This document shows positions 1 to 61,181 of a stretch of DNA of 61,181 nt, one piece after another. The stretch's first letter is position 1; every line of letters begins with the position of its first letter. The notes beneath the pieces are model-generated. The model was not told where the DNA came from. It searched no databases and saw nothing but the letters and a program-made list of their open reading frames with translations. The stretch is from Flavobacteriales bacterium (GTDB lineage Bacteria; Bacteroidota; Bacteroidia; Flavobacteriales; TMED113), in contig PAWM01000002.1 of assembly GCA_002714185.1 (NCBI GenBank), positions 4,278-65,458 on the forward strand, given 5' to 3'. A program made the position numbers and the translations under genes.

Positions 1-42
1 ATGTTGATTTACTATGTTTTAATTTAATTTAATTTTCATATT

Positions 43-951
43 ATGAGTTTATTAATTGTTGGTACAGTTGCTTTTGATGGAATAGAAACTCCATTTGGTA
101 AAGTTGATAAAATTCTAGGGGGATCTGCTACATATATTGGAATAGCAGCATCTTATTTTAACGAATCTTCTAATCTTATATCTGTTGTGGGTTGCGACTT
201 TCTACAAAAGGATATTGAATTATTAAAAAAACATAATATTAATTGTAATGGTTTAGAAATTATTAATAATGAAAAAACCTTTTTTTGGTCAGGAAAATAT
301 CATAATAATATGAATATTAGAGATACAATCGAAACACAATTAAATGTATTAGAAAAATTTAATCCCACTGTACCAAAAAATTATCAGGATTGTCGATACT
401 TAATGCTTGCTAACTTAATGCCGTCTCTTCAATTAAAAACTCTTGAACAATTAACAAATCGACCATTATTAACTGTCACTGACACTATGAATTATTGGAT
501 GGATAATTGTTTAGAGGATTTACATAAAGTAATACTGAAAACTGATGTATTAATTATTAATGACGAAGAAGCTATACAGTTGTCCGAAAAAAATAATCTC
601 AATGATGCAGCAAAAAAAATTTTAACAATGGGTCCTACTTATTTAATTATTAAAAAAGGAACAGACGGAGCAATGCTATTTAATAAAAATAATATGTTTG
701 AGTGCCCCTCCTTTACAGTTAGTAAATGCATTGACCCTACCGGTGCAGGCGATACTTTTGCAGGTGCTTTTATTGGGCATTTAAGCAATACTAATAATAT
801 CTCTTTTGAAAATATGAAAACTGGTATTATCAAAGCTTGTGCTATGGCTTCGTTTTGTGTTGAAGATTTTGGAGTCAATAATATTATTAATCAATCCGCT
901 GATACAATTAATGATAGAGTCGCTACTATCTCTAGAATTGCAGGAAAATAA
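43..951 (+). CDS. PfkB/ribokinase-family carbohydrate or nucleoside kinase
   Basis: GGSATY N-terminal motif, INDEEA, DPTGAGDTFAG C-terminal PfkB signature. Confidence 0.9.
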   Translation: MSLLIVGTVAFDGIETPFGKVDKILGGSATYIGIAASYFNESSNLISVVGCDFLQKDIELLKKHNINCNGLEIINNEKTFFWSGKYHNNMNIRDTIETQLNVLEKFNPTVPKNYQDCRYLMLANLMPSLQLKTLEQLTNRPLLTVTDTMNYWMDNCLEDLHKVILKTDVLIINDEEAIQLSEKNNLNDAAKKILTMGPTYLIIKKGTDGAMLFNKNNMFECPSFTVSKCIDPTGAGDTFAGAFIGHLSNTNNISFENMKTGIIKACAMASFCVEDFGVNNIINQSADTINDRVATISRIAGK

Positions 952-956
952 TTATT

Positions 957-1424
957 TTAATTTTTAGCATTTGTTAATTCATAACCTAAATCTACCTCCA
1001 ACTTATCTTTTTTCGATGCATCTACAGCTAAATAGTCACATCTCTCATTTTTTTCGTGACCAGCATGACCTTTGACCCACTTAAATTTTACATTATACTT
1101 CCTGTAAATCTTAAGAAATCTTTTCCATAAATCTATATTTTTCTTTTTTTTAAACTGTGTTCTTTCCCAGTTAAATACCCACTTTTTATTTATCGCATCT
1201 ACAACATATTTTGAGTCCGAATAGATTAGTATGTCATAGCCTGTATCCTTAATAGCTTCTAAGCCAATAATAACAGCTAATAATTCCATTCTATTATTTG
1301 TAGTAAATCTATAGCCTTGAGATAATTCTTTTGTATTGCCTTTATATTCTAAAATAACACCATATCCTCCTCTTCCAGGATTTCCACTAGCAGCTCCGTC
1401 TGTATAAATACTAATTTTATCCAT
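957..1424 (-). CDS. rnhA: Ribonuclease HI
   Basis: YTDGA-SGNPG-GG, TTNNRMEL, SDSKY, WVKGHAGH-NERCD. Confidence 0.97.
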   Translation of the reverse strand: MDKISIYTDGAASGNPGRGGYGVILEYKGNTKELSQGYRFTTNNRMELLAVIIGLEAIKDTGYDILIYSDSKYVVDAINKKWVFNWERTQFKKKKNIDLWKRFLKIYRKYNVKFKWVKGHAGHEKNERCDYLAVDASKKDKLEVDLGYELTNAKN

Positions 1425-1980
1425 CTAATAAATTATTAATAATCCTTGGAAAGAATTTAAGCTCTAATTTATGTACTTTTTTCTGAATATCTTTAGGGAG
1501 TATATTTTTATATAAGGAGCATTTCGCCTGAAATATGATTGCACCATTATCATAAATTGCATTAACATAATGTATAGTAATGCCTGATTCTAAATCTTTT
1601 GCCTCAGCAACTGCATTATGAACATGCATACCATACATACCCCTACCACCATACAACGGAAGTAGACTTGGATGAATATTTATGATTTTATTAGGAAATC
1701 TATTTATAATTTTAATAGGTATTTTTAATAAAAATCCGGCTAAAATAATAAACGTAATTTTTTTTTCATTTAACTTTTCTAGTACTCTATTAGCTAATAA
1801 GTCTTTTTTATTAAATAAAAATGTCTCTACATCATATTTGCTGGCTTTTTTTAAGACCTTAGCATTTGGACAATTACATGCAATTAATGCTATTTTTACT
1901 TTTTTGCTATTATAAAAAAATTTAATAATATTTTCTGCATTTGAACCTCCTCCAGACGCAAATATGGCTATCTTATTCAT
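1417..1980 (-). CDS. purN: Phosphoribosylglycinamide formyltransferase
   Basis: ASGGGSNA, LAGF, INIHPSLLP, SGITIHYV, YDNG. Confidence 0.95.
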   Translation of the reverse strand: MNKIAIFASGGGSNAENIIKFFYNSKKVKIALIACNCPNAKVLKKASKYDVETFLFNKKDLLANRVLEKLNEKKITFIILAGFLLKIPIKIINRFPNKIINIHPSLLPLYGGRGMYGMHVHNAVAEAKDLESGITIHYVNAIYDNGAIIFQAKCSLYKNILPKDIQKKVHKLELKFFPRIINNLLDG

Positions 1981-2106
1981 TTCTATAAATACTTAAAATG
2001 TTGAAAACCCTGTAAATAAAGCTAGTGTTTTATTTAATTTATCAACAAATAAATTATATATATTTACCACTAAAGAAACAAATTAATAAATTTAAAACAG
2101 ATAATT

Positions 2107-2340
2107 ATGTCAGAAATATCATCAAAAGTAAAAGCAATTATAGTAGACAAGTTAGTAATCGACGAAAGTGAAGTTACTAATGATTCTAATTTTATGTCTG
2201 ATTTAGGCGCAGATTCACTTGATACTGTAGAATTAATTATGGAATTTGAAAAAGAATTTGATATGCAAATACCTGATGACGAAGCAGAAAAAATTACGAC
2301 AGTAGGTGAAGCTATAAAGTATATAGAAACAAATGCCTAA
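2107..2340 (+). CDS. acpP: Acyl carrier protein
   Basis: [20 protein letters not shown]. Confidence 0.98.
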
Positions 2341-2342
2341 AA

Positions 2343-3596
2343 ATGGAACTTAACAGAGTTGTTATTACTGGTTTAGGATCTCTAACTCCTATTGGAAACA
2401 ATATTACTGAATATTGGAATGGTTTAGTTGCTGGAAAAAGTGGAGCTAATGCTATTACACATTTTAATGCTGAAAAATTTAAAACACAATTTGCTTGTGA
2501 GATAAAAAATTTTGATCCGAATAAATATTTTGATCGTAAGGAATTAAGAAAATACGATGACTATACTATGTATGGAATGGTCGCCGCTGAAGAAGCTATT
2601 AATGATTCCCAGATTAATTTAACAACTGTTGACAAAAATCAGGTTGGGGTTATTTGGGGCTCAGGTATTGGTGGTATTAAAACTTTTTCTCACGAAGTCA
2701 GTGAATTTGTTAAAGGTGATGGGACTCCTCGTTTTAACCCATTTTTTATACCAAAAATGATTGCAGATATTGCTGCAGGAATTATGTCAATTAAATATGG
2801 TTTTAAAGGTCCTAATTTTGCAACTGTTTCAGCATGTGCATCCTCTAGTCACTCTATTATTGATGCCTTTAATTACATCCGCTTAGGGAAGGCAAATATA
2901 TTTTTATGTGGTGGCTCTGAGGCTTCTATTCATGAAGCTGGAGTTGGTGGATTTAATGCACTAAAAGCTCTTTCAACAAATAATAATAATCCTACTCAGG
3001 CATCAAGACCATTTGATATTGATAGAGACGGATTTGTTCTGGGAGAGGGTGCTGGTGCTTTAATTTTAGAAAATTATAATCATGCTATAAAACGAAATGC
3101 TAAAATATATGCTGAAGTTATTGGAGCTGGAATGTCTGCTGATGCACATCATATAACCGCACCACATCCTGAAGGACAAGGTGCATTATTGGTTATGCAA
3201 AATGCATTAAAAGATGCAAAGATTCATTCAAAATACATAGATTATATTAATGTCCATGGCACCTCAACACCATTAGGAGATATTTCTGAAATGAAAGCAA
3301 TTCAAAATATTTTTAAAGAAAATATTTATGATTTAAATATTAGCTCTACTAAATCGATGACTGGACATTTACTAGGTGCAGCTGGTGCCGTAGAAAGTAT
3401 AGCATGTATATTATCTCTCTGCAGAGATATTATTCCTCCAACAATTAATTTAGAAAATTTAGATCCTCAATTAGATAGCAAAATTAATTACACTGCTAAA
3501 ATTGCACAAAAAAGAAAAATAAATTATGCTTTATGCAACACATTTGGGTTTGGAGGACATAATGCCTCAATAATATTTAAAAGCTATAAAAATTAA
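2343..3596 (+). CDS. fabF: 3-oxoacyl-ACP synthase II
   Basis: RVVITGLG, SACASS catalytic Cys, HGTST, GHLLGAAG, FGFGGHN; follows acpP. Confidence 0.97.
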   Translation: MELNRVVITGLGSLTPIGNNITEYWNGLVAGKSGANAITHFNAEKFKTQFACEIKNFDPNKYFDRKELRKYDDYTMYGMVAAEEAINDSQINLTTVDKNQVGVIWGSGIGGIKTFSHEVSEFVKGDGTPRFNPFFIPKMIADIAAGIMSIKYGFKGPNFATVSACASSSHSIIDAFNYIRLGKANIFLCGGSEASIHEAGVGGFNALKALSTNNNNPTQASRPFDIDRDGFVLGEGAGALILENYNHAIKRNAKIYAEVIGAGMSADAHHITAPHPEGQGALLVMQNALKDAKIHSKYIDYINVHGTSTPLGDISEMKAIQNIFKENIYDLNISSTKSMTGHLLGAAGAVESIACILSLCRDIIPPTINLENLDPQLDSKINYTAKIAQKRKINYALCNTFGFGGHNASIIFKSYKN

Positions 3597-4072
3597 TGAA
3601 GCGAAATTTGAAATTTGAAATTAACTATGATATTAATTATACTCTTATTGGGCTTAGATCAAAAACAGAAGATTACCAATTTGCATATTCATTAAATAAA
3701 TCATCTTTTTTCTTATTTTATCGTTTAAACAAGGATATTAGTTACATTATTAATAAAAAAAAAATTTATTTCTCCGTATATAAAGACTGGAATGAAATAC
3801 TGAAAAGACAAAGTTTTTTAATTAGTAATAAATCTTTTTACATCTCTGATTTAGATTCTACTGGAAATCTTTTTGATCAAAATACAATTGCTAACACTGC
3901 TTTTCTTATACCTGAATTAAAAGAATTTGATTATTTTATAAAACTAATTGGAATATGGAAAGAGGAAGAAATTTCAATTTTAAAAAGTTACTTAAATAAT
4001 ATGAAAACTGTAGAACTAGAGACAACCATCCAGTTAAAATTAATAAAATCAATAAATAATTTAGTTTTTTAA
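3596..4072 (+). CDS. IPExxxVDY family protein (unknown function)
   Basis: FLIPELKEFDYFIK motif and position upstream of pyk as in Flavobacteriales. Confidence 0.8.
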   Translation: MKRNLKFEINYDINYTLIGLRSKTEDYQFAYSLNKSSFFLFYRLNKDISYIINKKKIYFSVYKDWNEILKRQSFLISNKSFYISDLDSTGNLFDQNTIANTAFLIPELKEFDYFIKLIGIWKEEEISILKSYLNNMKTVELETTIQLKLIKSINNLVF

Positions 4073-4076
4073 AATT

Positions 4077-5513
4077 ATGATTGAAAGAAAATACAAACTT
4101 AAACGAACTAAAATTGTTGCTACAATTGGACCGGCTTCTTTAACTAAGAAAAAAATCAGAAAAATGATTCTAGCGGGAATGAATATTTGTAGAATCAATT
4201 TTTCACACTGCAATCATAATGATGCAAAAAAAATAATTTTAACTATTAATGAATTAAATATAGAGCTCAATTCACATGTTGCAATCTTAGGTGATTTACA
4301 GGGTCCCAAATTAAGAATTGGAGAAGTTACACAAAAAACAACTTTAAAAAAAAATGATTTAATAACTATTCAAGAGGGTCAAAATCCATCAAATAAAGAA
4401 AGTCTTTTTATTAATTATGTTAACATTATCAAAGATATTAAGGTAGGTGATAAAATACTATTAGATGACGGTAAAATAATATTAAAAGCACAAAATTCTG
4501 ATAATGCGAAAATTCATTGTGTTGTTGTGCAGGGAGGTGAATTAAAAGAAAATAAAGGTGTTAATTTACCTAACACAAAAATATCAATCCCAACAATTAC
4601 TAAAAAAGATTATACTGATGTTCTTTTTTGTATAAAAAATAACATAGAATGGTTAGCATTATCATTTGTTAGATCAGCTAAAGACATTATAAACTTAAAA
4701 AAAATTATTTCTGACCACAATGGAAATTTAAAGGTAATTGCAAAAATTGAAAAACCTGAAGCAATTAAAAATTTAAAATCTATTATTTTAAATTCGGATG
4801 CCCTAATGGTTGCTAGAGGTGATCTGGGAGTAGAAGTGCCTACACAAAAAGTACCTGTACTGCAAAAAAAGATTGTACGTGCATCCAGAAAAAAAGCTAA
4901 GCCAGTTATTATTGCAACACAAGTTATGGATAGTATGATTAATAATTTATCTCCAACTAGAGCTGAAACAAATGATGCTGCAAATGCAGTTTTTGACGGA
5001 GCTGATGCCTTGATGTTGTCCGGAGAAACCTCGGTCGGAAAATATCCAATAAGAGTAATTAGAATAATATCTAAAATTATTTTAGATGTAGAAGCATCTG
5101 ATGAAAGAAAACATTTTAATAAATTTCTTCCTTATAAATCTAATAAAAGATATGTCTCCGATTCCATCTGTTACCAAGCATCTGAAATTGCAAATCAGGT
5201 TGAAGCAAAAGCAATATTAGCATTTACAGCATCGGGATATAATGCTCAAAAAATATCTTCAAATAGACCAAATGCTCATATATGTGTATTTACACATAAT
5301 AGAAAACTTTTAAACACATTAAGTTTACTTTGGGGAGTCCTTGGTTTTTATTATAATAAATTTGATAGTACTGATAATACTATTCAAGAAACCCAAAATA
5401 TTTTAATAAATGAAAATATCATAAAGTCTGGTGATTTTGTTGTCAATATTGCAAGTATGCCAATAAAAGAAAAGGGAATGACTAATATGCTTAAGTTAGA
5501 GAAAATAAAATGA
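4077..5513 (+). CDS. pyk: Pyruvate kinase
   Basis: TKIVATIGPAS, RINFSH, DLQGPKLR, MVARGDLGVE, MLSGETSVG. Confidence 0.98.
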   Translation: MIERKYKLKRTKIVATIGPASLTKKKIRKMILAGMNICRINFSHCNHNDAKKIILTINELNIELNSHVAILGDLQGPKLRIGEVTQKTTLKKNDLITIQEGQNPSNKESLFINYVNIIKDIKVGDKILLDDGKIILKAQNSDNAKIHCVVVQGGELKENKGVNLPNTKISIPTITKKDYTDVLFCIKNNIEWLALSFVRSAKDIINLKKIISDHNGNLKVIAKIEKPEAIKNLKSIILNSDALMVARGDLGVEVPTQKVPVLQKKIVRASRKKAKPVIIATQVMDSMINNLSPTRAETNDAANAVFDGADALMLSGETSVGKYPIRVIRIISKIILDVEASDERKHFNKFLPYKSNKRYVSDSICYQASEIANQVEAKAILAFTASGYNAQKISSNRPNAHICVFTHNRKLLNTLSLLWGVLGFYYNKFDSTDNTIQETQNILINENIIKSGDFVVNIASMPIKEKGMTNMLKLEKIK

Positions 5514-5515
5514 AG

Positions 5516-6532
5516 CTAATGTATTTGGTTGAATTGTTTTAAAAATCTTATGTCATTCTCATAAAATAATCTTAAATCATCAACTTGATGTAAAAGCATA
5601 GTAATTCTTTCAATTCCTAGTCCAAATGCAAATCCAGAAAATTTTGTAGCATCTATATTCACATTTTCTAAGACATTTGGATCCACCATGCCACAACCCA
5701 TTATTTCTAACCATCCTGTTCCCTTGGTAATTCTATAATCGGCTTCTGAATTTAAACCCCAATAAATATCAACCTCAGCACTTGGTTCAGTAAAAGGAAA
5801 AAAAGATGGTCTAAATCTTATTTTAACATCTTTACCAAACAGATTATGCACAAAATACATAATCATTTTTTTTAAATCAGAAAAATTCACGTCACTATCT
5901 ATATATAGGCCCTCAATCTGATGAAAGATGCAATGTGCACGAGCAGAAATATCTTCCTTTCTATATACTCTTCCTGGGGATATTATTCTTATCGGAGGTG
6001 GATTGTTTTCCATATATCTAATCTGAACTGAGGAAGTATGAGTCCTCAATAATGTATCTGGATTAAGAGTAATAAAAAATGTGTCTTGCATATCTCTTGC
6101 GGGGTGATGTTCAGGCATATTTAATGCAGAAAAATTATGCCAGTCATCCTCTATCTCTGGGCCGTCAGAAATCACAAATCCAACTTTATTGAAAATTTCA
6201 ATAATACGATTTTGAACTTTGGAAAGCGGGTGTTCCGCACCTATACCACTATAAATAGCTGGCATAGTTAAATCTAAATTTTCCTTCTTTGTTATTCTTT
6301 CTTCATTTGAAGAAAGAGTGTTTGCTTTATTAATTACAAGTTGTTTTAATTGATTTAATAATTTACCTGTAATTTTTTTTTCTTCATTAGGCAAGCTTTT
6401 AAATTGATTAAATAAATTATTTAGAATTCCGTTTTTACTTAAAAATGTATTTTTAAAATGAGTATATTCTTCTTTATTTTTAATAGATAATTTATTTATA
6501 TCATTTATATATTTATTTATTTTTTCTTGCAT
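5516..6532 (-). CDS. pheS: Phenylalanine--tRNA ligase alpha subunit
   Basis: HPARDMQDTF, LRTHTS, FHQIEG, FPFTEPS, GFAFGLG. Confidence 0.98.
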   Translation of the reverse strand: MQEKINKYINDINKLSIKNKEEYTHFKNTFLSKNGILNNLFNQFKSLPNEEKKITGKLLNQLKQLVINKANTLSSNEERITKKENLDLTMPAIYSGIGAEHPLSKVQNRIIEIFNKVGFVISDGPEIEDDWHNFSALNMPEHHPARDMQDTFFITLNPDTLLRTHTSSVQIRYMENNPPPIRIISPGRVYRKEDISARAHCIFHQIEGLYIDSDVNFSDLKKMIMYFVHNLFGKDVKIRFRPSFFPFTEPSAEVDIYWGLNSEADYRITKGTGWLEIMGCGMVDPNVLENVNIDATKFSGFAFGLGIERITMLLHQVDDLRLFYENDIRFLKQFNQIH

Positions 6533-6586
6533 TTATGACTATATTTATGTTACATCTAATTTACACGATATTAAATAATTGTTCAC

Positions 6587-6973
6587 ATGATTAAACAAAA
6601 ATTATATAAAATTATATTATTATTTGTAGCATTTTCATTAACTCAATGCTATACAGATCCTTTCTTTACTTTAACTGTTGAAATCGTAGACCAAAATCTA
6701 AATCCAGTAGAAAATGTTAATATTGTTATTGAAGCAACAGATGTTGACAATGGAACAACTATTGACGGGTCAATTATTTTCTTTGAAGGAATAACAAATA
6801 ATCAAGGTGTAGTAGAATTTGATTTTGAAAATAAAGCTTTTGTAAGTGCACGTGCATGTATTACTTTAAATGATATCAATATGTGTAAAGAGGGTCATAT
6901 CTATTTAGAGGCAAACACAAATAAAAACTTAACTTTAATGATTGATGAAGGAGATTGTATATATTGTTATTAA
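6587..6973 (+). CDS. Hypothetical lipoprotein (small beta-rich domain)
   Basis: Signal peptide ending in Cys (LTQC); fills the gap between pheS and the next gene; no family recognised. Confidence 0.6.
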   Translation: MIKQKLYKIILLFVAFSLTQCYTDPFFTLTVEIVDQNLNPVENVNIVIEATDVDNGTTIDGSIIFFEGITNNQGVVEFDFENKAFVSARACITLNDINMCKEGHIYLEANTNKNLTLMIDEGDCIYCY

Positions 6974-7332
6974 AACTTAATTCCTGATTCAGTAAAGTAT
7001 ATAATAGCTGCTTCCTTCATTAATATAGTTTGTTCTCCTGGTTTAAGAGGGGGTAGTTCTGTGTTAGTTTTCCAATGTGGCCATCCTTCTTCATCTTTAC
7101 CTTTATACTCATAAAATCCATAATTGCTTAACAACTTACAAATTGCAATATGTAATAGATTCATTTTTTCATCTTTAGTGAATTCTCTATATCCTTGGCC
7201 AAGTTCATTTACACCAATTAAAAATAGAATAGCTTGTAAATCTAAATTCTCGCCACCTCCAAACTTTTTACTTATAAAATGAACAAGTGCTTCCCATTTC
7301 TTTTTATTAAATTCTAATTTATTTCTTTGCAT
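6970..7332 (-). CDS. Conserved hypothetical protein
   Basis: FLIGVNELGQG...KDEKMNLLHIAICKLL...GWPHW resembles a conserved Bacteroidota hypothetical family; ATG at 7332 preferred over the ORF-track start. Confidence 0.75.
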   Translation of the reverse strand: MQRNKLEFNKKKWEALVHFISKKFGGGENLDLQAILFLIGVNELGQGYREFTKDEKMNLLHIAICKLLSNYGFYEYKGKDEEGWPHWKTNTELPPLKPGEQTILMKEAAIIYFTESGIKF

Positions 7333-7333
7333 T

Positions 7334-8515
7334 TTAGATGTCAATTTTTAGTGATTTCATATTTAATATTCCTGGCAAATTACTGTCTCTAAAAAAATCA
7401 AGCATCGCACCTCCTCCAGTCGATATATAACTAAAATTATTTTTCATTTCTAATTTCGCAATATCAGACACTGTATCTCCCCCTCCAACAATACTATATG
7501 CATTATGAGCAGTTGCTTGTGTAATAGATTCTGCTATTTTTCTTGTTCCAAAAGAAAAAAGATCAATTTCTGACACACCCATTGGTCCATTCCACATAAT
7601 TAATTTTGAGGCTTTTATGGTTTCTGAAAATAATCTTATTGTATCTTTTCCAATATCAACTCCCATATATGAATCTGGTATGTTGTTAATGTAAATATTT
7701 TTACAATCTACACTATTCTCTAAATCATTAGTCGCTATACAATCAGTTGGTAAAATTATTTTTGTTTTACTTTGCTGTGCTCTATCCAAAAAAGATTTTA
7801 CTACGCCTAATTCACTTTCTTTATAAATTGAATCACCTATACTTCCCCCTAAAAACTTGATAAATGGGAAAGCCATCCCTCCGCCTATCAATATATTATC
7901 AGCTTTATTTAAAAATGTTTTTAATAGGTGTATTTTTGATCCGATTTTTGATCCCCCTACAATAATTGTAAATGGTCTCTTGTTATTTTGATTTAGTTGT
8001 GATAATTCATCTAATTCTTTCTTTACTAGTAAGCCTTTAAATTTCTTATTTAAAAAAAAATTACCGATTGCAGATACTGATGCATGATGTCTATGGGAAA
8101 CACCAAATGCATCATTTACATATATATCTCCGTATTTAGACAGTAACTCAGCAAACTGTACATTATTTTCCTTTTCACCAGAATAAAACCGTAAATTTTC
8201 TAAAAGAAATATCTGATTTTTATTTTTACTCAATAAATTTCTAACATTACCATTTATATCTTTAACAAATTTTACCTTTTTTGTTAATAATTTTTCAATT
8301 GATGGTATTATTTGCTTTAATGAATATTTAGATTCTTGCTTTAAGGGCCTGCCCAAATGAGACATTAAAAAAACATTCATCTTTTTATCTAAAAAATACT
8401 TGATGGTTGGGATAGCAGACTCTATTCTAGTTAAATCTATTACTTTACCTTGCTTTATTGGCACATTAAAATCTACCCTAATCAATACTTTATTCACGGA
8501 TTTAAAATTAATCAT
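7334..8515 (-). CDS. pgk: Phosphoglycerate kinase
   Basis: RVDFNVP, SHLGRP, LENLRF, NDAFG-SHR, WNGPMG, GGGDT, STGGGA. Confidence 0.98.
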   Translation of the reverse strand: MINFKSVNKVLIRVDFNVPIKQGKVIDLTRIESAIPTIKYFLDKKMNVFLMSHLGRPLKQESKYSLKQIIPSIEKLLTKKVKFVKDINGNVRNLLSKNKNQIFLLENLRFYSGEKENNVQFAELLSKYGDIYVNDAFGVSHRHHASVSAIGNFFLNKKFKGLLVKKELDELSQLNQNNKRPFTIIVGGSKIGSKIHLLKTFLNKADNILIGGGMAFPFIKFLGGSIGDSIYKESELGVVKSFLDRAQQSKTKIILPTDCIATNDLENSVDCKNIYINNIPDSYMGVDIGKDTIRLFSETIKASKLIMWNGPMGVSEIDLFSFGTRKIAESITQATAHNAYSIVGGGDTVSDIAKLEMKNNFSYISTGGGAMLDFFRDSNLPGILNMKSLKIDI

Positions 8516-8540
8516 TACTATATTAAAAAATTAAATAACT

Positions 8541-8548
8541 CAAAGATA
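8541..8548 (-). promoter_or_regulatory. Bacteroidota -7 promoter element (TATCTTTG) for pgk
   Basis: CAAAGATA on + is TAnnTTTG on -, about 25 bp upstream of the pgk ATG. Confidence 0.5.
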
Positions 8549-8575
8549 ACTAAATCTATTTTGTAAATTTAATTC

Positions 8576-9766
8576 ATGTATTTTAATAATGTATTAGGAA
8601 ATGAACTAGTAAAAAAATTACTCCTTGCAGAATTCCATTCTAACAGAGTTCCACATGCACAATTATTTTTTGGAGAAGATGCAAGTCAACAATTACCAAT
8701 GGCATTAGCTTTCTCTTCATTTATTTTTTGTAAAAAAAGGAGCTCTAGCGATGCCTGTGGACAATGTTCAAGTTGTGTTAAAATGTCCAAACTTATTCAC
8801 CCCGACTTACACTTTTTTTATCCAACTATTAAAATACAGAAGGGTGAAGAAAAAAAATCTGAAAGCAAAAAATATTTCCCAAAATTACAAGAAACTCTTC
8901 TTGAAAATCCCGCAGTCAACATAAATAAGTGGGAAACTAATTTGCATTCAACAAAAAAAGCAAGCATTCGATCAGCTGATTTAGTAAAAATGTGTGACAT
9001 TGCGAATCTAAAATCATATGAGGGAGAATATAAAATTTTTATTATATGGGGAGCTGATAAAATTATTCAAAAATCTATTTCAATATTGCTAAAAACACTT
9101 GAAGAGCCTCGAGCAAAAACTGTATTTATATTAATTGCAAATAATCCAAATCTAATCCTACCTACTATAACATCAAGACTCCAAGTTAAAAGGTTTGAAA
9201 AAATTAATAAAGATATTCTCACCGAATACTTTGAAAAAAAATTCCCACACATCGAAAAAAACAAAATTACATCTGAAATTAATAATTACAAAAACAATTA
9301 TTATGACATATTAGATCAATTAAAAGAAAATAACAATGATGACAGTGTTATTTCTGAATTCATTAATTGGATTAGATTGTGTTTTTTATGTGTTAATCAA
9401 AAATCTAAATGTATGAATCCTAAAACTAACGAAATTGAATCTGTGATGATACAATTAATTAGTTGGTGTAATATGATGGCTGATTGTGATAAGAATTTTC
9501 AAAATCAACTAATTAATAAAGCTATTGAAGTTATAAGAGAGGCTTTTCTATTGAATTATGATTTACAAACATTAATTTGTAAAAAAACTAAGCATCCAAA
9601 TTTTAGCATTCATTTATTTTCTAAATATATTCAGCATAATAACATAGCTGAAATACTTTCTTTATTAAGTAATGCCAACTATTGTTTAGATAGATATGCT
9701 AATTCAAAAATATTATTTTTAGATTTATCATTTAATCTAGGAAAGTTGTTGAATAAAAACAAATAA
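8576..9766 (+). CDS. holB: DNA polymerase III delta-prime subunit
   Basis: PHAQLF, Zn motif C..DACGQCSSC, HPDLH, LLKTLEEP, ILPTITSR. Confidence 0.88.
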   Translation: MYFNNVLGNELVKKLLLAEFHSNRVPHAQLFFGEDASQQLPMALAFSSFIFCKKRSSSDACGQCSSCVKMSKLIHPDLHFFYPTIKIQKGEEKKSESKKYFPKLQETLLENPAVNINKWETNLHSTKKASIRSADLVKMCDIANLKSYEGEYKIFIIWGADKIIQKSISILLKTLEEPRAKTVFILIANNPNLILPTITSRLQVKRFEKINKDILTEYFEKKFPHIEKNKITSEINNYKNNYYDILDQLKENNNDDSVISEFINWIRLCFLCVNQKSKCMNPKTNEIESVMIQLISWCNMMADCDKNFQNQLINKAIEVIREAFLLNYDLQTLICKKTKHPNFSIHLFSKYIQHNNIAEILSLLSNANYCLDRYANSKILFLDLSFNLGKLLNKNK

Positions 9767-9767
9767 A

Positions 9768-10778
9768 ATGGGTTGCACCAACTGTAATACGATCGTAAAG
9801 AAAAAATCTGGATGTAAAAATAGTAACAATTGCAGTCGATGTAATAAATTCACTGTTTTTGACTGGTTAAATAATATACAAAGTCCATCACAAAAAACTA
9901 AATGTAAAATAATTGAAGTATCATTTAAAAATGGGCGAAAAAAATACTATTCAAATCACAAAGAATTAAATATAAAAATTGGAGATCCAATTGTAGTGAA
10001 ATGCGATGTTGGATATGATATTGGTCTTATCTCTTTAAAAGGTGAGCTAGTAAAAATTCAACTAAAAAGAAAAAATATTAATCCTGATCAAATTATAGAA
10101 ATAATTCGACATCCTTTCCAAGGAGAATTAGACTTGTGGCATACAGCAATCAAACTAGAAAAAGATACTTTGTTACAAGCAAGAAAAATTGTTAAAAATC
10201 TTCAATTAAATATGAAAATTACTGATGTTGAATATCAAGCTGATAAAAAAAGAGCAATATTTTATTACTTAGCTGATGAACGAGTTGATTTTAGAGAGCT
10301 TATAAAAGTTATTAATAAAGAACTGAATGTCAAAAGTTTATTGAAACAGGTTGGAGCTAGACAAGAATCTGCAATTATAGGTGGTATAGGTTCTTGTGGA
10401 CGAGAACTTTGCTGCTCTTCTTGGTTAACTGATACCCGCAGTGTGAGTATTTCTGCTGCAAGATATCAGAAACTTTCGTTGAATCCACAAAAATTGACAG
10501 GACAATGTGGAAAATTAAAGTGCTGTCTAAATTATGAACTTGAAAATTATATGGAAGCATTGAAAGAATTCCCAAATACGAAAATCTTAATCGAAACAAA
10601 AAAGGGAAAAGCTAGTGTTCAAAAAATAGATATTTTCAAAAAAAAGATATGGTATAGTTATATAGAAAATAGTCATGACTGGTTTCAATTATCATTAAAA
10701 AATGTTAATAAAATGATTACGTTAAATAAACAAGGAAAAAAAGATTTTATACTTGAAAATTTTATAAAAACAATCTAG
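9768..10778 (+). CDS. PSP1-domain / RicT (YaaT)-like Fe-S protein
   Basis: RVDFRELIK, QVGARQE, GSCGRELCCS, GQCGKLKCCLNYE. Confidence 0.9.
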   Translation: MGCTNCNTIVKKKSGCKNSNNCSRCNKFTVFDWLNNIQSPSQKTKCKIIEVSFKNGRKKYYSNHKELNIKIGDPIVVKCDVGYDIGLISLKGELVKIQLKRKNINPDQIIEIIRHPFQGELDLWHTAIKLEKDTLLQARKIVKNLQLNMKITDVEYQADKKRAIFYYLADERVDFRELIKVINKELNVKSLLKQVGARQESAIIGGIGSCGRELCCSSWLTDTRSVSISAARYQKLSLNPQKLTGQCGKLKCCLNYELENYMEALKEFPNTKILIETKKGKASVQKIDIFKKKIWYSYIENSHDWFQLSLKNVNKMITLNKQGKKDFILENFIKTI

Positions 10779-10791
10779 GTAAATAATTATT

Positions 10792-11241
10792 ATGAACAAA
10801 CTTTTTATTATACTTTTAATTTTATTCTCTTGTAACAAAAAAGTTATTTCTACTTATCAAGTAGATGAAAATAGCTGGAGTGCTAATGACTCTATTATAT
10901 TTGATTTTAATATTTCAGATACAGTTTCAACATACAATTTATCTTTTTTTATAAGAAATACATTAGATTTTGAGTATAGAAATATTTTTTTACTTATTAA
11001 TACAAATTATAATAATGCAACGATTAAAAAAGATACCGTAGAGTATGCAATCACAAATAAATCCGGACAGTGGCTTGGTCGTGGATTTGGTGATATGAAA
11101 GATAATTATTTAATTTTTGAAGAAAATTTAATTTTTAATAACACTGGTCAATATGAGTTAAGTGTGAAGCATGGAATGAGAAGTGAGCCGCTAATTGGAA
11201 TTAATACATTTGGATTTAAACTTAATAAGAATGAAAATTAA
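10792..11241 (+). CDS. gldH: Gliding motility lipoprotein GldH
   Basis: Lipobox LFSC, RN...Y.NIFL, DT.EY, G.WLG.GFG, HGMR; conserved position between PSP1 and PBP1A. Confidence 0.85.
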   Translation: MNKLFIILLILFSCNKKVISTYQVDENSWSANDSIIFDFNISDTVSTYNLSFFIRNTLDFEYRNIFLLINTNYNNATIKKDTVEYAITNKSGQWLGRGFGDMKDNYLIFEENLIFNNTGQYELSVKHGMRSEPLIGINTFGFKLNKNEN

Positions 11242-13480
11242 AAATTTTAAAAAATACTTTTTTATTATCTTTTTAAGATACATAACTCCCGCTACTATAA
11301 TTCTACCTGTGTTAATACTATTATTATGTTTATTTTGTGCAGCTAACGGTATATGGGGGCCCCTACCTGATTTTCAAGAGCTAGAAAATCCAGAAACTAA
11401 TTTAGCAACAGAAATTATATCATCTGACAATAAAATACTTGGAAAATACTTCTACGAAAACCGTACTCACGTAGAATATGATTCTTTAGCAACAGTTCTC
11501 GTGGATGCTTTAATTGCAACAGAAGATGAAAGATTTTTTACACATTCTGGTATTGATTTTATAGCTTTAATTAGAGTGCTGAAAGGAGTGCTTACAGGCA
11601 ATAGTAATCTTGGTGGAGGCAGTACCATTACACAACAACTAGCTAAAATGTTTTTTTCAAAAAAGCCAACATCCAAGATAGACAGAGTAAAACAAAAATT
11701 TAAAGAATGGATAATCGCAGTTAGGATTGAAAGACAGTATTCAAAACAAGAAATTATATCTATGTATTTAAATAGATTTGATTTTTTAAATCTTGCTGTA
11801 GGAATTAAATCTGCATCTAAAGTCTATTTTGATACAACTCCATATAATTTAAAAATCGAGCAGGCTGCTACATTAGTGGGTATGGCAAAAAATCCTTCTA
11901 GATACAATCCTTTACGATGGATAGAAAAAACGACTCAAAGAAGGAATATCGTTTTAAATCAAATGGTTAAAAATAATTATTTATCTAAAAAAGAATGTGA
12001 TTCACTAACCCTAATACCAATTGAACTAAGCTACAAAAAAGTAGATCACAATGAAGGAACAGCAACATATTTTAGAGAGTATTTAAGATCTTATATGCGA
12101 AATTGGGCAAAAAAAATAGAAAAAGAAACTGGTGAAAAATACAATATTTATAAAGATGGATTAAAAATTTATACAACTATTAATTCAAAAATGCAGAAAA
12201 ATGCAGAAAAAGCAGTTACTAATCACATAAAAAATCTTCAAACTAAATTTTATGATCATTGGAAAGAGTTTGAAAATGCACCATATGATACAAGTTGGCG
12301 TACTGGACAAATTGACACACTTATATTAATTCCTGCTATTAAAAGATCTGAGAGATATAGAAAACTAAAACTAGCGAAAAAAAGTGAAAAAGAAATTTTG
12401 AAAATTTTTAATAATCCCGTTAACATAAATGTTTTTTCTTGGAACGGAAGATTAGACACATTACTTAGTCCCTTAGATTCAATAAAATACTATAATTATT
12501 TTTTACATTCTGGCCTAATTTCTATTGACCCGTCGAATGGCCATATTAAAGCTTGGGTTGGTGGTATTAATCATGAACAATTTAAATATGATCATGTGTT
12601 TGAAGGTAAACGACAAGCTGGATCCACATTTAAACCTTTTATTTATGCAACAGCTATTGATCAATTTAAATACTCACCTTGCTTTAAAATTCCAAATGTT
12701 CAAGTAATATTTGAAAAAGGTAAAAGGTGGAAATTAGAAGAAGATTATATTCCGGAAAATGCAAATAAAGAATACGGTGGAGAATATACTTTAGTTGAGG
12801 GTTTAGCAAAATCTAAAAATACTATTTCTGCTTATTTAATGAAGCGTGTTGGACCAAAAAGAATAATTAATTTAGCTAAAAAAATGGGAATTAATAGTTA
12901 TTTACCAGCTGTTCCTTCCTTATGTTTAGGTGCTGCAGAAGTATCCTTATTTGAAATTACTGGTGCATATACTACTTTTGCAAATGAAGGAATATATAAT
13001 GAGCCCATCTTCATTACAAGAATAGAGGATAAAAATGGTATAGTATTAGAAAGCTTTTCTAATAGCCCCGTTGAAATACTAAGCAAAGAAAAAAATTATA
13101 TAATGGTGAAATTACTCCAAGGTGTTATCAATAAAGGTTCAGGCGGAAGACTTCGTTGGAAATATCAATTTAAAAATCAAATTGCTGGTAAAACAGGCAC
13201 TACACAAAATCACTCGGATGGATGGTTTATAGGCTTTGTTCCTAATTTAGTAACAGGAGTATGGACAGGTGCAGATAATCGATCTGTTCGATTTAGGGAT
13301 TTATATTTGGGACAAGGTGCTGAAATGGCATTACCAATTTGGGGGGAATATATGCAATCTTTATATAACGAAAACTCACTAAATATATCTACTGAAAATT
13401 TCCCTTTTCCAGAGAATGGTGTTTCGGTAGTGCTCGACTGTAATAAAATAATAGATAATAATACCGAAGAAGAATTTTAA
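11231..13480 (+). CDS. Class A penicillin-binding protein (PBP1A)
   Basis: Transglycosylase [19 protein letters not shown]; transpeptidase GSTFK, SKN, KTGT; ATG at 11231 preferred. Confidence 0.95.
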
Positions 13481-13481
13481 T

Positions 13482-14171
13482 ATGAATAAATTATATAATA
13501 ATGCTCACGAGGCAATAATTGATGTAAAAGATAATAATACTATTATGCTAGGTGGTTTTGGGTTATGTGGTATTCCCGAAAACCTTATACAGGCACTTGT
13601 AAAAAAGGGAACTAAAAATCTTACATGTATTTCTAATAATGCAGGAGTAGATGATTTTGGTATTGGATTATTATTAAAAACTCGTCAAGTTAAAAAAATG
13701 ATATCATCATATGTTGGTGAAAACTCTGAATTTGAACGACAACTTCTAAATGGTGAACTTGAAGTGGATTTAATTCCGCAGGGCACTTTAGCTGAAAGAT
13801 GTAGAGCAGCTGGAGCGGGAATTCCCGCATTTTATACTCCTGCAGGTGTCGGAACAGAAATTGCGAAAAATAAAGAAATTAAATTATTTAATGGGAAAGA
13901 ATATATTTTAGAATTAGCATTTCAGTCTGATTTTGCTTTTATCAAAGCTTGGAAAGGAGATGCCTTAGGTAATTTAATTTACAAAGGGACTGCTCGAAAT
14001 TTTAATCCAATGATGGCTACAGCTGGAAAAATTACAATTGTTGAAGTTGAAGAATTAGTGCCTATTGGTAGTTTAGATCCAAATATAATTCATACTCCTA
14101 GTATTTATGTTGATCGAATTTTTGAAGGTAAAAATTATGAAAAAAGAATTGAAAAAATAACAACACAATAA
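13482..14171 (+). CDS. scoA: 3-oxoacid CoA-transferase subunit A
   Basis: [31 protein letters not shown]. Confidence 0.93.
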
Positions 14172-14182
14172 AATATTATATA

Positions 14183-14842
14183 ATGGGACTAAATAAATTT
14201 CAAATAGCACAAAGAATTTCACAAGAATTAAATGACGGTGATTATGTAAACTTAGGAATTGGTATACCAACTTTGATAGCAAACTATATTCCTAACAATA
14301 TCTCTGTTATTATGCAATCTGAAAATGGTCTTCTTGGAATGGGCCCATTTCCTAAAAGGGAGGATGTCGATCCAGACTTAATCAATGCTGGTAAAGAAAC
14401 AATTACTACTCTTGATGGCTCTTCTATTTTTAACTCATCTGAAAGCTTTGCAATGATTAGAGGAGGACGTGTTAACCTCACTGTTCTTGGTGCTATGGAG
14501 GTATCGCAAGCAGGTGATATTGCAAATTGGAAGATTCCTGGAAAAATGGTTAAAGGGATGGGGGGTGCAATGGACTTAGTAGCTTCAGCAAAAAATATCA
14601 TTGTTGCTATGATGCATACAAATAAAAAAGGCGAGTCAAAGTTGCTAAAAAAATGTTCTCTTCCTATTACAGGTATTAATTGTGTAAAAAAAATTGTTAC
14701 AAATTTAGCAGTAATTGATATAGAAAATAACAATTTTATTTTAAAGGAATATGCTCCTGGAGTATCAGTCGAAGAAATTAAAAATGCAACAGAGGGTGAC
14801 TTAATTATAGCTGATTCTATTTCTGAAATGTGTCTACAATGA
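14183..14842 (+). CDS. scoB: 3-oxoacid CoA-transferase subunit B
   Basis: NLGIGIPT, QSENG catalytic Glu, KGMGGAMDLV. Confidence 0.93.
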   Translation: MGLNKFQIAQRISQELNDGDYVNLGIGIPTLIANYIPNNISVIMQSENGLLGMGPFPKREDVDPDLINAGKETITTLDGSSIFNSSESFAMIRGGRVNLTVLGAMEVSQAGDIANWKIPGKMVKGMGGAMDLVASAKNIIVAMMHTNKKGESKLLKKCSLPITGINCVKKIVTNLAVIDIENNNFILKEYAPGVSVEEIKNATEGDLIIADSISEMCLQ

Positions 14843-15597
14843 AAATAATATCATATAATATAAATGGTATAAGAGCAGCTGTTCGTAAAGGTTTTTTGAA
14901 TTGGATAGAAACAGAATCCCCGGATGTAATTTGTTTACAAGAAATTAAAGCTAACACAGATCAGTTTGATGTTAGATTGTTTGAAAAATTAGGTTACAAT
15001 TGTTATTGGCATTCTGCAAAAAAAGCAGGCTATAGTGGAGTAGCAATACTTACAAAACTAAAACCTAAAAATATTGTCTATGGATGTGGAATTAAAAAAT
15101 TTGATGATGAAGGAAGAATTATAAAGGCTGAATTTGACAATATTAATATTTTATCTTGCTACTTTCCATCAGGTAGTAGCGGTGATATTAGGCAAAGTTT
15201 TAAAATGGATTTTTTAAAACTATTTTATAACTTTATTAGAAGAATCAAGGAAGAAAATAACACTCTAGTTTGTGGTGATTTTAATATATGTCATAAATCT
15301 ATAGATATTCATGATCCTATTAGAAACAAATACTCATCAGGTTTCCTAGAAGAAGAACGACAATGGATAACCTCATTTTTAAAATTAGGATTTATTGATA
15401 CTTTTCGCGAAATAAACAATAAACCAGAAAATTATTCATGGTGGAGTTATCGTGCAAGTTCAAGATTACGAAATAAAGGTTGGAGAATTGACTATCATAT
15501 GTTAAGTGAGAATCTTAAAAAAAAGATAATTAATGCTGATATATTAAAAAATATTCATCACTCTGATCATTGTCCTATTTTACTGGAAATTTCTTAA
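14839..15597 (+). CDS. xth: Exodeoxyribonuclease III
   Basis: [39 protein letters not shown]; ATGA overlap with scoB stop. Confidence 0.95.
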
Positions 15598-16553
15598 GGA
15601 CAAAGCACTGATTCACCAATCATAAGTGCAGTACCATTAAATCCTATTTCGACCAAATAACAATTGCCATTACCATCATTAATTATTAAATCATTTAGAT
15701 TTAGATAATTCGAAGGTGGACCCACTGGACCCACTGGACCCACTGGACCCACTGGACCCACTGGACCTATCGGCCCCATACTTAAATCATTTAAAAAATC
15801 TTGTTCTGTTCCAGGATTTCCATCATTATCGCTGTCGTTATTTGCATTATCTCCTTCTTGATACCATAGCTCATATGTATTTGAAGCTAATAGTAAAATA
15901 AACTCATTTAATGTGCCTTCATTGCCGTTTGCTAGCCATGATTCATATAAACTTGCTCCAGTTGGACCTTGTGAACCAGTAAGGCCTTGTGAACCAGTAG
16001 GCCCAACTTCACCCTGTGGTCCAGTAGGTCCCATAGGTCCTTGTGGACCTGTAACACCCTGTGGTCCAGTAGGTCCCATTTCACCCTGTGGTCCAGTAGG
16101 TCCCATTTCACCCTGTGGACCTGGATTCCCCGGGTTTTCACTTGTCTCAGCGAACAATGCATAAGGTACACTTCTTAGTTGAGTAGATCCTATAATTAAA
16201 TAATCTGTTTCTGAAGTGTTTGAACCTACTTCAGAGATACCTATTGTTAAAAAATGCAAGTGATTCCCCCAATCTATTAATTCAAAATCTGAAGTTGGAG
16301 TTGCTTGCCCACCACCAATAGCTAAATTTACTAATCCTATGTTATTAGTAGTTACTGAAAAATGTTCTTCTCTATATATTGGAAAGTTGTCAGGACTATC
16401 TTCAGAAATACTGACAGAAATATTAATTGTTTCATTCACTCTAGGCTGCCAGTTAGCATCTCTTATTACAGTTTGATATGAAAATGTGTGAGGTGCTTGT
16501 GCACCAACAAGTCCAATAAAAAGAATTAAAAAAATATTAAATAAATTTTTCAT
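15594..16553 (-). CDS. Secreted collagen-like fibre protein
   Basis: Signal peptide; N-domain FSYQTVIRD...SVPYALFA; two Gly-X-Y tracts; two S/TxYExW..GN.GT..xF linker motifs; C-terminal GNCY...CP; ATG at 16553 preferred. Confidence 0.85.
15718..15767. repeat. Perfect 9-bp tandem repeat (GGACCCACT)x5 plus a partial unit, encoding collagen triplets (VGP)n
   Basis: Read directly from the sequence. Confidence 0.95.
15960..16125. repeat. Imperfect 27-bp tandem repeats encoding GPQGEMGPT-type collagen units
   Basis: CACCCTGTGGTCCAGTAGGTCCCATTT exact at 16055-16081 and 16082-16108, with degenerate copies on both sides. Confidence 0.85.
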
Positions 16554-16554
16554 A

Positions 16555-17043
16555 TTAATTATGCTTTTGAATTTGATAAAATTGTATTGAATTATCACTA
16601 AATACTATTTCTAAAAAGTAAACTCCATTTGAAAATAAAGATAGATCTATAACTTGTTTTACATCACCCGAAGCACTAGAAATTGATGCTAGGAGAACAC
16701 CTTTTGTGTCAATTAATTTTAAATCTACTTTTTCTTTTGTGTTACAATTAATGTAAATAACATCAGTAGTTGGATTGGGATAAAAATCAATTTTATAATT
16801 TTCCCTAAACTCACTAATGTGTGATATCTCATAATTTTCTTGATGAAATCCTTGAGTGAGTATTACATCATTTTGATTAATTGTTTCAATAGAAATTTCT
16901 CCCAAAGAAAAAGATAAATTATAATTATCTTGTGATAATGTTCCACCTGAAGAAGCAATTAATTCAGGACTATTAATAATTTCTACCTGAGCATATAAAT
17001 TATTCATTGAAAAGAAAAATAAAAATAAATATAATCTATACAT
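16555..17043 (-). CDS. Small T9SS type A sorting domain protein
   Basis: Signal peptide; short N-domain IASSGG..LSFSLGE..LTQGFHQ; CTD FYPNPT...GVYFL...IQK; ATG at 17043 preferred. Confidence 0.85.
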
Positions 17044-17047
17044 AAAT

Positions 17048-18667
17048 CTATTCTTTAATAAAACAATGTGTAGCTGACTGATCATCTGACTGTAAGTTAA
17101 TAAAATATGTTCCTGTTTTTAATCTTTCAACATCTAATTTAATACTATTTGGTTCTGATTGAAAATTTTCATCTAAAATATCTAGTATTTGTCTTCCTTG
17201 ACAATCATAAATCTTTAATAATAACTTTGAAAAGTTTTTAAAATTATGAGTAATTGTAATTTCACTGTTTACAGGGTTTGGAAATATATCAACATATGAA
17301 TTTATGTTTTCTGATATACTTGTTTCCTCTGAAATACCTAAGTAAATATCTTCATCCCCTTCTTCGTAGGGTACATAATAAATTGGGCAAAAAAACATTT
17401 CATCAGTTGTTAATTCACCCCACGACATATTAAAATCATTAGTATTATCATATTTAGCAATAGCTTCTATTCTTGAGCCTGCAGGAATATGTTGCATATA
17501 TTCAGGGTAATAAAAACCTTGCCAATCAAAATCCCAATCAGGAATTTTAATAATAGGTAATGTTTCCCCATTGGGGGTTTCAGCATATACTTCCCATGAT
17601 TTCCCCATTAAATGAGAGTGTGGTAAAATACCCAATAAACTCCAGGCCTCAGGCAATTCGCAATTCTGTTCTCCATATAATCCTGTAGGTTGACCAAATT
17701 GATAAATTTCACTAGGGCCAAACATATCAAGAAAAGAATTTGAAAAGTTTAAACATGCCTCTAGTTCAGTTTGTGTATTTGCTTGTATATCCAAGTCTAA
17801 TCTCAACCACATTTTCATTTGAACCTCTCGTTGTACTTCTGAGGCTGGTTTTGTAAATATATTTATTGATGACTTGTCCCATTCATCAATAGATGATGGG
17901 GCATAATGAATTTGACACAGTAAATCAGCACCTGCTGGAATTTTCATTCCAAGTTCACCATTCCAAACTATTGGATTCATTCCTGGTGCATAACCACCTA
18001 AAAAAACATAATCATTTGGACTTACCCCGTCTAAACTAAAACCACCAAAAGACTCATATCCTAAAACATTTGGTGATTCAGCATCAAGTTGTGCTGCAGT
18101 ACCTGTAACATCAATCATCATAATTGCATGATGAACCGCCTCTCTATTATCAGGCCTAAATTCAATTGATTTAATATATGTGTCTTCTGTAAAACCGGTT
18201 GGAAATACAAACACTCTATAATCGTCCATATTATTTCCTTCAATATAATACTCGGATTCCATTTCAAAAACATAATCAGGCTCACCAATAGCTGATCCTG
18301 ATGGAAAGTCAGGGATAGATGCTTCTAGGGATGGGTCTCCCTCAGGATACCCTTGATCAACCCAATCACTAATTAACATTTTTTCTTCTTCAGTTAAATA
18401 TCGCTGATCCAATAAAGCATGATTTGTATAGCTAGGGTCTGGAGGCCAAGGAGGCATATAATTATTTTGAGTTACCTCTTTAATCATATCTGCCATTGCA
18501 GCTACCTCAGGATATGAGGTGAAAGACATAGGGCCTGCTTCACCTGGTCTATGACAACTTGTACAGTTATTATATATAATTGGGGAAATATCTTCAGTAA
18601 ATGTAATTTCATTTGTTTGACCAAATGACAGATAACTAATAAAAGAAAACAGTATAATTTTTTTCAT
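17048..18667 (-). CDS. T9SS-secreted copper type II (PHM/DBH-like) monooxygenase with N-terminal cytochrome c-like domain
   Basis: Signal peptide; CTSCH heme motif and MPPW; VHH, QIHY, PHSH, DEM copper ligand motifs; CTD IFPNPV...GTYFI. Confidence 0.8.
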   Translation of the reverse strand: MKKIILFSFISYLSFGQTNEITFTEDISPIIYNNCTSCHRPGEAGPMSFTSYPEVAAMADMIKEVTQNNYMPPWPPDPSYTNHALLDQRYLTEEEKMLISDWVDQGYPEGDPSLEASIPDFPSGSAIGEPDYVFEMESEYYIEGNNMDDYRVFVFPTGFTEDTYIKSIEFRPDNREAVHHAIMMIDVTGTAAQLDAESPNVLGYESFGGFSLDGVSPNDYVFLGGYAPGMNPIVWNGELGMKIPAGADLLCQIHYAPSSIDEWDKSSINIFTKPASEVQREVQMKMWLRLDLDIQANTQTELEACLNFSNSFLDMFGPSEIYQFGQPTGLYGEQNCELPEAWSLLGILPHSHLMGKSWEVYAETPNGETLPIIKIPDWDFDWQGFYYPEYMQHIPAGSRIEAIAKYDNTNDFNMSWGELTTDEMFFCPIYYVPYEEGDEDIYLGISEETSISENINSYVDIFPNPVNSEITITHNFKNFSKLLLKIYDCQGRQILDILDENFQSEPNSIKLDVERLKTGTYFINLQSDDQSATHCFIKE

Positions 18668-18679
18668 AAAAAAATAATT

Positions 18680-19309
18680 TTAATAATTTATAAGACAACC
18701 TACAGCATCCGTTTCGAAATATACAATTTCTTCCTGATTTATAAAATCAGTTAAAATATTTGACAAAAAATTCTGTGTTGGAGGACTCCATTCACCTAAT
18801 TCTTGGTAACTATTATCAATCATTCCTTTATATACTAGTTCCCCATTTATCTCAATAAATATTTCTGGTGTTACTGAAGGTAAGTAATTTTGTGTATATA
18901 ATCCTGGAATATTAGCATTATGATTATAGTCAATTGAAATATTAAAAGGAATATCATAATCTATTATAAAATCTGCAATACTACTATTTGTAGAAAATGA
19001 ATTTGGCGAAAATCCTCTAAAAACAAAATCTTGATTTAAAGTGTCACAAAAGTATCGGTAAGCATCCCTAAGAGGACCACACATATACTGAGCTATTGGA
19101 CAATTTTCATAAAGAAAAACCGTAACCATGACTTCAGGAATGGTGCTAGGCTCAGGCAAGCAAGCATCCCAACATTCTTCTAGTGAAGAAAACAAACCTG
19201 AATCACTCTCAACGCAGCAGCAACTTTCACATGCATATCTGGTTTCTTCAGCCTGTTCACAAGAAAAGAAAAGTAAAATTAAGAAAATAAATATTGTGAA
19301 TCTTCTCAT
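18680..19309 (-). CDS. Redoxin (thioredoxin-fold, peroxiredoxin-like) lipoprotein
   Basis: Lipobox FFSC; CPIA, VTPE cis-Pro loop, YKGMIDN, C-terminal AVGCLI. Confidence 0.75.
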   Translation of the reverse strand: MRRFTIFIFLILLFFSCEQAEETRYACESCCCVESDSGLFSSLEECWDACLPEPSTIPEVMVTVFLYENCPIAQYMCGPLRDAYRYFCDTLNQDFVFRGFSPNSFSTNSSIADFIIDYDIPFNISIDYNHNANIPGLYTQNYLPSVTPEIFIEINGELVYKGMIDNSYQELGEWSPPTQNFLSNILTDFINQEEIVYFETDAVGCLINY

Positions 19310-19316
19310 TATTTAA

Positions 19317-19324
19317 CAAAGGTA
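19317..19324 (-). promoter_or_regulatory. Bacteroidota -7 promoter element (TACCTTTG) for the four-gene cluster
   Basis: CAAAGGTA on +, immediately upstream of the ATG at 19309. Confidence 0.5.
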
Positions 19325-19364
19325 ATCATTTAATGGTTAATTATAATTCTTTTAATGAATAGTG

Positions 19365-19436
<72 letters not shown>

Positions 19437-19467
19437 ATAAAAAATATGATTTAATTTAATAAAATAA

Positions 19468-19475
19468 CAAAGTTA
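19468..19475 (-). promoter_or_regulatory. Bacteroidota -7 promoter element (TAACTTTG) for tRNA-Thr
   Basis: CAAAGTTA on +, about 30 bp upstream of the tRNA 5' end. Confidence 0.5.
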
Positions 19476-19511
19476 ATAATTTGAACTATATTGTCACATC
19501 TAAGATGTGAT

Positions 19512-21612
19512 ATGTCAAAAAGAAAAAAAAACAATCAAATAAACTTAAAAGATTTCATATTAGAAATTCTAAAAAATAATAAATCTACTATGAATAGTAG
19601 GCAGTTAGCCTGGGCACTAAATATGAAGGGTGGCAAACATCTTAAAAAGATTACTTCTTCTCTTAAGAAATTAGAACATGAAAAATTAATTATTCAATCT
19701 GAAAAATATAAATTTCAGTATAATAATAATAAGTTTACAACAGGTGTTATTGACATAAATAAAGCTGGTAATGGCTATGTATCATCTAAATTTTATAAAG
19801 ATGATATTTTTATAGAAAAAAAAAAACCGACTTAATTCTTTAAATCATGATACTGTATCAATAGAAATAATTAAAAGTAAAAAAAGTGGATTTGCTGGAA
19901 GGGTACAGGAAGTTATTTCAAGAAAACAAAATAAATTTATTGGAAGAATCAAAAAAGAATCAAAAAATTACTTTTTTATTGCGAATAATGCTAAAATAGG
20001 ATCTGATTTTTTTATTCCACTTGAAAAATTAAATGGTGCTAATCATAATGATTTAGTAATAATTGAATTTATAGATTGGCCGGTCACTGCTGGATGCCCT
20101 TTCGGATCCGTAGTTAAAATTCTTGACGATGAACTAAATTTAAAAACATATATTAATTCATTAATTGAAACTTTGAGTCTTAGAAATTCATTTTCTGATG
20201 ACATTAATTCTGAACTATCTAAAATTGATACGACGATTCCCGAAAAAGAAATAACAAAAAGAAGAGATTTCAGAGATAAGTTAACTTTTACAATTGATCC
20301 AGACGATGCAAAAGATTTTGATGATGCTATATCTTTTAACTTACTACCTAATAATAATATTGAAATTGGAATACATATAGCTGATGTCAGTTACTACATT
20401 CAACAAGATTCTGCTATTGATAAAGAAGCATTTTTAAGAGCATTCTCTATTTATTTCCCTGGCAAAGTGATTCCTATGATTCCTGAAAAATTATCAAATT
20501 TAGTTTGTTCACTCAGACCTAATGAAGACAAATTAAGCTTTTCCATTGTTGTTCAATTTAACACACAATTTAAAATGTTAGAAAATCTTTGGATGGGTAA
20601 AGGTATTGTTAATTCCAATAAACGATTTACATATGAGGAAGTTGAAAATATTATAAATTTAAAGGATTCAAAAAAATATAAAGAAATACAGATTCTATAT
20701 AAGATAAGTAAAAATCTTAGGGAAAAAAGAATGAGGAGTGGTTCAATTGACTTCAATCGAAGTGATATAAAATGTATATTAAATAACGATATGGAGCCCG
20801 TTAAAGTAATCGAAAAAAAAACATTAAAAGCACATAATTTAGTTGAGGAATTTATGTTAATAGCTAATAAATTAGTAGCAAATAAACTATCTGCATTAAG
20901 GCAATCAATTTATAGAATTCATGATTTACCAAATCAAGAATCACTGGAAGAACTTTCTTTATATTTGAAGCATCTTGGAGAAACTAGTATTAATTTAAAC
21001 TCGCGTGATAAAAATCTACCAAATACAATTAATAATTTATTAAAAAAAGATGATTTAAAGGCAAATAAAAAAATACTTCAGAACCTAATTTTAAGGTCGA
21101 TGTCAAAAGCAAGCTACAGTAGGAAAAACATAGGACATTATGGTTTAGGATTTAAAAAATATACTCACTTTACATCTCCAATAAGAAGATATGCTGATTT
21201 ATTAATTCATCGTATTCTAAATGCTGCGATTTACAATAGTAAAATTAACATTTCAGAATTAGATAAACAGTGTGTACATTTTGCGAATGTAGAAAAATCT
21301 TATACCGATATTGAAAGAAAAACAAATAAATTTATACAATTAAAATTACTAGAAAAGTCTATCGGTCAAACTTTTAAGGGTCTTATATCAGGATTAACAA
21401 AATGGGGTATATATGTTGAGTTGGAGGATGGGGCTGGCGAAGGTCTTGTTGCAATTAAAGAATTAAAAGACGATAATTATTATTTAAATGAAGCTAAAAA
21501 ATCTTATGTCGGAAGAAAAAGTGGAAAAAAATTCCAACTTGGTCAGGAGGTAAGTGTAGAAATTAAAAAAATAAATTTATTAAAAAATGAAATGGACATG
21601 GTATTTGTTTAA
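19512..21612 (+). pseudogene. rnr: Ribonuclease R, frameshifted at an A11 run (19816-19826); may be a sequencing error or slippage site
   Basis: Removing one A gives DIFIEKKNRLNSLNHDTV..., open into the 20173 ORF with TIDPDDAKDFDDA, HFTSPIRRYADL and an S1 domain. Confidence 0.88.
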
Positions 21613-23092
21613 AAACATATATTGTTTTATATATGTATATATATTGATTCCTATATTCTTAGTTGGCTGTGCTAATATTGTAGCACCTAGTGGAGGTGAT
21701 AAAGACATATCCCCGCCTAAAATAATTTCAGCAAATCCTCCCAGCAAATCTATTAATTTTAATGGTAAAAAGATAATCTTAGTATTTGATGAATATTTCA
21801 AATTAAAAAAAAATAATATTAATCTTTCCCCGATATGTGAACCACCTCCAAAAATTAATATAAAAGGCAAAACAATTGAAATTAATATTTAGTGTGACCT
21901 AATGGATTCAACTACATACACAATAAATCTTAGCAAATCAATTGTGGATTTAAACGAGGGTAACATATTAAACAATTACAAATATGTGTTCTCTACAGGG
22001 GCCGAGCTAGATTCTTTAAGCATAAAAGGCTCTGTTAATGAGCTTTATAATAATAAGGTGGCCAACAATGTACTAATAGGACTTTATCAAAGCACAGACT
22101 CGATTAAACCTTATTATTACACATTTAGCAATGAAAATGGTGAATTTTTAATTGACAATATTTCTAAAAAAGACTTCATTCTTTTTGCTATTAAAGATGA
22201 AAATATGAATTTAAAATATGACACCGGTGAGATGATATCTTTACCTGAAAAAATTTATGATTTTAGTGGAAATAAAAATATTGGCTTATTTTATGAGGAC
22301 CTCTCAAATCAAATTATAAATGTTGAAAACATTCATAGGAATTCAATTATCTTTAATCATGGTAATATCAACGATTCTATTTTTATTTTAAATACTAATG
22401 GATTATGGTCTAAAGGTAATAATTATTCAATGTTTTGGTTTAATGAAAATCCTACATTTATTAAATATAAATTTAATAATATAACTGATTCAATCCGAAT
22501 TTTTAATAGAGATAGTGTTGAATTAAAATTAAATTTAACAAGCACGATTGAGGATTATTATTTTAACAAAAAAATTATTATAAACTCTAATATTCCTATT
22601 ACGGATATAGAAGAAAATTTAATTTACTGGAAACACTCCGATCAAAGTACCAATCTGTCTATCATTGATGATTTTAATATACAGTTGGATGTTGCTGAAG
22701 CCACTGAAGCACCACAATTATTAATTATTAATAAAGGTGCTATTAATTTTGTAAATAACACTCTTAATGATTCGTCTGTCTTTAATTTTAACTATAACGA
22801 AAATGATTATGGTACCATTCATTTAAAATGTGAAACTTGCAGTGAAAAAACAATTATAGAATTATTTAATGCAAATCAAAATACAATAATAAAAGAAAGC
22901 TGGAAAGATCACCTTAAATTTAGTTTTATTACACCGGGAAAATATAATCTTCGAATATTTGAAGATCTTAATGGAGATTTCAATTGGAATAGTGGAAAAA
23001 TTAACCCTATTAAAAAGCCTGAACCTATTAAAATATACCCAGAAGAAATTAAAATTAAAGCTAATTGGGAAATAGATCTTATAATTGAATGA
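21587..23092 (+). pseudogene. Ig-like (Big_5-type) domain lipoprotein interrupted by an in-frame TAG at 21890-21892
   Basis: Lipobox LVGCA..PSGGDKD..PP, FDEY; the same frame continues *CDLMDSTTYTIN..IVDLNEGN..YVFSTG to C-terminal ANWE. Confidence 0.8.
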
Positions 23093-23227
23093 AACATATA
23101 TAGAAAACTATATGTTTTAAGCGATGAATTATTTCATACAATCTTGCTAAATTCCTTTAATTATGTTGTTTTATATTTTTTTCTGATTTAAATTAGTAAC
23201 TGATTTACAATAAAATATATTTACAAA

Positions 23228-23878
23228 ATGCAATCTTCAATAATTAAAAAATTTTTTATGGCATTGTCCGGCATTTTTTTAATGATTTTTTTATTACAAC
23301 ACCTTGCAATCAATCTCACATCACTAATTCCAGATAATGGAGAAACATTTAATACCATTTCACATTTTATGGGCTATAATCCAATTGTACAGTTTGTATT
23401 GCAACCTATTTTAATTTTTGGTGTGTGTTTTCATTTCGTAATGGGATTTATTTTAGAATATCAAAATCGAAAAGCTAGAGTTCAAAAATATATTTTACAT
23501 AAAACAAGAAGTTCGTGGATATCTAGAAATATGATAATCTCCGGTTTAGTGATACTGGCTTTTTTAATTTTACATTTTGATGATTTTTGGCTGCCTGAAA
23601 TTAATGATAAATATATAAACCCCGTACTACCCGATCCTGAAAAATATTTTTTCCATTTACAAGAACAATTTTATAACCAAACATATAGGACTATTTTTTA
23701 CTGCATATCTTTTGTTTTATTAGGATTGCATTTGAATCACGGTCTAGCATCCTCTTTTCAATCAGTAGGAGTAAGCAGTGCTAATAAACACATATTAAAA
23801 GTAGCAGCCAACGTATATTCTATTACAATTACAGTAGGATTTATTTCTATTGCAATTTTTCATTATTTTATTCATTAG
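23228..23878 (+). CDS. sdhC: Succinate dehydrogenase cytochrome b subunit
   Basis: KKFFMALSG, heme histidines, HL.HG..SSFQSVG; precedes sdhA. Confidence 0.93.
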
Positions 23879-23885
23879 ATTTTAT

Positions 23886-25928
23886 ATGAGCGAGCCAAAT
23901 TTACATAATCATAATTCAAGTGAAAGTTTTCCTTTTTCTAATAAAGTGCCTAAAGGGCCAATAGGTAATAAATGGGAACAACATAAGGGAAAAATAAACT
24001 TAGTTAGCCCTGCAAATAAAAGAAATATTGATATTATAGTTGTTGGAACCGGTCTTGCGGGTGCATCTGCATCTGCAACACTAGCAGAACTTGGGTACAA
24101 TGTAAAAGCTTTTTGCTTTCAAGACTCTCCAAGAAGAGCTCACTCTATCGCAGCACAAGGAGGGATTAATGCTTCAAAAAATTACCAAGGCGACGGTGAT
24201 TCTAATTATAGATTATTTTATGATACAATTAAAGGTGGTGACTATAGGTCTAGGGAAGCGAATGTATATCGTTTAGCTGAAGTTTCAGCAAATATAATTG
24301 ACCAGTGTGTTGCACAAGGGGTGCCTTTTGCAAGGGATTATGGTGGCCTACTTGACAACCGATCTTTTGGTGGTGTTTTAGTTTCTAGAACTTTCTATGC
24401 TAAAGGGCAAACAGGCCAGCAGTTATTACTGGGAGCATACTCTGCTCTTAACAGACAAATAAATAGAGGAAAGGTTAACATGTATACTCGACATGAAATG
24501 ATGGACTTAGTGGTTGTTGATGGAAAAGCTCGTGGAATAATTGCCCGTAATCTTGTTAATGGGAATATTGAAAGACATGGCGCCCATGCTGTTGTTATTG
24601 CTAGTGGAGGATATGGTAATGTTTTTTATCTATCTACAAATGCTATGGGGAGTAATGTTACAGCAAGTTGGAAAATATATAAAAAAGGTGCATTTTTTGC
24701 TAATCCATGTTTTACACAAATACACCCAACATGTATACCTGTTTCTGGAGAACACCAATCTAAACTTACATTAATGTCAGAGTCGTTAAGAAACGACGGG
24801 AGAATTTGGGTGCCAAAACATAAAAAAGATGTGGAAAAAATAAGAAACAGGGAACTTAAGCCAACTGAAATAGCTGAGGAAGATAGAGACTATTACTTAG
24901 AGAGAAGATATCCTGCTTTTGGAAATTTAGTGCCTAGAGATGTTGCATCAAGAGCAGCGAAAGAGAGATGTGATGCAGGTTATGGGGTCAATAAAACTGG
25001 TCAAGCAGTTTACCTTGATTTTGCATCTGCTATAATTAGATATGGTAAAGAAAAGGCCATTTCTACTGGTCAAGACCCAAATAATACGACATTAATCGAT
25101 AAGCTTGGTAAGCAGGTTATTAAAGCTAAATATGGTAACCTTTTTCAAATGTATGAAAAAATAGTTGACGAAAATCCATATGAAACACCAATGCAAATAT
25201 TCCCTGCTGTACATTATACAATGGGTGGTGTTTGGGTGGATTATAATTTAATGACCACTATTCCGGGTTGTTTTGCAATTGGAGAAGCTAACTTTTCTGA
25301 TCATGGTGCAAATAGACTTGGGGCATCTGCACTAATGCAGGGATTAGCAGATGGCTATTTTGTTTTACCATATACTATTGGGGACTACTTAGCAAATGAC
25401 ATTAAAACTGGTAAAATAGATGTGAATATGAAAGCCTTTGAAGATGCGGAGAAAAAAGTAAAAGAATTTATATCAAATATTTCATCAAATCAATCTGGAA
25501 ACCCCGTAGATTATTACCACAAAAAACTTGGTCAAATTATGTGGAATAAGTGTGGGATGTCTCGAAATGAACAAGATTTAAAAAAAGCAATAGAAGAAAT
25601 TAAAATACTAAAAAAAGACTTTTATAAAAATGTTTATGTCCCAGGAGAATCAGGTGGTTATAATGAAGAACTTGCTAAAGCTGGTCGTGTAGCAGATTTT
25701 TTAGAACTCGGTGAACTTTTTGCAATAGATGCCCTGGAAAGAAAGGAATCCTGCGGGGGTCATTTTCGAGAAGAGTATCAAACTAAAGAAGGTGAAGCTC
25801 TGAGAAACGATGAAGACTACACTTTTGTTTCATGTTGGGAGTTTATGGGAGATGGAAAAACCCCTAAGCTCAATAAAGAACAATTAAAATTTGAGTCTAT
25901 TGAATTAAAATCTAGAAGCTATAAATAA
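23886..25928 (+). CDS. sdhA: Succinate dehydrogenase/fumarate reductase flavoprotein
   Basis: [44 protein letters not shown]; ATG at 23886 preferred. Confidence 0.97.
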
Positions 25929-25929
25929 T

Positions 25930-26673
25930 ATGGATTTATCACTTAAAATTTGGAGACAAAAAAATAAAAACGAAAAAGGGTCCATGCAAGACTACTCAAT
26001 AAAAAATATAGAACCTGATATGTCATTTCTTGAAATGCTTGATGTGCTTAATCAGCAACTTATTAGTGGCGGAGAAGAGCCTGTTGCTTTTGACCATGAC
26101 TGTCGAGAAGGTATTTGCGGATCTTGTTCTTTGGTTATTAATGGAGCTCCACATGGACCCCATAAAAGCACAACCACATGTCAGTTACATATGAGAAAAT
26201 TTAAATCTGGGGACACAATTTATATTGAACCATTTAGAGGCTCTGCTTTTCCGATTATTAAAGATTTGATTGTTGACAGAAGTTCATTTGATAGAATACA
26301 GCAGGCTGGCGGGTATGTGTCAGTTAACACATCAGGTAATACGGTCGATGCAAATGCTACTCCAATACCAAAACCAAATGCTGATGAAGCATTTAAATCT
26401 GCAGCTTGCATTGGTTGTGGTGCCTGTGTTGCTGCCTGTAAAAACTCATCTGCTATGTTATTTGTTGGTGCTAAAGTTTCACAATATGCTCAACTTCCAC
26501 AAGGCAAAGTTGAAAGAACTGAGCGAGTTAAAAATATGGTTGTCCAAATGGACAAAGAAGGTTTTGGTAATTGCACTAATACTGGTGCTTGTGAAGCACA
26601 TTGCCCAAAAGAAATTTCATTGGACAATATTGTAAAACTAAATAGAGAATACTTAAACTCAAAAATCAAATAA
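25930..26673 (+). CDS. sdhB: Succinate dehydrogenase iron-sulfur subunit
   Basis: [32 protein letters not shown]. Confidence 0.97.
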
Positions 26674-27953
26674 TGAGATATCCTCCAATTGATAATAAAT
26701 TATTTAAAAGTAATCGTTCTGAATTTTCAGAATTATTAAGAAATAATTCTATTGCCATATTTAATTCCAATGATTTAATGCCGAAAAATGCTGATCAATT
26801 AATGACATTTAAGCAAAATAGTGACCTTTTTTATTTATCTGGTATTGATCAGGAGGAAACTATATTAGTAATAAAAAAAATAGAGGGTAAGATAACTGAA
26901 TTTCTTTTTATAAGGGAAACAAGTGACACTCTAAAAATATGGGAAGGGGAAAAACTTTCTAAAGATAAAGGAAAAAATATTTCTGGAATTAATAATATCT
27001 TTTGGAATACAAGTTTTGAAAAAAGATTACCTGAATTAATGTCAGGAGTGGAATATATATATTTAAATAGTAATGAACACCCAAGAGCAAATGTCGTAGT
27101 TGAAACAAGAGATGCTAGATTTCAAAAATGGCTTACACTAAAATATCCAAACTACAAATACAAAAAAAGTGCGAAATTATTACATAAGATTAGGCCTGTT
27201 AAAAAAAGTACAGAAATTGACCTGATTCAATCAGCATGCAATATCACAAAAAAAGGTGTTCAAAGGGTATTCAAATGTTTAAGGCCTGGTATATATGAAT
27301 ATGAAATTCAGGCTGAAATAATACATGAATTTTTACTTAATAAAGCAACTGGATTTGCATACGATCCTATTATTGCTTCCGGAAATAATGCTTGTATACT
27401 GCATTATGGATCTAATAATGAAATATGTAAAGATGGAGATGTTGTATTAATGGACTTTGGTGCTGAATATGCTAATTATTCATCTGATTTAACTAGATCA
27501 TTTCCTGTGAATGGGAAATTTACTAAAAGACAAAAAGATGTTTATAACAGTGTATTAAATGTTATGAAAGATGCAACCAATATGTTGTCTCCTGGTGTCT
27601 TACTCTCTGATTACGAAAAAGCTGTTGGTAAATTAATGGAAAAAGAGCTGGTAAACTTAGGGCTACTGTCATTGAGTGACATCAAGAATTTTAACACCCT
27701 TCCTGCTTATAAAAAATACTATATGCATGGAACATCTCACCATCTTGGGCTTGATGTGCATGATGTTTCTGAGCCGGAAACACCTATTAAAGAGGGTATG
27801 ATTCTCACATGTGAACCTGGTATCTACATCCCGGAAGAAGGTCTTGGAATTAGGCTTGAAAATGATATTTTAATTAAAGAGGGCAGAAATATTGACCTAA
27901 TGGCCGACATCCCTATCGAGGTTGATGAAATTGAACACTTTTTAAATATATAG
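26673..27953 (+). CDS. pepP: Xaa-Pro aminopeptidase (M24B)
   Basis: FKQNSDLFYL, LHY, DFGAEY..YSSDLTR, HGTSHHLGLDVHD, EPGIY, RLEND. Confidence 0.92.
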   Translation: MRYPPIDNKLFKSNRSEFSELLRNNSIAIFNSNDLMPKNADQLMTFKQNSDLFYLSGIDQEETILVIKKIEGKITEFLFIRETSDTLKIWEGEKLSKDKGKNISGINNIFWNTSFEKRLPELMSGVEYIYLNSNEHPRANVVVETRDARFQKWLTLKYPNYKYKKSAKLLHKIRPVKKSTEIDLIQSACNITKKGVQRVFKCLRPGIYEYEIQAEIIHEFLLNKATGFAYDPIIASGNNACILHYGSNNEICKDGDVVLMDFGAEYANYSSDLTRSFPVNGKFTKRQKDVYNSVLNVMKDATNMLSPGVLLSDYEKAVGKLMEKELVNLGLLSLSDIKNFNTLPAYKKYYMHGTSHHLGLDVHDVSEPETPIKEGMILTCEPGIYIPEEGLGIRLENDILIKEGRNIDLMADIPIEVDEIEHFLNI

Positions 27954-27966
27954 TTTTCTATATGTT

Positions 27967-29013
27967 TTAATTTTTTTCAATAAATGAATCCCAACCATCT
28001 GAACTTATATCAACTGATTGTTCTGAAGTTGTTATTAACTCTATTTTAAAAGGAGTTGATGTCATATGTCCTATAATATGAGTGTCTTTTATGGCCTCTA
28101 GTTTACTCTGTGCCGCTAATGGAGCTGTAAATAATAATTCATAGTCCTCTCCACCATGCAAAGCACAAATTGTAGGATTAATATTTAGTTCAATAGCTGC
28201 TTCAGAAGTAAAGCTTGAAATGGGAATTTTATTTTCAAATATCTTAACCCCAATATTTGAGGCCTTGCAAATATGCCTAATATCTGAACTTAGGCCATCT
28301 GAAATGTCAATCATCGCAGAAGGTTGTATTTCATTTTTCTTTAAAATATCAATAACATCTACTCTAGCTTCAGGCTTTAATTGTCTTTCTAAAATGTATT
28401 TATAATTTTCTAATTCGGGTTGCACATTTTGATTTTCATTAAAAATATACCTTTCTCTCTCCAATATTTGCAATCCTAAATATGCTGCACCTAAATCACC
28501 AGAAACACATAATAATTCATTTGGTTTAGCCCCTTTTCTATATGTTATTTTTTTACCATTTACTTTTCCAACAATTGAAACATTAATAACAAGCCCACTA
28601 GAGCTGCTTGTGGTATCGCCTCCAATAAGATCAATACTATAGTTAGCGCATGCTAATTTTACTCCTTCATAAAGTGTTGAAATATGTTCTAAGCTATACT
28701 TATTAGGAATAGCCAAAGAAACAAGTGCATGAGTAGCATGGCCATTCATTGCACATATATCAGAAACATTAACTACTATTGATTTATAACCTAAGTGTTT
28801 TAGTGGAGTATAGGCTGAATCAAAGTGAACACCCTCAACCAACATATCAGTACTTATAAGATAATCTTCATTTTTTAAATATGGTATTACAGCAGCATCG
28901 TCTCCTATCCCCATTTTAGTTAATGAAGAATTTATTTTAATATCACTTACTAAATTATCTATTAAATTAAATTCCCCTAGATTGGCTATTGGTGTAAATT
29001 TATTTTTGTTCAT
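27967..29013 (-). CDS. thiL: Thiamine-monophosphate kinase
   Basis: GEF.LI, GDDAA, EGVHF, NVSDICAMNG, GGDT, DISDGL, GGEDYEL. Confidence 0.96.
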   Translation of the reverse strand: MNKNKFTPIANLGEFNLIDNLVSDIKINSSLTKMGIGDDAAVIPYLKNEDYLISTDMLVEGVHFDSAYTPLKHLGYKSIVVNVSDICAMNGHATHALVSLAIPNKYSLEHISTLYEGVKLACANYSIDLIGGDTTSSSSGLVINVSIVGKVNGKKITYRKGAKPNELLCVSGDLGAAYLGLQILERERYIFNENQNVQPELENYKYILERQLKPEARVDVIDILKKNEIQPSAMIDISDGLSSDIRHICKASNIGVKIFENKIPISSFTSEAAIELNINPTICALHGGEDYELLFTAPLAAQSKLEAIKDTHIIGHMTSTPFKIELITTSEQSVDISSDGWDSFIEKN

Positions 29014-29078
29014 TATTATAGTATCTAAATGTTGATATAAATATAATAGTTATTTAGAATGTTTACAGTGAAAATTTT

Positions 29079-29086
29079 TACCTTTG
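29079..29086 (+). promoter_or_regulatory. Bacteroidota -7 promoter element (TACCTTTG) for the SUF operon
   Basis: TAnnTTTG 16 bp upstream of the ATG at 29103. Confidence 0.55.
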
Positions 29087-29102
29087 TAAAAAATATAAAT
29101 TA

Positions 29103-29426
29103 ATGGTAATTATATCTGATCAAGCAAAAGAAAAATTGATTTCTCTAATGGATAAGGACAAAGAGGGCTTGAAGTATGTTCGAGTTGGCGTCACATCAGG
29201 GGGCTGCTCTGGACTCTCTTATAATTTAGATTTTGACGCTAAAATTTTATCCACTGATAAAGTTTTTGAACATAATGAAATTACACTTCTTGTAGATGAA
29301 AAAAGTTATCTTTACTTAGTGGGAACCACATTGAATTATTCTGGAGGTTTAAATGGGAAAGGATTTGTGTTTGAAAACCCCAATGCATCAAGAACCTGCG
29401 GGTGTGGAGAAAGCTTTGCATTATAA
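29103..29426 (+). CDS. A-type Fe-S carrier (IscA/SufA/HesB family)
   Basis: GGCSGLSY, NPNASRTCGCGESF. Confidence 0.95.
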   Translation: MVIISDQAKEKLISLMDKDKEGLKYVRVGVTSGGCSGLSYNLDFDAKILSTDKVFEHNEITLLVDEKSYLYLVGTTLNYSGGLNGKGFVFENPNASRTCGCGESFAL

Positions 29427-29434
29427 AACAATAA

Positions 29435-30883
29435 ATGGAAAAAAAAGACGAAAAAAAAATAATTGCAGAAATTACTGAGCAAAGCTATAAATATGGATTT
29501 GTATCTAAATTAGACTCTGACACTATTGATAAAGGACTCAATGAGGACACAATAAAACTTATATCCCAAAAAAAAGGGGAACCAGAATGGATGCTTGAAA
29601 AAAGATTGAATGCTTTTAAATTATTAAAGACCATGAAGCCCCCTAACTGGGCAAACTTAAAATTTGATGAAATAGATCTTCAAAACATAATATACTACTC
29701 TGCTCCGAAAAAAAAGGCATCTCTAAAAAGCTTGGATGAAGCTGATCCGGAGCTCCTTAAAACACTAAATAAATTAGGTATCTCAATTGAAGAACAAAAG
29801 AGATTAACAGGTGTTGCTGTTGATGTAGTTATTGATAGTGTTTCAGTTTCCACATCTTTTAAAGAAAAATTATCTGAACTAGGTATAATTTTTTGCTCTA
29901 TTTCAGAGGCCATTAAGAAATATCCTGAACTGGTAAAAAAATATATCGGAACTGTCGTCCCTCCGAAAGATAATTTTTTTGCAGCATTAAATTCAGCTGT
30001 TTTTAGTGACGGATCATTTTGTTTTATTCCTAAGGGTGTTAAATGTCCTATGGAGCTTTCTACTTATTTCAGAATCAATGAAGCTGGTACTGGGCAGTTT
30101 GAAAGAACATTAATTATTGCGGAGGAAAATAGTTTTGTAAGTTACTTGGAGGGCTGCACAGCTCCTCAAAGAGATGAAAACCAACTTCATGCTGCTATAG
30201 TTGAACTTATTGCCTTAGATTCAGCTGAAATTAAATACTCAACTGTTCAAAATTGGTACCCTGGAGATAAAGATGGAAAAGGTGGAGTTTATAATTTTGT
30301 TACCAAAAGAGGAATCGCTCATAAAAAAGCTAAAATTTCTTGGACACAAGTAGAAACAGGGTCATCAATAACATGGAAATACCCATCATGTATACTTAAA
30401 GGTGATGACTCAATTGGTGAATTTTTTTCAATTGCTGTTACTAATAATTATCAACAAGCTGATACTGGGACAAAAATGATTCATCTTGGAAATAGAACAA
30501 AAAGTACAATTATAAGTAAGGGGATTTCTGCAGGTAATAGTAATTCAAGCTACAGGGGGCTTGTTCAAATAAATAGACAGGCTAAAAATTCTCGAAATTT
30601 TTCACAATGTGATTCATTATTAATGGGCAACAAATGTGGAGCACACACATTTCCATATATAAAGGTGAGGAACAAATCCTCTGTTGTAGAGCATGAAGCA
30701 ACTACATCTAAAATTGGAGAAGATCAATTGTTTTATTGTAATCAAAGAGGAATTGGAAATGAAGAATCTATTGCACTAATTGTAAACGGATACTGTAAAG
30801 ATATTTTGCAAAAACTTCCTATGGAATTCGCAATTGAGGCAAAAAAATTATTAGAAATAACACTTGAAGATAGTGTTGGTTAA
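29435..30883 (+). CDS. sufB: Fe-S cluster assembly protein SufB
   Basis: [33 protein letters not shown]. Confidence 0.98.
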
Positions 30884-30895
30884 AATAAAAATACT

Positions 30896-31630
30896 ATGTT
30901 AAAAATTAAAAATTTACATTGCAATATAAACTCAATACCAGTTTTAAAGGGTTTAAATTTAACAATTAATCCAGGCGAGGTGCATGCTATTATGGGGCCA
31001 AATGGGTCGGGAAAAAGTACTCTTGCTTCTATAATTGCAGGGAATGAGAATTATGAAATAACCCAAGGTTCAATTAATTTTTCAAATAACGACTTACTGG
31101 ATTTTTCTCCTGAAGAAAGGTCACATCTTGGTATTTTTTTATCTTTTCAATACCCAGTTGAAATCCCAGGAGTTAGTGTAAGTAACTTTATAAAAACCGC
31201 GGTTAACGAACATAAAAAAATTAACAATTCAAAAGAGCTCACATCAACTGAATTATTAAAACTTATGAAAAGTAATTTAAAATTGCTTGATATGGACCCT
31301 AGTTTTTTATCAAGATCTATGAATGATGGTTTTTCAGGTGGCGAAAAAAAAAGAAATGAAATTTTTCAACTTGCAATGCTTCAACCTAAACTTTCCATTC
31401 TAGATGAAATAGACTCAGGCTTAGATATTGATGCACTGCGAGTTGTGGCGGCTGGGGTTAATAAATTAAGATCTGATTCAAATTCATTTATAATTATTAC
31501 CCATTATCAACGATTACTTAACTATATCTCTCCGGACTTTGTTCATGTACTAAATGACGGGAAAATTGTAAAATCTGGAGATGCAAAACTTGCTTTAGAA
31601 CTAGAAGAAAAAGGCTATGACGGACTTTAA
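30896..31630 (+). CDS. sufC: Fe-S cluster assembly ATPase SufC
   Basis: GPNGSGKST, FQYPVEIPG, FSGGEKKRNE, LDEIDSGLDIDAL. Confidence 0.97.
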   Translation: MLKIKNLHCNINSIPVLKGLNLTINPGEVHAIMGPNGSGKSTLASIIAGNENYEITQGSINFSNNDLLDFSPEERSHLGIFLSFQYPVEIPGVSVSNFIKTAVNEHKKINNSKELTSTELLKLMKSNLKLLDMDPSFLSRSMNDGFSGGEKKRNEIFQLAMLQPKLSILDEIDSGLDIDALRVVAAGVNKLRSDSNSFIIITHYQRLLNYISPDFVHVLNDGKIVKSGDAKLALELEEKGYDGL

Positions 31631-32681
31631 GTGTTATACTGAAAATACTGATTTACTTGCTGATTTATCATGTGCTGAATTTTACATCACCATAGTAAAC
31701 AATCAGTTAAATTTAAATTTATCTAAATTACCAAAAGGGGTTAGCACATTTAATTTAGGAGAATTAAAAAGTCGCACTGATTTTAAAACTTTTCAAAATT
31801 CAAAAAATAAATTAAATAATAACGATTTTATTGTTGAAATAGATTCCTCAATTAAATTAAATCAACCAATATATATTAATCATATAATTGATAATAATTA
31901 TAAAAACAATGACAATATTAATATAGCTTATCATATTAAAGAATATTCTGAAATATCGCTTATCGAAAAAGTCTATGTAGCAAATAAGAGTTGCTCTAAA
32001 AAACCAATAATTACTAATTTAACCTCTTTTTGGAAAATTGATAAAAATGTACAATTATATCACTATGAGTTTAGCCCCGCTGATTTGCATGAAGGCTCTG
32101 CTCTTACAAAGAAACTAAATTTGGAGCAACGGCAAAATAGCGAAGTGTCATTTTACACATTCTATTTAAATAATAATAAAATTCACAATAATATAAACAT
32201 ACAACTAGATGAGCCTGGTGCAAAATGTAATTTATTTTCTATTTCTATGTTGTTTAATGCTGGTTGTGTAGAAAATAATATCATTGTAAATCATAATTCT
32301 CCTGAATGCGAAAGCCGCCAAATATATAAAGGTGTATATAATGATAAGAGTATTGGAAAATTCAACAGTACTGTGTACGTTGCAAAAGATGCACAAAAAA
32401 CATTTAGCAAACAACAAAACAATAATATTTTACTATCTGACTACTCATCTGTTAGCTCTGACCCTCAATTAGAAATTTATGCTGATGATGTTAAATGTGA
32501 ACATGGGTCTACAATAGGGCAAATTGACCCAAAAGCATTGTTTTATTTGCAATCAAGAGGGTTAAATGAAAAACTTGCAAGCAACATGCTTTTAAATGCA
32601 TTCTTAAGTGAAGTAATTAACCAGATTAATGATGCTAACATAAAAAGCACCGTCTTATTAGCTGTAAATAAACGACTATAA
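31617..32681 (+). CDS. sufD: Fe-S cluster assembly protein SufD (divergent N-terminus)
   Basis: AQKT, PQLEIYADDVKCEHGST, FYLQSRG. Confidence 0.9.
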   Translation: MTDFKCYTENTDLLADLSCAEFYITIVNNQLNLNLSKLPKGVSTFNLGELKSRTDFKTFQNSKNKLNNNDFIVEIDSSIKLNQPIYINHIIDNNYKNNDNINIAYHIKEYSEISLIEKVYVANKSCSKKPIITNLTSFWKIDKNVQLYHYEFSPADLHEGSALTKKLNLEQRQNSEVSFYTFYLNNNKIHNNINIQLDEPGAKCNLFSISMLFNAGCVENNIIVNHNSPECESRQIYKGVYNDKSIGKFNSTVYVAKDAQKTFSKQQNNNILLSDYSSVSSDPQLEIYADDVKCEHGSTIGQIDPKALFYLQSRGLNEKLASNMLLNAFLSEVINQINDANIKSTVLLAVNKRL

Positions 32682-32706
32682 TTAATGTATTAAAAATATA
32701 ATAATA

Positions 32707-33924
32707 TTGTATACTGATAATAAAAATATTATAAAGCAATTTCCTTATTTACAGTCCGTAAAAAATAAAGATATAGTATACTTTGATAATGCTGCAACAA
32801 CTCATAAGCCTAATAAAGTTGTTGATGCAATATGTGAGTTTTATAAATCAAATAATACAAATATCCACAGAAGCACACATGTTCAGGGGGCAGCAATAAC
32901 TCAAGATTATGAAGATTCAAGAAAATGTATAGCAAAATTTATTGGAGCTAAAAATAATAACGAAATTATATTTACAAGTGGTGCTACTGAAAGTATAAAT
33001 TTATTAGCAAATTCATACGGGCGAAAAAACATACAAAAAGGGGATGTTATTTTAATCTCTGAAATTGAGCACCATTCTAATATGTTGCCTTGGACCACTC
33101 TTGCTAAAGAGACGGGAGCTGAAATCCAAATAATACCATTAAATGAGGAGCTAATGGTAGATTTAAGTGAGTTGAAATTAATTTTAAACAATAAAGTTAA
33201 AATAATTGCTATTCACCATATTTCAAATGTTACTGGTATTATGCAAAATATTAAATCAATTATTAGTATCGCTCATAAATTCAATATTCCTGTTTTTGTA
33301 GATGGTGCCCAAGCTCCATCTCACATTAAAATTGATGTTAATCTATTAAATTGTGATTTTTATTGTTTTTCTGGACACAAATTATTTGGACCCACAGGAG
33401 TTGGTGTTCTATTTATAAAGCATAAATACTTTAAACAACTTACACCTTATAAAACAGGTGGACAAATGGTTGTAACTGCATCTATAAAAAAACCTAAATG
33501 GGCGGAAATGCCTTTACAGCTTGAAGCTGGAACCCCAAATATAGCCGGTGTACTAGGCTTAAGGGCGGCAATTGAATTTATAAAAGAATACGGTATTAAT
33601 GAAATAATTAAAAAAGAGGAAGAGCTTAATTCATATATGGAAATGCAATTAAAAAACATTCCTAAATTAATTCAATATGGTAAATACAATAAAACTGCCC
33701 CGATTTTTGCATTTAATATAAAGAATATACACCATTATGATATTAGCACATTATTAGCACAAAATAACATTTTAGTAAGATCCGGGCATCTTTGTAATCA
33801 AGGTCTCATGAATCATTTAAAGATTGATGGATGTGTTCGAGCTTCACTAGCTTTTTATAATAATTCTAATGAAATTGATAAATTTATATCAGTTTTGAAA
33901 AAAATAATTTCATTTTTAAAATAA
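32707..33924 (+). CDS. sufS: Cysteine desulfurase
   Basis: YFDNAATT, EHHSN, DGAQ, SGHK, EAGTP, RSGHLC. Confidence 0.93.
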   Translation: MYTDNKNIIKQFPYLQSVKNKDIVYFDNAATTHKPNKVVDAICEFYKSNNTNIHRSTHVQGAAITQDYEDSRKCIAKFIGAKNNNEIIFTSGATESINLLANSYGRKNIQKGDVILISEIEHHSNMLPWTTLAKETGAEIQIIPLNEELMVDLSELKLILNNKVKIIAIHHISNVTGIMQNIKSIISIAHKFNIPVFVDGAQAPSHIKIDVNLLNCDFYCFSGHKLFGPTGVGVLFIKHKYFKQLTPYKTGGQMVVTASIKKPKWAEMPLQLEAGTPNIAGVLGLRAAIEFIKEYGINEIIKKEEELNSYMEMQLKNIPKLIQYGKYNKTAPIFAFNIKNIHHYDISTLLAQNNILVRSGHLCNQGLMNHLKIDGCVRASLAFYNNSNEIDKFISVLKKIISFLK

Positions 33925-33925
33925 A

Positions 33926-34342
33926 ATGTTAGAAAAAATTGAAAAAAAAATAATTACTGACTTCTCTCTTTTCCCATCTTGGGAAGAAAAGTATGAATAT
34001 ATTATAGAATTAGGCAAAGAACTGGCTCCACTAAAACAAGTTTATAAATCAGAAAAACACCTGATTAAAGGTTGTCAATCAAGAGTTTGGTTAGTGTGCA
34101 AATACAACAAGCCAAAGTTATATTTTTTTGGAGATAGTGATGCCTTAATTACCAAAGGAATTGTTGCATTAGTTATTAAACTATATTCGCAATCTAGTCC
34201 GCAAGAAATCATTAATAATGATATGGGGGTTTTTTCTAAAATAGGCTTAAATGAGCATTTGTCTATGACAAGGTCTAACGGTTTAAATTCTATGTTAAAA
34301 GTAATTAAAAACTATGCTTTAAAATACTATAAAAATGAGTGA
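33926..34342 (+). CDS. sufE: Sulfur transfer protein SufE
   Basis: WEEKYEY, GCQSRVW, DSDA, LSMTRSNG. Confidence 0.95.
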   Translation: MLEKIEKKIITDFSLFPSWEEKYEYIIELGKELAPLKQVYKSEKHLIKGCQSRVWLVCKYNKPKLYFFGDSDALITKGIVALVIKLYSQSSPQEIINNDMGVFSKIGLNEHLSMTRSNGLNSMLKVIKNYALKYYKNE

Positions 34343-34652
34343 AAATCTACAAAAATTAGGTGAAGATGTGGTTAAGGTTTTATGTGAAATTTATGACCCT
34401 GAAATTCCTGTTAATATTTATGAATTGGGATTAATTTATGATGTCCAAATTAGTGAAAATTTTGAGGTGAAAATTTTAATGACATTTACCGCTCCTAATT
34501 GTCCTGTTGCGGAAACAATGCCTGTTGAAATAAAAGAAAAAGTTGAAAAAATTCCAACAATTAATAAAGCAACAATAGACATTACCTGGGACCCCCCTTG
34601 GCAAAAAGATATGATGTCAGAAGAAGCAAAGTTAGAATTAGGATTTTTATAA
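34335..34652 (+). CDS. DUF59/SufT-like Fe-S assembly protein
   Basis: DPEIPVNIYELGLIY, TAPNCP, WDPPW. Confidence 0.92.
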   Translation: MSENLQKLGEDVVKVLCEIYDPEIPVNIYELGLIYDVQISENFEVKILMTFTAPNCPVAETMPVEIKEKVEKIPTINKATIDITWDPPWQKDMMSEEAKLELGFL

Positions 34653-34654
34653 AT

Positions 34655-35158
34655 ATGAATCAGAATATTAAAAATAAAATTGACGAAGCAGGACTAGTAA
34701 CATTGGACTTAAAAATATTTGAAGTTCAAGGTGAAAGGATGTGTATCGATTTAGCTGATTGGCTTGATAATGAATTTATTATTAAAGAGGCTTCATTTAA
34801 GGAAAAAATTGAAAAATATAATTGGAGCAAAATGCAAGATGCTTTCGTGGCAGTATTTTGCTCTAAAGATGTGATTATTCCACCTTGGAGTTACTTATTG
34901 ATACAAACAAAGCTAATTACTATTGCTAGACAAGTTTTTTTTTCTGATATTCACACAATGAATTTATTATTATTTCAAAAAAAATTAGATGAACTCAATT
35001 TAAAAGAGTATAAAAATAAAAGGGTGTTTCTAAAAGTATGTTCTGGAAGCCCTGTTCCATTGGGCGGTCTTTCTCTATGTGTAAATAAACTTATACCGTG
35101 TGTAAAAAGTTTATTTTATGGAGAACCCTGTTCTAGTATTCCATTAATTAAAAATTAA
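34655..35158 (+). CDS. DUF2480 family protein
   Basis: GLVTLDL, CS.DVIIP.W, YGEPCS; typical end of Bacteroidota SUF operons; ATG at 34655 preferred. Confidence 0.8.
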   Translation: MNQNIKNKIDEAGLVTLDLKIFEVQGERMCIDLADWLDNEFIIKEASFKEKIEKYNWSKMQDAFVAVFCSKDVIIPPWSYLLIQTKLITIARQVFFSDIHTMNLLLFQKKLDELNLKEYKNKRVFLKVCSGSPVPLGGLSLCVNKLIPCVKSLFYGEPCSSIPLIKN

Positions 35159-35164
35159 ATTATT

Positions 35165-37483
35165 ATGAGAAAAGTTTTTGCTATTATATTAGTTTTATTA
35201 TTGTCTATTCCTATCAATTCTTCTGCTGACGAAGGAATGTGGCTTCCAATGTTTATTAAAAGATTGAATATTCAGGATATGCAATCAAAAGGTTTAAATT
35301 TAACCGCTGAAGAAATTTATAGTGTTAATACAGCTTCTTTAAAAGATGCTATTATTAGTTTTAACGGCTATTGCACAGGTGAAATAATTTCACCAAAAGG
35401 CCTATTGCTCACAAATCATCACTGCGGATATGATGCAATTCAAAATCATAGCTTAGGTGAAAAAGATTATTTGGGTGATGGTTTTTGGGCCAAAAGCCTA
35501 GAGGAAGAACTTCCAAATGAAGGTATGTTTGTAGATTTTTTAGTCCGAATGGAAGATGTAACTAAAGAAGTTTTAGATAGCATTGACTATGATACAGAAG
35601 AAGACTCCAGAAATGATTTGATTTCTAAAAGAATTAAGGACATTAAAAATCGTGAAATAGGAGATTCTAATTATTGGGCAGAAATTAAGCCGTTTTTTGG
35701 TGGAAATGAATACTATTTATTTATTTATGAAAGGTATAATGATGTTCGTCTAGTTGGTGCTCCCCCAGAATCAATAGGTAAGTATGGTGGTGACACGGAT
35801 AACTGGATGTGGCCAAGACATACTGGTGATTTTGCCTTTTTCAGAATTTATACTGCTCCGGATGGCAGTCCTGCAGAGTATAGTGAAGAAAATATTCCAC
35901 TAGTCCCAAAACATCATTTACCTATTTCACTGGATGGGGTTGATAATAATGATTTTGCTATGGTAATGGGTTACCCAGGGGGGACAGATAGATATTTGTC
36001 GTCTTTTGGTGTGCAGTCCGCAATAGAAACTTATAATCCAACGGTTGTTAAGGTGAGAGCTGCTAAACTTGACATCTTAAATAATTATATGCGAAATGAC
36101 AGAGAGGTAAGTATTATGTATGCGAGTAAAAAGGCGAGAATATCCAACTATTGGAAATACTATATTGGACAGACTAGGGGTTTAAAACGACTAAATGTAT
36201 ATGAAAAAAAGAAAGATTTAGAGAAAAGTTTTGAATCATTTGCTAACTCTAGTGAAAGCAATAAAAAAATATATGGAAATGTTTTAGCTAATATTGAAGC
36301 TGCAAATATACAATTAGGAAAAACTACTCTTTCAAGAATATATTTAAATGAAGCAGCATGGTCAGGACCAAGCTTTGTTAGGCTTGCAAGAAGATCTGAG
36401 TCTTTACTGAGAGCACTCGATGGTGGCGATAAGTCAAAAATAGTGACAGCACTAAATAAATTCAAAGAACAAGTTAACTCTAATTTTGAAGAGTATAAAA
36501 AAGAAATTGATAAAGATATTTTTATAAAAATGATGGATATGTATTTTAGTGGAGTGCCTAAAAACCAACTACCAAATGCTATAGATTCATTACAAAAAAG
36601 ATTTCGTGGAGATTTCGAAAAATGGGGAAATGCACTATATGATAAATCTATTTTTGTGGATAAAGAAAAAATGAATGATTTTTTAAATTCTATTAATACT
36701 AATTTCGGAGATGTTGCAGCATCCATTATTAGACAAGATCCAGCATATAAGTTAAAGAAATCCATTTTATCAAATTATTTTCAAGTAATACGCCCACAAG
36801 ACACAGCTCCACAAAAATCTCTAAATGTTGCTAATAGGCTATATATTGATGGACTAAGAAAGATGTATCCAAATAAAAAATTCTATCCTAATGCAAATTT
36901 TACAATGCGATTAACTTATGGTAGTATTGGGGATTATAATCCTGGTGATGCTGTACACTACGATTTTATAACCACCTTAAGTGGGGTAATGGAAAAAATG
37001 GATAATGATAATCCAGAATTTATTGTGCCAGAAAAATTAACAAATTTATACGACAAAAAAGATTATGGTAAATATGGTAATAATGACGGTACTATTAATG
37101 TCTGCTTTATTTCTAATAATGATATTACGGGCGGTAATTCTGGCTCACCAGTAATTAATGGTGATGGGCATTTAATTGGGTGTGCATTTGATGGTAACTG
37201 GGAGGCTATGAGTGGAGATATTGCATTTGAAGACCAACTTCAAAGAACAATATCTGTTGATGTGAGATATATTTTATTTATCACAGATAAATTTGCTGGA
37301 GCTAACAATATTATAGACGAGCTAACATTAATTTCAACATGTAAAAAAACTAAAAAAAGTAGAAAATTACCTACTTACAGTGAAGCATGGAGCTCTAATT
37401 CTATGGGGATTAAAAAACGATATGTAAATAAAGCAGCTTTTGTGGCAGACGCTAAATTATGGTGGGCAAAACAAGCAAATTAA
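35165..37483 (+). CDS. S46 dipeptidyl peptidase (DPP7-type)
   Basis: ADEGMWLP, TNHHC, NWMWPRHTGDF, TGGNSGS, AFDGNWE (Gly at the specificity position rather than the Arg/Ser of DPP11). Confidence 0.93.
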   Translation: MRKVFAIILVLLLSIPINSSADEGMWLPMFIKRLNIQDMQSKGLNLTAEEIYSVNTASLKDAIISFNGYCTGEIISPKGLLLTNHHCGYDAIQNHSLGEKDYLGDGFWAKSLEEELPNEGMFVDFLVRMEDVTKEVLDSIDYDTEEDSRNDLISKRIKDIKNREIGDSNYWAEIKPFFGGNEYYLFIYERYNDVRLVGAPPESIGKYGGDTDNWMWPRHTGDFAFFRIYTAPDGSPAEYSEENIPLVPKHHLPISLDGVDNNDFAMVMGYPGGTDRYLSSFGVQSAIETYNPTVVKVRAAKLDILNNYMRNDREVSIMYASKKARISNYWKYYIGQTRGLKRLNVYEKKKDLEKSFESFANSSESNKKIYGNVLANIEAANIQLGKTTLSRIYLNEAAWSGPSFVRLARRSESLLRALDGGDKSKIVTALNKFKEQVNSNFEEYKKEIDKDIFIKMMDMYFSGVPKNQLPNAIDSLQKRFRGDFEKWGNALYDKSIFVDKEKMNDFLNSINTNFGDVAASIIRQDPAYKLKKSILSNYFQVIRPQDTAPQKSLNVANRLYIDGLRKMYPNKKFYPNANFTMRLTYGSIGDYNPGDAVHYDFITTLSGVMEKMDNDNPEFIVPEKLTNLYDKKDYGKYGNNDGTINVCFISNNDITGGNSGSPVINGDGHLIGCAFDGNWEAMSGDIAFEDQLQRTISVDVRYILFITDKFAGANNIIDELTLISTCKKTKKSRKLPTYSEAWSSNSMGIKKRYVNKAAFVADAKLWWAKQAN

Positions 37484-37500
37484 TTTTTAAATAATTTATA

Positions 37501-38394
37501 TTGGAAACTGCAGATTTAGCTATTTTAACTGAAAAAAGATACCTGCAAAAAAAAGTTGGAAATCATTATGTAGAAAACATATTTAAAGAAGATAATCTTA
37601 TCCAAAAAGAGTTAGAATTATTTGGATTAAATTGTAAAAGGGTTGCATGGGACGACAACTTTAACCCAGCCTTATTTAAATATGCATTATTTAGAACAAC
37701 ATGGAATTACTTTGATCAAATACATAATTTTAATAATTTTCTAAAAATCTGTGAAAATAAAGTAATACTTATTAATTCTAGAGAACAGATATTGTGGAAT
37801 TTAAATAAAAAGTACTTATTAGAATTACAATTGTCTGGAATAAATATTCCAAAAACACATCTTGTTAAAAAGGGGAGTGATTGTGATTTGATACAGCTTT
37901 GTTGTGATTATGGTTGGCAAGAGGTGGTTGTAAAGCCATGTGTTTCTGCTGCAGCATGGAATACCCATTATATTAAAAAAATAAATACTGATTCAAATAG
38001 TTTATTTAAAAATCTAGTGCAGAATCATGATATGTTGGTTCAGCTTTTTCAAAAAAATATTTTAAATTTTGGAGAAATTTCACTAATGATGATAGATGGT
38101 AAATACTCTCATGCTGTTTTAAAAAAAGCTAAAATAGGTGACTTTAGGGTACAGGATGATTTTGGCGGCACAGTGTCACAATACCAACCCTCAAAAAAAG
38201 AAATTCAATTTGGTGAAAATACCATCAACAAACTATCATTTAAACCTATCTATGCAAGAGTTGATATTATTATTGACAACAATAACAACCTAGCACTATC
38301 CGAATTAGAGTTGATTGAACCAGAGATGTGGTTTAGATTTTTTCCTTCTTCAGCAAAGAAATTAGCATTAAAAATTAAAAATTATTTTAACTGA
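37501..38394 (+). CDS. ATP-grasp (RimK/glutathione synthetase-like) protein
   Basis: RTTWNY, WNLNKKYL, VVKP, GEIS, GDFRVQDDFGG, YARVD, ELELIEP. Confidence 0.85.
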   Translation: METADLAILTEKRYLQKKVGNHYVENIFKEDNLIQKELELFGLNCKRVAWDDNFNPALFKYALFRTTWNYFDQIHNFNNFLKICENKVILINSREQILWNLNKKYLLELQLSGINIPKTHLVKKGSDCDLIQLCCDYGWQEVVVKPCVSAAAWNTHYIKKINTDSNSLFKNLVQNHDMLVQLFQKNILNFGEISLMMIDGKYSHAVLKKAKIGDFRVQDDFGGTVSQYQPSKKEIQFGENTINKLSFKPIYARVDIIIDNNNNLALSELELIEPEMWFRFFPSSAKKLALKIKNYFN

Positions 38395-38398
38395 AATT

Positions 38399-40288
38399 TT
38401 AATAGGCTCGAGAGTCATTTCCCTCAATATAATATACAAATGACCTGTTAGCCACCATATTGCCACCAGCAGTTGGATAGTCACCAGTAAAATACCAGTC
38501 TCCTGTGTGATTTGGGGATGCTTTATGTAAACATTCTACTTTTTGAAATAAAACATCGAAATCTGTTGAAATATTGTCAGTTTTTAAAAGCGAGGCTATT
38601 TCTTTTGAAATTTCATATTGTGTAAATGGAGCATATATATTCTTGAGGTGATTTACTTGTTTTTCTTTCGGTGTTGTTTTTGCTGCCTTACATTTATTAT
38701 AAGTCGTTTTTATTAATTCTCTACCTTTTTCTGTTTTTTTCAACAATGAGATAGCTGCTTTGAAAGCAATGAAATCACCTAATTTAGCCATATCTATTCC
38801 ATAGCAATCTGGATATCTAATTTGCGGTGCCGATGACACAACAATAATCTTTTTTAAATTTAACCTATCTAATATTCTTAATATACTTTTTTTCAAAGTT
38901 GTACCCCTAACAATACTATCATCTAAAATAACAAGTGTGTCTGTACTTCTAGCTATACCATATGTAACATCGTAAACATGTCCAACTAAACCATCCCTAT
39001 CACTATCCGAAGTAATAAATGTTCTTAATTTTGCATCTTTTACCGCCATCTTTTCAACTCTGATTTTTTGACATATAATATCTTTCAACGTGTTTGTATC
39101 TCCACTTAATAATAAAGTTTCTTTTTCGCGATTCAATTGACTTTCAAGTTCGGAAACTAGCCCCAAAAAAGCTGTTTCTGCTGTGTTAGGTATATATGAA
39201 AATACTGTGTTGTTAAAATCGTTTTTGATTATGGATGAAATAGGTTTAGCTAAGAGACATCCTAGCATTTTTCTTTCATTGTAAATTTCATAATCATTAC
39301 CTCTTGAAAAATATATTCTTTCAAATGAACAGGATTTTCTATTTTTTTTCTCAATAATTTGACTAAACTCAACTTGTCCGTTTTTTTTAATAATAATAGC
39401 CTTGCCTCTTGGTAGTTCGTGGATTTCTTTTGAGCTTACATTAAATGCCGTTTGAATTACGGGTCTTTCAGAGGTTACAACTGCAATCTCATCATTAACA
39501 TAATAATAAGCTGGTCTTATTCCGTTAGGGTCACGAAGTGCAAATGCATCTCCATGTCCAAGTAATCCTGACAAAACAAACCCACCATCCCATTTTTTAG
39601 ATGCATTGATTAATATATTAGAAATATTAATATTGTTTTCAATTAGTTTTGAAATTTCAATATTAGAAAGATTTTCTGATTTATATTTATTATATAATCT
39701 AGCATTTTCTTCATCGGTAAAATGACCTATTTTTTCTAAAATTGTAACCGTGTCTGATTTTTCTTTTGGATGTTGTCCTAAATCAATTAATTGATTAAAC
39801 AACTCCTCAACATTAGTCATATTAAAATTACCAGCTAAAACTAAATTCCTAGATTTCCAATTATTTTGTCTTAAAAAAGGATGACACTGTGTTATGTTGT
39901 TTGTTCCATAAGTTCCATATCTTAAATGCCCCAAAAATAACTCTCCCATAAATGAGCAGTTATTTTTCAACCAAATAGGGTCATCGAATTTAGAGGGATA
40001 TCTTTTCTTTATTTTATTAAAATTTTCACTAATCTTTAAAAAAACATCTTGAATTGAATTTTGCTCCACAGAGCGTCTTCTACTAATATATGGTTTTCCT
40101 GGTTGAGCATCTAGCTTAATATTAACCAATCCAGCCCCATCTTGTCCTCTGTTTACTTGTTTTTGCATTAACAAATACATTTTATTTAAACCATATAGAG
40201 CTGTCCCATATTTTTTTTGATAATAACTTAAGGGTTTTAATAGTCTTAATAGGGCTATTCCGCATTCGTGTTTTATGTAATCACTCAT
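38399..40288 (-). CDS. purF: Amidophosphoribosyltransferase (long Bacteroidota form)
   Basis: KHECGI, NRGQDGAG, GHLRY, FERIYFSRG, DDSIVRGTT, CYGIDM. Confidence 0.9.
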   Translation of the reverse strand: MSDYIKHECGIALLRLLKPLSYYQKKYGTALYGLNKMYLLMQKQVNRGQDGAGLVNIKLDAQPGKPYISRRRSVEQNSIQDVFLKISENFNKIKKRYPSKFDDPIWLKNNCSFMGELFLGHLRYGTYGTNNITQCHPFLRQNNWKSRNLVLAGNFNMTNVEELFNQLIDLGQHPKEKSDTVTILEKIGHFTDEENARLYNKYKSENLSNIEISKLIENNINISNILINASKKWDGGFVLSGLLGHGDAFALRDPNGIRPAYYYVNDEIAVVTSERPVIQTAFNVSSKEIHELPRGKAIIIKKNGQVEFSQIIEKKNRKSCSFERIYFSRGNDYEIYNERKMLGCLLAKPISSIIKNDFNNTVFSYIPNTAETAFLGLVSELESQLNREKETLLLSGDTNTLKDIICQKIRVEKMAVKDAKLRTFITSDSDRDGLVGHVYDVTYGIARSTDTLVILDDSIVRGTTLKKSILRILDRLNLKKIIVVSSAPQIRYPDCYGIDMAKLGDFIAFKAAISLLKKTEKGRELIKTTYNKCKAAKTTPKEKQVNHLKNIYAPFTQYEISKEIASLLKTDNISTDFDVLFQKVECLHKASPNHTGDWYFTGDYPTAGGNMVANRSFVYYIEGNDSRAY

Positions 40289-40316
40289 ATGTAGTATTTG
40301 TCATATTTAAACAAAA

Positions 40317-41357
40317 TTATAAAAAATCTTCTTTTTTAATCCCTAACCAATCTAAGACATTTTTATGCCAAATGTTTTTTCCTTCTTTTTTTGTAAAAAC
40401 ACCTTTTTCAATAGCATAGTCTAAAACACGACCCGGATAAGAGGTCCCTATGTCTTCCATTTCTCCCAACGGATAAGGGTCATCTAAACCCATTATGATT
40501 TGATTAACTCCAACTCTCTTCTTTAAAAGTTCCAAAGTGTGTGAATCATGTACCAATGTGTCAAAAAATAAATTTTTATGACCTAATGTTTTTCTAGGGT
40601 CTTGAAGGTTTTTAAAAATATCTGGACGACCATCATATCCCTGAACTCTCCTGCCGTAATTTGCTATACCTAACATTCCACCGTGTGCAAAACTAGTTCT
40701 TATATTCCTATATTTATTTGGCAGGTCCCGAAGTGTGAACACATGTAATGTGTCTGCACACTGGGCCATCATCCAAATTAAATGAAATCTCCAATAATGA
40801 TTTTTTAAAGCAATCATTTTATCTGCATCATAAGGGTGAATTTGTATAGCTAATTTATGTTTGTCAGCCATCTCAAATATAGGGTCAACATCTGATTCTG
40901 CAACTGATGTCCATTCCTTTTGAGAATTTAAAAAATGGGTTGGTAGGCACAGAATCCTTAATCTAAGCTTATTAACACACCTATCTATTTCTTTAAGTGC
41001 TTGATCTATATAACATGGCTGAACCACAAAGCCACAGGTGAATTTTTTTGGATATTCACTTTGAATAAAAGCATTAAAATCATTTTGAAATCTAATTCCA
41101 TCCTCGCAATCTTTTTTTTTCCATCCATTGCAATATAGTTGTGAGAGGCATAACATAACACTGTGGTCAATATTATGTTTTTTCATCCACTCCAACTTTT
41201 CTTTTAAAAAAAAACTAGGAGCAGTAATGGGCCTCGACCATTCTCCCTGCCTCATAAACTTCTTGTTTTCATCAATATAAAACAGTTTTTTATCTTTCAT
41301 GAAGTTTGGAATCTGAAAGGGCTCAGGAAGTATGTGTCCGTGTCCATTTATTCGCAT
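40317..41357 (-). CDS. 2-amino-3-carboxymuconate-6-semialdehyde decarboxylase (amidohydrolase 2 family)
   Basis: HGHILP, IHPYD, FAHGG, DTLVHD, DDPYPLGE; adjacent to 3-HAO. Confidence 0.82.
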   Translation of the reverse strand: MRINGHGHILPEPFQIPNFMKDKKLFYIDENKKFMRQGEWSRPITAPSFFLKEKLEWMKKHNIDHSVMLCLSQLYCNGWKKKDCEDGIRFQNDFNAFIQSEYPKKFTCGFVVQPCYIDQALKEIDRCVNKLRLRILCLPTHFLNSQKEWTSVAESDVDPIFEMADKHKLAIQIHPYDADKMIALKNHYWRFHLIWMMAQCADTLHVFTLRDLPNKYRNIRTSFAHGGMLGIANYGRRVQGYDGRPDIFKNLQDPRKTLGHKNLFFDTLVHDSHTLELLKKRVGVNQIIMGLDDPYPLGEMEDIGTSYPGRVLDYAIEKGVFTKKEGKNIWHKNVLDWLGIKKEDFL

Positions 41358-41434
41358 AGTATAATTTGTATTAAGCTCTTTTTAATGATATCATTATTTT
41401 GTATAATATGGTTCAATGAGTATTATATTTAAAT

Positions 41435-41965
41435 CTAAATATATCTAGGGTCGGCTTCCATAATCTCTCCTGAAATAGGGCATGTTCTCAATTTTTCATT
41501 ACTATAAAATTTTTTAAAAATTGGTAAAAAATCTTTTTCAATATTAGTTAGGTGAAAATACTCTTCATATAATAGTGCATTTTCTTTTTCAGAAAACCAC
41601 ATTAGCCCATCTTTATGGAAGTCTTCTCTTTTTCTTTCAATAACAAGACCTATTGAATTAGCTGATCGCACTGGAGAATGAGGGACTTTCGGGGGTAATA
41701 AAAACATTTCACCCTCCCTTATATTAACATCTTCTCTTTTTCCATTTTGCTGAGTTTTTACAACAATATCTCCTTCTATTTGATAGAATAATTCTTCGGT
41801 TTCATTGTAGTGATAATCCTGTCTAGCATTAGGGCCGGCTACTACCATAACAATGAAGTCCTCTGCATCTACATATAAATTTTTATTTCCTACAGGTGGT
41901 TTTAGTAGGTGCCTATTATCACTAATCCATTTTGTTAGATTAAAAGGTACTTTAATGTTTTTCAT
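41435..41965 (-). CDS. nbaC: 3-hydroxyanthranilate 3,4-dioxygenase
   Basis: LKPPVGNK, GPNARQDYH, EELFYQ, PHSP, GLVIE. Confidence 0.95.
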   Translation of the reverse strand: MKNIKVPFNLTKWISDNRHLLKPPVGNKNLYVDAEDFIVMVVAGPNARQDYHYNETEELFYQIEGDIVVKTQQNGKREDVNIREGEMFLLPPKVPHSPVRSANSIGLVIERKREDFHKDGLMWFSEKENALLYEEYFHLTNIEKDFLPIFKKFYSNEKLRTCPISGEIMEADPRYI

Positions 41966-42024
41966 TTAAAAAATATTTTTATTTAATGTGATTTTTTATA
42001 ACTAAAATGTAGCTTTAAATTAGT

Positions 42025-42032
42025 TATATTTG
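42025..42032 (+). promoter_or_regulatory. Bacteroidota -7 promoter element (TATATTTG)
   Basis: TAnnTTTG just upstream of the SDR ATG at 42040. Confidence 0.45.
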
Positions 42033-42039
42033 AAACAAT

Positions 42040-42825
42040 ATGGAAATAAATCTAAAAAATAAAACTGCCTGGGTCTTTGGTGGGTCAAGAGGCATAGGTA
42101 AAGCTACTGCTATAAAACTGTCTCAGTCAGGAGCAAATATTTTATTAATTGCTAGAAATAGAATGGCTTTACAAAAAGCACAAAGTGAGCTCTGCACCAA
42201 ATTTGGTCAAGAACATGATAGTATATCATTAGATATGGCTGACTCTGAATCCATTTATAAACAACTAAATAATTATATAAATTTAAATAGTGTTGATATT
42301 TTAATTAATAATTCGGGTGGACCTGAGGGTGGATTAGCTCACACAGCTGATTTAGATGAGTACAAACTAGCTTTTCAACAACATGTTCTGTCGGCACAAG
42401 TGGTTAGTAAAATAGTTATTGGAGTAATGAAAAAAAAGAGATTTGGAAGAATTATAAATATAATTTCAACTTCCGTTAAACAACCAATTGAGGGGTTGGG
42501 TGTATCTAATACTATTCGTGGGGCAATGGCAAATTGGGCAAAAACCTTAGCCAATGAACTAGGTTCATATCAAGTTACTGTAAATAATATTCTCCCCGGT
42601 GCCACTCAAACTAATAGGCTTGTAGAGTTAATTCAAAAAAAAGCAATAAAAAACAATTGTGATCAAAATATTATTGCTGAAAAAATGAAAAAATCAATTC
42701 CTGTGGGCCGATTTGCAACACCTGAGGAAATTGCTTATATGATTGTTTTTTTATGTTCAAGTTATGCGAATTATATAACTGGAGTTAATATACCTATTGA
42801 CGGAGGTAGAACAAAATCCTTATAA
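42040..42825 (+). CDS. Atypical short-chain dehydrogenase/reductase
   Basis: GGSRGIG, NNSGGP, SNTIR in place of YxxxK, PG, IDGG. Confidence 0.9.
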   Translation: MEINLKNKTAWVFGGSRGIGKATAIKLSQSGANILLIARNRMALQKAQSELCTKFGQEHDSISLDMADSESIYKQLNNYINLNSVDILINNSGGPEGGLAHTADLDEYKLAFQQHVLSAQVVSKIVIGVMKKKRFGRIINIISTSVKQPIEGLGVSNTIRGAMANWAKTLANELGSYQVTVNNILPGATQTNRLVELIQKKAIKNNCDQNIIAEKMKKSIPVGRFATPEEIAYMIVFLCSSYANYITGVNIPIDGGRTKSL

Positions 42826-44279
42826 TGAAAAAATTATCAAATTATATTGATGGGCAACTTATTCCTCCTGTTAATAAATCTTATATAAATAACTACAACC
42901 CTAGTAATGGAAAACCATATTCCTTGACTCCCGATAGTTGTTTTCAGGATGTAAAGTTGGCTAGTAAAGCGGCTAAAAAAGCTTTTAAAAATTGGTCAGA
43001 GCAGAAAAAAGAATTTAGATATGCTTGGATGATGAAACTTGCAAAAGCTATTGATGATAACTCTAAGAATTTAATTGTTGCTGAAAGCCGTGATAATGGC
43101 AAACCTGAATGGTTGGCTGAGCAAGTTGACATACCTCGTTGCTCAGAAAATTTTAGGTTTTTTGCAACTGCTATGCTGCATTTTGAATCAAAGTGTCATA
43201 ATATGAATAATGATGCATTAAATTATACTTTAAAAAAACCTGTTGGTGTTGCCGGGTGTATTTCACCTTGGAATCTTCCTCTTTATTTGCTTACTTGGAA
43301 AATTGCTCCTGCAATTGCGGCTGGTAATACCGTGATCGCAAAACCCTCTGAAGTAACTCCATACACAGCCTATTTGTTTTCTAAAATTTGTGCAAAAATT
43401 AATTTTCCCAAGGGAGTTATAAATATTGTACACGGATTAGGTAAGACAGCTGGAAGTTCTGTTGTTAAGTATAGTGATATTATTTCCTTTACTGGCGGCA
43501 CTGAGACAGGGAGGGTTGTAGCTACAAGTGCTGCAAAAGATTTTAAAAAATGTTCTTTGGAGTTGGGAGGTAAAAATCCCACTGTTGTATTTAATGATTG
43601 TGATTTCGAATCTACAATTGATATTGCTATAAAATCTGGATTTTTAAACCAAGGGCAAATATGTCTTTGTGGTTCAAGAATATTTATAGAAGAGTCTATA
43701 TATACGAAATTTAGGACAGCTTTTGTAAAAAAAGCTAAAAACGTACTAGTTGGTGACCCTAAAAATCCAAATAATAATCTGGGGGCCATTGTTTCTGAAG
43801 AACATTTAAACAAGATTATTTCTAAAATTAATTTAGCAAAAAGAGATGGTGGTAAAATTTTATGTGGTGGTGATAGATTGTTTTTGAAAGGGAAACTGTC
43901 AGGGGGGTATTATTTGAAACCAACTGTTATTGAAGGTTTAGATTATAAACATGAAATAAATCAAGAAGAAATATTTGGCCCCGTTGTAACACTTATTCCA
44001 TTTAACAGGGAAAAAGATTTGATTAAAATGTGTAATAGCACAAAATACGGTCTTTCAGCATCTATTTTTTCAAATAATGTTTCAAAAGCCCACCGTGTTG
44101 CCGCAAAAATAGATGCGGGAGTTATTTGGGTTAATACTTGGCTTTTAAGAGATTTAAGGATTCCATTTGGTGGTGTTAAGCACTCTGGTCTAGGCCGTGA
44201 AGGTGGCTTCTATTCTTTAGAGTTTTTCACTGAATCTAAAAATGTATGCATTAAGATTGAAAACGGAGTAAATAAATAA
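42825..44279 (+). CDS. 2-aminomuconate-6-semialdehyde dehydrogenase (HMSADH/ALDH8 family)
   Basis: DIPR..NFRFF, PWNLPL, LELGGKN, GQICLC, EEIFGP, WLLRDLR; pathway context. Confidence 0.88.
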   Translation: MKKLSNYIDGQLIPPVNKSYINNYNPSNGKPYSLTPDSCFQDVKLASKAAKKAFKNWSEQKKEFRYAWMMKLAKAIDDNSKNLIVAESRDNGKPEWLAEQVDIPRCSENFRFFATAMLHFESKCHNMNNDALNYTLKKPVGVAGCISPWNLPLYLLTWKIAPAIAAGNTVIAKPSEVTPYTAYLFSKICAKINFPKGVINIVHGLGKTAGSSVVKYSDIISFTGGTETGRVVATSAAKDFKKCSLELGGKNPTVVFNDCDFESTIDIAIKSGFLNQGQICLCGSRIFIEESIYTKFRTAFVKKAKNVLVGDPKNPNNNLGAIVSEEHLNKIISKINLAKRDGGKILCGGDRLFLKGKLSGGYYLKPTVIEGLDYKHEINQEEIFGPVVTLIPFNREKDLIKMCNSTKYGLSASIFSNNVSKAHRVAAKIDAGVIWVNTWLLRDLRIPFGGVKHSGLGREGGFYSLEFFTESKNVCIKIENGVNK

Positions 44280-44306
44280 TATATTTAAATTTAATAAAAA
44301 CATACA

Positions 44307-44720
44307 ATGAAAACCCACTTCACATCACATAAGGCACCAGAACCTGTTGGTAGCTACCCACATGCTAAAAAAGTTGGAAATCTGTTATTTTTATCTGGTG
44401 TTGGTCCCAGAAAAAAAAATGAAAAATCTATTCCGGGTGTAACATTATCTCAGGATGGAAAAATTATTAATTATGATATTGAAAAACAGTGCATATCTGT
44501 GTTTGAAAATATTAAACTAATTTTAAATGATGCTGGTTCTAGTTGGGACAATATTGTTGATGTAACTGTTTTTTTAACTAATATGGAAGATGATTTTGAT
44601 AAATACAATGTTTTATACAGAAAATATTTTTCTACTCCATTTCCAACAAGAACAACTGTTGAGGTAAATTGTTTACCCACACCTATTGCGATTGAATTAA
44701 AAGTAATTGCTACAATATAA
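44307..44720 (+). CDS. RidA family protein, probable 2-aminomuconate deaminase
   Basis: G.YPH, LFLSG, P.RTTVEV..LPTPIAIELK; pathway context. Confidence 0.85.
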   Translation: MKTHFTSHKAPEPVGSYPHAKKVGNLLFLSGVGPRKKNEKSIPGVTLSQDGKIINYDIEKQCISVFENIKLILNDAGSSWDNIVDVTVFLTNMEDDFDKYNVLYRKYFSTPFPTRTTVEVNCLPTPIAIELKVIATI

Positions 44721-44733
44721 ATTTTTAGTAACT

Positions 44734-47700
44734 ATGTTTCCAGAGTATAAAAACCTTGATTTAGCGAAGATTTGTAATGAAATCAATTCCTTTTGGATAA
44801 AGGAGGGGATTTTTGAAAAAAGCATACAATCTAGAATTAAAAACAATCGTTTTGTGTTTTATGAGGGCCCCCCTTCTGCTAACGGTATGCCTGGTATACA
44901 TCATGTAATGGCTAGATTAATTAAAGATATTTTTTGTCGATATAAAACATTATCTGGATACTATGTAGAGAGAAAGGCTGGATGGGACACACATGGTTTG
45001 CCTGTGGAATTAAGTGTTGAAAAGGAATTAAATATTAACAAAGACGATATTGGAAAAACTATTTCTGTTTCTGAATACAACGAGGCTTGTAAAAAAACGG
45101 TAATGAAGTACACTGAAGCTTGGAATAAGCTAACTGAAGTTATGGGTTACTGGGTTGATGTTGAAAACCCATATATAACATATGAAAATAAATATATTGA
45201 AACTGTTTGGTATTTAATAAAAAAACTATATGATAGTAATTTAATTTACAAGGGTTACACTATACAACCATATTCACCTGCAGCTGGAACTGGGCTGAGC
45301 TCACATGAATTAAATCAACCGGGGTGCTACAAGTTGGTTAAGGATTTGAGTGTTGTGGCTTTGTTTAAATTATTGAGTCCTGAGACAATAATAAATACTT
45401 CAAAAAAAGTTTTTTTTATGGCTTGGACAACGACTCCGTGGACACTTTTTGCAAATACAGGCTTAGCTGTTGGAAAAAAAATAAATTATGTTTTTTTAGA
45501 AACCTTAAACCCATACACATTAGAAGAGATTGTTGTTGTTTGTGCTGAAGATTGTGTGACTAATATATTTGATGAAAAAACAAAAAAAACGATTAACAAT
45601 AAAAATAAAAAATCTAATGCATATAAAGTTATTCACAAATGTGTTGGTATGGACTTAATCGACTTAAAATATGAGCAATTACTAAAATATGTTAAACCAA
45701 TTGATTCCCCCAATGATGCTTTTCGTGTTGTTGATGCTGATTTTGTTAACACTAATGATGGTACTGGTATTGTGCACTTAGCACCAACTTTTGGAGCTGA
45801 CGATTTTAATGTAGCTAAAAGTTGTGGGCTACCACTTATGTTAACTGAAGACTCTGAGGGTAATCGTGTGCCTATAGTTGACTTAAAGGGGTGTTTTGTT
45901 GAGGGGCTTGGTGAATTTTCTGGGCGACCTGTTAAATCATCGTTTAATGAGGGTGTTAAAGATGTTGTTGAAATTGATATTGTAGTTAAGTTAAAAAAAG
46001 AAGGATTAGCATTTAAGTCAGAAAAATACGAACACAGTTACCCTCACTGCTGGAGAACTGATAAGCCAATTTTATATTACCCTTTAGACTCTTGGTTTAT
46101 TGAGTCTACTAAATGTAAAGAGCAATTAATTGAAAAAAACAAACAAATTAATTGGAAGCCTAAAAGTACCGGTGAGGGTCGTTTTCAAAATTGGTTAGAA
46201 AATATTAATGATTGGAACTTATCAAGGTCTCGTTTTTGGGGAATTCCTTTGCCTATTTGGGTAACATCTGATAGAACGGAGATGGTTTGTGTTGGTTCAG
46301 TTGAAGAGCTTAAATCTTTATGTGAAAACTCTGTGAAATCAGGTTTAATGAAAAAAAACCCACTAAAAGAATTTATTCCTGGTGATATGTCTGAAAAAAA
46401 CTACAATCTATTTGATTTACATAAAAATTGTGTTGATGATATTGTTTTATTATCTAAGGGTGGTAAACCTATGCATCGAGAGATGGATGTTATTGATGTT
46501 TGGTTTGATTCTGGGTCTATGCCTTATGCTCAGTGGCACTACCCGTTTGAAAATAAAGATTTAATTGATAAAAATGTGTGTTTTCCAGCAAATTTTATAG
46601 CTGAAGGTGTTGATCAAACTAGGGGGTGGTTTTTTACACTTCATGCAATTGCAGTAATGTGTTTTAATAGTGTTGCTTTTAAGAATGTTATTTCCAATGG
46701 ATTAGTGTTAGACAAGTTTGGTCAAAAAATGTCTAAAAGACTTGGTAACACTACTGACCCCTTTAAGGCTATTGAGGAACACGGCTCTGATGCGTTAAGG
46801 TGGTACATGATAACTAATTCGCAACCTTGGGATAATTTAAAATTCGATATTAATGGTGTTGTAGAGGTTAAGCAAAAATTTTTTAGCACCCTGTACAACT
46901 CTTATTCTTTTTTTAGCTTATATGCAAATATTGATAAATTTAAATATGCTGAGGAGGTGGTTGTAGATAGGCCTGTTTTAGACCGTTGGATTTTATCTGA
47001 GCTAAATAGCCTGATACTATCTGTTAAAAAACATTATGAGTTATATGAGCCCACATTGACTGGAAGGATTATTCAAGACTTTGTTGTTGATAAATTAAGT
47101 AATTGGTATGTCAGATTGTGCCGAAGAAGGTTTTGGAAAGGGGAATATGATTTAGAGAAAATTTCTGCATACCAAACCCTTTATGAGTGTTTGTGTGTTA
47201 TAGCAAAAATATCTTCTCCAATTGCACCGTTTTTTATGGATCGTTTGTTTATTGATTTAAACACCGTTTGTTCGAGAGATGCTTCAAGTTCTGTTCATTT
47301 AACAGATTTTCCAAATCCAAATCCAAAGCTTATTAATAAGAAGCTTGAAAAAAAAATGAGCCTAACTAAGGGTATTTGTTCATTGGCTTTGTCACTTAGA
47401 AAAAGGGAGGGTATAAGAGTGAGGCAGCCTTTAGCGGAAATGACTATTTGTTTAAATCCTGGTTTAAATAATGATGATGTTTTAGTAGATATTGTTCAAT
47501 CAGAAACAAATATTAAGGAAGTGGTATTTGTTAAAAACACTGAAAAAATTGTAAAAAAGAAACTTACTCCCAACTTCCCTGTTTTAGGAAAAAAATTTGG
47601 TGGGTTAATGAAAAGTTTGGTAAATAAAATTACTGAATTATCTGAATCCGATTTGTTAAAATATGAGACTTTGGGTAAAATCACTATAGTGATTGGTGAA

Positions 47701-48072
47701 AAAAGTATTATACTAGAAGAGGGTGATTTAATTATAAAAATGGAAGAAAAGCCAGGCTTTCTAACTGCTAAAAATAAAGAGGTGTTGGTGTCTTTAAACA
47801 CCAATCTTTCTGCTGATCTTCTTGGTGAAGGGTTTGCTCGTGAACTTGTTAACAGGGTTCAAAACATAAGAAAAGATCAAGGTTTTGTTGTGACTGACAC
47901 AATTAACCTTCTATTGTTTGGAGAGGATGCTAGTGTTATTTTACAACATTGTGACTATGTTAAAAATGAGGTGTTAGCAAAAAATATTTTAATTTGTGAA
48001 AAGATCCCTAAAAATTATGTTGATTTTGACTTTAATAATTATAAACTGTATATTGCGATAGAGAATAGTTAA
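44734..48072 (+). CDS. ileS: Isoleucine--tRNA ligase (type 2)
   Basis: EGPPSANG.PGIHH, GWDTHGLP, WTTTPWTL, HSYPHCWR, EGVDQTRGWF, KMSKR; ATG at 44734 preferred. Confidence 0.97.
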   Translation: MFPEYKNLDLAKICNEINSFWIKEGIFEKSIQSRIKNNRFVFYEGPPSANGMPGIHHVMARLIKDIFCRYKTLSGYYVERKAGWDTHGLPVELSVEKELNINKDDIGKTISVSEYNEACKKTVMKYTEAWNKLTEVMGYWVDVENPYITYENKYIETVWYLIKKLYDSNLIYKGYTIQPYSPAAGTGLSSHELNQPGCYKLVKDLSVVALFKLLSPETIINTSKKVFFMAWTTTPWTLFANTGLAVGKKINYVFLETLNPYTLEEIVVVCAEDCVTNIFDEKTKKTINNKNKKSNAYKVIHKCVGMDLIDLKYEQLLKYVKPIDSPNDAFRVVDADFVNTNDGTGIVHLAPTFGADDFNVAKSCGLPLMLTEDSEGNRVPIVDLKGCFVEGLGEFSGRPVKSSFNEGVKDVVEIDIVVKLKKEGLAFKSEKYEHSYPHCWRTDKPILYYPLDSWFIESTKCKEQLIEKNKQINWKPKSTGEGRFQNWLENINDWNLSRSRFWGIPLPIWVTSDRTEMVCVGSVEELKSLCENSVKSGLMKKNPLKEFIPGDMSEKNYNLFDLHKNCVDDIVLLSKGGKPMHREMDVIDVWFDSGSMPYAQWHYPFENKDLIDKNVCFPANFIAEGVDQTRGWFFTLHAIAVMCFNSVAFKNVISNGLVLDKFGQKMSKRLGNTTDPFKAIEEHGSDALRWYMITNSQPWDNLKFDINGVVEVKQKFFSTLYNSYSFFSLYANIDKFKYAEEVVVDRPVLDRWILSELNSLILSVKKHYELYEPTLTGRIIQDFVVDKLSNWYVRLCRRRFWKGEYDLEKISAYQTLYECLCVIAKISSPIAPFFMDRLFIDLNTVCSRDASSSVHLTDFPNPNPKLINKKLEKKMSLTKGICSLALSLRKREGIRVRQPLAEMTICLNPGLNNDDVLVDIVQSETNIKEVVFVKNTEKIVKKKLTPNFPVLGKKFGGLMKSLVNKITELSESDLLKYETLGKITIVIGEKSIILEEGDLIIKMEEKPGFLTAKNKEVLVSLNTNLSADLLGEGFARELVNRVQNIRKDQGFVVTDTINLLLFGEDASVILQHCDYVKNEVLAKNILICEKIPKNYVDFDFNNYKLYIAIENS

Positions 48073-48075
48073 GTT

Positions 48076-48459
48076 ATGAAAAAAAGTGTTTCGAAAAGAT
48101 ATTCTGATACTGAATTAGAAAAATTTAAAAAAATTATTTTAAAGAAAATTGAATCAGCAAAAGCAGATTTAAACCTTTTAAAAGATTCATATAGTAACGC
48201 CTCTTCAAATGGAACTGATGACACATATTCTTCTTTTAAGTCTTTTGAGGAGGGGTCTGAAACCTTATCAAAAGAATCAAACACAATGCTTGCTGCTAGA
48301 CAAGAAAAGTTTATTAGGGATTTGAAAAATGCCCTAATTCGTATAGAAAACAAAACATATGGTATTTGTAGAGAAACTGGAAAACTTATTTCTAAAAAAA
48401 GACTTGTTCTTGTTCCTCACGCAACACTAAGCATTGAAGCAAAAAACAAATCAAAATAA
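48076..48459 (+). CDS. TraR/DksA family transcription factor
   Basis: ALIRIENKTYGICRETGKLI..RL..VPHA; ileS-dksA-lspA order. Confidence 0.9.
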   Translation: MKKSVSKRYSDTELEKFKKIILKKIESAKADLNLLKDSYSNASSNGTDDTYSSFKSFEEGSETLSKESNTMLAARQEKFIRDLKNALIRIENKTYGICRETGKLISKKRLVLVPHATLSIEAKNKSK

Positions 48460-48463
48460 TTTT

Positions 48464-49021
48464 GTGAAACACATATCACTAAAATTATGGATGCTTTTTT
48501 TTAGTATCCTTCTTGTGGATCAATTACTTAAGTTGTGGGTAAAAACAAACCTATCTATTGGTGATGAAATTGTAATTTTAAATTGGTTTTCTTTATATTT
48601 TGTTGAAAACAATGGTTTTGCTTTTGGTTGGGAGTTTTTTGGTGTTTGGGGTAAGTTTTTTTTAACATTTTTTAGAATTATTTTTGTTGGGTTTATTTTT
48701 AATTGGTTTGTTGGGCTTGTAAAAGATAGGGTTTATTTTGGGGTGTTGGTTGGTTTTGTGCTAATCCTTGGTGGTGCTATTGGTAATATTATTGATAGTG
48801 TTTTTTATGGGGTTTTGTTTGATTATGCCCCTTTGTTTTTTGGTCGTGTTGTAGACATGTTTTATTTTCCTATTGTGTCTGGGTTCTACCCTAGTTGGGT
48901 GCCTTTTTTAGGTGGTGAAGATTTTGTTTTTTTTAGGTTTATTTTTAACATTGCAGACTCTTCAATAACTATTGGAGCATTCCTTTTATTGATTTTTTAC
49001 AACAAAATACCTTTAAAATAA
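48464..49021 (+). CDS. lspA: Lipoprotein signal peptidase
   Basis: DQ..K, VENNG.AFG, GAIGNIID, VVDM, FNIADS; start uncertain (GTG 48464 or TTG 48434). Confidence 0.93.
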   Translation: MKHISLKLWMLFFSILLVDQLLKLWVKTNLSIGDEIVILNWFSLYFVENNGFAFGWEFFGVWGKFFLTFFRIIFVGFIFNWFVGLVKDRVYFGVLVGFVLILGGAIGNIIDSVFYGVLFDYAPLFFGRVVDMFYFPIVSGFYPSWVPFLGGEDFVFFRFIFNIADSSITIGAFLLLIFYNKIPLK

Positions 49022-49057
49022 TAAGGTTTATTTATCTTTTTTTTATTCTTTGTTTTT

Positions 49058-49065
49058 TATATTTG
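49058..49065 (+). promoter_or_regulatory. Bacteroidota -7 promoter element (TATATTTG) for hppA
   Basis: TAnnTTTG about 30 bp upstream of the start. Confidence 0.5.
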
Positions 49066-49096
49066 CCCAACTTTAAAGATATTAAAACAAAATACT

Positions 49097-51382
49097 ATGA
49101 TGAACTTATTAAATGAAAACTTGATTTATATTGCACCGTTTTTAGGTGTTGTGGGCCTGATTGTTATGTTTGTAAAATCCGCTTGGGTTTCCAAACAAGA
49201 CCCTGGTGATAAAAAAATGACAGAACTATCAGGACACATTGCTAAGGGTGCTATGGCTTTTCTTGTTGCTGAGTGGAAGGTTTTAAGTGTTTTTTCAATA
49301 ATAGCAGCAAGTTTATTAGCCTGGTCTGGTGTTATGCTTCATGGTCCAAGTGGGGGTGCAATTGCAATATCATTTGTTATTGGTGCTGTTTTTTCTGCAC
49401 TTGCTGGATATTTTGGTATGAACATCGCAACTAAAGCGAATGTTAGAACAACTCAGGCTGCAAGAACAAGTTTATCAAAAGCTCTTCAGGTATCTTTTAC
49501 TGGTGGTACTGTTATGGGTTTAGGTGTTGCTGGGCTAGCTGTTTTTGGTTTAGGTTCTTTGTTTATTATTTTTATCGGTATGCATGATGCTATTTTTGGG
49601 GGAGGGTATATTAACCCACAAAAAATGGAGCTTGCTTTAGAGGTTTTAGCTGGTTTTTCTTTAGGTGCTGAGTCAATTGCTTTGTTTGCAAGAGTTGGTG
49701 GGGGTATTTATACTAAGGCTGCTGATGTTGGAGCGGATTTGGTTGGTAAGGTTGAGGCTGGTATACCTGAGGATGACCCTAGAAACCCCGCTACAATCGC
49801 TGATAATGTTGGTGATAATGTTGGTGATGTTGCTGGTATGGGAGCTGATTTATTTGGTTCTTATGTGGCTACTATTTTAGCAACAATGGTGCTTGGTAGA
49901 GAAATTGTTGTAGTTGGAGCAGGAAAAGTGATTAGTGGTGTGTCTGATTTAAATGGTGTTCTTGGTGGTGAGGTTTTTCCTTCAATAAATTTTATTTTAC
50001 TTCCTATGGTTATTGCTGGTTTAGGTTTACTTTTTTCAATTATTGGAGCTGGGTTTGTGAAAATAAAAAACGAGAACGGGTCTGTTCAGGGTGCTTTAAA
50101 TATTGGGAATTGGTTATCTATTGGGTTAACTTTAATTGCTTCTTATTTTGTTATAATGAGTATTCTTCCTGAGGGTGTTTTTACAATTAGAGATGGGGCT
50201 GGTTTTTCAAAAATGGGTGTTTTTTGGGCTGTTTTTACAGGTTTAGTTGTGGGTGGTTTAATGTCAATTATTACTGAATATTACACATCTATGGGTAAGC
50301 GTCCTGTGAACTCTATAGTTAAACAATCTGAAACTGGACACGCAACAAATATAATTGGTGGACTAGCGGTTGGTATGGAATCTACTGTTCTTCCTATTTT
50401 AGTTTTAGCTAGTGGTATTGTTGTGTCTTTTATGTTTGCGGGTTTATATGGTGTTTCAATTGCTGCGGCAGGAATGATGGCAACAACAGCTATGCAGTTG
50501 GCAATTGATGCTTTTGGGCCAATTGCAGATAATGCTGGTGGGATTGCTGAAATGAGTGGTTTACCAAAAGAGGTTAGGGAAAGAACGGATAATTTAGATG
50601 CTGTTGGAAACACAACTGCTGCTGCGGGAAAAGGGTTTGCTATTGCATCTGCTGCTCTAACCGCCTTAGCTTTATTTGCCGCTTTTGTTGGTTTGGCGGG
50701 AATTGACTCTATTGATATTTATAAGGCTGAGGTTTTAGCTTCTTTATTTATTGGTGCAATGATTCCTTTTATTTTCTCATCACTAGCAATTGCTGCTGTG
50801 GGTAGAGCTGCTATGGATATGGTTATGGAGGTTCGGAGACAGTTTAAAGAAATCCCTGGTATTATGGAGGGCAAGGCTACTCCTGAGTATGAAAAGTGTG
50901 TTGAGATATCAACAAACGCATCTATTCGTGAAATGATATTGCCTGGGGCTATTCCTTTGGTTGTTCCTATACTTGTTGGTTTTGGAGACAAGTGGTTTGG
51001 TGTGGGTGGGCCTGAAATGTTAGGTGGTCTTTTAGCTGGTGTTACAGTTTCTGGTGTTTTAATGGGTATTTTTCAAAATAATGCTGGTGGTGCTTGGGAT
51101 AATGCTAAAAAATCTATTGAGGCTAATGGTGAAAAAGGGTCAGGCGAACACAAAGCTTCTGTAACTGGTGACACTGTTGGTGACCCATTTAAAGACACCT
51201 CTGGTCCTTCAATGAATATTTTAATTAAATTAATGAGTATTGTAGCTTTAGTTATCGCTCCACACATAAAGGTTGATGGTGAGCTTGATAAAAAAGAAAC
51301 AATAGAAAAACACTCTTTATTAGAAAAAAGTATAACTGTTATTGATGTAAGTAAGGTAAAAAAATCTACTTATTTATATTGA
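49097..51382 (+). CDS. hppA: Membrane-integral pyrophosphatase (K+-dependent, probably Na+-translocating)
   Basis: DVGADLVGKVE, DNVGDNVGD, GNTTAA, GDTVGDPFKD. Confidence 0.96.
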   Translation: MMNLLNENLIYIAPFLGVVGLIVMFVKSAWVSKQDPGDKKMTELSGHIAKGAMAFLVAEWKVLSVFSIIAASLLAWSGVMLHGPSGGAIAISFVIGAVFSALAGYFGMNIATKANVRTTQAARTSLSKALQVSFTGGTVMGLGVAGLAVFGLGSLFIIFIGMHDAIFGGGYINPQKMELALEVLAGFSLGAESIALFARVGGGIYTKAADVGADLVGKVEAGIPEDDPRNPATIADNVGDNVGDVAGMGADLFGSYVATILATMVLGREIVVVGAGKVISGVSDLNGVLGGEVFPSINFILLPMVIAGLGLLFSIIGAGFVKIKNENGSVQGALNIGNWLSIGLTLIASYFVIMSILPEGVFTIRDGAGFSKMGVFWAVFTGLVVGGLMSIITEYYTSMGKRPVNSIVKQSETGHATNIIGGLAVGMESTVLPILVLASGIVVSFMFAGLYGVSIAAAGMMATTAMQLAIDAFGPIADNAGGIAEMSGLPKEVRERTDNLDAVGNTTAAAGKGFAIASAALTALALFAAFVGLAGIDSIDIYKAEVLASLFIGAMIPFIFSSLAIAAVGRAAMDMVMEVRRQFKEIPGIMEGKATPEYEKCVEISTNASIREMILPGAIPLVVPILVGFGDKWFGVGGPEMLGGLLAGVTVSGVLMGIFQNNAGGAWDNAKKSIEANGEKGSGEHKASVTGDTVGDPFKDTSGPSMNILIKLMSIVALVIAPHIKVDGELDKKETIEKHSLLEKSITVIDVSKVKKSTYLY

Positions 51383-52346
51383 TTAGTAGTTCTAAAATTT
51401 GAACAGCATTTGTGGCGGCCCCTTTTCTTAGGGGGTCTGCTACAACCCATAAATTATAACTGTTTTTTTGAGAAAAATCTTTTCTTATTCTAGAAACAAA
51501 CACTTCGTTTTTTGAAGCAACCTCGACAGGTGTTTTGTATTTAGTACCTGTATCTACATAAACTCCTTTTTGTTTTTTTATAATTTCTATTACTTGCTGT
51601 TTGCTTGTTTCTTTTTCTAATTCTATGTTTACACTTTCTCCATGACCCCCAAGGGTTGGTACCCTTACAGCTGTTGCTGTTATTTTAATATTTGAACCGA
51701 GTATTTTGTTGGTTTCTTTTATTATTTTTTCCTCTTCTTTTGTATAACCCGACTCATTAAATTCATCGCATTTTGGAATTATGTTTCTGTGTATTTTTTT
51801 TTCATAAACACTTTTGTTTGTTTGTTTGTTTTCCTCTTCATTTTGAAGCTGTTTAACAGCCTTATAACCTGTACCTGTTACAGATTGATATGTCGAAACA
51901 ATCATTCTCTTGATCCCTCTTTTTTTATAAATATTGTTGATTACCATAACAAGTTGTATGGTTGAGCAGTTTGGGTTTGCTATTATTTTATCATTTTTTG
52001 TTATAGTTTTTCCGTTTATTTCTGGAACAACTAGTTTTATTTTTTTGTTCATTCTAAAAGCTGAAGAGTTGTCTATTACTATTGTTTTATTTTTATTAAA
52101 CTCTTTTGCATATTTTGTTGATATTTTTGAACCCGCAGAAAAAAGAGCATATTTTGGAGTCATTTTTATTGCTTCTTTTATAGATACGATTTTTTCTTTT
52201 TTATTTTTGTATTTGATTTTTTTTCCTACACTTTTTTTTGAACCAACAAATATTATTTCACTTATTTCTTTTATGTTTTTTTCTTCTAAAACCTTTATTA
52301 TTTCTGACCCAACAAGTCCTGTTGCACCAATTATTGCTATTGTCAT
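51366..52346 (-). CDS. asd: Aspartate-semialdehyde dehydrogenase
   Basis: GATGLVG, DNSSAFR, ANPNCST, TYQSVTG, VRVP..GGH, LRKGAATN. Confidence 0.96.
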   Translation of the reverse strand: MTIAIIGATGLVGSEIIKVLEEKNIKEISEIIFVGSKKSVGKKIKYKNKKEKIVSIKEAIKMTPKYALFSAGSKISTKYAKEFNKNKTIVIDNSSAFRMNKKIKLVVPEINGKTITKNDKIIANPNCSTIQLVMVINNIYKKRGIKRMIVSTYQSVTGTGYKAVKQLQNEEENKQTNKSVYEKKIHRNIIPKCDEFNESGYTKEEEKIIKETNKILGSNIKITATAVRVPTLGGHGESVNIELEKETSKQQVIEIIKKQKGVYVDTGTKYKTPVEVASKNEVFVSRIRKDFSQKNSYNLWVVADPLRKGAATNAVQILELLININK

Positions 52347-52386
52347 TTTTTTTTTTATTATTTTTTTCGAAATTTAAGATATTATA

Positions 52387-54126
52387 TTGATGTTAAAAAA
52401 AACTATCTTATTAAAAAACAAAGCTTCTTTACTTCCCAACAAGGTGGGTGTTTATTTTTTTTTAAATAAACAAAAGGTTTTGTATGTTGGAAAAGCTGTT
52501 AAAATCAGGGCTCGCGTTCTTTCTTATTTTAAAGATTTTTCTAATAAAAACGTGGCTATAGTTGAATCTTCAAATGACATAAAGTATATATTGGTGGATT
52601 CTGAAGAAGATGCTTTTTTTCTTGAAAATTCTTTAATAAAAAAACACCAACCAAAATACAACATACTTTTAAAAGATGATAAAACCTTCCCTTGGTTGTG
52701 TGTAAAAAACGAACGTTTTCCTAGGGTTTTTATTTCCAGAAAAAAAGATAATTCTTCAGACTTTTATTTTGGTCCTTATGTTTCTAGAAAAACTTTAAAT
52801 AATTTATTTGGGTTAATTAAATCATTATATCCAACCAGAACATGTAATTATAATCTTTCTGAAAAGAACATAGCTTCAAAAAAATATAAGGTTTGTTTAG
52901 AGTATCATCTAAAAAATTGTTTAGGACCATGCGAGGGTTTTTGTTCTGATCAAGAATACGATAAAAACACAGAATCTATAAAAAATATATTGTCTGGGAA
53001 GTTTTCTTTTGTTTTAAATGATTTAAAGAAAAAATTAAAATATAATACAGAAAATTTGTTTTTTGAAAAATGTGAAGTTATAAAAAACCAAATATTTGCA
53101 GTTCAAAACCTTAAAAATAAAAGTGTTGTTGTTTCAGAAAAAAATATAAACTTAGATTGTTTTTATATTTACTCTATTAAAAATAACACTTATGTTAATT
53201 TTATTAGAGTTATAGAGGGTTCTGTTATATTTTTAAATAATTATATTTTTAATAAAAATTACTATTATAGTGATGGTGTTGTTTTAGAAAATATTATAAA
53301 GACTATTTATATAAATTATAATTATGTTTCTGATTTAATCATTTCTAATATAAGTTTTTCAAATTTTTTAAAAAAAAAAATAATTGTTCCTAAGAGGGGT
53401 TATAAAAAAAGTATTCTTAATTTTTCACATAAAAATTTAATAAGTTTCATTAATTCAAAAAATTCTGATTTTAATTTATTAAGTGATTTAAAGGAAAAAT
53501 TATATTTAAAAAAAATTCCTTTTCACATTGAATGTTTTGATGTTTCTAATTTAATGGGCTCTAACACAACTTCTTCTTGCGTTGTTTTTAAAGGTGGTAA
53601 ATCATCAAAAAAAGACTATAAATCTTATATTTTAAAAGATAATAAAATTGATGATTATGAGTCTATATCTGAGTCTGTTTATAGAAGATATAAAAATAAA
53701 AATAATATTCCTGATTTAATAATTATAGATGGAGGAAAGGGTCATTTAAGAGCTGCTTTAAACATATTAAGTTCCTTATGTTTAAGTGGTGTTGATGTAA
53801 TAAGTATAGCTAAAAAAGAAGAAATAATTTATAAAAAAAATTTAAAAGAAATTATTTTAAATAAAAATTCTAAAACACTTCATTTAATTCAATATATTAG
53901 AAATGAAGCACACCGTTTTTGTTTAAAAAAACATAGAATTAAAAGAAAAAACAATTTTTTAAATTCTGATTTAAATAATATTAATTTAATAGGAAATAAA
54001 ACTGTTTTTAAATTATTAAAAAAATTTAAATCTATTAATAATATTAAAAAAGCATCTTTAAAAGATTTAAAAAAAATAATAGGAAACAATAAGGCAATTA
54101 TTATATATAAACATTTTAAAAATTAA
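52387..54126 (+). CDS. uvrC: Excinuclease ABC subunit C
   Basis: GVY..LYVGKA, PKYNILLKDDK, IECFDVSN, IDGGKG, IRNEAHRF, C-terminal HhH. Confidence 0.93.
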   Translation: MMLKKTILLKNKASLLPNKVGVYFFLNKQKVLYVGKAVKIRARVLSYFKDFSNKNVAIVESSNDIKYILVDSEEDAFFLENSLIKKHQPKYNILLKDDKTFPWLCVKNERFPRVFISRKKDNSSDFYFGPYVSRKTLNNLFGLIKSLYPTRTCNYNLSEKNIASKKYKVCLEYHLKNCLGPCEGFCSDQEYDKNTESIKNILSGKFSFVLNDLKKKLKYNTENLFFEKCEVIKNQIFAVQNLKNKSVVVSEKNINLDCFYIYSIKNNTYVNFIRVIEGSVIFLNNYIFNKNYYYSDGVVLENIIKTIYINYNYVSDLIISNISFSNFLKKKIIVPKRGYKKSILNFSHKNLISFINSKNSDFNLLSDLKEKLYLKKIPFHIECFDVSNLMGSNTTSSCVVFKGGKSSKKDYKSYILKDNKIDDYESISESVYRRYKNKNNIPDLIIIDGGKGHLRAALNILSSLCLSGVDVISIAKKEEIIYKKNLKEIILNKNSKTLHLIQYIRNEAHRFCLKKHRIKRKNNFLNSDLNNINLIGNKTVFKLLKKFKSINNIKKASLKDLKKIIGNNKAIIIYKHFKN

Positions 54127-54431
54127 AATGTTTATAAATTTTATTTATAAGAGTAAACTTATTAACACAATATTTCTTTTTTTTTTAATTATTTTTTATT
54201 GTTTTTTTTATTAAAATTTATTATTTAAAATTTACTATTTATTAACAATAATTATTAATAATTTAAGTAACAATTTTATGTTTATATACTTTTATGGTAT
54301 TAATATATTTTGTTAATACAAATCTGTTTTATATAGTTAATTATTTGTTTATAATATTTAATATGTTATATAACAAAAAATTATAAAAAAAATTATTATA
54401 TATATTAACACACATATATATATATATATAT
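54127..54431. other. Extremely AT-rich non-coding spacer with repeated TTATWAACA-type boxes; candidate replication origin (or terminus) locus
   Basis: 305 bp between convergent genes; seven degenerate DnaA-box-like 9-mers; (AT)9 tract; strand composition flips here. Confidence 0.55.
54408..54431. repeat. Alternating purine-pyrimidine tract (AC)3(AT)9
   Basis: Read directly from the sequence. Confidence 0.9.
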
Positions 54432-55577
54432 TTATTTATTTAAATATTTAATATTATTTATATAATATATATTAGCTCCTAAATTATTATTGTTATTACC
54501 TGATTTAAATGCTTTAGAATCTTTATTTAATAAATAATTAAATTTATCAGAATCTATATATAAAGGATTTGTATAAATATTATAATAACCTTTTAATGAA
54601 TCTGTATTAGATAAACAATAAGAATTATTTATTAAAGTATTTTTTACATTAAATAAATTTTTATTATTTGAAAAAATATTGTTTTTAGAAATTATATTTT
54701 TTTTATTAATTGTTAAATGAGATTTTAATACTAATTCATTTTTATCAAAAGTGTTATTAATTAAAAAAATTTGAACGGTATCTTTATTATTAATAACAGT
54801 ATTATTATTAATAAATAAATTATTAAAAATTTTAAAATATCCTTTATTACTATTTATAGTAAAACCATTTATATTTTTATAAAAAATATTATTTAATAAA
54901 TTAAAGTTATTACTATTAATAATTTCTATTTTTTTATTTTTTATAAACAAGCAATTATTAATAATAGAATTTTTACAATTTTTAATTAAAAAATTTTTAT
55001 TATTTAAAAAAAAACTATCGTTAAAATCAAAATCAACATTAGTTATAATAAAATTATTCCTTTTAAATAAGGAATTATTTATTTTGATTTTAGAGTTATT
55101 AAAAATTAAATTTGAAAATAAAAAAATAGAATTATTAATATTAATATTAAAACTATTAATAATTACATTTTTTATAAAACAACCATTAATATAAATTTCA
55201 CTATTTAAATCTGAATTTATTTTAAATTTATTTTTAGAATATATTTTTGTGTTATAATATATTTTTTTATTAATTAAATTATCATCTTTATAACTATAAA
55301 TAGAGTCACTTTTAATATTTAAACCAATTAATAAAGTACCATTATTTGTGATATTAGCTCCCTTTTTCACATTAATAATTACTCCATTTTCAATTATTAA
55401 AACTTTATTTTTTGGAATTATTAAGTTTTTTTTAAGTGTATATTTTTTATTATTTTTTTTAATTATATAGGCATTATTATAGCCATTTATATATAAATTA
55501 AAATCTTTGCTTTTTACATTAATATGTTTTGTACAACTAAAGAAAAATAAAGTAATTAATATAAAATATTTAATCAT
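54432..55577 (-). CDS. Right-handed beta-helix repeat lipoprotein, extremely N/I/K-rich
   Basis: Lipobox FFSC; NCLFIKN/NNIFYKN/NNLFINN/NNTFDKN repeats; C-terminal NPLYID..Y.L..DS.A..SG..LGA. Confidence 0.65.
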   Translation of the reverse strand: MIKYFILITLFFFSCTKHINVKSKDFNLYINGYNNAYIIKKNNKKYTLKKNLIIPKNKVLIIENGVIINVKKGANITNNGTLLIGLNIKSDSIYSYKDDNLINKKIYYNTKIYSKNKFKINSDLNSEIYINGCFIKNVIINSFNININNSIFLFSNLIFNNSKIKINNSLFKRNNFIITNVDFDFNDSFFLNNKNFLIKNCKNSIINNCLFIKNKKIEIINSNNFNLLNNIFYKNINGFTINSNKGYFKIFNNLFINNNTVINNKDTVQIFLINNTFDKNELVLKSHLTINKKNIISKNNIFSNNKNLFNVKNTLINNSYCLSNTDSLKGYYNIYTNPLYIDSDKFNYLLNKDSKAFKSGNNNNNLGANIYYINNIKYLNK

Positions 55578-55583
55578 TTTGAT

Positions 55584-57149
55584 TTAAATAAAATTAGTAT
55601 CATTAATTAATTGTTTTGTATAATTATTTACACCATCTAATAATAAATTTTTTGAATTAACAAAATCAATAATTTCACCATTTTTTAATACAATTACTTT
55701 ATTACATAAATAATAAATAGAATTTATATCGTGAGAAATAAAAATGATAGTAATTTTTAAAACTGAATTGATAAAACGAATTAATTCTAAAATAGATAAC
55801 TGAGTTTTAATATCTAAAGCAGAAATAGATTCATCAAAAACAATAACATCAGGGTTAGATGCTAATACACGAGCAATCGAAACCCTTTGTTTTTGACCAC
55901 CAGAAAGCTCATGAGGATACATATTTATAAGTTCTTCTTTTAAAGAAACAAGATTAAAAAGATCAGAAACCAAATAATTAGTTTTATATAAATCAACTAT
56001 TTCAGAAACACTATTTCCAACAGTATATTTAGGATTAAAAGAAGAGTATGGATCTTGATAAACCATTTGAACAGAGTTTTTTAAAAAAAATCTATTATTA
56101 GGATAAATAAAATCACCAGTAAAACTATTATGAAGACCACAAAGAATCCTACCTAAAGTTGTTTTTCCTGAACCAGAAGAACCAACAACCCCCAAACACT
56201 CCCCCCAACCAACAGAAAAGGAAATGTTTTTTAAAGCAAAAAATAAACCATCACCTTTTGTTTTATAAGAAACAGATAATTTTTTAATATCAAATAAAAC
56301 AGAATCTTTTTTTTCATTTTTTTTAATAAATTTTTTATAAAAACCATAAGAATCAATATTAAAAGAATTAAACCGAGAACGTGTTTTAATAATATTTAAC
56401 ATCTTATATAAATCAGAAAAAAGAGAAGAAGAAGAAGGTTTACCAACATTAATAAAAGAAGAATTTTTAAACAAGTACACCCGATTACAATAATAGTTTA
56501 TTAAATCAATATTGTGACTTATTAAAAGAACACTTAAATTATAATTGTTTTTTAATTTTAAAATTAAATCTAAAACCGCCCTTTGTGTAGAGGGGTCCAA
56601 AGAAGTAGTTGGTTCGTCTGCAATTAAAAGACTAGGTTTAGATGCTAAAGCTATAGCGATAACCACCCTTTGTTTTTGACCACCAGAAAGCTCGTGGGGG
56701 TAGGAAAAATAAACCTTCTCAGGAAAAAGAATACCAACATCTTTTAACAAACCAAAACAATAATCAAGATTATCTTTTACACCAACAAAAGAGCAGGCTT
56801 CTTTAATTTGTTTTCCACAAATCATAGTTGGATTAAGCGATGTTGATGGGTTTTGAAAAACCATAGAAACATCTCCCCCCCTTAACGAACACCAATCCTC
56901 ATCGTTATTAGAAAGAAAATTAAAGCAACCATTAGTATTATTAAAAATAGCACTATCAGCCGTTACTGAAAAAACCTTACGATTTAAGAAACCCATTAAA
57001 AAATATGAAAAAACAGACTTTCCTGACCCAGAGTCACCAAAAAGACCAACCACCTCACCTTTGTGAATATTAAAATCAGACCCACTAATTAATTTCTCAC
57101 TCTTTTTAGATATTGTTAGGTTTTTTATTTCAATTAAATTAATCATCAA
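55584..57149 (-). CDS. ABC transporter ATP-binding protein with two fused DppD/DppF-like domains
   Basis: GDSGSGKS and GSSGSGKT; YPHELSGGQKQR twice; DEPTTSLD and DESISALD. Confidence 0.92.
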   Translation of the reverse strand: MMINLIEIKNLTISKKSEKLISGSDFNIHKGEVVGLFGDSGSGKSVFSYFLMGFLNRKVFSVTADSAIFNNTNGCFNFLSNNDEDWCSLRGGDVSMVFQNPSTSLNPTMICGKQIKEACSFVGVKDNLDYCFGLLKDVGILFPEKVYFSYPHELSGGQKQRVVIAIALASKPSLLIADEPTTSLDPSTQRAVLDLILKLKNNYNLSVLLISHNIDLINYYCNRVYLFKNSSFINVGKPSSSSLFSDLYKMLNIIKTRSRFNSFNIDSYGFYKKFIKKNEKKDSVLFDIKKLSVSYKTKGDGLFFALKNISFSVGWGECLGVVGSSGSGKTTLGRILCGLHNSFTGDFIYPNNRFFLKNSVQMVYQDPYSSFNPKYTVGNSVSEIVDLYKTNYLVSDLFNLVSLKEELINMYPHELSGGQKQRVSIARVLASNPDVIVFDESISALDIKTQLSILELIRFINSVLKITIIFISHDINSIYYLCNKVIVLKNGEIIDFVNSKNLLLDGVNNYTKQLINDTNFI

Positions 57150-58321
57150 TACGAATATTCAGAAATTACAGCTTCAATAAATAACTTAAGGTTATCTGTA
57201 AGTTTATACATATTGTTGTCGGCAGATTTTTCATTTTCACGCATACCAAGTCGAACAAAAACTAAATTTAATTCAGGAATAACCACAACATACTGTCCGT
57301 TAAAACCACGAGCATAAAAAACAGGAAAGTCCTTCACTTGAGCGACCCACCAACCGTTTGAATAATAGTCAACAACCTTATCGTGTGAATCAATTTTTTC
57401 ATAAAGTTTAGGTTTAGACAACAACCAATTAACATAGTCTTCCGAAACCACGCTCTCACCCATAAAATCACCCTTATTAAGCATAAGTAGACCAATTTTA
57501 GAAAAATCCCTTGCATTACTATTAAAACAACAAAAGGTTTTTTCTAATCCACCACTATAATCAGTTGTCCAAAGTGCATTTTTACGAGCACCAATTTTTG
57601 ACCACAAAACACGACCAGCAAAAGATGATACACTTTCACCCACAGCTCTTTCAAGAACCACACCAAGAAGTTGGGTGTTTCCACTTTGGTAATTGTATAT
57701 TGTACCAGGAGGGGAAATAAAACGAGTGTTCAAAATTAGGTTTTTTAAATTAGTTCCATAATATGATTTTGCTGTAACACTAATAGGTTTTTTATAGTGT
57801 TCTAACCAATCTAACCCCGACGACATCTCTAAAAGGTGTTTAATTTTTACATCAAAATTTTTATAAGGTTTTAATTCAGGTAAAAAATCAAAAACACTTT
57901 GGTTAACATTATCAATAAAACCACTATCAATAGCACAACCCACCAAAAGTGATGTTATGCTTTTAGCCACAGAGAAAGAATTTGTTGTAGAGTTTTCGCC
58001 ACCACCACCCCAATATTTTTCAAAACGAACACTATCATTTTGAACAACTAAAAAAGCAATAGTTTTAGATTTTTTTAAAACATGTTTTAGTTTTTCAGAG
58101 GGCTTAAAGAGGTTATAGTTATAACCATTAGGAATTTTATAAGGTTTTTTAGCCTCCACCTCTCTTGAGTAAAAAAATACATGGTCATCAATTTGAGCTG
58201 AGTTTTGCCCCCGTAAATAAGTGCACCTTAACCCATGAAACAAGTAAGAAACATCAAAAATAAAAACAATTGAAGTAAGGAAAAAAATAAAAAAAATAAA
58301 ATAAAAAAATAATTTTTTCAT
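57146..58321 (-). CDS. Serine hydrolase, beta-lactamase class C-like family
   Basis: SFSVAKS (SxxK), HLLEMSSGL, YQSG, ARDFSKIG, RGFNGQY. Confidence 0.9.
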   Translation of the reverse strand: MKKLFFYFIFFIFFLTSIVFIFDVSYLFHGLRCTYLRGQNSAQIDDHVFFYSREVEAKKPYKIPNGYNYNLFKPSEKLKHVLKKSKTIAFLVVQNDSVRFEKYWGGGGENSTTNSFSVAKSITSLLVGCAIDSGFIDNVNQSVFDFLPELKPYKNFDVKIKHLLEMSSGLDWLEHYKKPISVTAKSYYGTNLKNLILNTRFISPPGTIYNYQSGNTQLLGVVLERAVGESVSSFAGRVLWSKIGARKNALWTTDYSGGLEKTFCCFNSNARDFSKIGLLMLNKGDFMGESVVSEDYVNWLLSKPKLYEKIDSHDKVVDYYSNGWWVAQVKDFPVFYARGFNGQYVVVIPELNLVFVRLGMRENEKSADNNMYKLTDNLKLFIEAVISEYSY

Positions 58322-58995
58322 AAATCAACAAGCCTACAATTAAAAACCTTTTCAAAAGAAACCCTAAACAAATCCTCTACTTTAGAAAAAGAAACATCAC
58401 AACCAACTTCCAAGTTTAAAGAAGTCACTCCTTTATCGGTGATACCACAAGGTATAATATTTTTAAAATAATCCAAATCAACCATAACATTAAAAGCTAA
58501 ACCATGCATTGTAACCCACCTACTAGCTCTAACACCCATTGCACAAATTTTTTTAAAATCACCACCACTATTTAACCACACACCTGTTGAGCCATCAAGC
58601 CTAACACCAGTTAAGTTGTATTCTTTTAATACATTAAAAACAACATTTTCTAAAAATCTTAAATACTTATGAATGTCGGTAAAAAAATTATCTAAATCCA
58701 AAACAGGGTAAACAACCAACTGACCCGGACCATGGTAGGTTATATCACCACCCCTATTAATTTTATAAAAATCAGCATTTTTTAAATGAAGCTCCTCATC
58801 ATTTAAAAGCAGGTTTTCTTTTTTTCCACTTTTACCAAGTGTGTACACGTGTGGATGTTGACAAAATAAAAGATAACTTTTCGTTGGTTTTTTACATCTC
58901 TTATCAGAAACAATAGAGTTAAGTATTGATTCTTGCACACCCCAAGCCTTCTTAAAATCGATAGTTCCTAAATTTTTAAAAAAAACAGTGTTCAT
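58318..58995 (-). CDS. lipB: Lipoyl(octanoyl) transferase
   Basis: HPHVYTLG, RGGDITYHGPGQLVVYP, KICAMG, MHGLAFN, IPCGI. Confidence 0.96.
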   Translation of the reverse strand: MNTVFFKNLGTIDFKKAWGVQESILNSIVSDKRCKKPTKSYLLFCQHPHVYTLGKSGKKENLLLNDEELHLKNADFYKINRGGDITYHGPGQLVVYPVLDLDNFFTDIHKYLRFLENVVFNVLKEYNLTGVRLDGSTGVWLNSGGDFKKICAMGVRASRWVTMHGLAFNVMVDLDYFKNIIPCGITDKGVTSLNLEVGCDVSFSKVEDLFRVSFEKVFNCRLVDL

Positions 58996-59013
58996 TTGTT
59001 GTGTGAATATAAT

Positions 59014-59021
59014 TATATTTG
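59014..59021 (+). promoter_or_regulatory. Bacteroidota -7 promoter element (TATATTTG) for lysS
   Basis: TAnnTTTG 18 bp upstream of TTG 59040. Confidence 0.45.
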
Positions 59022-59039
59022 ATTAAAATTATTTGTAAA

Positions 59040-60548
59040 TTGGAAAAATACACAGAACAAGAAGAAATAAGAAGAACTTCATTAAAAAAAATTATAGAAC
59101 TAGGCATAAACCCATATCCAGCGGAAGAGTTCAAAATAAACACCAACAGTAAAGAAATTAAAACACAATTTTCCGAAAAAGAGAATATGTTTAAAAACAC
59201 AATTGTTGCGGGAAGAATTATGAGTAGAAGAATTATGGGTAAAGCATCATTTGTAGAACTAAAAGACTTTGAGGGTAGAATACAGGTTTACCTAAACCGA
59301 GACGAGTTGTGCCCAGGAGAAGACAAAACATTGTATAATGATGTTTTTAAAAAATACTTAGACATTGGAGATATTATAGGTGTTGAGGGTTCAGTTTTTG
59401 TGACAAAAGTCGGAGAGATAAGTATTCGTGCAAAAAAAATAAAAATATTATCCAAATCAATAAAACCACTACCTGTAGTAAAAACAGACTCTAGTGGAGT
59501 TGCCCATGATGCATTTAGTAACACAGAATTAAGATATAGACAAAGATCTTTAGACTTAATTGTTAATGATGACTCCTGGTTAACTTTTGAAAAAAGAACA
59601 AAAATTTTCAATACAATAAGAAACCACCTAAACAACAAGGGTTATATAGAGGTAGAAACACCAATACTTCAACCTATAGTGGGGGGTGCTGCAGCTAGAC
59701 CATTCGTTACACACCACAACACACTAGATATTCCACTATACTTAAGGGTTGCAAACGAATTATATTTAAAAAGATTAATTGTTGGTGGAAAAGAGGGTGT
59801 GTATGAGTTTGCAAAAGATTTTAGAAACGAGGGGATGGATAAAACTCACAATCCAGAATTCACAATGTTAGAGTTTTACGTGGCATACAAGGATTATAAT
59901 TGGATGATGTTTTTTATAGAGGATTTGTTTGAAAAGGTTGCAAAAGTTGTTTGTGGAGAATTGAAAATAAAATATGGAAAAAACACAATAAACTTTAAGG
60001 GGCCATATAAAAAAATACCCTTTTTTAAAGCTATTAAAAATGAAACCGGAGACGATATTTCAAAAATGTCAAAAAATGAATTAATAAATTATTGTAAAGA
60101 AAAAAATATAGACATAAATAAGTCAATGGGTATGGGAAAATTATTCGATGCTGTTTTTAGTGAGTATTGTGAAAAAAAACTAATACAACCAACCTACATA
60201 ACAGACTATCCTATAGAAATGTCTCCGTTAACAAAAAAACATAGAAATATAGAAGGTTTAACCGAAAGATTTGAACTTTTTATTAATGGTAAAGAAATTG
60301 CTAATGCATATTCAGAACAAAACAACCCTATTGAACAAAGAAGAAGCCTAGAAGAGCAAATGATGTTGGGTGAGAAGGGGGATGATGAAGCAATGATTAT
60401 AGATAATCAGTTTTTAAAAGCACTAGAATACGGTATGCCTCCAACATCTGGTATAGGTATAGGTATGGATAGACTAACAATGCTATTAACAAATAATAAT
60501 TCAATACAAGATGTTTTATTTTTTCCACAAATGAAACCAGAAAAATAA
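59040..60548 (+). CDS. lysS: Lysine--tRNA ligase (class II)
   Basis: GKASF, RYRQR, GGAAARPF, FRNEG..HNPEF, GMPPT.G.GIG.DR; TTG start at 59040 preferred. Confidence 0.98.
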   Translation: MEKYTEQEEIRRTSLKKIIELGINPYPAEEFKINTNSKEIKTQFSEKENMFKNTIVAGRIMSRRIMGKASFVELKDFEGRIQVYLNRDELCPGEDKTLYNDVFKKYLDIGDIIGVEGSVFVTKVGEISIRAKKIKILSKSIKPLPVVKTDSSGVAHDAFSNTELRYRQRSLDLIVNDDSWLTFEKRTKIFNTIRNHLNNKGYIEVETPILQPIVGGAAARPFVTHHNTLDIPLYLRVANELYLKRLIVGGKEGVYEFAKDFRNEGMDKTHNPEFTMLEFYVAYKDYNWMMFFIEDLFEKVAKVVCGELKIKYGKNTINFKGPYKKIPFFKAIKNETGDDISKMSKNELINYCKEKNIDINKSMGMGKLFDAVFSEYCEKKLIQPTYITDYPIEMSPLTKKHRNIEGLTERFELFINGKEIANAYSEQNNPIEQRRSLEEQMMLGEKGDDEAMIIDNQFLKALEYGMPPTSGIGIGMDRLTMLLTNNNSIQDVLFFPQMKPEK

Positions 60549-60552
60549 AAAA

Positions 60553-60972
60553 ATGAAAATAACAATAGGGTCAGATCATGCAGGTTTTGAATATAAAACA
60601 AAAATTATAGAGTATTTAGAAAATAATAATCACAATATTTTAGATGTTGGAACTCACAGCCAAAACAGTGTAGACTACCCAGACTATGCTCATTTAGTTG
60701 CAGAGGAGGTTGTTGTGGGAGCTGATTTTGGGGTTTTGATTTGTGGTAGCGGAAACGGTGTTAGTATGGCAGCCAACAAACATAAAAAAATTAGAGCTGC
60801 ACTATGTTGGAACAAGGAAATAACAAAACTTGCAAGACAACACAATAATGCAAATATAATATCATTACCAGCACGTTTTTTGTCAATAAAAGAATGTGTT
60901 GAATTAATAAAAATATTTTTAACAGAACCATTTGAGGGTGGGAGACACTCTAAAAGGGTTGATAAAATTTAA
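60553..60972 (+). CDS. rpiB: Ribose-5-phosphate isomerase B
   Basis: GSDHAG, DYPD, CGSGNG, ARQHNNAN, FEGGRH. Confidence 0.96.
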   Translation: MKITIGSDHAGFEYKTKIIEYLENNNHNILDVGTHSQNSVDYPDYAHLVAEEVVVGADFGVLICGSGNGVSMAANKHKKIRAALCWNKEITKLARQHNNANIISLPARFLSIKECVELIKIFLTEPFEGGRHSKRVDKI

Positions 60973-60976
60973 ACCA

Positions 60977-61181
60977 ATGAAAAAAATAATAATACTACTA
61001 TTGATTTTTTCTTCACAATTGTTTTCCCAAGTAGAAAGCATAGGAGAAACAATTAAATTGAACAAATTAAAATAACATATATTAATTTTAGCTTCTGACT
61101 CCTTAGAAGGGAGAGAGGTTGGGCAACCTGGAGAATTTATGGCCGCAGAATATATGTCGAATTATTTTAAAGATATAGGTA
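60977..61181 (+). pseudogene. 5' part of an M28-family peptidase with an in-frame TAA at 61073-61075 (runs off the window; absent from the ORF track)
   Basis: MKKIIILLLIFSSQLFSQ...KLK*HILILASDSLEGREVGQPGEFMAAEY; LASD..EGR..G is the M28 N-terminal motif. Confidence 0.75.

Follow-up and report, generated by a model that had tools for sequence, protein, structure and literature searches.

What supplies electrons to a two-copper monooxygenase that occurs together with a cytochrome c domain and a thiol protein? Peptidylglycine alpha-hydroxylating monooxygenase (PHM) and dopamine beta-hydroxylase (DBH) are textbook animal enzymes of amidated hormones and noradrenaline, and electron supply to their two copper sites is central to the mechanism. 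A gene pair in a 61,181-nt stretch of DNA from a Flavobacteriales bacterium (contig PAWM01000002.1, positions 4,278 to 65,458; the window) encodes a bacterial homologue that keeps every copper ligand yet appears to come with a cytochrome c domain and a dedicated thiol protein of its own. A soluble, ascorbate-free and genetically encoded electron chain of this kind would lend itself well to studying how electrons pass between copper sites and would indicate a new oxidative reaction in environmental bacteria. With a T9SS-exported enzyme and a separate lipoprotein as its partner, the reaction may take place extracellularly.

A predicted heme c domain precedes a PHM-like two-copper core

The enzyme gene (17048..18667 including the stop codon, minus strand) encodes 539 amino acids and was delimited from the ORF list, Pfam/NCBIfam scans, alignments and a PDB profile match. 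The protein starts with an N-terminal signal peptide. A c-type heme domain of approximate boundaries (residues ~17-125; 18293..18619, minus strand), recognized by invariant columns and a sub-threshold Cytochrome_CBB3 match, carries the C35xxC38H39 motif, M71PPW and a conserved LT..E..I..W helix. The two predicted beta-sandwich domains of the core are the N-terminal CuH domain (approximately residues 130-285; 17813..18280, minus strand), placed by comparing the profile of a wider enzyme alignment (A3) with PHM, and the C-terminal CuM domain (residues ~286-445; 17333..17812, minus strand), placed by the PHM alignment and PF03712. The CuM domain contains a clade-specific insertion at residues ~296-342, visible in an alignment of the close enzyme family (A2). 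A T9SS type A C-terminal sorting domain (residues 461-539; 17051..17287, minus strand) exceeds the curated cut-offs of both PF18962 (54.6 vs 27 bits, 1.4e-14) and TIGR04183 (44.3 vs 23 bits, 1.3e-11), and the genome encodes SprA (SprA_N, 554 bits), so that the sorting tail proposed in a preliminary description of the locus holds.

The motifs C35-T-S-C38-H39, M71-P-P-W74, V178-H179-H180, Q252-I-H254-Y, P349-H350-S-H352 and D422-E-M424 were followed through A3, whose 83 sequences are 29-80% identical to the window protein. C35, C38, H39, M71, P72, H180 and H254 are invariant, and conservation reaches 90% or more of the rows for H179, H350, H352, E423 and M424. In a survey of 80 Bacteroidota loci, found with A2 as the query, the six Cu-ligand columns are intact throughout (80/80), CxxCH is present in 79 of 79 evaluable loci and M71 in 78 of 79. 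This invariance or near-invariance argues that the motifs are not chance occurrences.

Domain searches with the window enzyme by itself were less telling. Cytochrome_CBB3 (residues 32-76) and Cu2_monoox_C PF03712 (residues 344-432) stay below their Pfam cut-offs, at 21.1 vs 27 and 20.3 vs 23 bits, respectively, and the Pfam scan gave no match to PF01082; among the domains that the preliminary description had named for an HMM search, Por_Secre_tail alone is above cut-off in this protein. Members of A3 match the same families at E<=0.01 more often: PF03712 in 62/83, Cu2_monooxygen PF01082 in 36/83 and Cytochrome_CBB3 PF13442 likewise in 36/83. Searches of the PDB with the single sequence and with the close-family profile matched no copper enzyme; only the A3 profile succeeded, matching PHM over both domains (E 1.1e-8, chain residues 26-276) and DBH (4zel, E 7.4e-8). 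In this profile alignment H179, H180 and H254 fall on PHM H107, H108 and H172 of the CuH site, and H350, H352 and M424 on H242, H244 and M314 of the CuM site (H107/H108/H172 numbering as in PMC6123673). At the level of sequence, these matches confirm that the core of the enzyme is homologous to PHM/DBH with full CuH and CuM ligand sets, as had been proposed from the motifs.

The window enzyme thus resembles PHM (PDB 1phm, 1opm, 1sdw) in its two predicted beta-sandwich domains and in the His-His+His (CuH) and His-x-His+Met (CuM) ligands at aligned positions, but PHM has no heme domain, redoxin or T9SS tail, and its reductant is ascorbate. PHM R240, N316 and Y318, which we take to be the residues that bind the C-terminal carboxylate of the substrate, correspond in the A3 profile alignment to L348, F426 and P428. 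As Leu, Phe and Pro occupy these positions, the substrate is probably not a glycine-extended peptide. DBH (4zel) and DBH-like monooxygenases have the catalytic core in common with the window enzyme and, like it, an extra N-terminal domain ahead of the copper core, which in DBH-like proteins is a DOMON domain. DOMON in DBH is, to our knowledge, no covalent c-type cytochrome and has no known role in wiring electrons; the enzyme further differs in being an ascorbate-dependent enzyme of eukaryotic vesicles.

The heme domain itself is weakly similar to that of hydrazine synthase alpha in the PDB profile comparison. M71 would be the sixth heme ligand, and we infer that the enzyme is loaded with heme c and copper. 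The conservation of CxxCH and a cytochrome c assembly gene in the genome (PF01578, 151.4 bits) speak for the c-type heme motif noted earlier; DsbD_TM is found at 73.5 bits.

The neighboring lipoprotein is a redoxin with a peroxiredoxin-like cysteine pair

Upstream of the enzyme gene, across a gap of 12 nt (18668..18679), lies a gene for a 209-residue redoxin lipoprotein (18680..19309, minus strand), assigned from the ORF, an alignment of the redoxin family (A1), hhalign, an Atlas model and PDB profile matches. A signal peptide with lipobox Cys17 is followed by a variable, Cys-rich stretch (residues ~24-52) and a thioredoxin-fold domain (residues 56-208) with the motifs C70-P-I-A, T147-P-E149, G162-M-I-D-N and G204-C205. 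Both reading frames, the 12-bp spacing and all motifs named in the preliminary description are present on the minus strand and in the translations.

Pfam and NCBIfam gave no match to the 209-residue protein at E<=1, and the thioredoxin fold is therefore assigned by profile and structure comparison only. In other phyla the enzyme is fused to a Redoxin/AhpC-TSA domain, to which the lipoprotein family can be aligned (hhalign 99.2%, E 3.2e-19, 143 columns) and with which it has the motifs CP[IV]x, TPE, Y+G.ID[DN] and GC.I in common. The Atlas model of the redoxin matches Redoxin/AhpC-TSA clusters with TM values of 0.64-0.67. The nearest solved relatives are 2ywi from Geobacillus (profile match, E 2.2e-4) and 2cvb from Thermus (E 3.3e-4), with which the redoxin shares CPxx, TP[ED], Y+G..[DN] and, at the C-terminus, GC.IK; both are uncharacterized, peroxiredoxin-like proteins that were deposited as 'Hypothetical conserved protein' and 'probable thiol-disulfide isomerase/thioredoxin'.

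The proposed thioredoxin fold thus stands, but by its sequence the protein is not a classic CxxC thioredoxin. The motif reads CPIA here, and its fourth position is variable among 58 evaluable partners (S in 27, C in 22, T in 6, A in 3), whereas all 60 evaluable partners retain the GC cysteine at the C-terminus. The two invariant cysteines are C70 and C205, the second Cys of CxxC being dispensable, and a pair made of the first motif Cys and the C-terminal GC Cys is peroxiredoxin-like. Because CPIA is not CxxC and the nearest solved relatives are uncharacterized and peroxiredoxin-like, a peroxide-linked or an assembly role is also conceivable.

The signal for export of lipoproteins to the surface of Bacteroidota is given as K-(D/E)2 or Q-A-(D/E)2 at positions +2 to +6, with position being critical, in PMC5080379. 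The mature N-terminus of the redoxin, C-E-Q-A-E-E, equals Q-A-(D/E)2 shifted by one place; relatives are acidic but variable there (A1). The redoxin lipoprotein may lie at the cell surface.

Redoxin and enzyme are linked by adjacency and fusion

In 60 of the 80 Bacteroidota loci the enzyme gene has a redoxin gene as its immediate same-strand neighbor; the redoxin precedes it at 54 loci, with a median gap of 22 nt, and lies downstream at 6. No redoxin was found at seven loci with full 4-kb flanks, nor does one adjoin the enzyme gene at four long paralogous forms. At one locus (L015) a redoxin ORF interrupted by stops was considered as a candidate for selenocysteine at the active site; the gene contains several stops and is decayed. 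With the redoxin missing from some loci and decayed at one, the enzyme can evidently exist without an adjacent partner.

Fusion also connects the two proteins. AhpC-TSA/Redoxin is carried by 19 of the 24 longer relatives scanned, mostly N-terminally and in one case C-terminally. These fused redoxin-cytochrome c-Cu2_monoox proteins of other phyla have the same three modules, the same redoxin-then-enzyme order and the same redoxin motifs, and belong to the same family; they differ from the window proteins in that here the redoxin is a lipoprotein with a gene to itself, and a T9SS tail and the clade-specific insertion have been added to the enzyme. Somewhat better than even, in our judgment, are the odds that the 539-residue enzyme and the 209-residue lipoprotein are the split, two-gene form of a very widespread bacterial three-module system, in which a redoxin and a c-type cytochrome are combined with a non-coupled two-copper monooxygenase of the PHM/DBH type.

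The same genome encodes a second, diverged pair on contig C10, in the same order and with overlapping genes (enzyme 31% identical, redoxin 29%). Both C10 proteins are exported, and neither a T9SS tail nor an acidic N-terminus is present. Given the Q-A-(D/E)2-like N-terminus of the redoxin in the window pair and the lack of both features in the C10 pair, the two partners appear, from these signals, to share one compartment in either pair. Homology to the fused domain, adjacency and the second pair, together with the docking described below, support the redoxin as a dedicated partner of the enzyme, as first suggested by the proximity of the genes.

The redoxin is predicted to dock on the heme domain

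Co-folding of enzyme and redoxin, which had been proposed as a check, gave a median score of 0.72, which measures the model's own confidence and not binding, compared with 0.01 for the best of three controls. Of 157 solved complexes 116 score this high, as do 2 of 215 mismatched pairs; these counts are rough (own alignments, heme included). No less than 94% of the contacts are reproduced between runs, and the pLDDT of the partner is at least 91. On the redoxin, the predicted interface comprises residues 69-71, 74-79, 103-105, 167, 171-176 and 205-209 and thus includes C70 and C205. On the enzyme, it comprises residues 46-47, 53-61, 64-65 and 70 of the heme domain, between CxxCH and MPPW, as well as residues 146-148, 257-260, just after the CuH ligand H254, and 381. 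Many invariant or near-invariant positions of both A1 and A2 are part of the interface. The predicted complex supports binding of the redoxin to the enzyme with C70/C205 placed against the heme domain.

A thiol-to-copper electron path is the best reading

We consider it most probable, with a probability of roughly 0.55, that electrons pass from the redoxin dithiol via heme c and CuH to CuM-O2, where a substrate is oxidized; the electron path and the activity are deduced from the features above. The enzyme would cross the inner membrane by Sec, receive heme c and copper in the periplasm and then be exported by the T9SS. The C70/C205 dithiol would dock on the heme domain and deliver two electrons to the heme in single steps, and the heme would relay them to CuH (H179, H180, H254). 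CuM (H350, H352, M424) would bind O2 and oxidize, most likely hydroxylate, the bound substrate; as in PHM, CuH would provide the second electron. Heme and protein thiol would thus stand in for ascorbate. In PHM, O2 is activated at CuM and each copper gives one electron, according to PMC6123673.

The direction of electron flow and the hydroxylase chemistry in this scheme are both presumptive. Since the potentials of thiol/disulfide couples are much lower than those of c-type hemes and type 2 copper, transfer from thiol to heme to Cu to O2 would be downhill and the reverse would not. It is unusual for a thiol to pass electrons straight to a c-heme with no flavin or metal in between. We know of no pathway that re-reduces a redoxin at the cell surface, and a surface enzyme is problematic in this respect because DsbD works in the periplasm. 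A mechanistic analogy, and no more than that, is provided by cellobiose dehydrogenase, whose cytochrome domain feeds the copper of LPMO: there, too, an oxidative enzyme outside the cell has its mononuclear copper site supplied with single electrons by a dedicated heme domain, but the heme is b-type, the electrons come from a flavin, the fold is unrelated and the copper enzyme is separate.

An alternative that we regard as unlikely, but as the strongest of those considered, is that the redoxin is an assembly factor, a periplasmic thiol protein similar to ResA, TlpA or Sco, and that the mature enzyme uses another donor. Such a factor could keep the CxxCH cysteines reduced for heme attachment or pass Cu(I), for which its conserved cysteine pair could be the binding site, on to the copper sites ahead of T9SS export. 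The TlpA/ResA/Sco fold class would fit this role, with homologous partners and fused domains matching Redoxin/AhpC-TSA and the Atlas model matching Redoxin clusters; so would the absence of the partner from some loci and the reach of the predicted interface to residues 257-260, beside the CuH ligand H254. Furthermore, with the enzyme being T9SS cargo and the redoxin a lipoprotein, the two may meet only in the periplasm. The resemblance of C-E-Q-A-E-E to the surface-export signal Q-A-(D/E)2, as described in PMC5080379, points the other way, and so does the C10 pair, in which both proteins are exported without T9SS tail or acidic N-terminus and the partners appear co-compartmental. The Sco-type CxxxC+His motif is absent from A1, and the co-fold places the redoxin on the folded heme domain rather than on the CxxCH cysteines. 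Permanent fusion in many lineages (19/24 scanned long forms) is more in keeping with a partner that works in stoichiometric amounts than with a chaperone that binds transiently.

Less probable still is that the pair acts as an O2-driven thiol oxidase, in which the copper core reduces O2 with electrons obtained from the redoxin via the heme, the oxidized redoxin puts disulfides into Cys-rich exported proteins, and there is no separate hydroxylation substrate. Electrons would follow the same downhill path as in the thiol-to-copper reading preferred here, and a redoxin that is the only partner conserved across the 80 loci and has a Cys-rich N-terminal module of its own is compatible with this function, as are the Cys-rich repeats of a long paralogue and its relatives and the Kunitz domain found in relatives. 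Yet the CuM Met and both His-rich sites, kept in 80/80 loci, are the set of a substrate-hydroxylating enzyme, and O2 reduction by PHM is completely coupled to substrate hydroxylation, as stated in PMC9064607.

Least probable is a peroxiredoxin-type peroxidase that removes H2O2 or organic peroxide made by the copper enzyme, or a pair that handles peroxide as a system: the layout of an N-terminal CPxx cysteine and a C-terminal cysteine, the reading of the equivalent C-terminal Cys of templates including 2ywi as a resolving cysteine (in PMC3091736) and AhpC-TSA as the best Pfam match of homologous domains are all outweighed by the implausibility of disulfide re-reduction by a c-type heme, by docking on the heme domain, which a peroxidase leaves unexplained, and by A1, in which the motif PxxxT/SxxC was not seen. 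PxxxT/SxxC is the peroxiredoxin motif.

A broader, tentative suggestion that we hold to be somewhat less probable than its negation is that a PHM-type copper monooxygenase is physiologically reduced by a protein dithiol acting via a covalent c-heme. The resulting ascorbate-free, self-contained chain would operate in the periplasm and, in Bacteroidota, at the cell surface, where a class of substrates outside the cell, for example peptides or dissolved organic matter, would be hydroxylated; with three copies in one streamlined genome, it would represent a major unrecognized route of O2-dependent oxidation in ocean and soils.

Gene neighborhood

Two further genes follow on the same strand. A small T9SS-tailed protein (16555..17043, minus strand) is encoded 4 nt downstream of the enzyme if its start is an internal Met (MYRLYLF...), and may be co-transcribed with it. 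A collagen-repeat, fiber- or adhesin-like protein (15594..16553, minus strand) is encoded 1 nt further downstream if it starts at MKNLFNIF..., and is the last same-strand gene of the cluster; it matches Collagen PF01391 (2.6e-10) and, below the cut-off, NF053851 Bdello_MAT_N (4.2e-9). The gene order including the small T9SS and collagen-like genes is repeated in L010, and these neighbors occur in 3 of the 80 loci, among the closest relatives only. After the redoxin, the most frequent neighbors across the 80 loci are a TPR sensor-like protein and a LytTR-type response regulator, at 9 loci each, followed at 6 loci by a membrane protein resembling fatty acid hydroxylases, labels that reflect a reading of the sequences and not Pfam. 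No neighbor other than the redoxin occurs in more than 9 of the 80 loci, and none indicates a substrate.

A terminator scan found no minus-strand terminator within the gene cluster. Bacteroidota promoters differ from the sigma-70 consensus, and a scan with this consensus yielded 23 promoter-like sites vs 24.6 expected from shuffles. Two metatranscriptome runs contain 0.45 and 0.23 of the sampled words of 15594-19400, values that apply to this segment as a whole and are not resolved per gene.

The enzyme family is very large and occurs in several phyla

The family comprises 1,787 clusters (50% identity) matching at E<=1e-30 and 12,431 at E<=1e-3. In the Atlas, clusters that contain these families come most often from Planctomycetota, Acidobacteriota and Myxococcota, where the entries are unnamed or 'hypothetical'. 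Literature searches found no paper on bacterial heme-fused PHM-like enzymes and no characterized member of the fused redoxin-cytochrome c-Cu2_monoox proteins. The survey of redoxin/monooxygenase adjacency or fusion proposed in the preliminary description thus revealed both arrangements, adjacency in 60/80 loci and fusion in 19/24 long forms. A viral lead, the Atlas cluster 'Cytochrome c domain-containing protein' (53% viral members, score 0.87), was dropped after a scan of viral contigs gave no relative.

The Flavobacteriales bacterium, with a streamlined marine genome of 1.5 Mb, has three copies of the enzyme. A long paralogue in this genome and its relatives contain many Cys-rich repeats, and a Kunitz domain is present in relatives.

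The enzyme is related to PHM and DBH

The enzyme gene (17048..18667, minus strand; 539 aa) and the gene for its 209-aa redoxin lipoprotein partner (18680..19309, minus strand) are separated by 12 nt. The preliminary description had proposed a secreted heme-c-fused copper monooxygenase with its own redoxin, and its observations are confirmed: both ORFs are in place and every named motif is present, namely CTSCH (35–39), MPPW (71–74), VHH (178–180), QIHY (252–255), PHSH (349–352), and DEM (422–424) in the enzyme, and the lipobox Cys17, CPIA (70–73), TPE (147–149), GMIDN (162–166), and GC (204–205) in the partner. Its interpretation holds in part, as regards homology to PHM/DBH with all six ligands, a conserved c-type heme motif, the T9SS tail, and a dedicated redoxin partnership.

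The T9SS tail is the sole part of the enzyme that scores above curated cut-offs (PF18962, 54.6 bits; TIGR04183, 44.3 bits); taken alone, the enzyme falls slightly under the cut-off for both Cytochrome_CBB3 (21.1 bits) and Cu2_monoox_C (20.3 bits). We aligned 83 sequences that are 29–80% identical to the window enzyme. At E ≤ 0.01, 62 of the 83 match Cu2_monoox_C, 36 match Cu2_monooxygen, and 36 match Cytochrome_CBB3. C35, C38, H39, M71, P72, H180, and H254 are invariant, and at least 90% of the rows keep H179, H350, H352, E423, and M424.

The profile of this alignment matches PDB chains of PHM over both domains (E = 1.1e-8) and a DBH entry (E = 7.4e-8); the single window sequence and the profile of a narrower alignment missed PHM and DBH in the PDB. 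VHH aligns with PHM chain positions 63–64, QxHY with 128, PHxH with 198 and 200, and DEM with 270; given a chain offset of 44, the paired PHM residues are H107, H108, H172, H242, H244, and M314. The last three are the CuM ligands of PHM. The first three bind CuH, as stated in PMC6123673. All six ligand columns are kept in each of 80 Bacteroidota loci. R240, N316, and Y318 of PHM, which hold the peptide carboxylate of the substrate, align with Leu, Phe, and Pro in the window enzyme, which makes it unlikely that a glycine-extended peptide is the substrate.

The enzyme is a member of a very large uncharacterised family. A word-indexed sequence search found 1,342 relatives. When residues 1–455 were compared exhaustively with 50%-identity representatives, 12,431 matched with E ≤ 1e-3; of these, 6,582 reached E ≤ 1e-10 and 1,787 reached E ≤ 1e-30. 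Literature searches turned up no work on a heme-fused PHM-like enzyme from bacteria. When the phylum was sampled evenly, 23 of 301 genomes had a match at E ≤ 1e-10. For two of these only the tail matches, which leaves 21 of 301 with the enzyme core, a patchy distribution.

The partner is a redoxin that also occurs fused to the enzyme

Sequence searches with the partner gave 82 relatives, none named, and no Pfam or NCBIfam match. Among the best 150 representatives related to the enzyme, the match starts more than 100 residues in for 23; a Pfam scan of these and one further relative, P0241, found AhpC-TSA/Redoxin in 19 of 24, mostly N-terminal and in P0241 C-terminal. The fused forms carry the same redoxin motifs as the lipoprotein, and hhalign aligns the two families over 143 columns, the whole domain (probability 99.2%, E = 3.2e-19). 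The lipoprotein model in the Atlas has a pTM of 0.71; it matches Redoxin/AhpC-TSA clusters with TM 0.64–0.67, one of which (659 aa, Planctomycetota) also contains Cu2_monoox_C.

The nearest solved relatives, 2ywi and 2cvb, are both uncharacterised. PMC3091736 describes modelling templates, including 2ywi, in which a C-terminal cysteine serves as the resolving cysteine. Among the partner redoxins, all 58 that could be evaluated retain the first Cys and all 60 the C-terminal Cys; the fourth position of the CPxx motif varies (S 27, C 22, T 6, A 3). This conservation argues that the working cysteine pair is C70/C205, not CxxC.

Enzyme and redoxin genes are neighbors

The 80 loci were fetched with the narrower enzyme alignment from one-genome-per-species contigs. 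In 60 of them the enzyme gene has a co-directional redoxin gene as its immediate neighbor: 54 lie upstream, with a median gap of 22 nt, and six downstream. Among the 60, one has decayed to a remnant. The other 20 comprise four long paralogous forms, nine loci with a flank ended by the contig end, and seven with full 4-kb flanks. No other neighbor occurs in more than nine loci. A TPR-repeat sensor-like protein and a LytTR-type response regulator, labeled by eye from sequence, lie near the pair in nine of the 80 (L025, L029, and others) and may point to its dedicated regulation.

Directly downstream of the window enzyme gene (gaps of ~4 and 1 nt), genes for a small T9SS-tailed protein and a collagen-repeat fibre-like protein occupy 15594..17043 on the minus strand. 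This order recurs in L010, the locus of a 76%-identical relative; the cluster occurs in only three of the 80 loci.

The source genome (1.52 Mb, 21 contigs, 88.7% complete) encodes three enzyme paralogues. Besides the window pair, contig C10 carries a diverged one (locus L009, 149..2061, minus strand), in which the gene for a 191-aa CPLC redoxin overlaps that for a 453-aa heme-copper protein with a lipobox-like N-terminus and a Cu2_monoox_C match above cut-off (27.8 bits). The third, on contig C4 (locus L002, 1..2358, minus strand), is long and Cys-rich: it has more than 786 aa (open frame in the genome, 987 aa), many 'C..D..ACNY'-type repeats, and no adjacent redoxin. Many long-form relatives (P0061–P0119) have a C-terminal Kunitz/BPTI domain (PF00014).

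A predicted complex and possible electron transfer

We co-folded enzyme residues 17–455 with heme and redoxin residues 53–209, using the 83-sequence and partner-family alignments. Three runs scored 0.72, 0.73, and 0.64, and the best control 0.01; the co-fold mark, which 116 of 157 solved complexes attain, as do 2 of 215 mismatched pairs, is a rough guide given the custom alignments and ligand. The runs share at least 94% of contacts, with partner pLDDT of at least 91. In the models, the region of the redoxin surrounding C70 and C205 contacts heme-domain residues 46–70 and also CuH-domain residues 146–148 and 257–260, the latter directly past ligand H254. Many positions that are invariant or nearly so in the two families fall within the predicted interface. 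Binding is thus supported by the models, short of demonstration.

Gene fusion and adjacency, together with the second pair and the co-folded models, show that enzyme and redoxin are dedicated partners, though not who reduces whom or what is oxidised. Electrons would pass from the redoxin thiol to heme c, CuH, and CuM-O2. Our data fit this chain, and transfer in this direction is thermodynamically downhill. Rival explanations are a thiol-oxidase system, in which oxidised redoxin would itself be the product, and a peroxiredoxin-type role of the redoxin.

In a further rival, the redoxin would be an assembly factor for the enzyme. The mature window lipoprotein begins C-E-Q-A-E-E, which resembles the Bacteroidota lipoprotein export signal Q-A-(D/E)2 but is one position off; PMC5080379 reports the position to be critical. 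In the C10 pair, both the acidic start and the T9SS tail are missing, so each pair seems to share one compartment. This mildly favors the redoxin as a working partner over a chaperone confined to the periplasm. Also present in the genome are genes for a cytochrome c assembly protein, a membrane reductase of the DsbD type, and SprA, the T9SS translocon.

Other features of the window

The window has a G+C content of ~30%, and relative and locus searches identify marine Flavobacteriales MAGs as its closest public relatives. An island of ~10–14% G+C at 54000–55800 lies between a uvrC-like gene (52387..54126, plus strand) and an ABC-F-type ATPase gene (55584..57149, minus strand); it contains a 381-aa ORF (54432..55577, minus strand) with no Pfam match at E ≤ 0.01. 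An RNase R-like gene (19491..21612, plus strand) appears as two ORFs of 114 and 479 aa, ~340 nt apart. Its counterpart in L010 is a single 704-aa ORF, and the window copy may be a split gene or carry an assembly frameshift.
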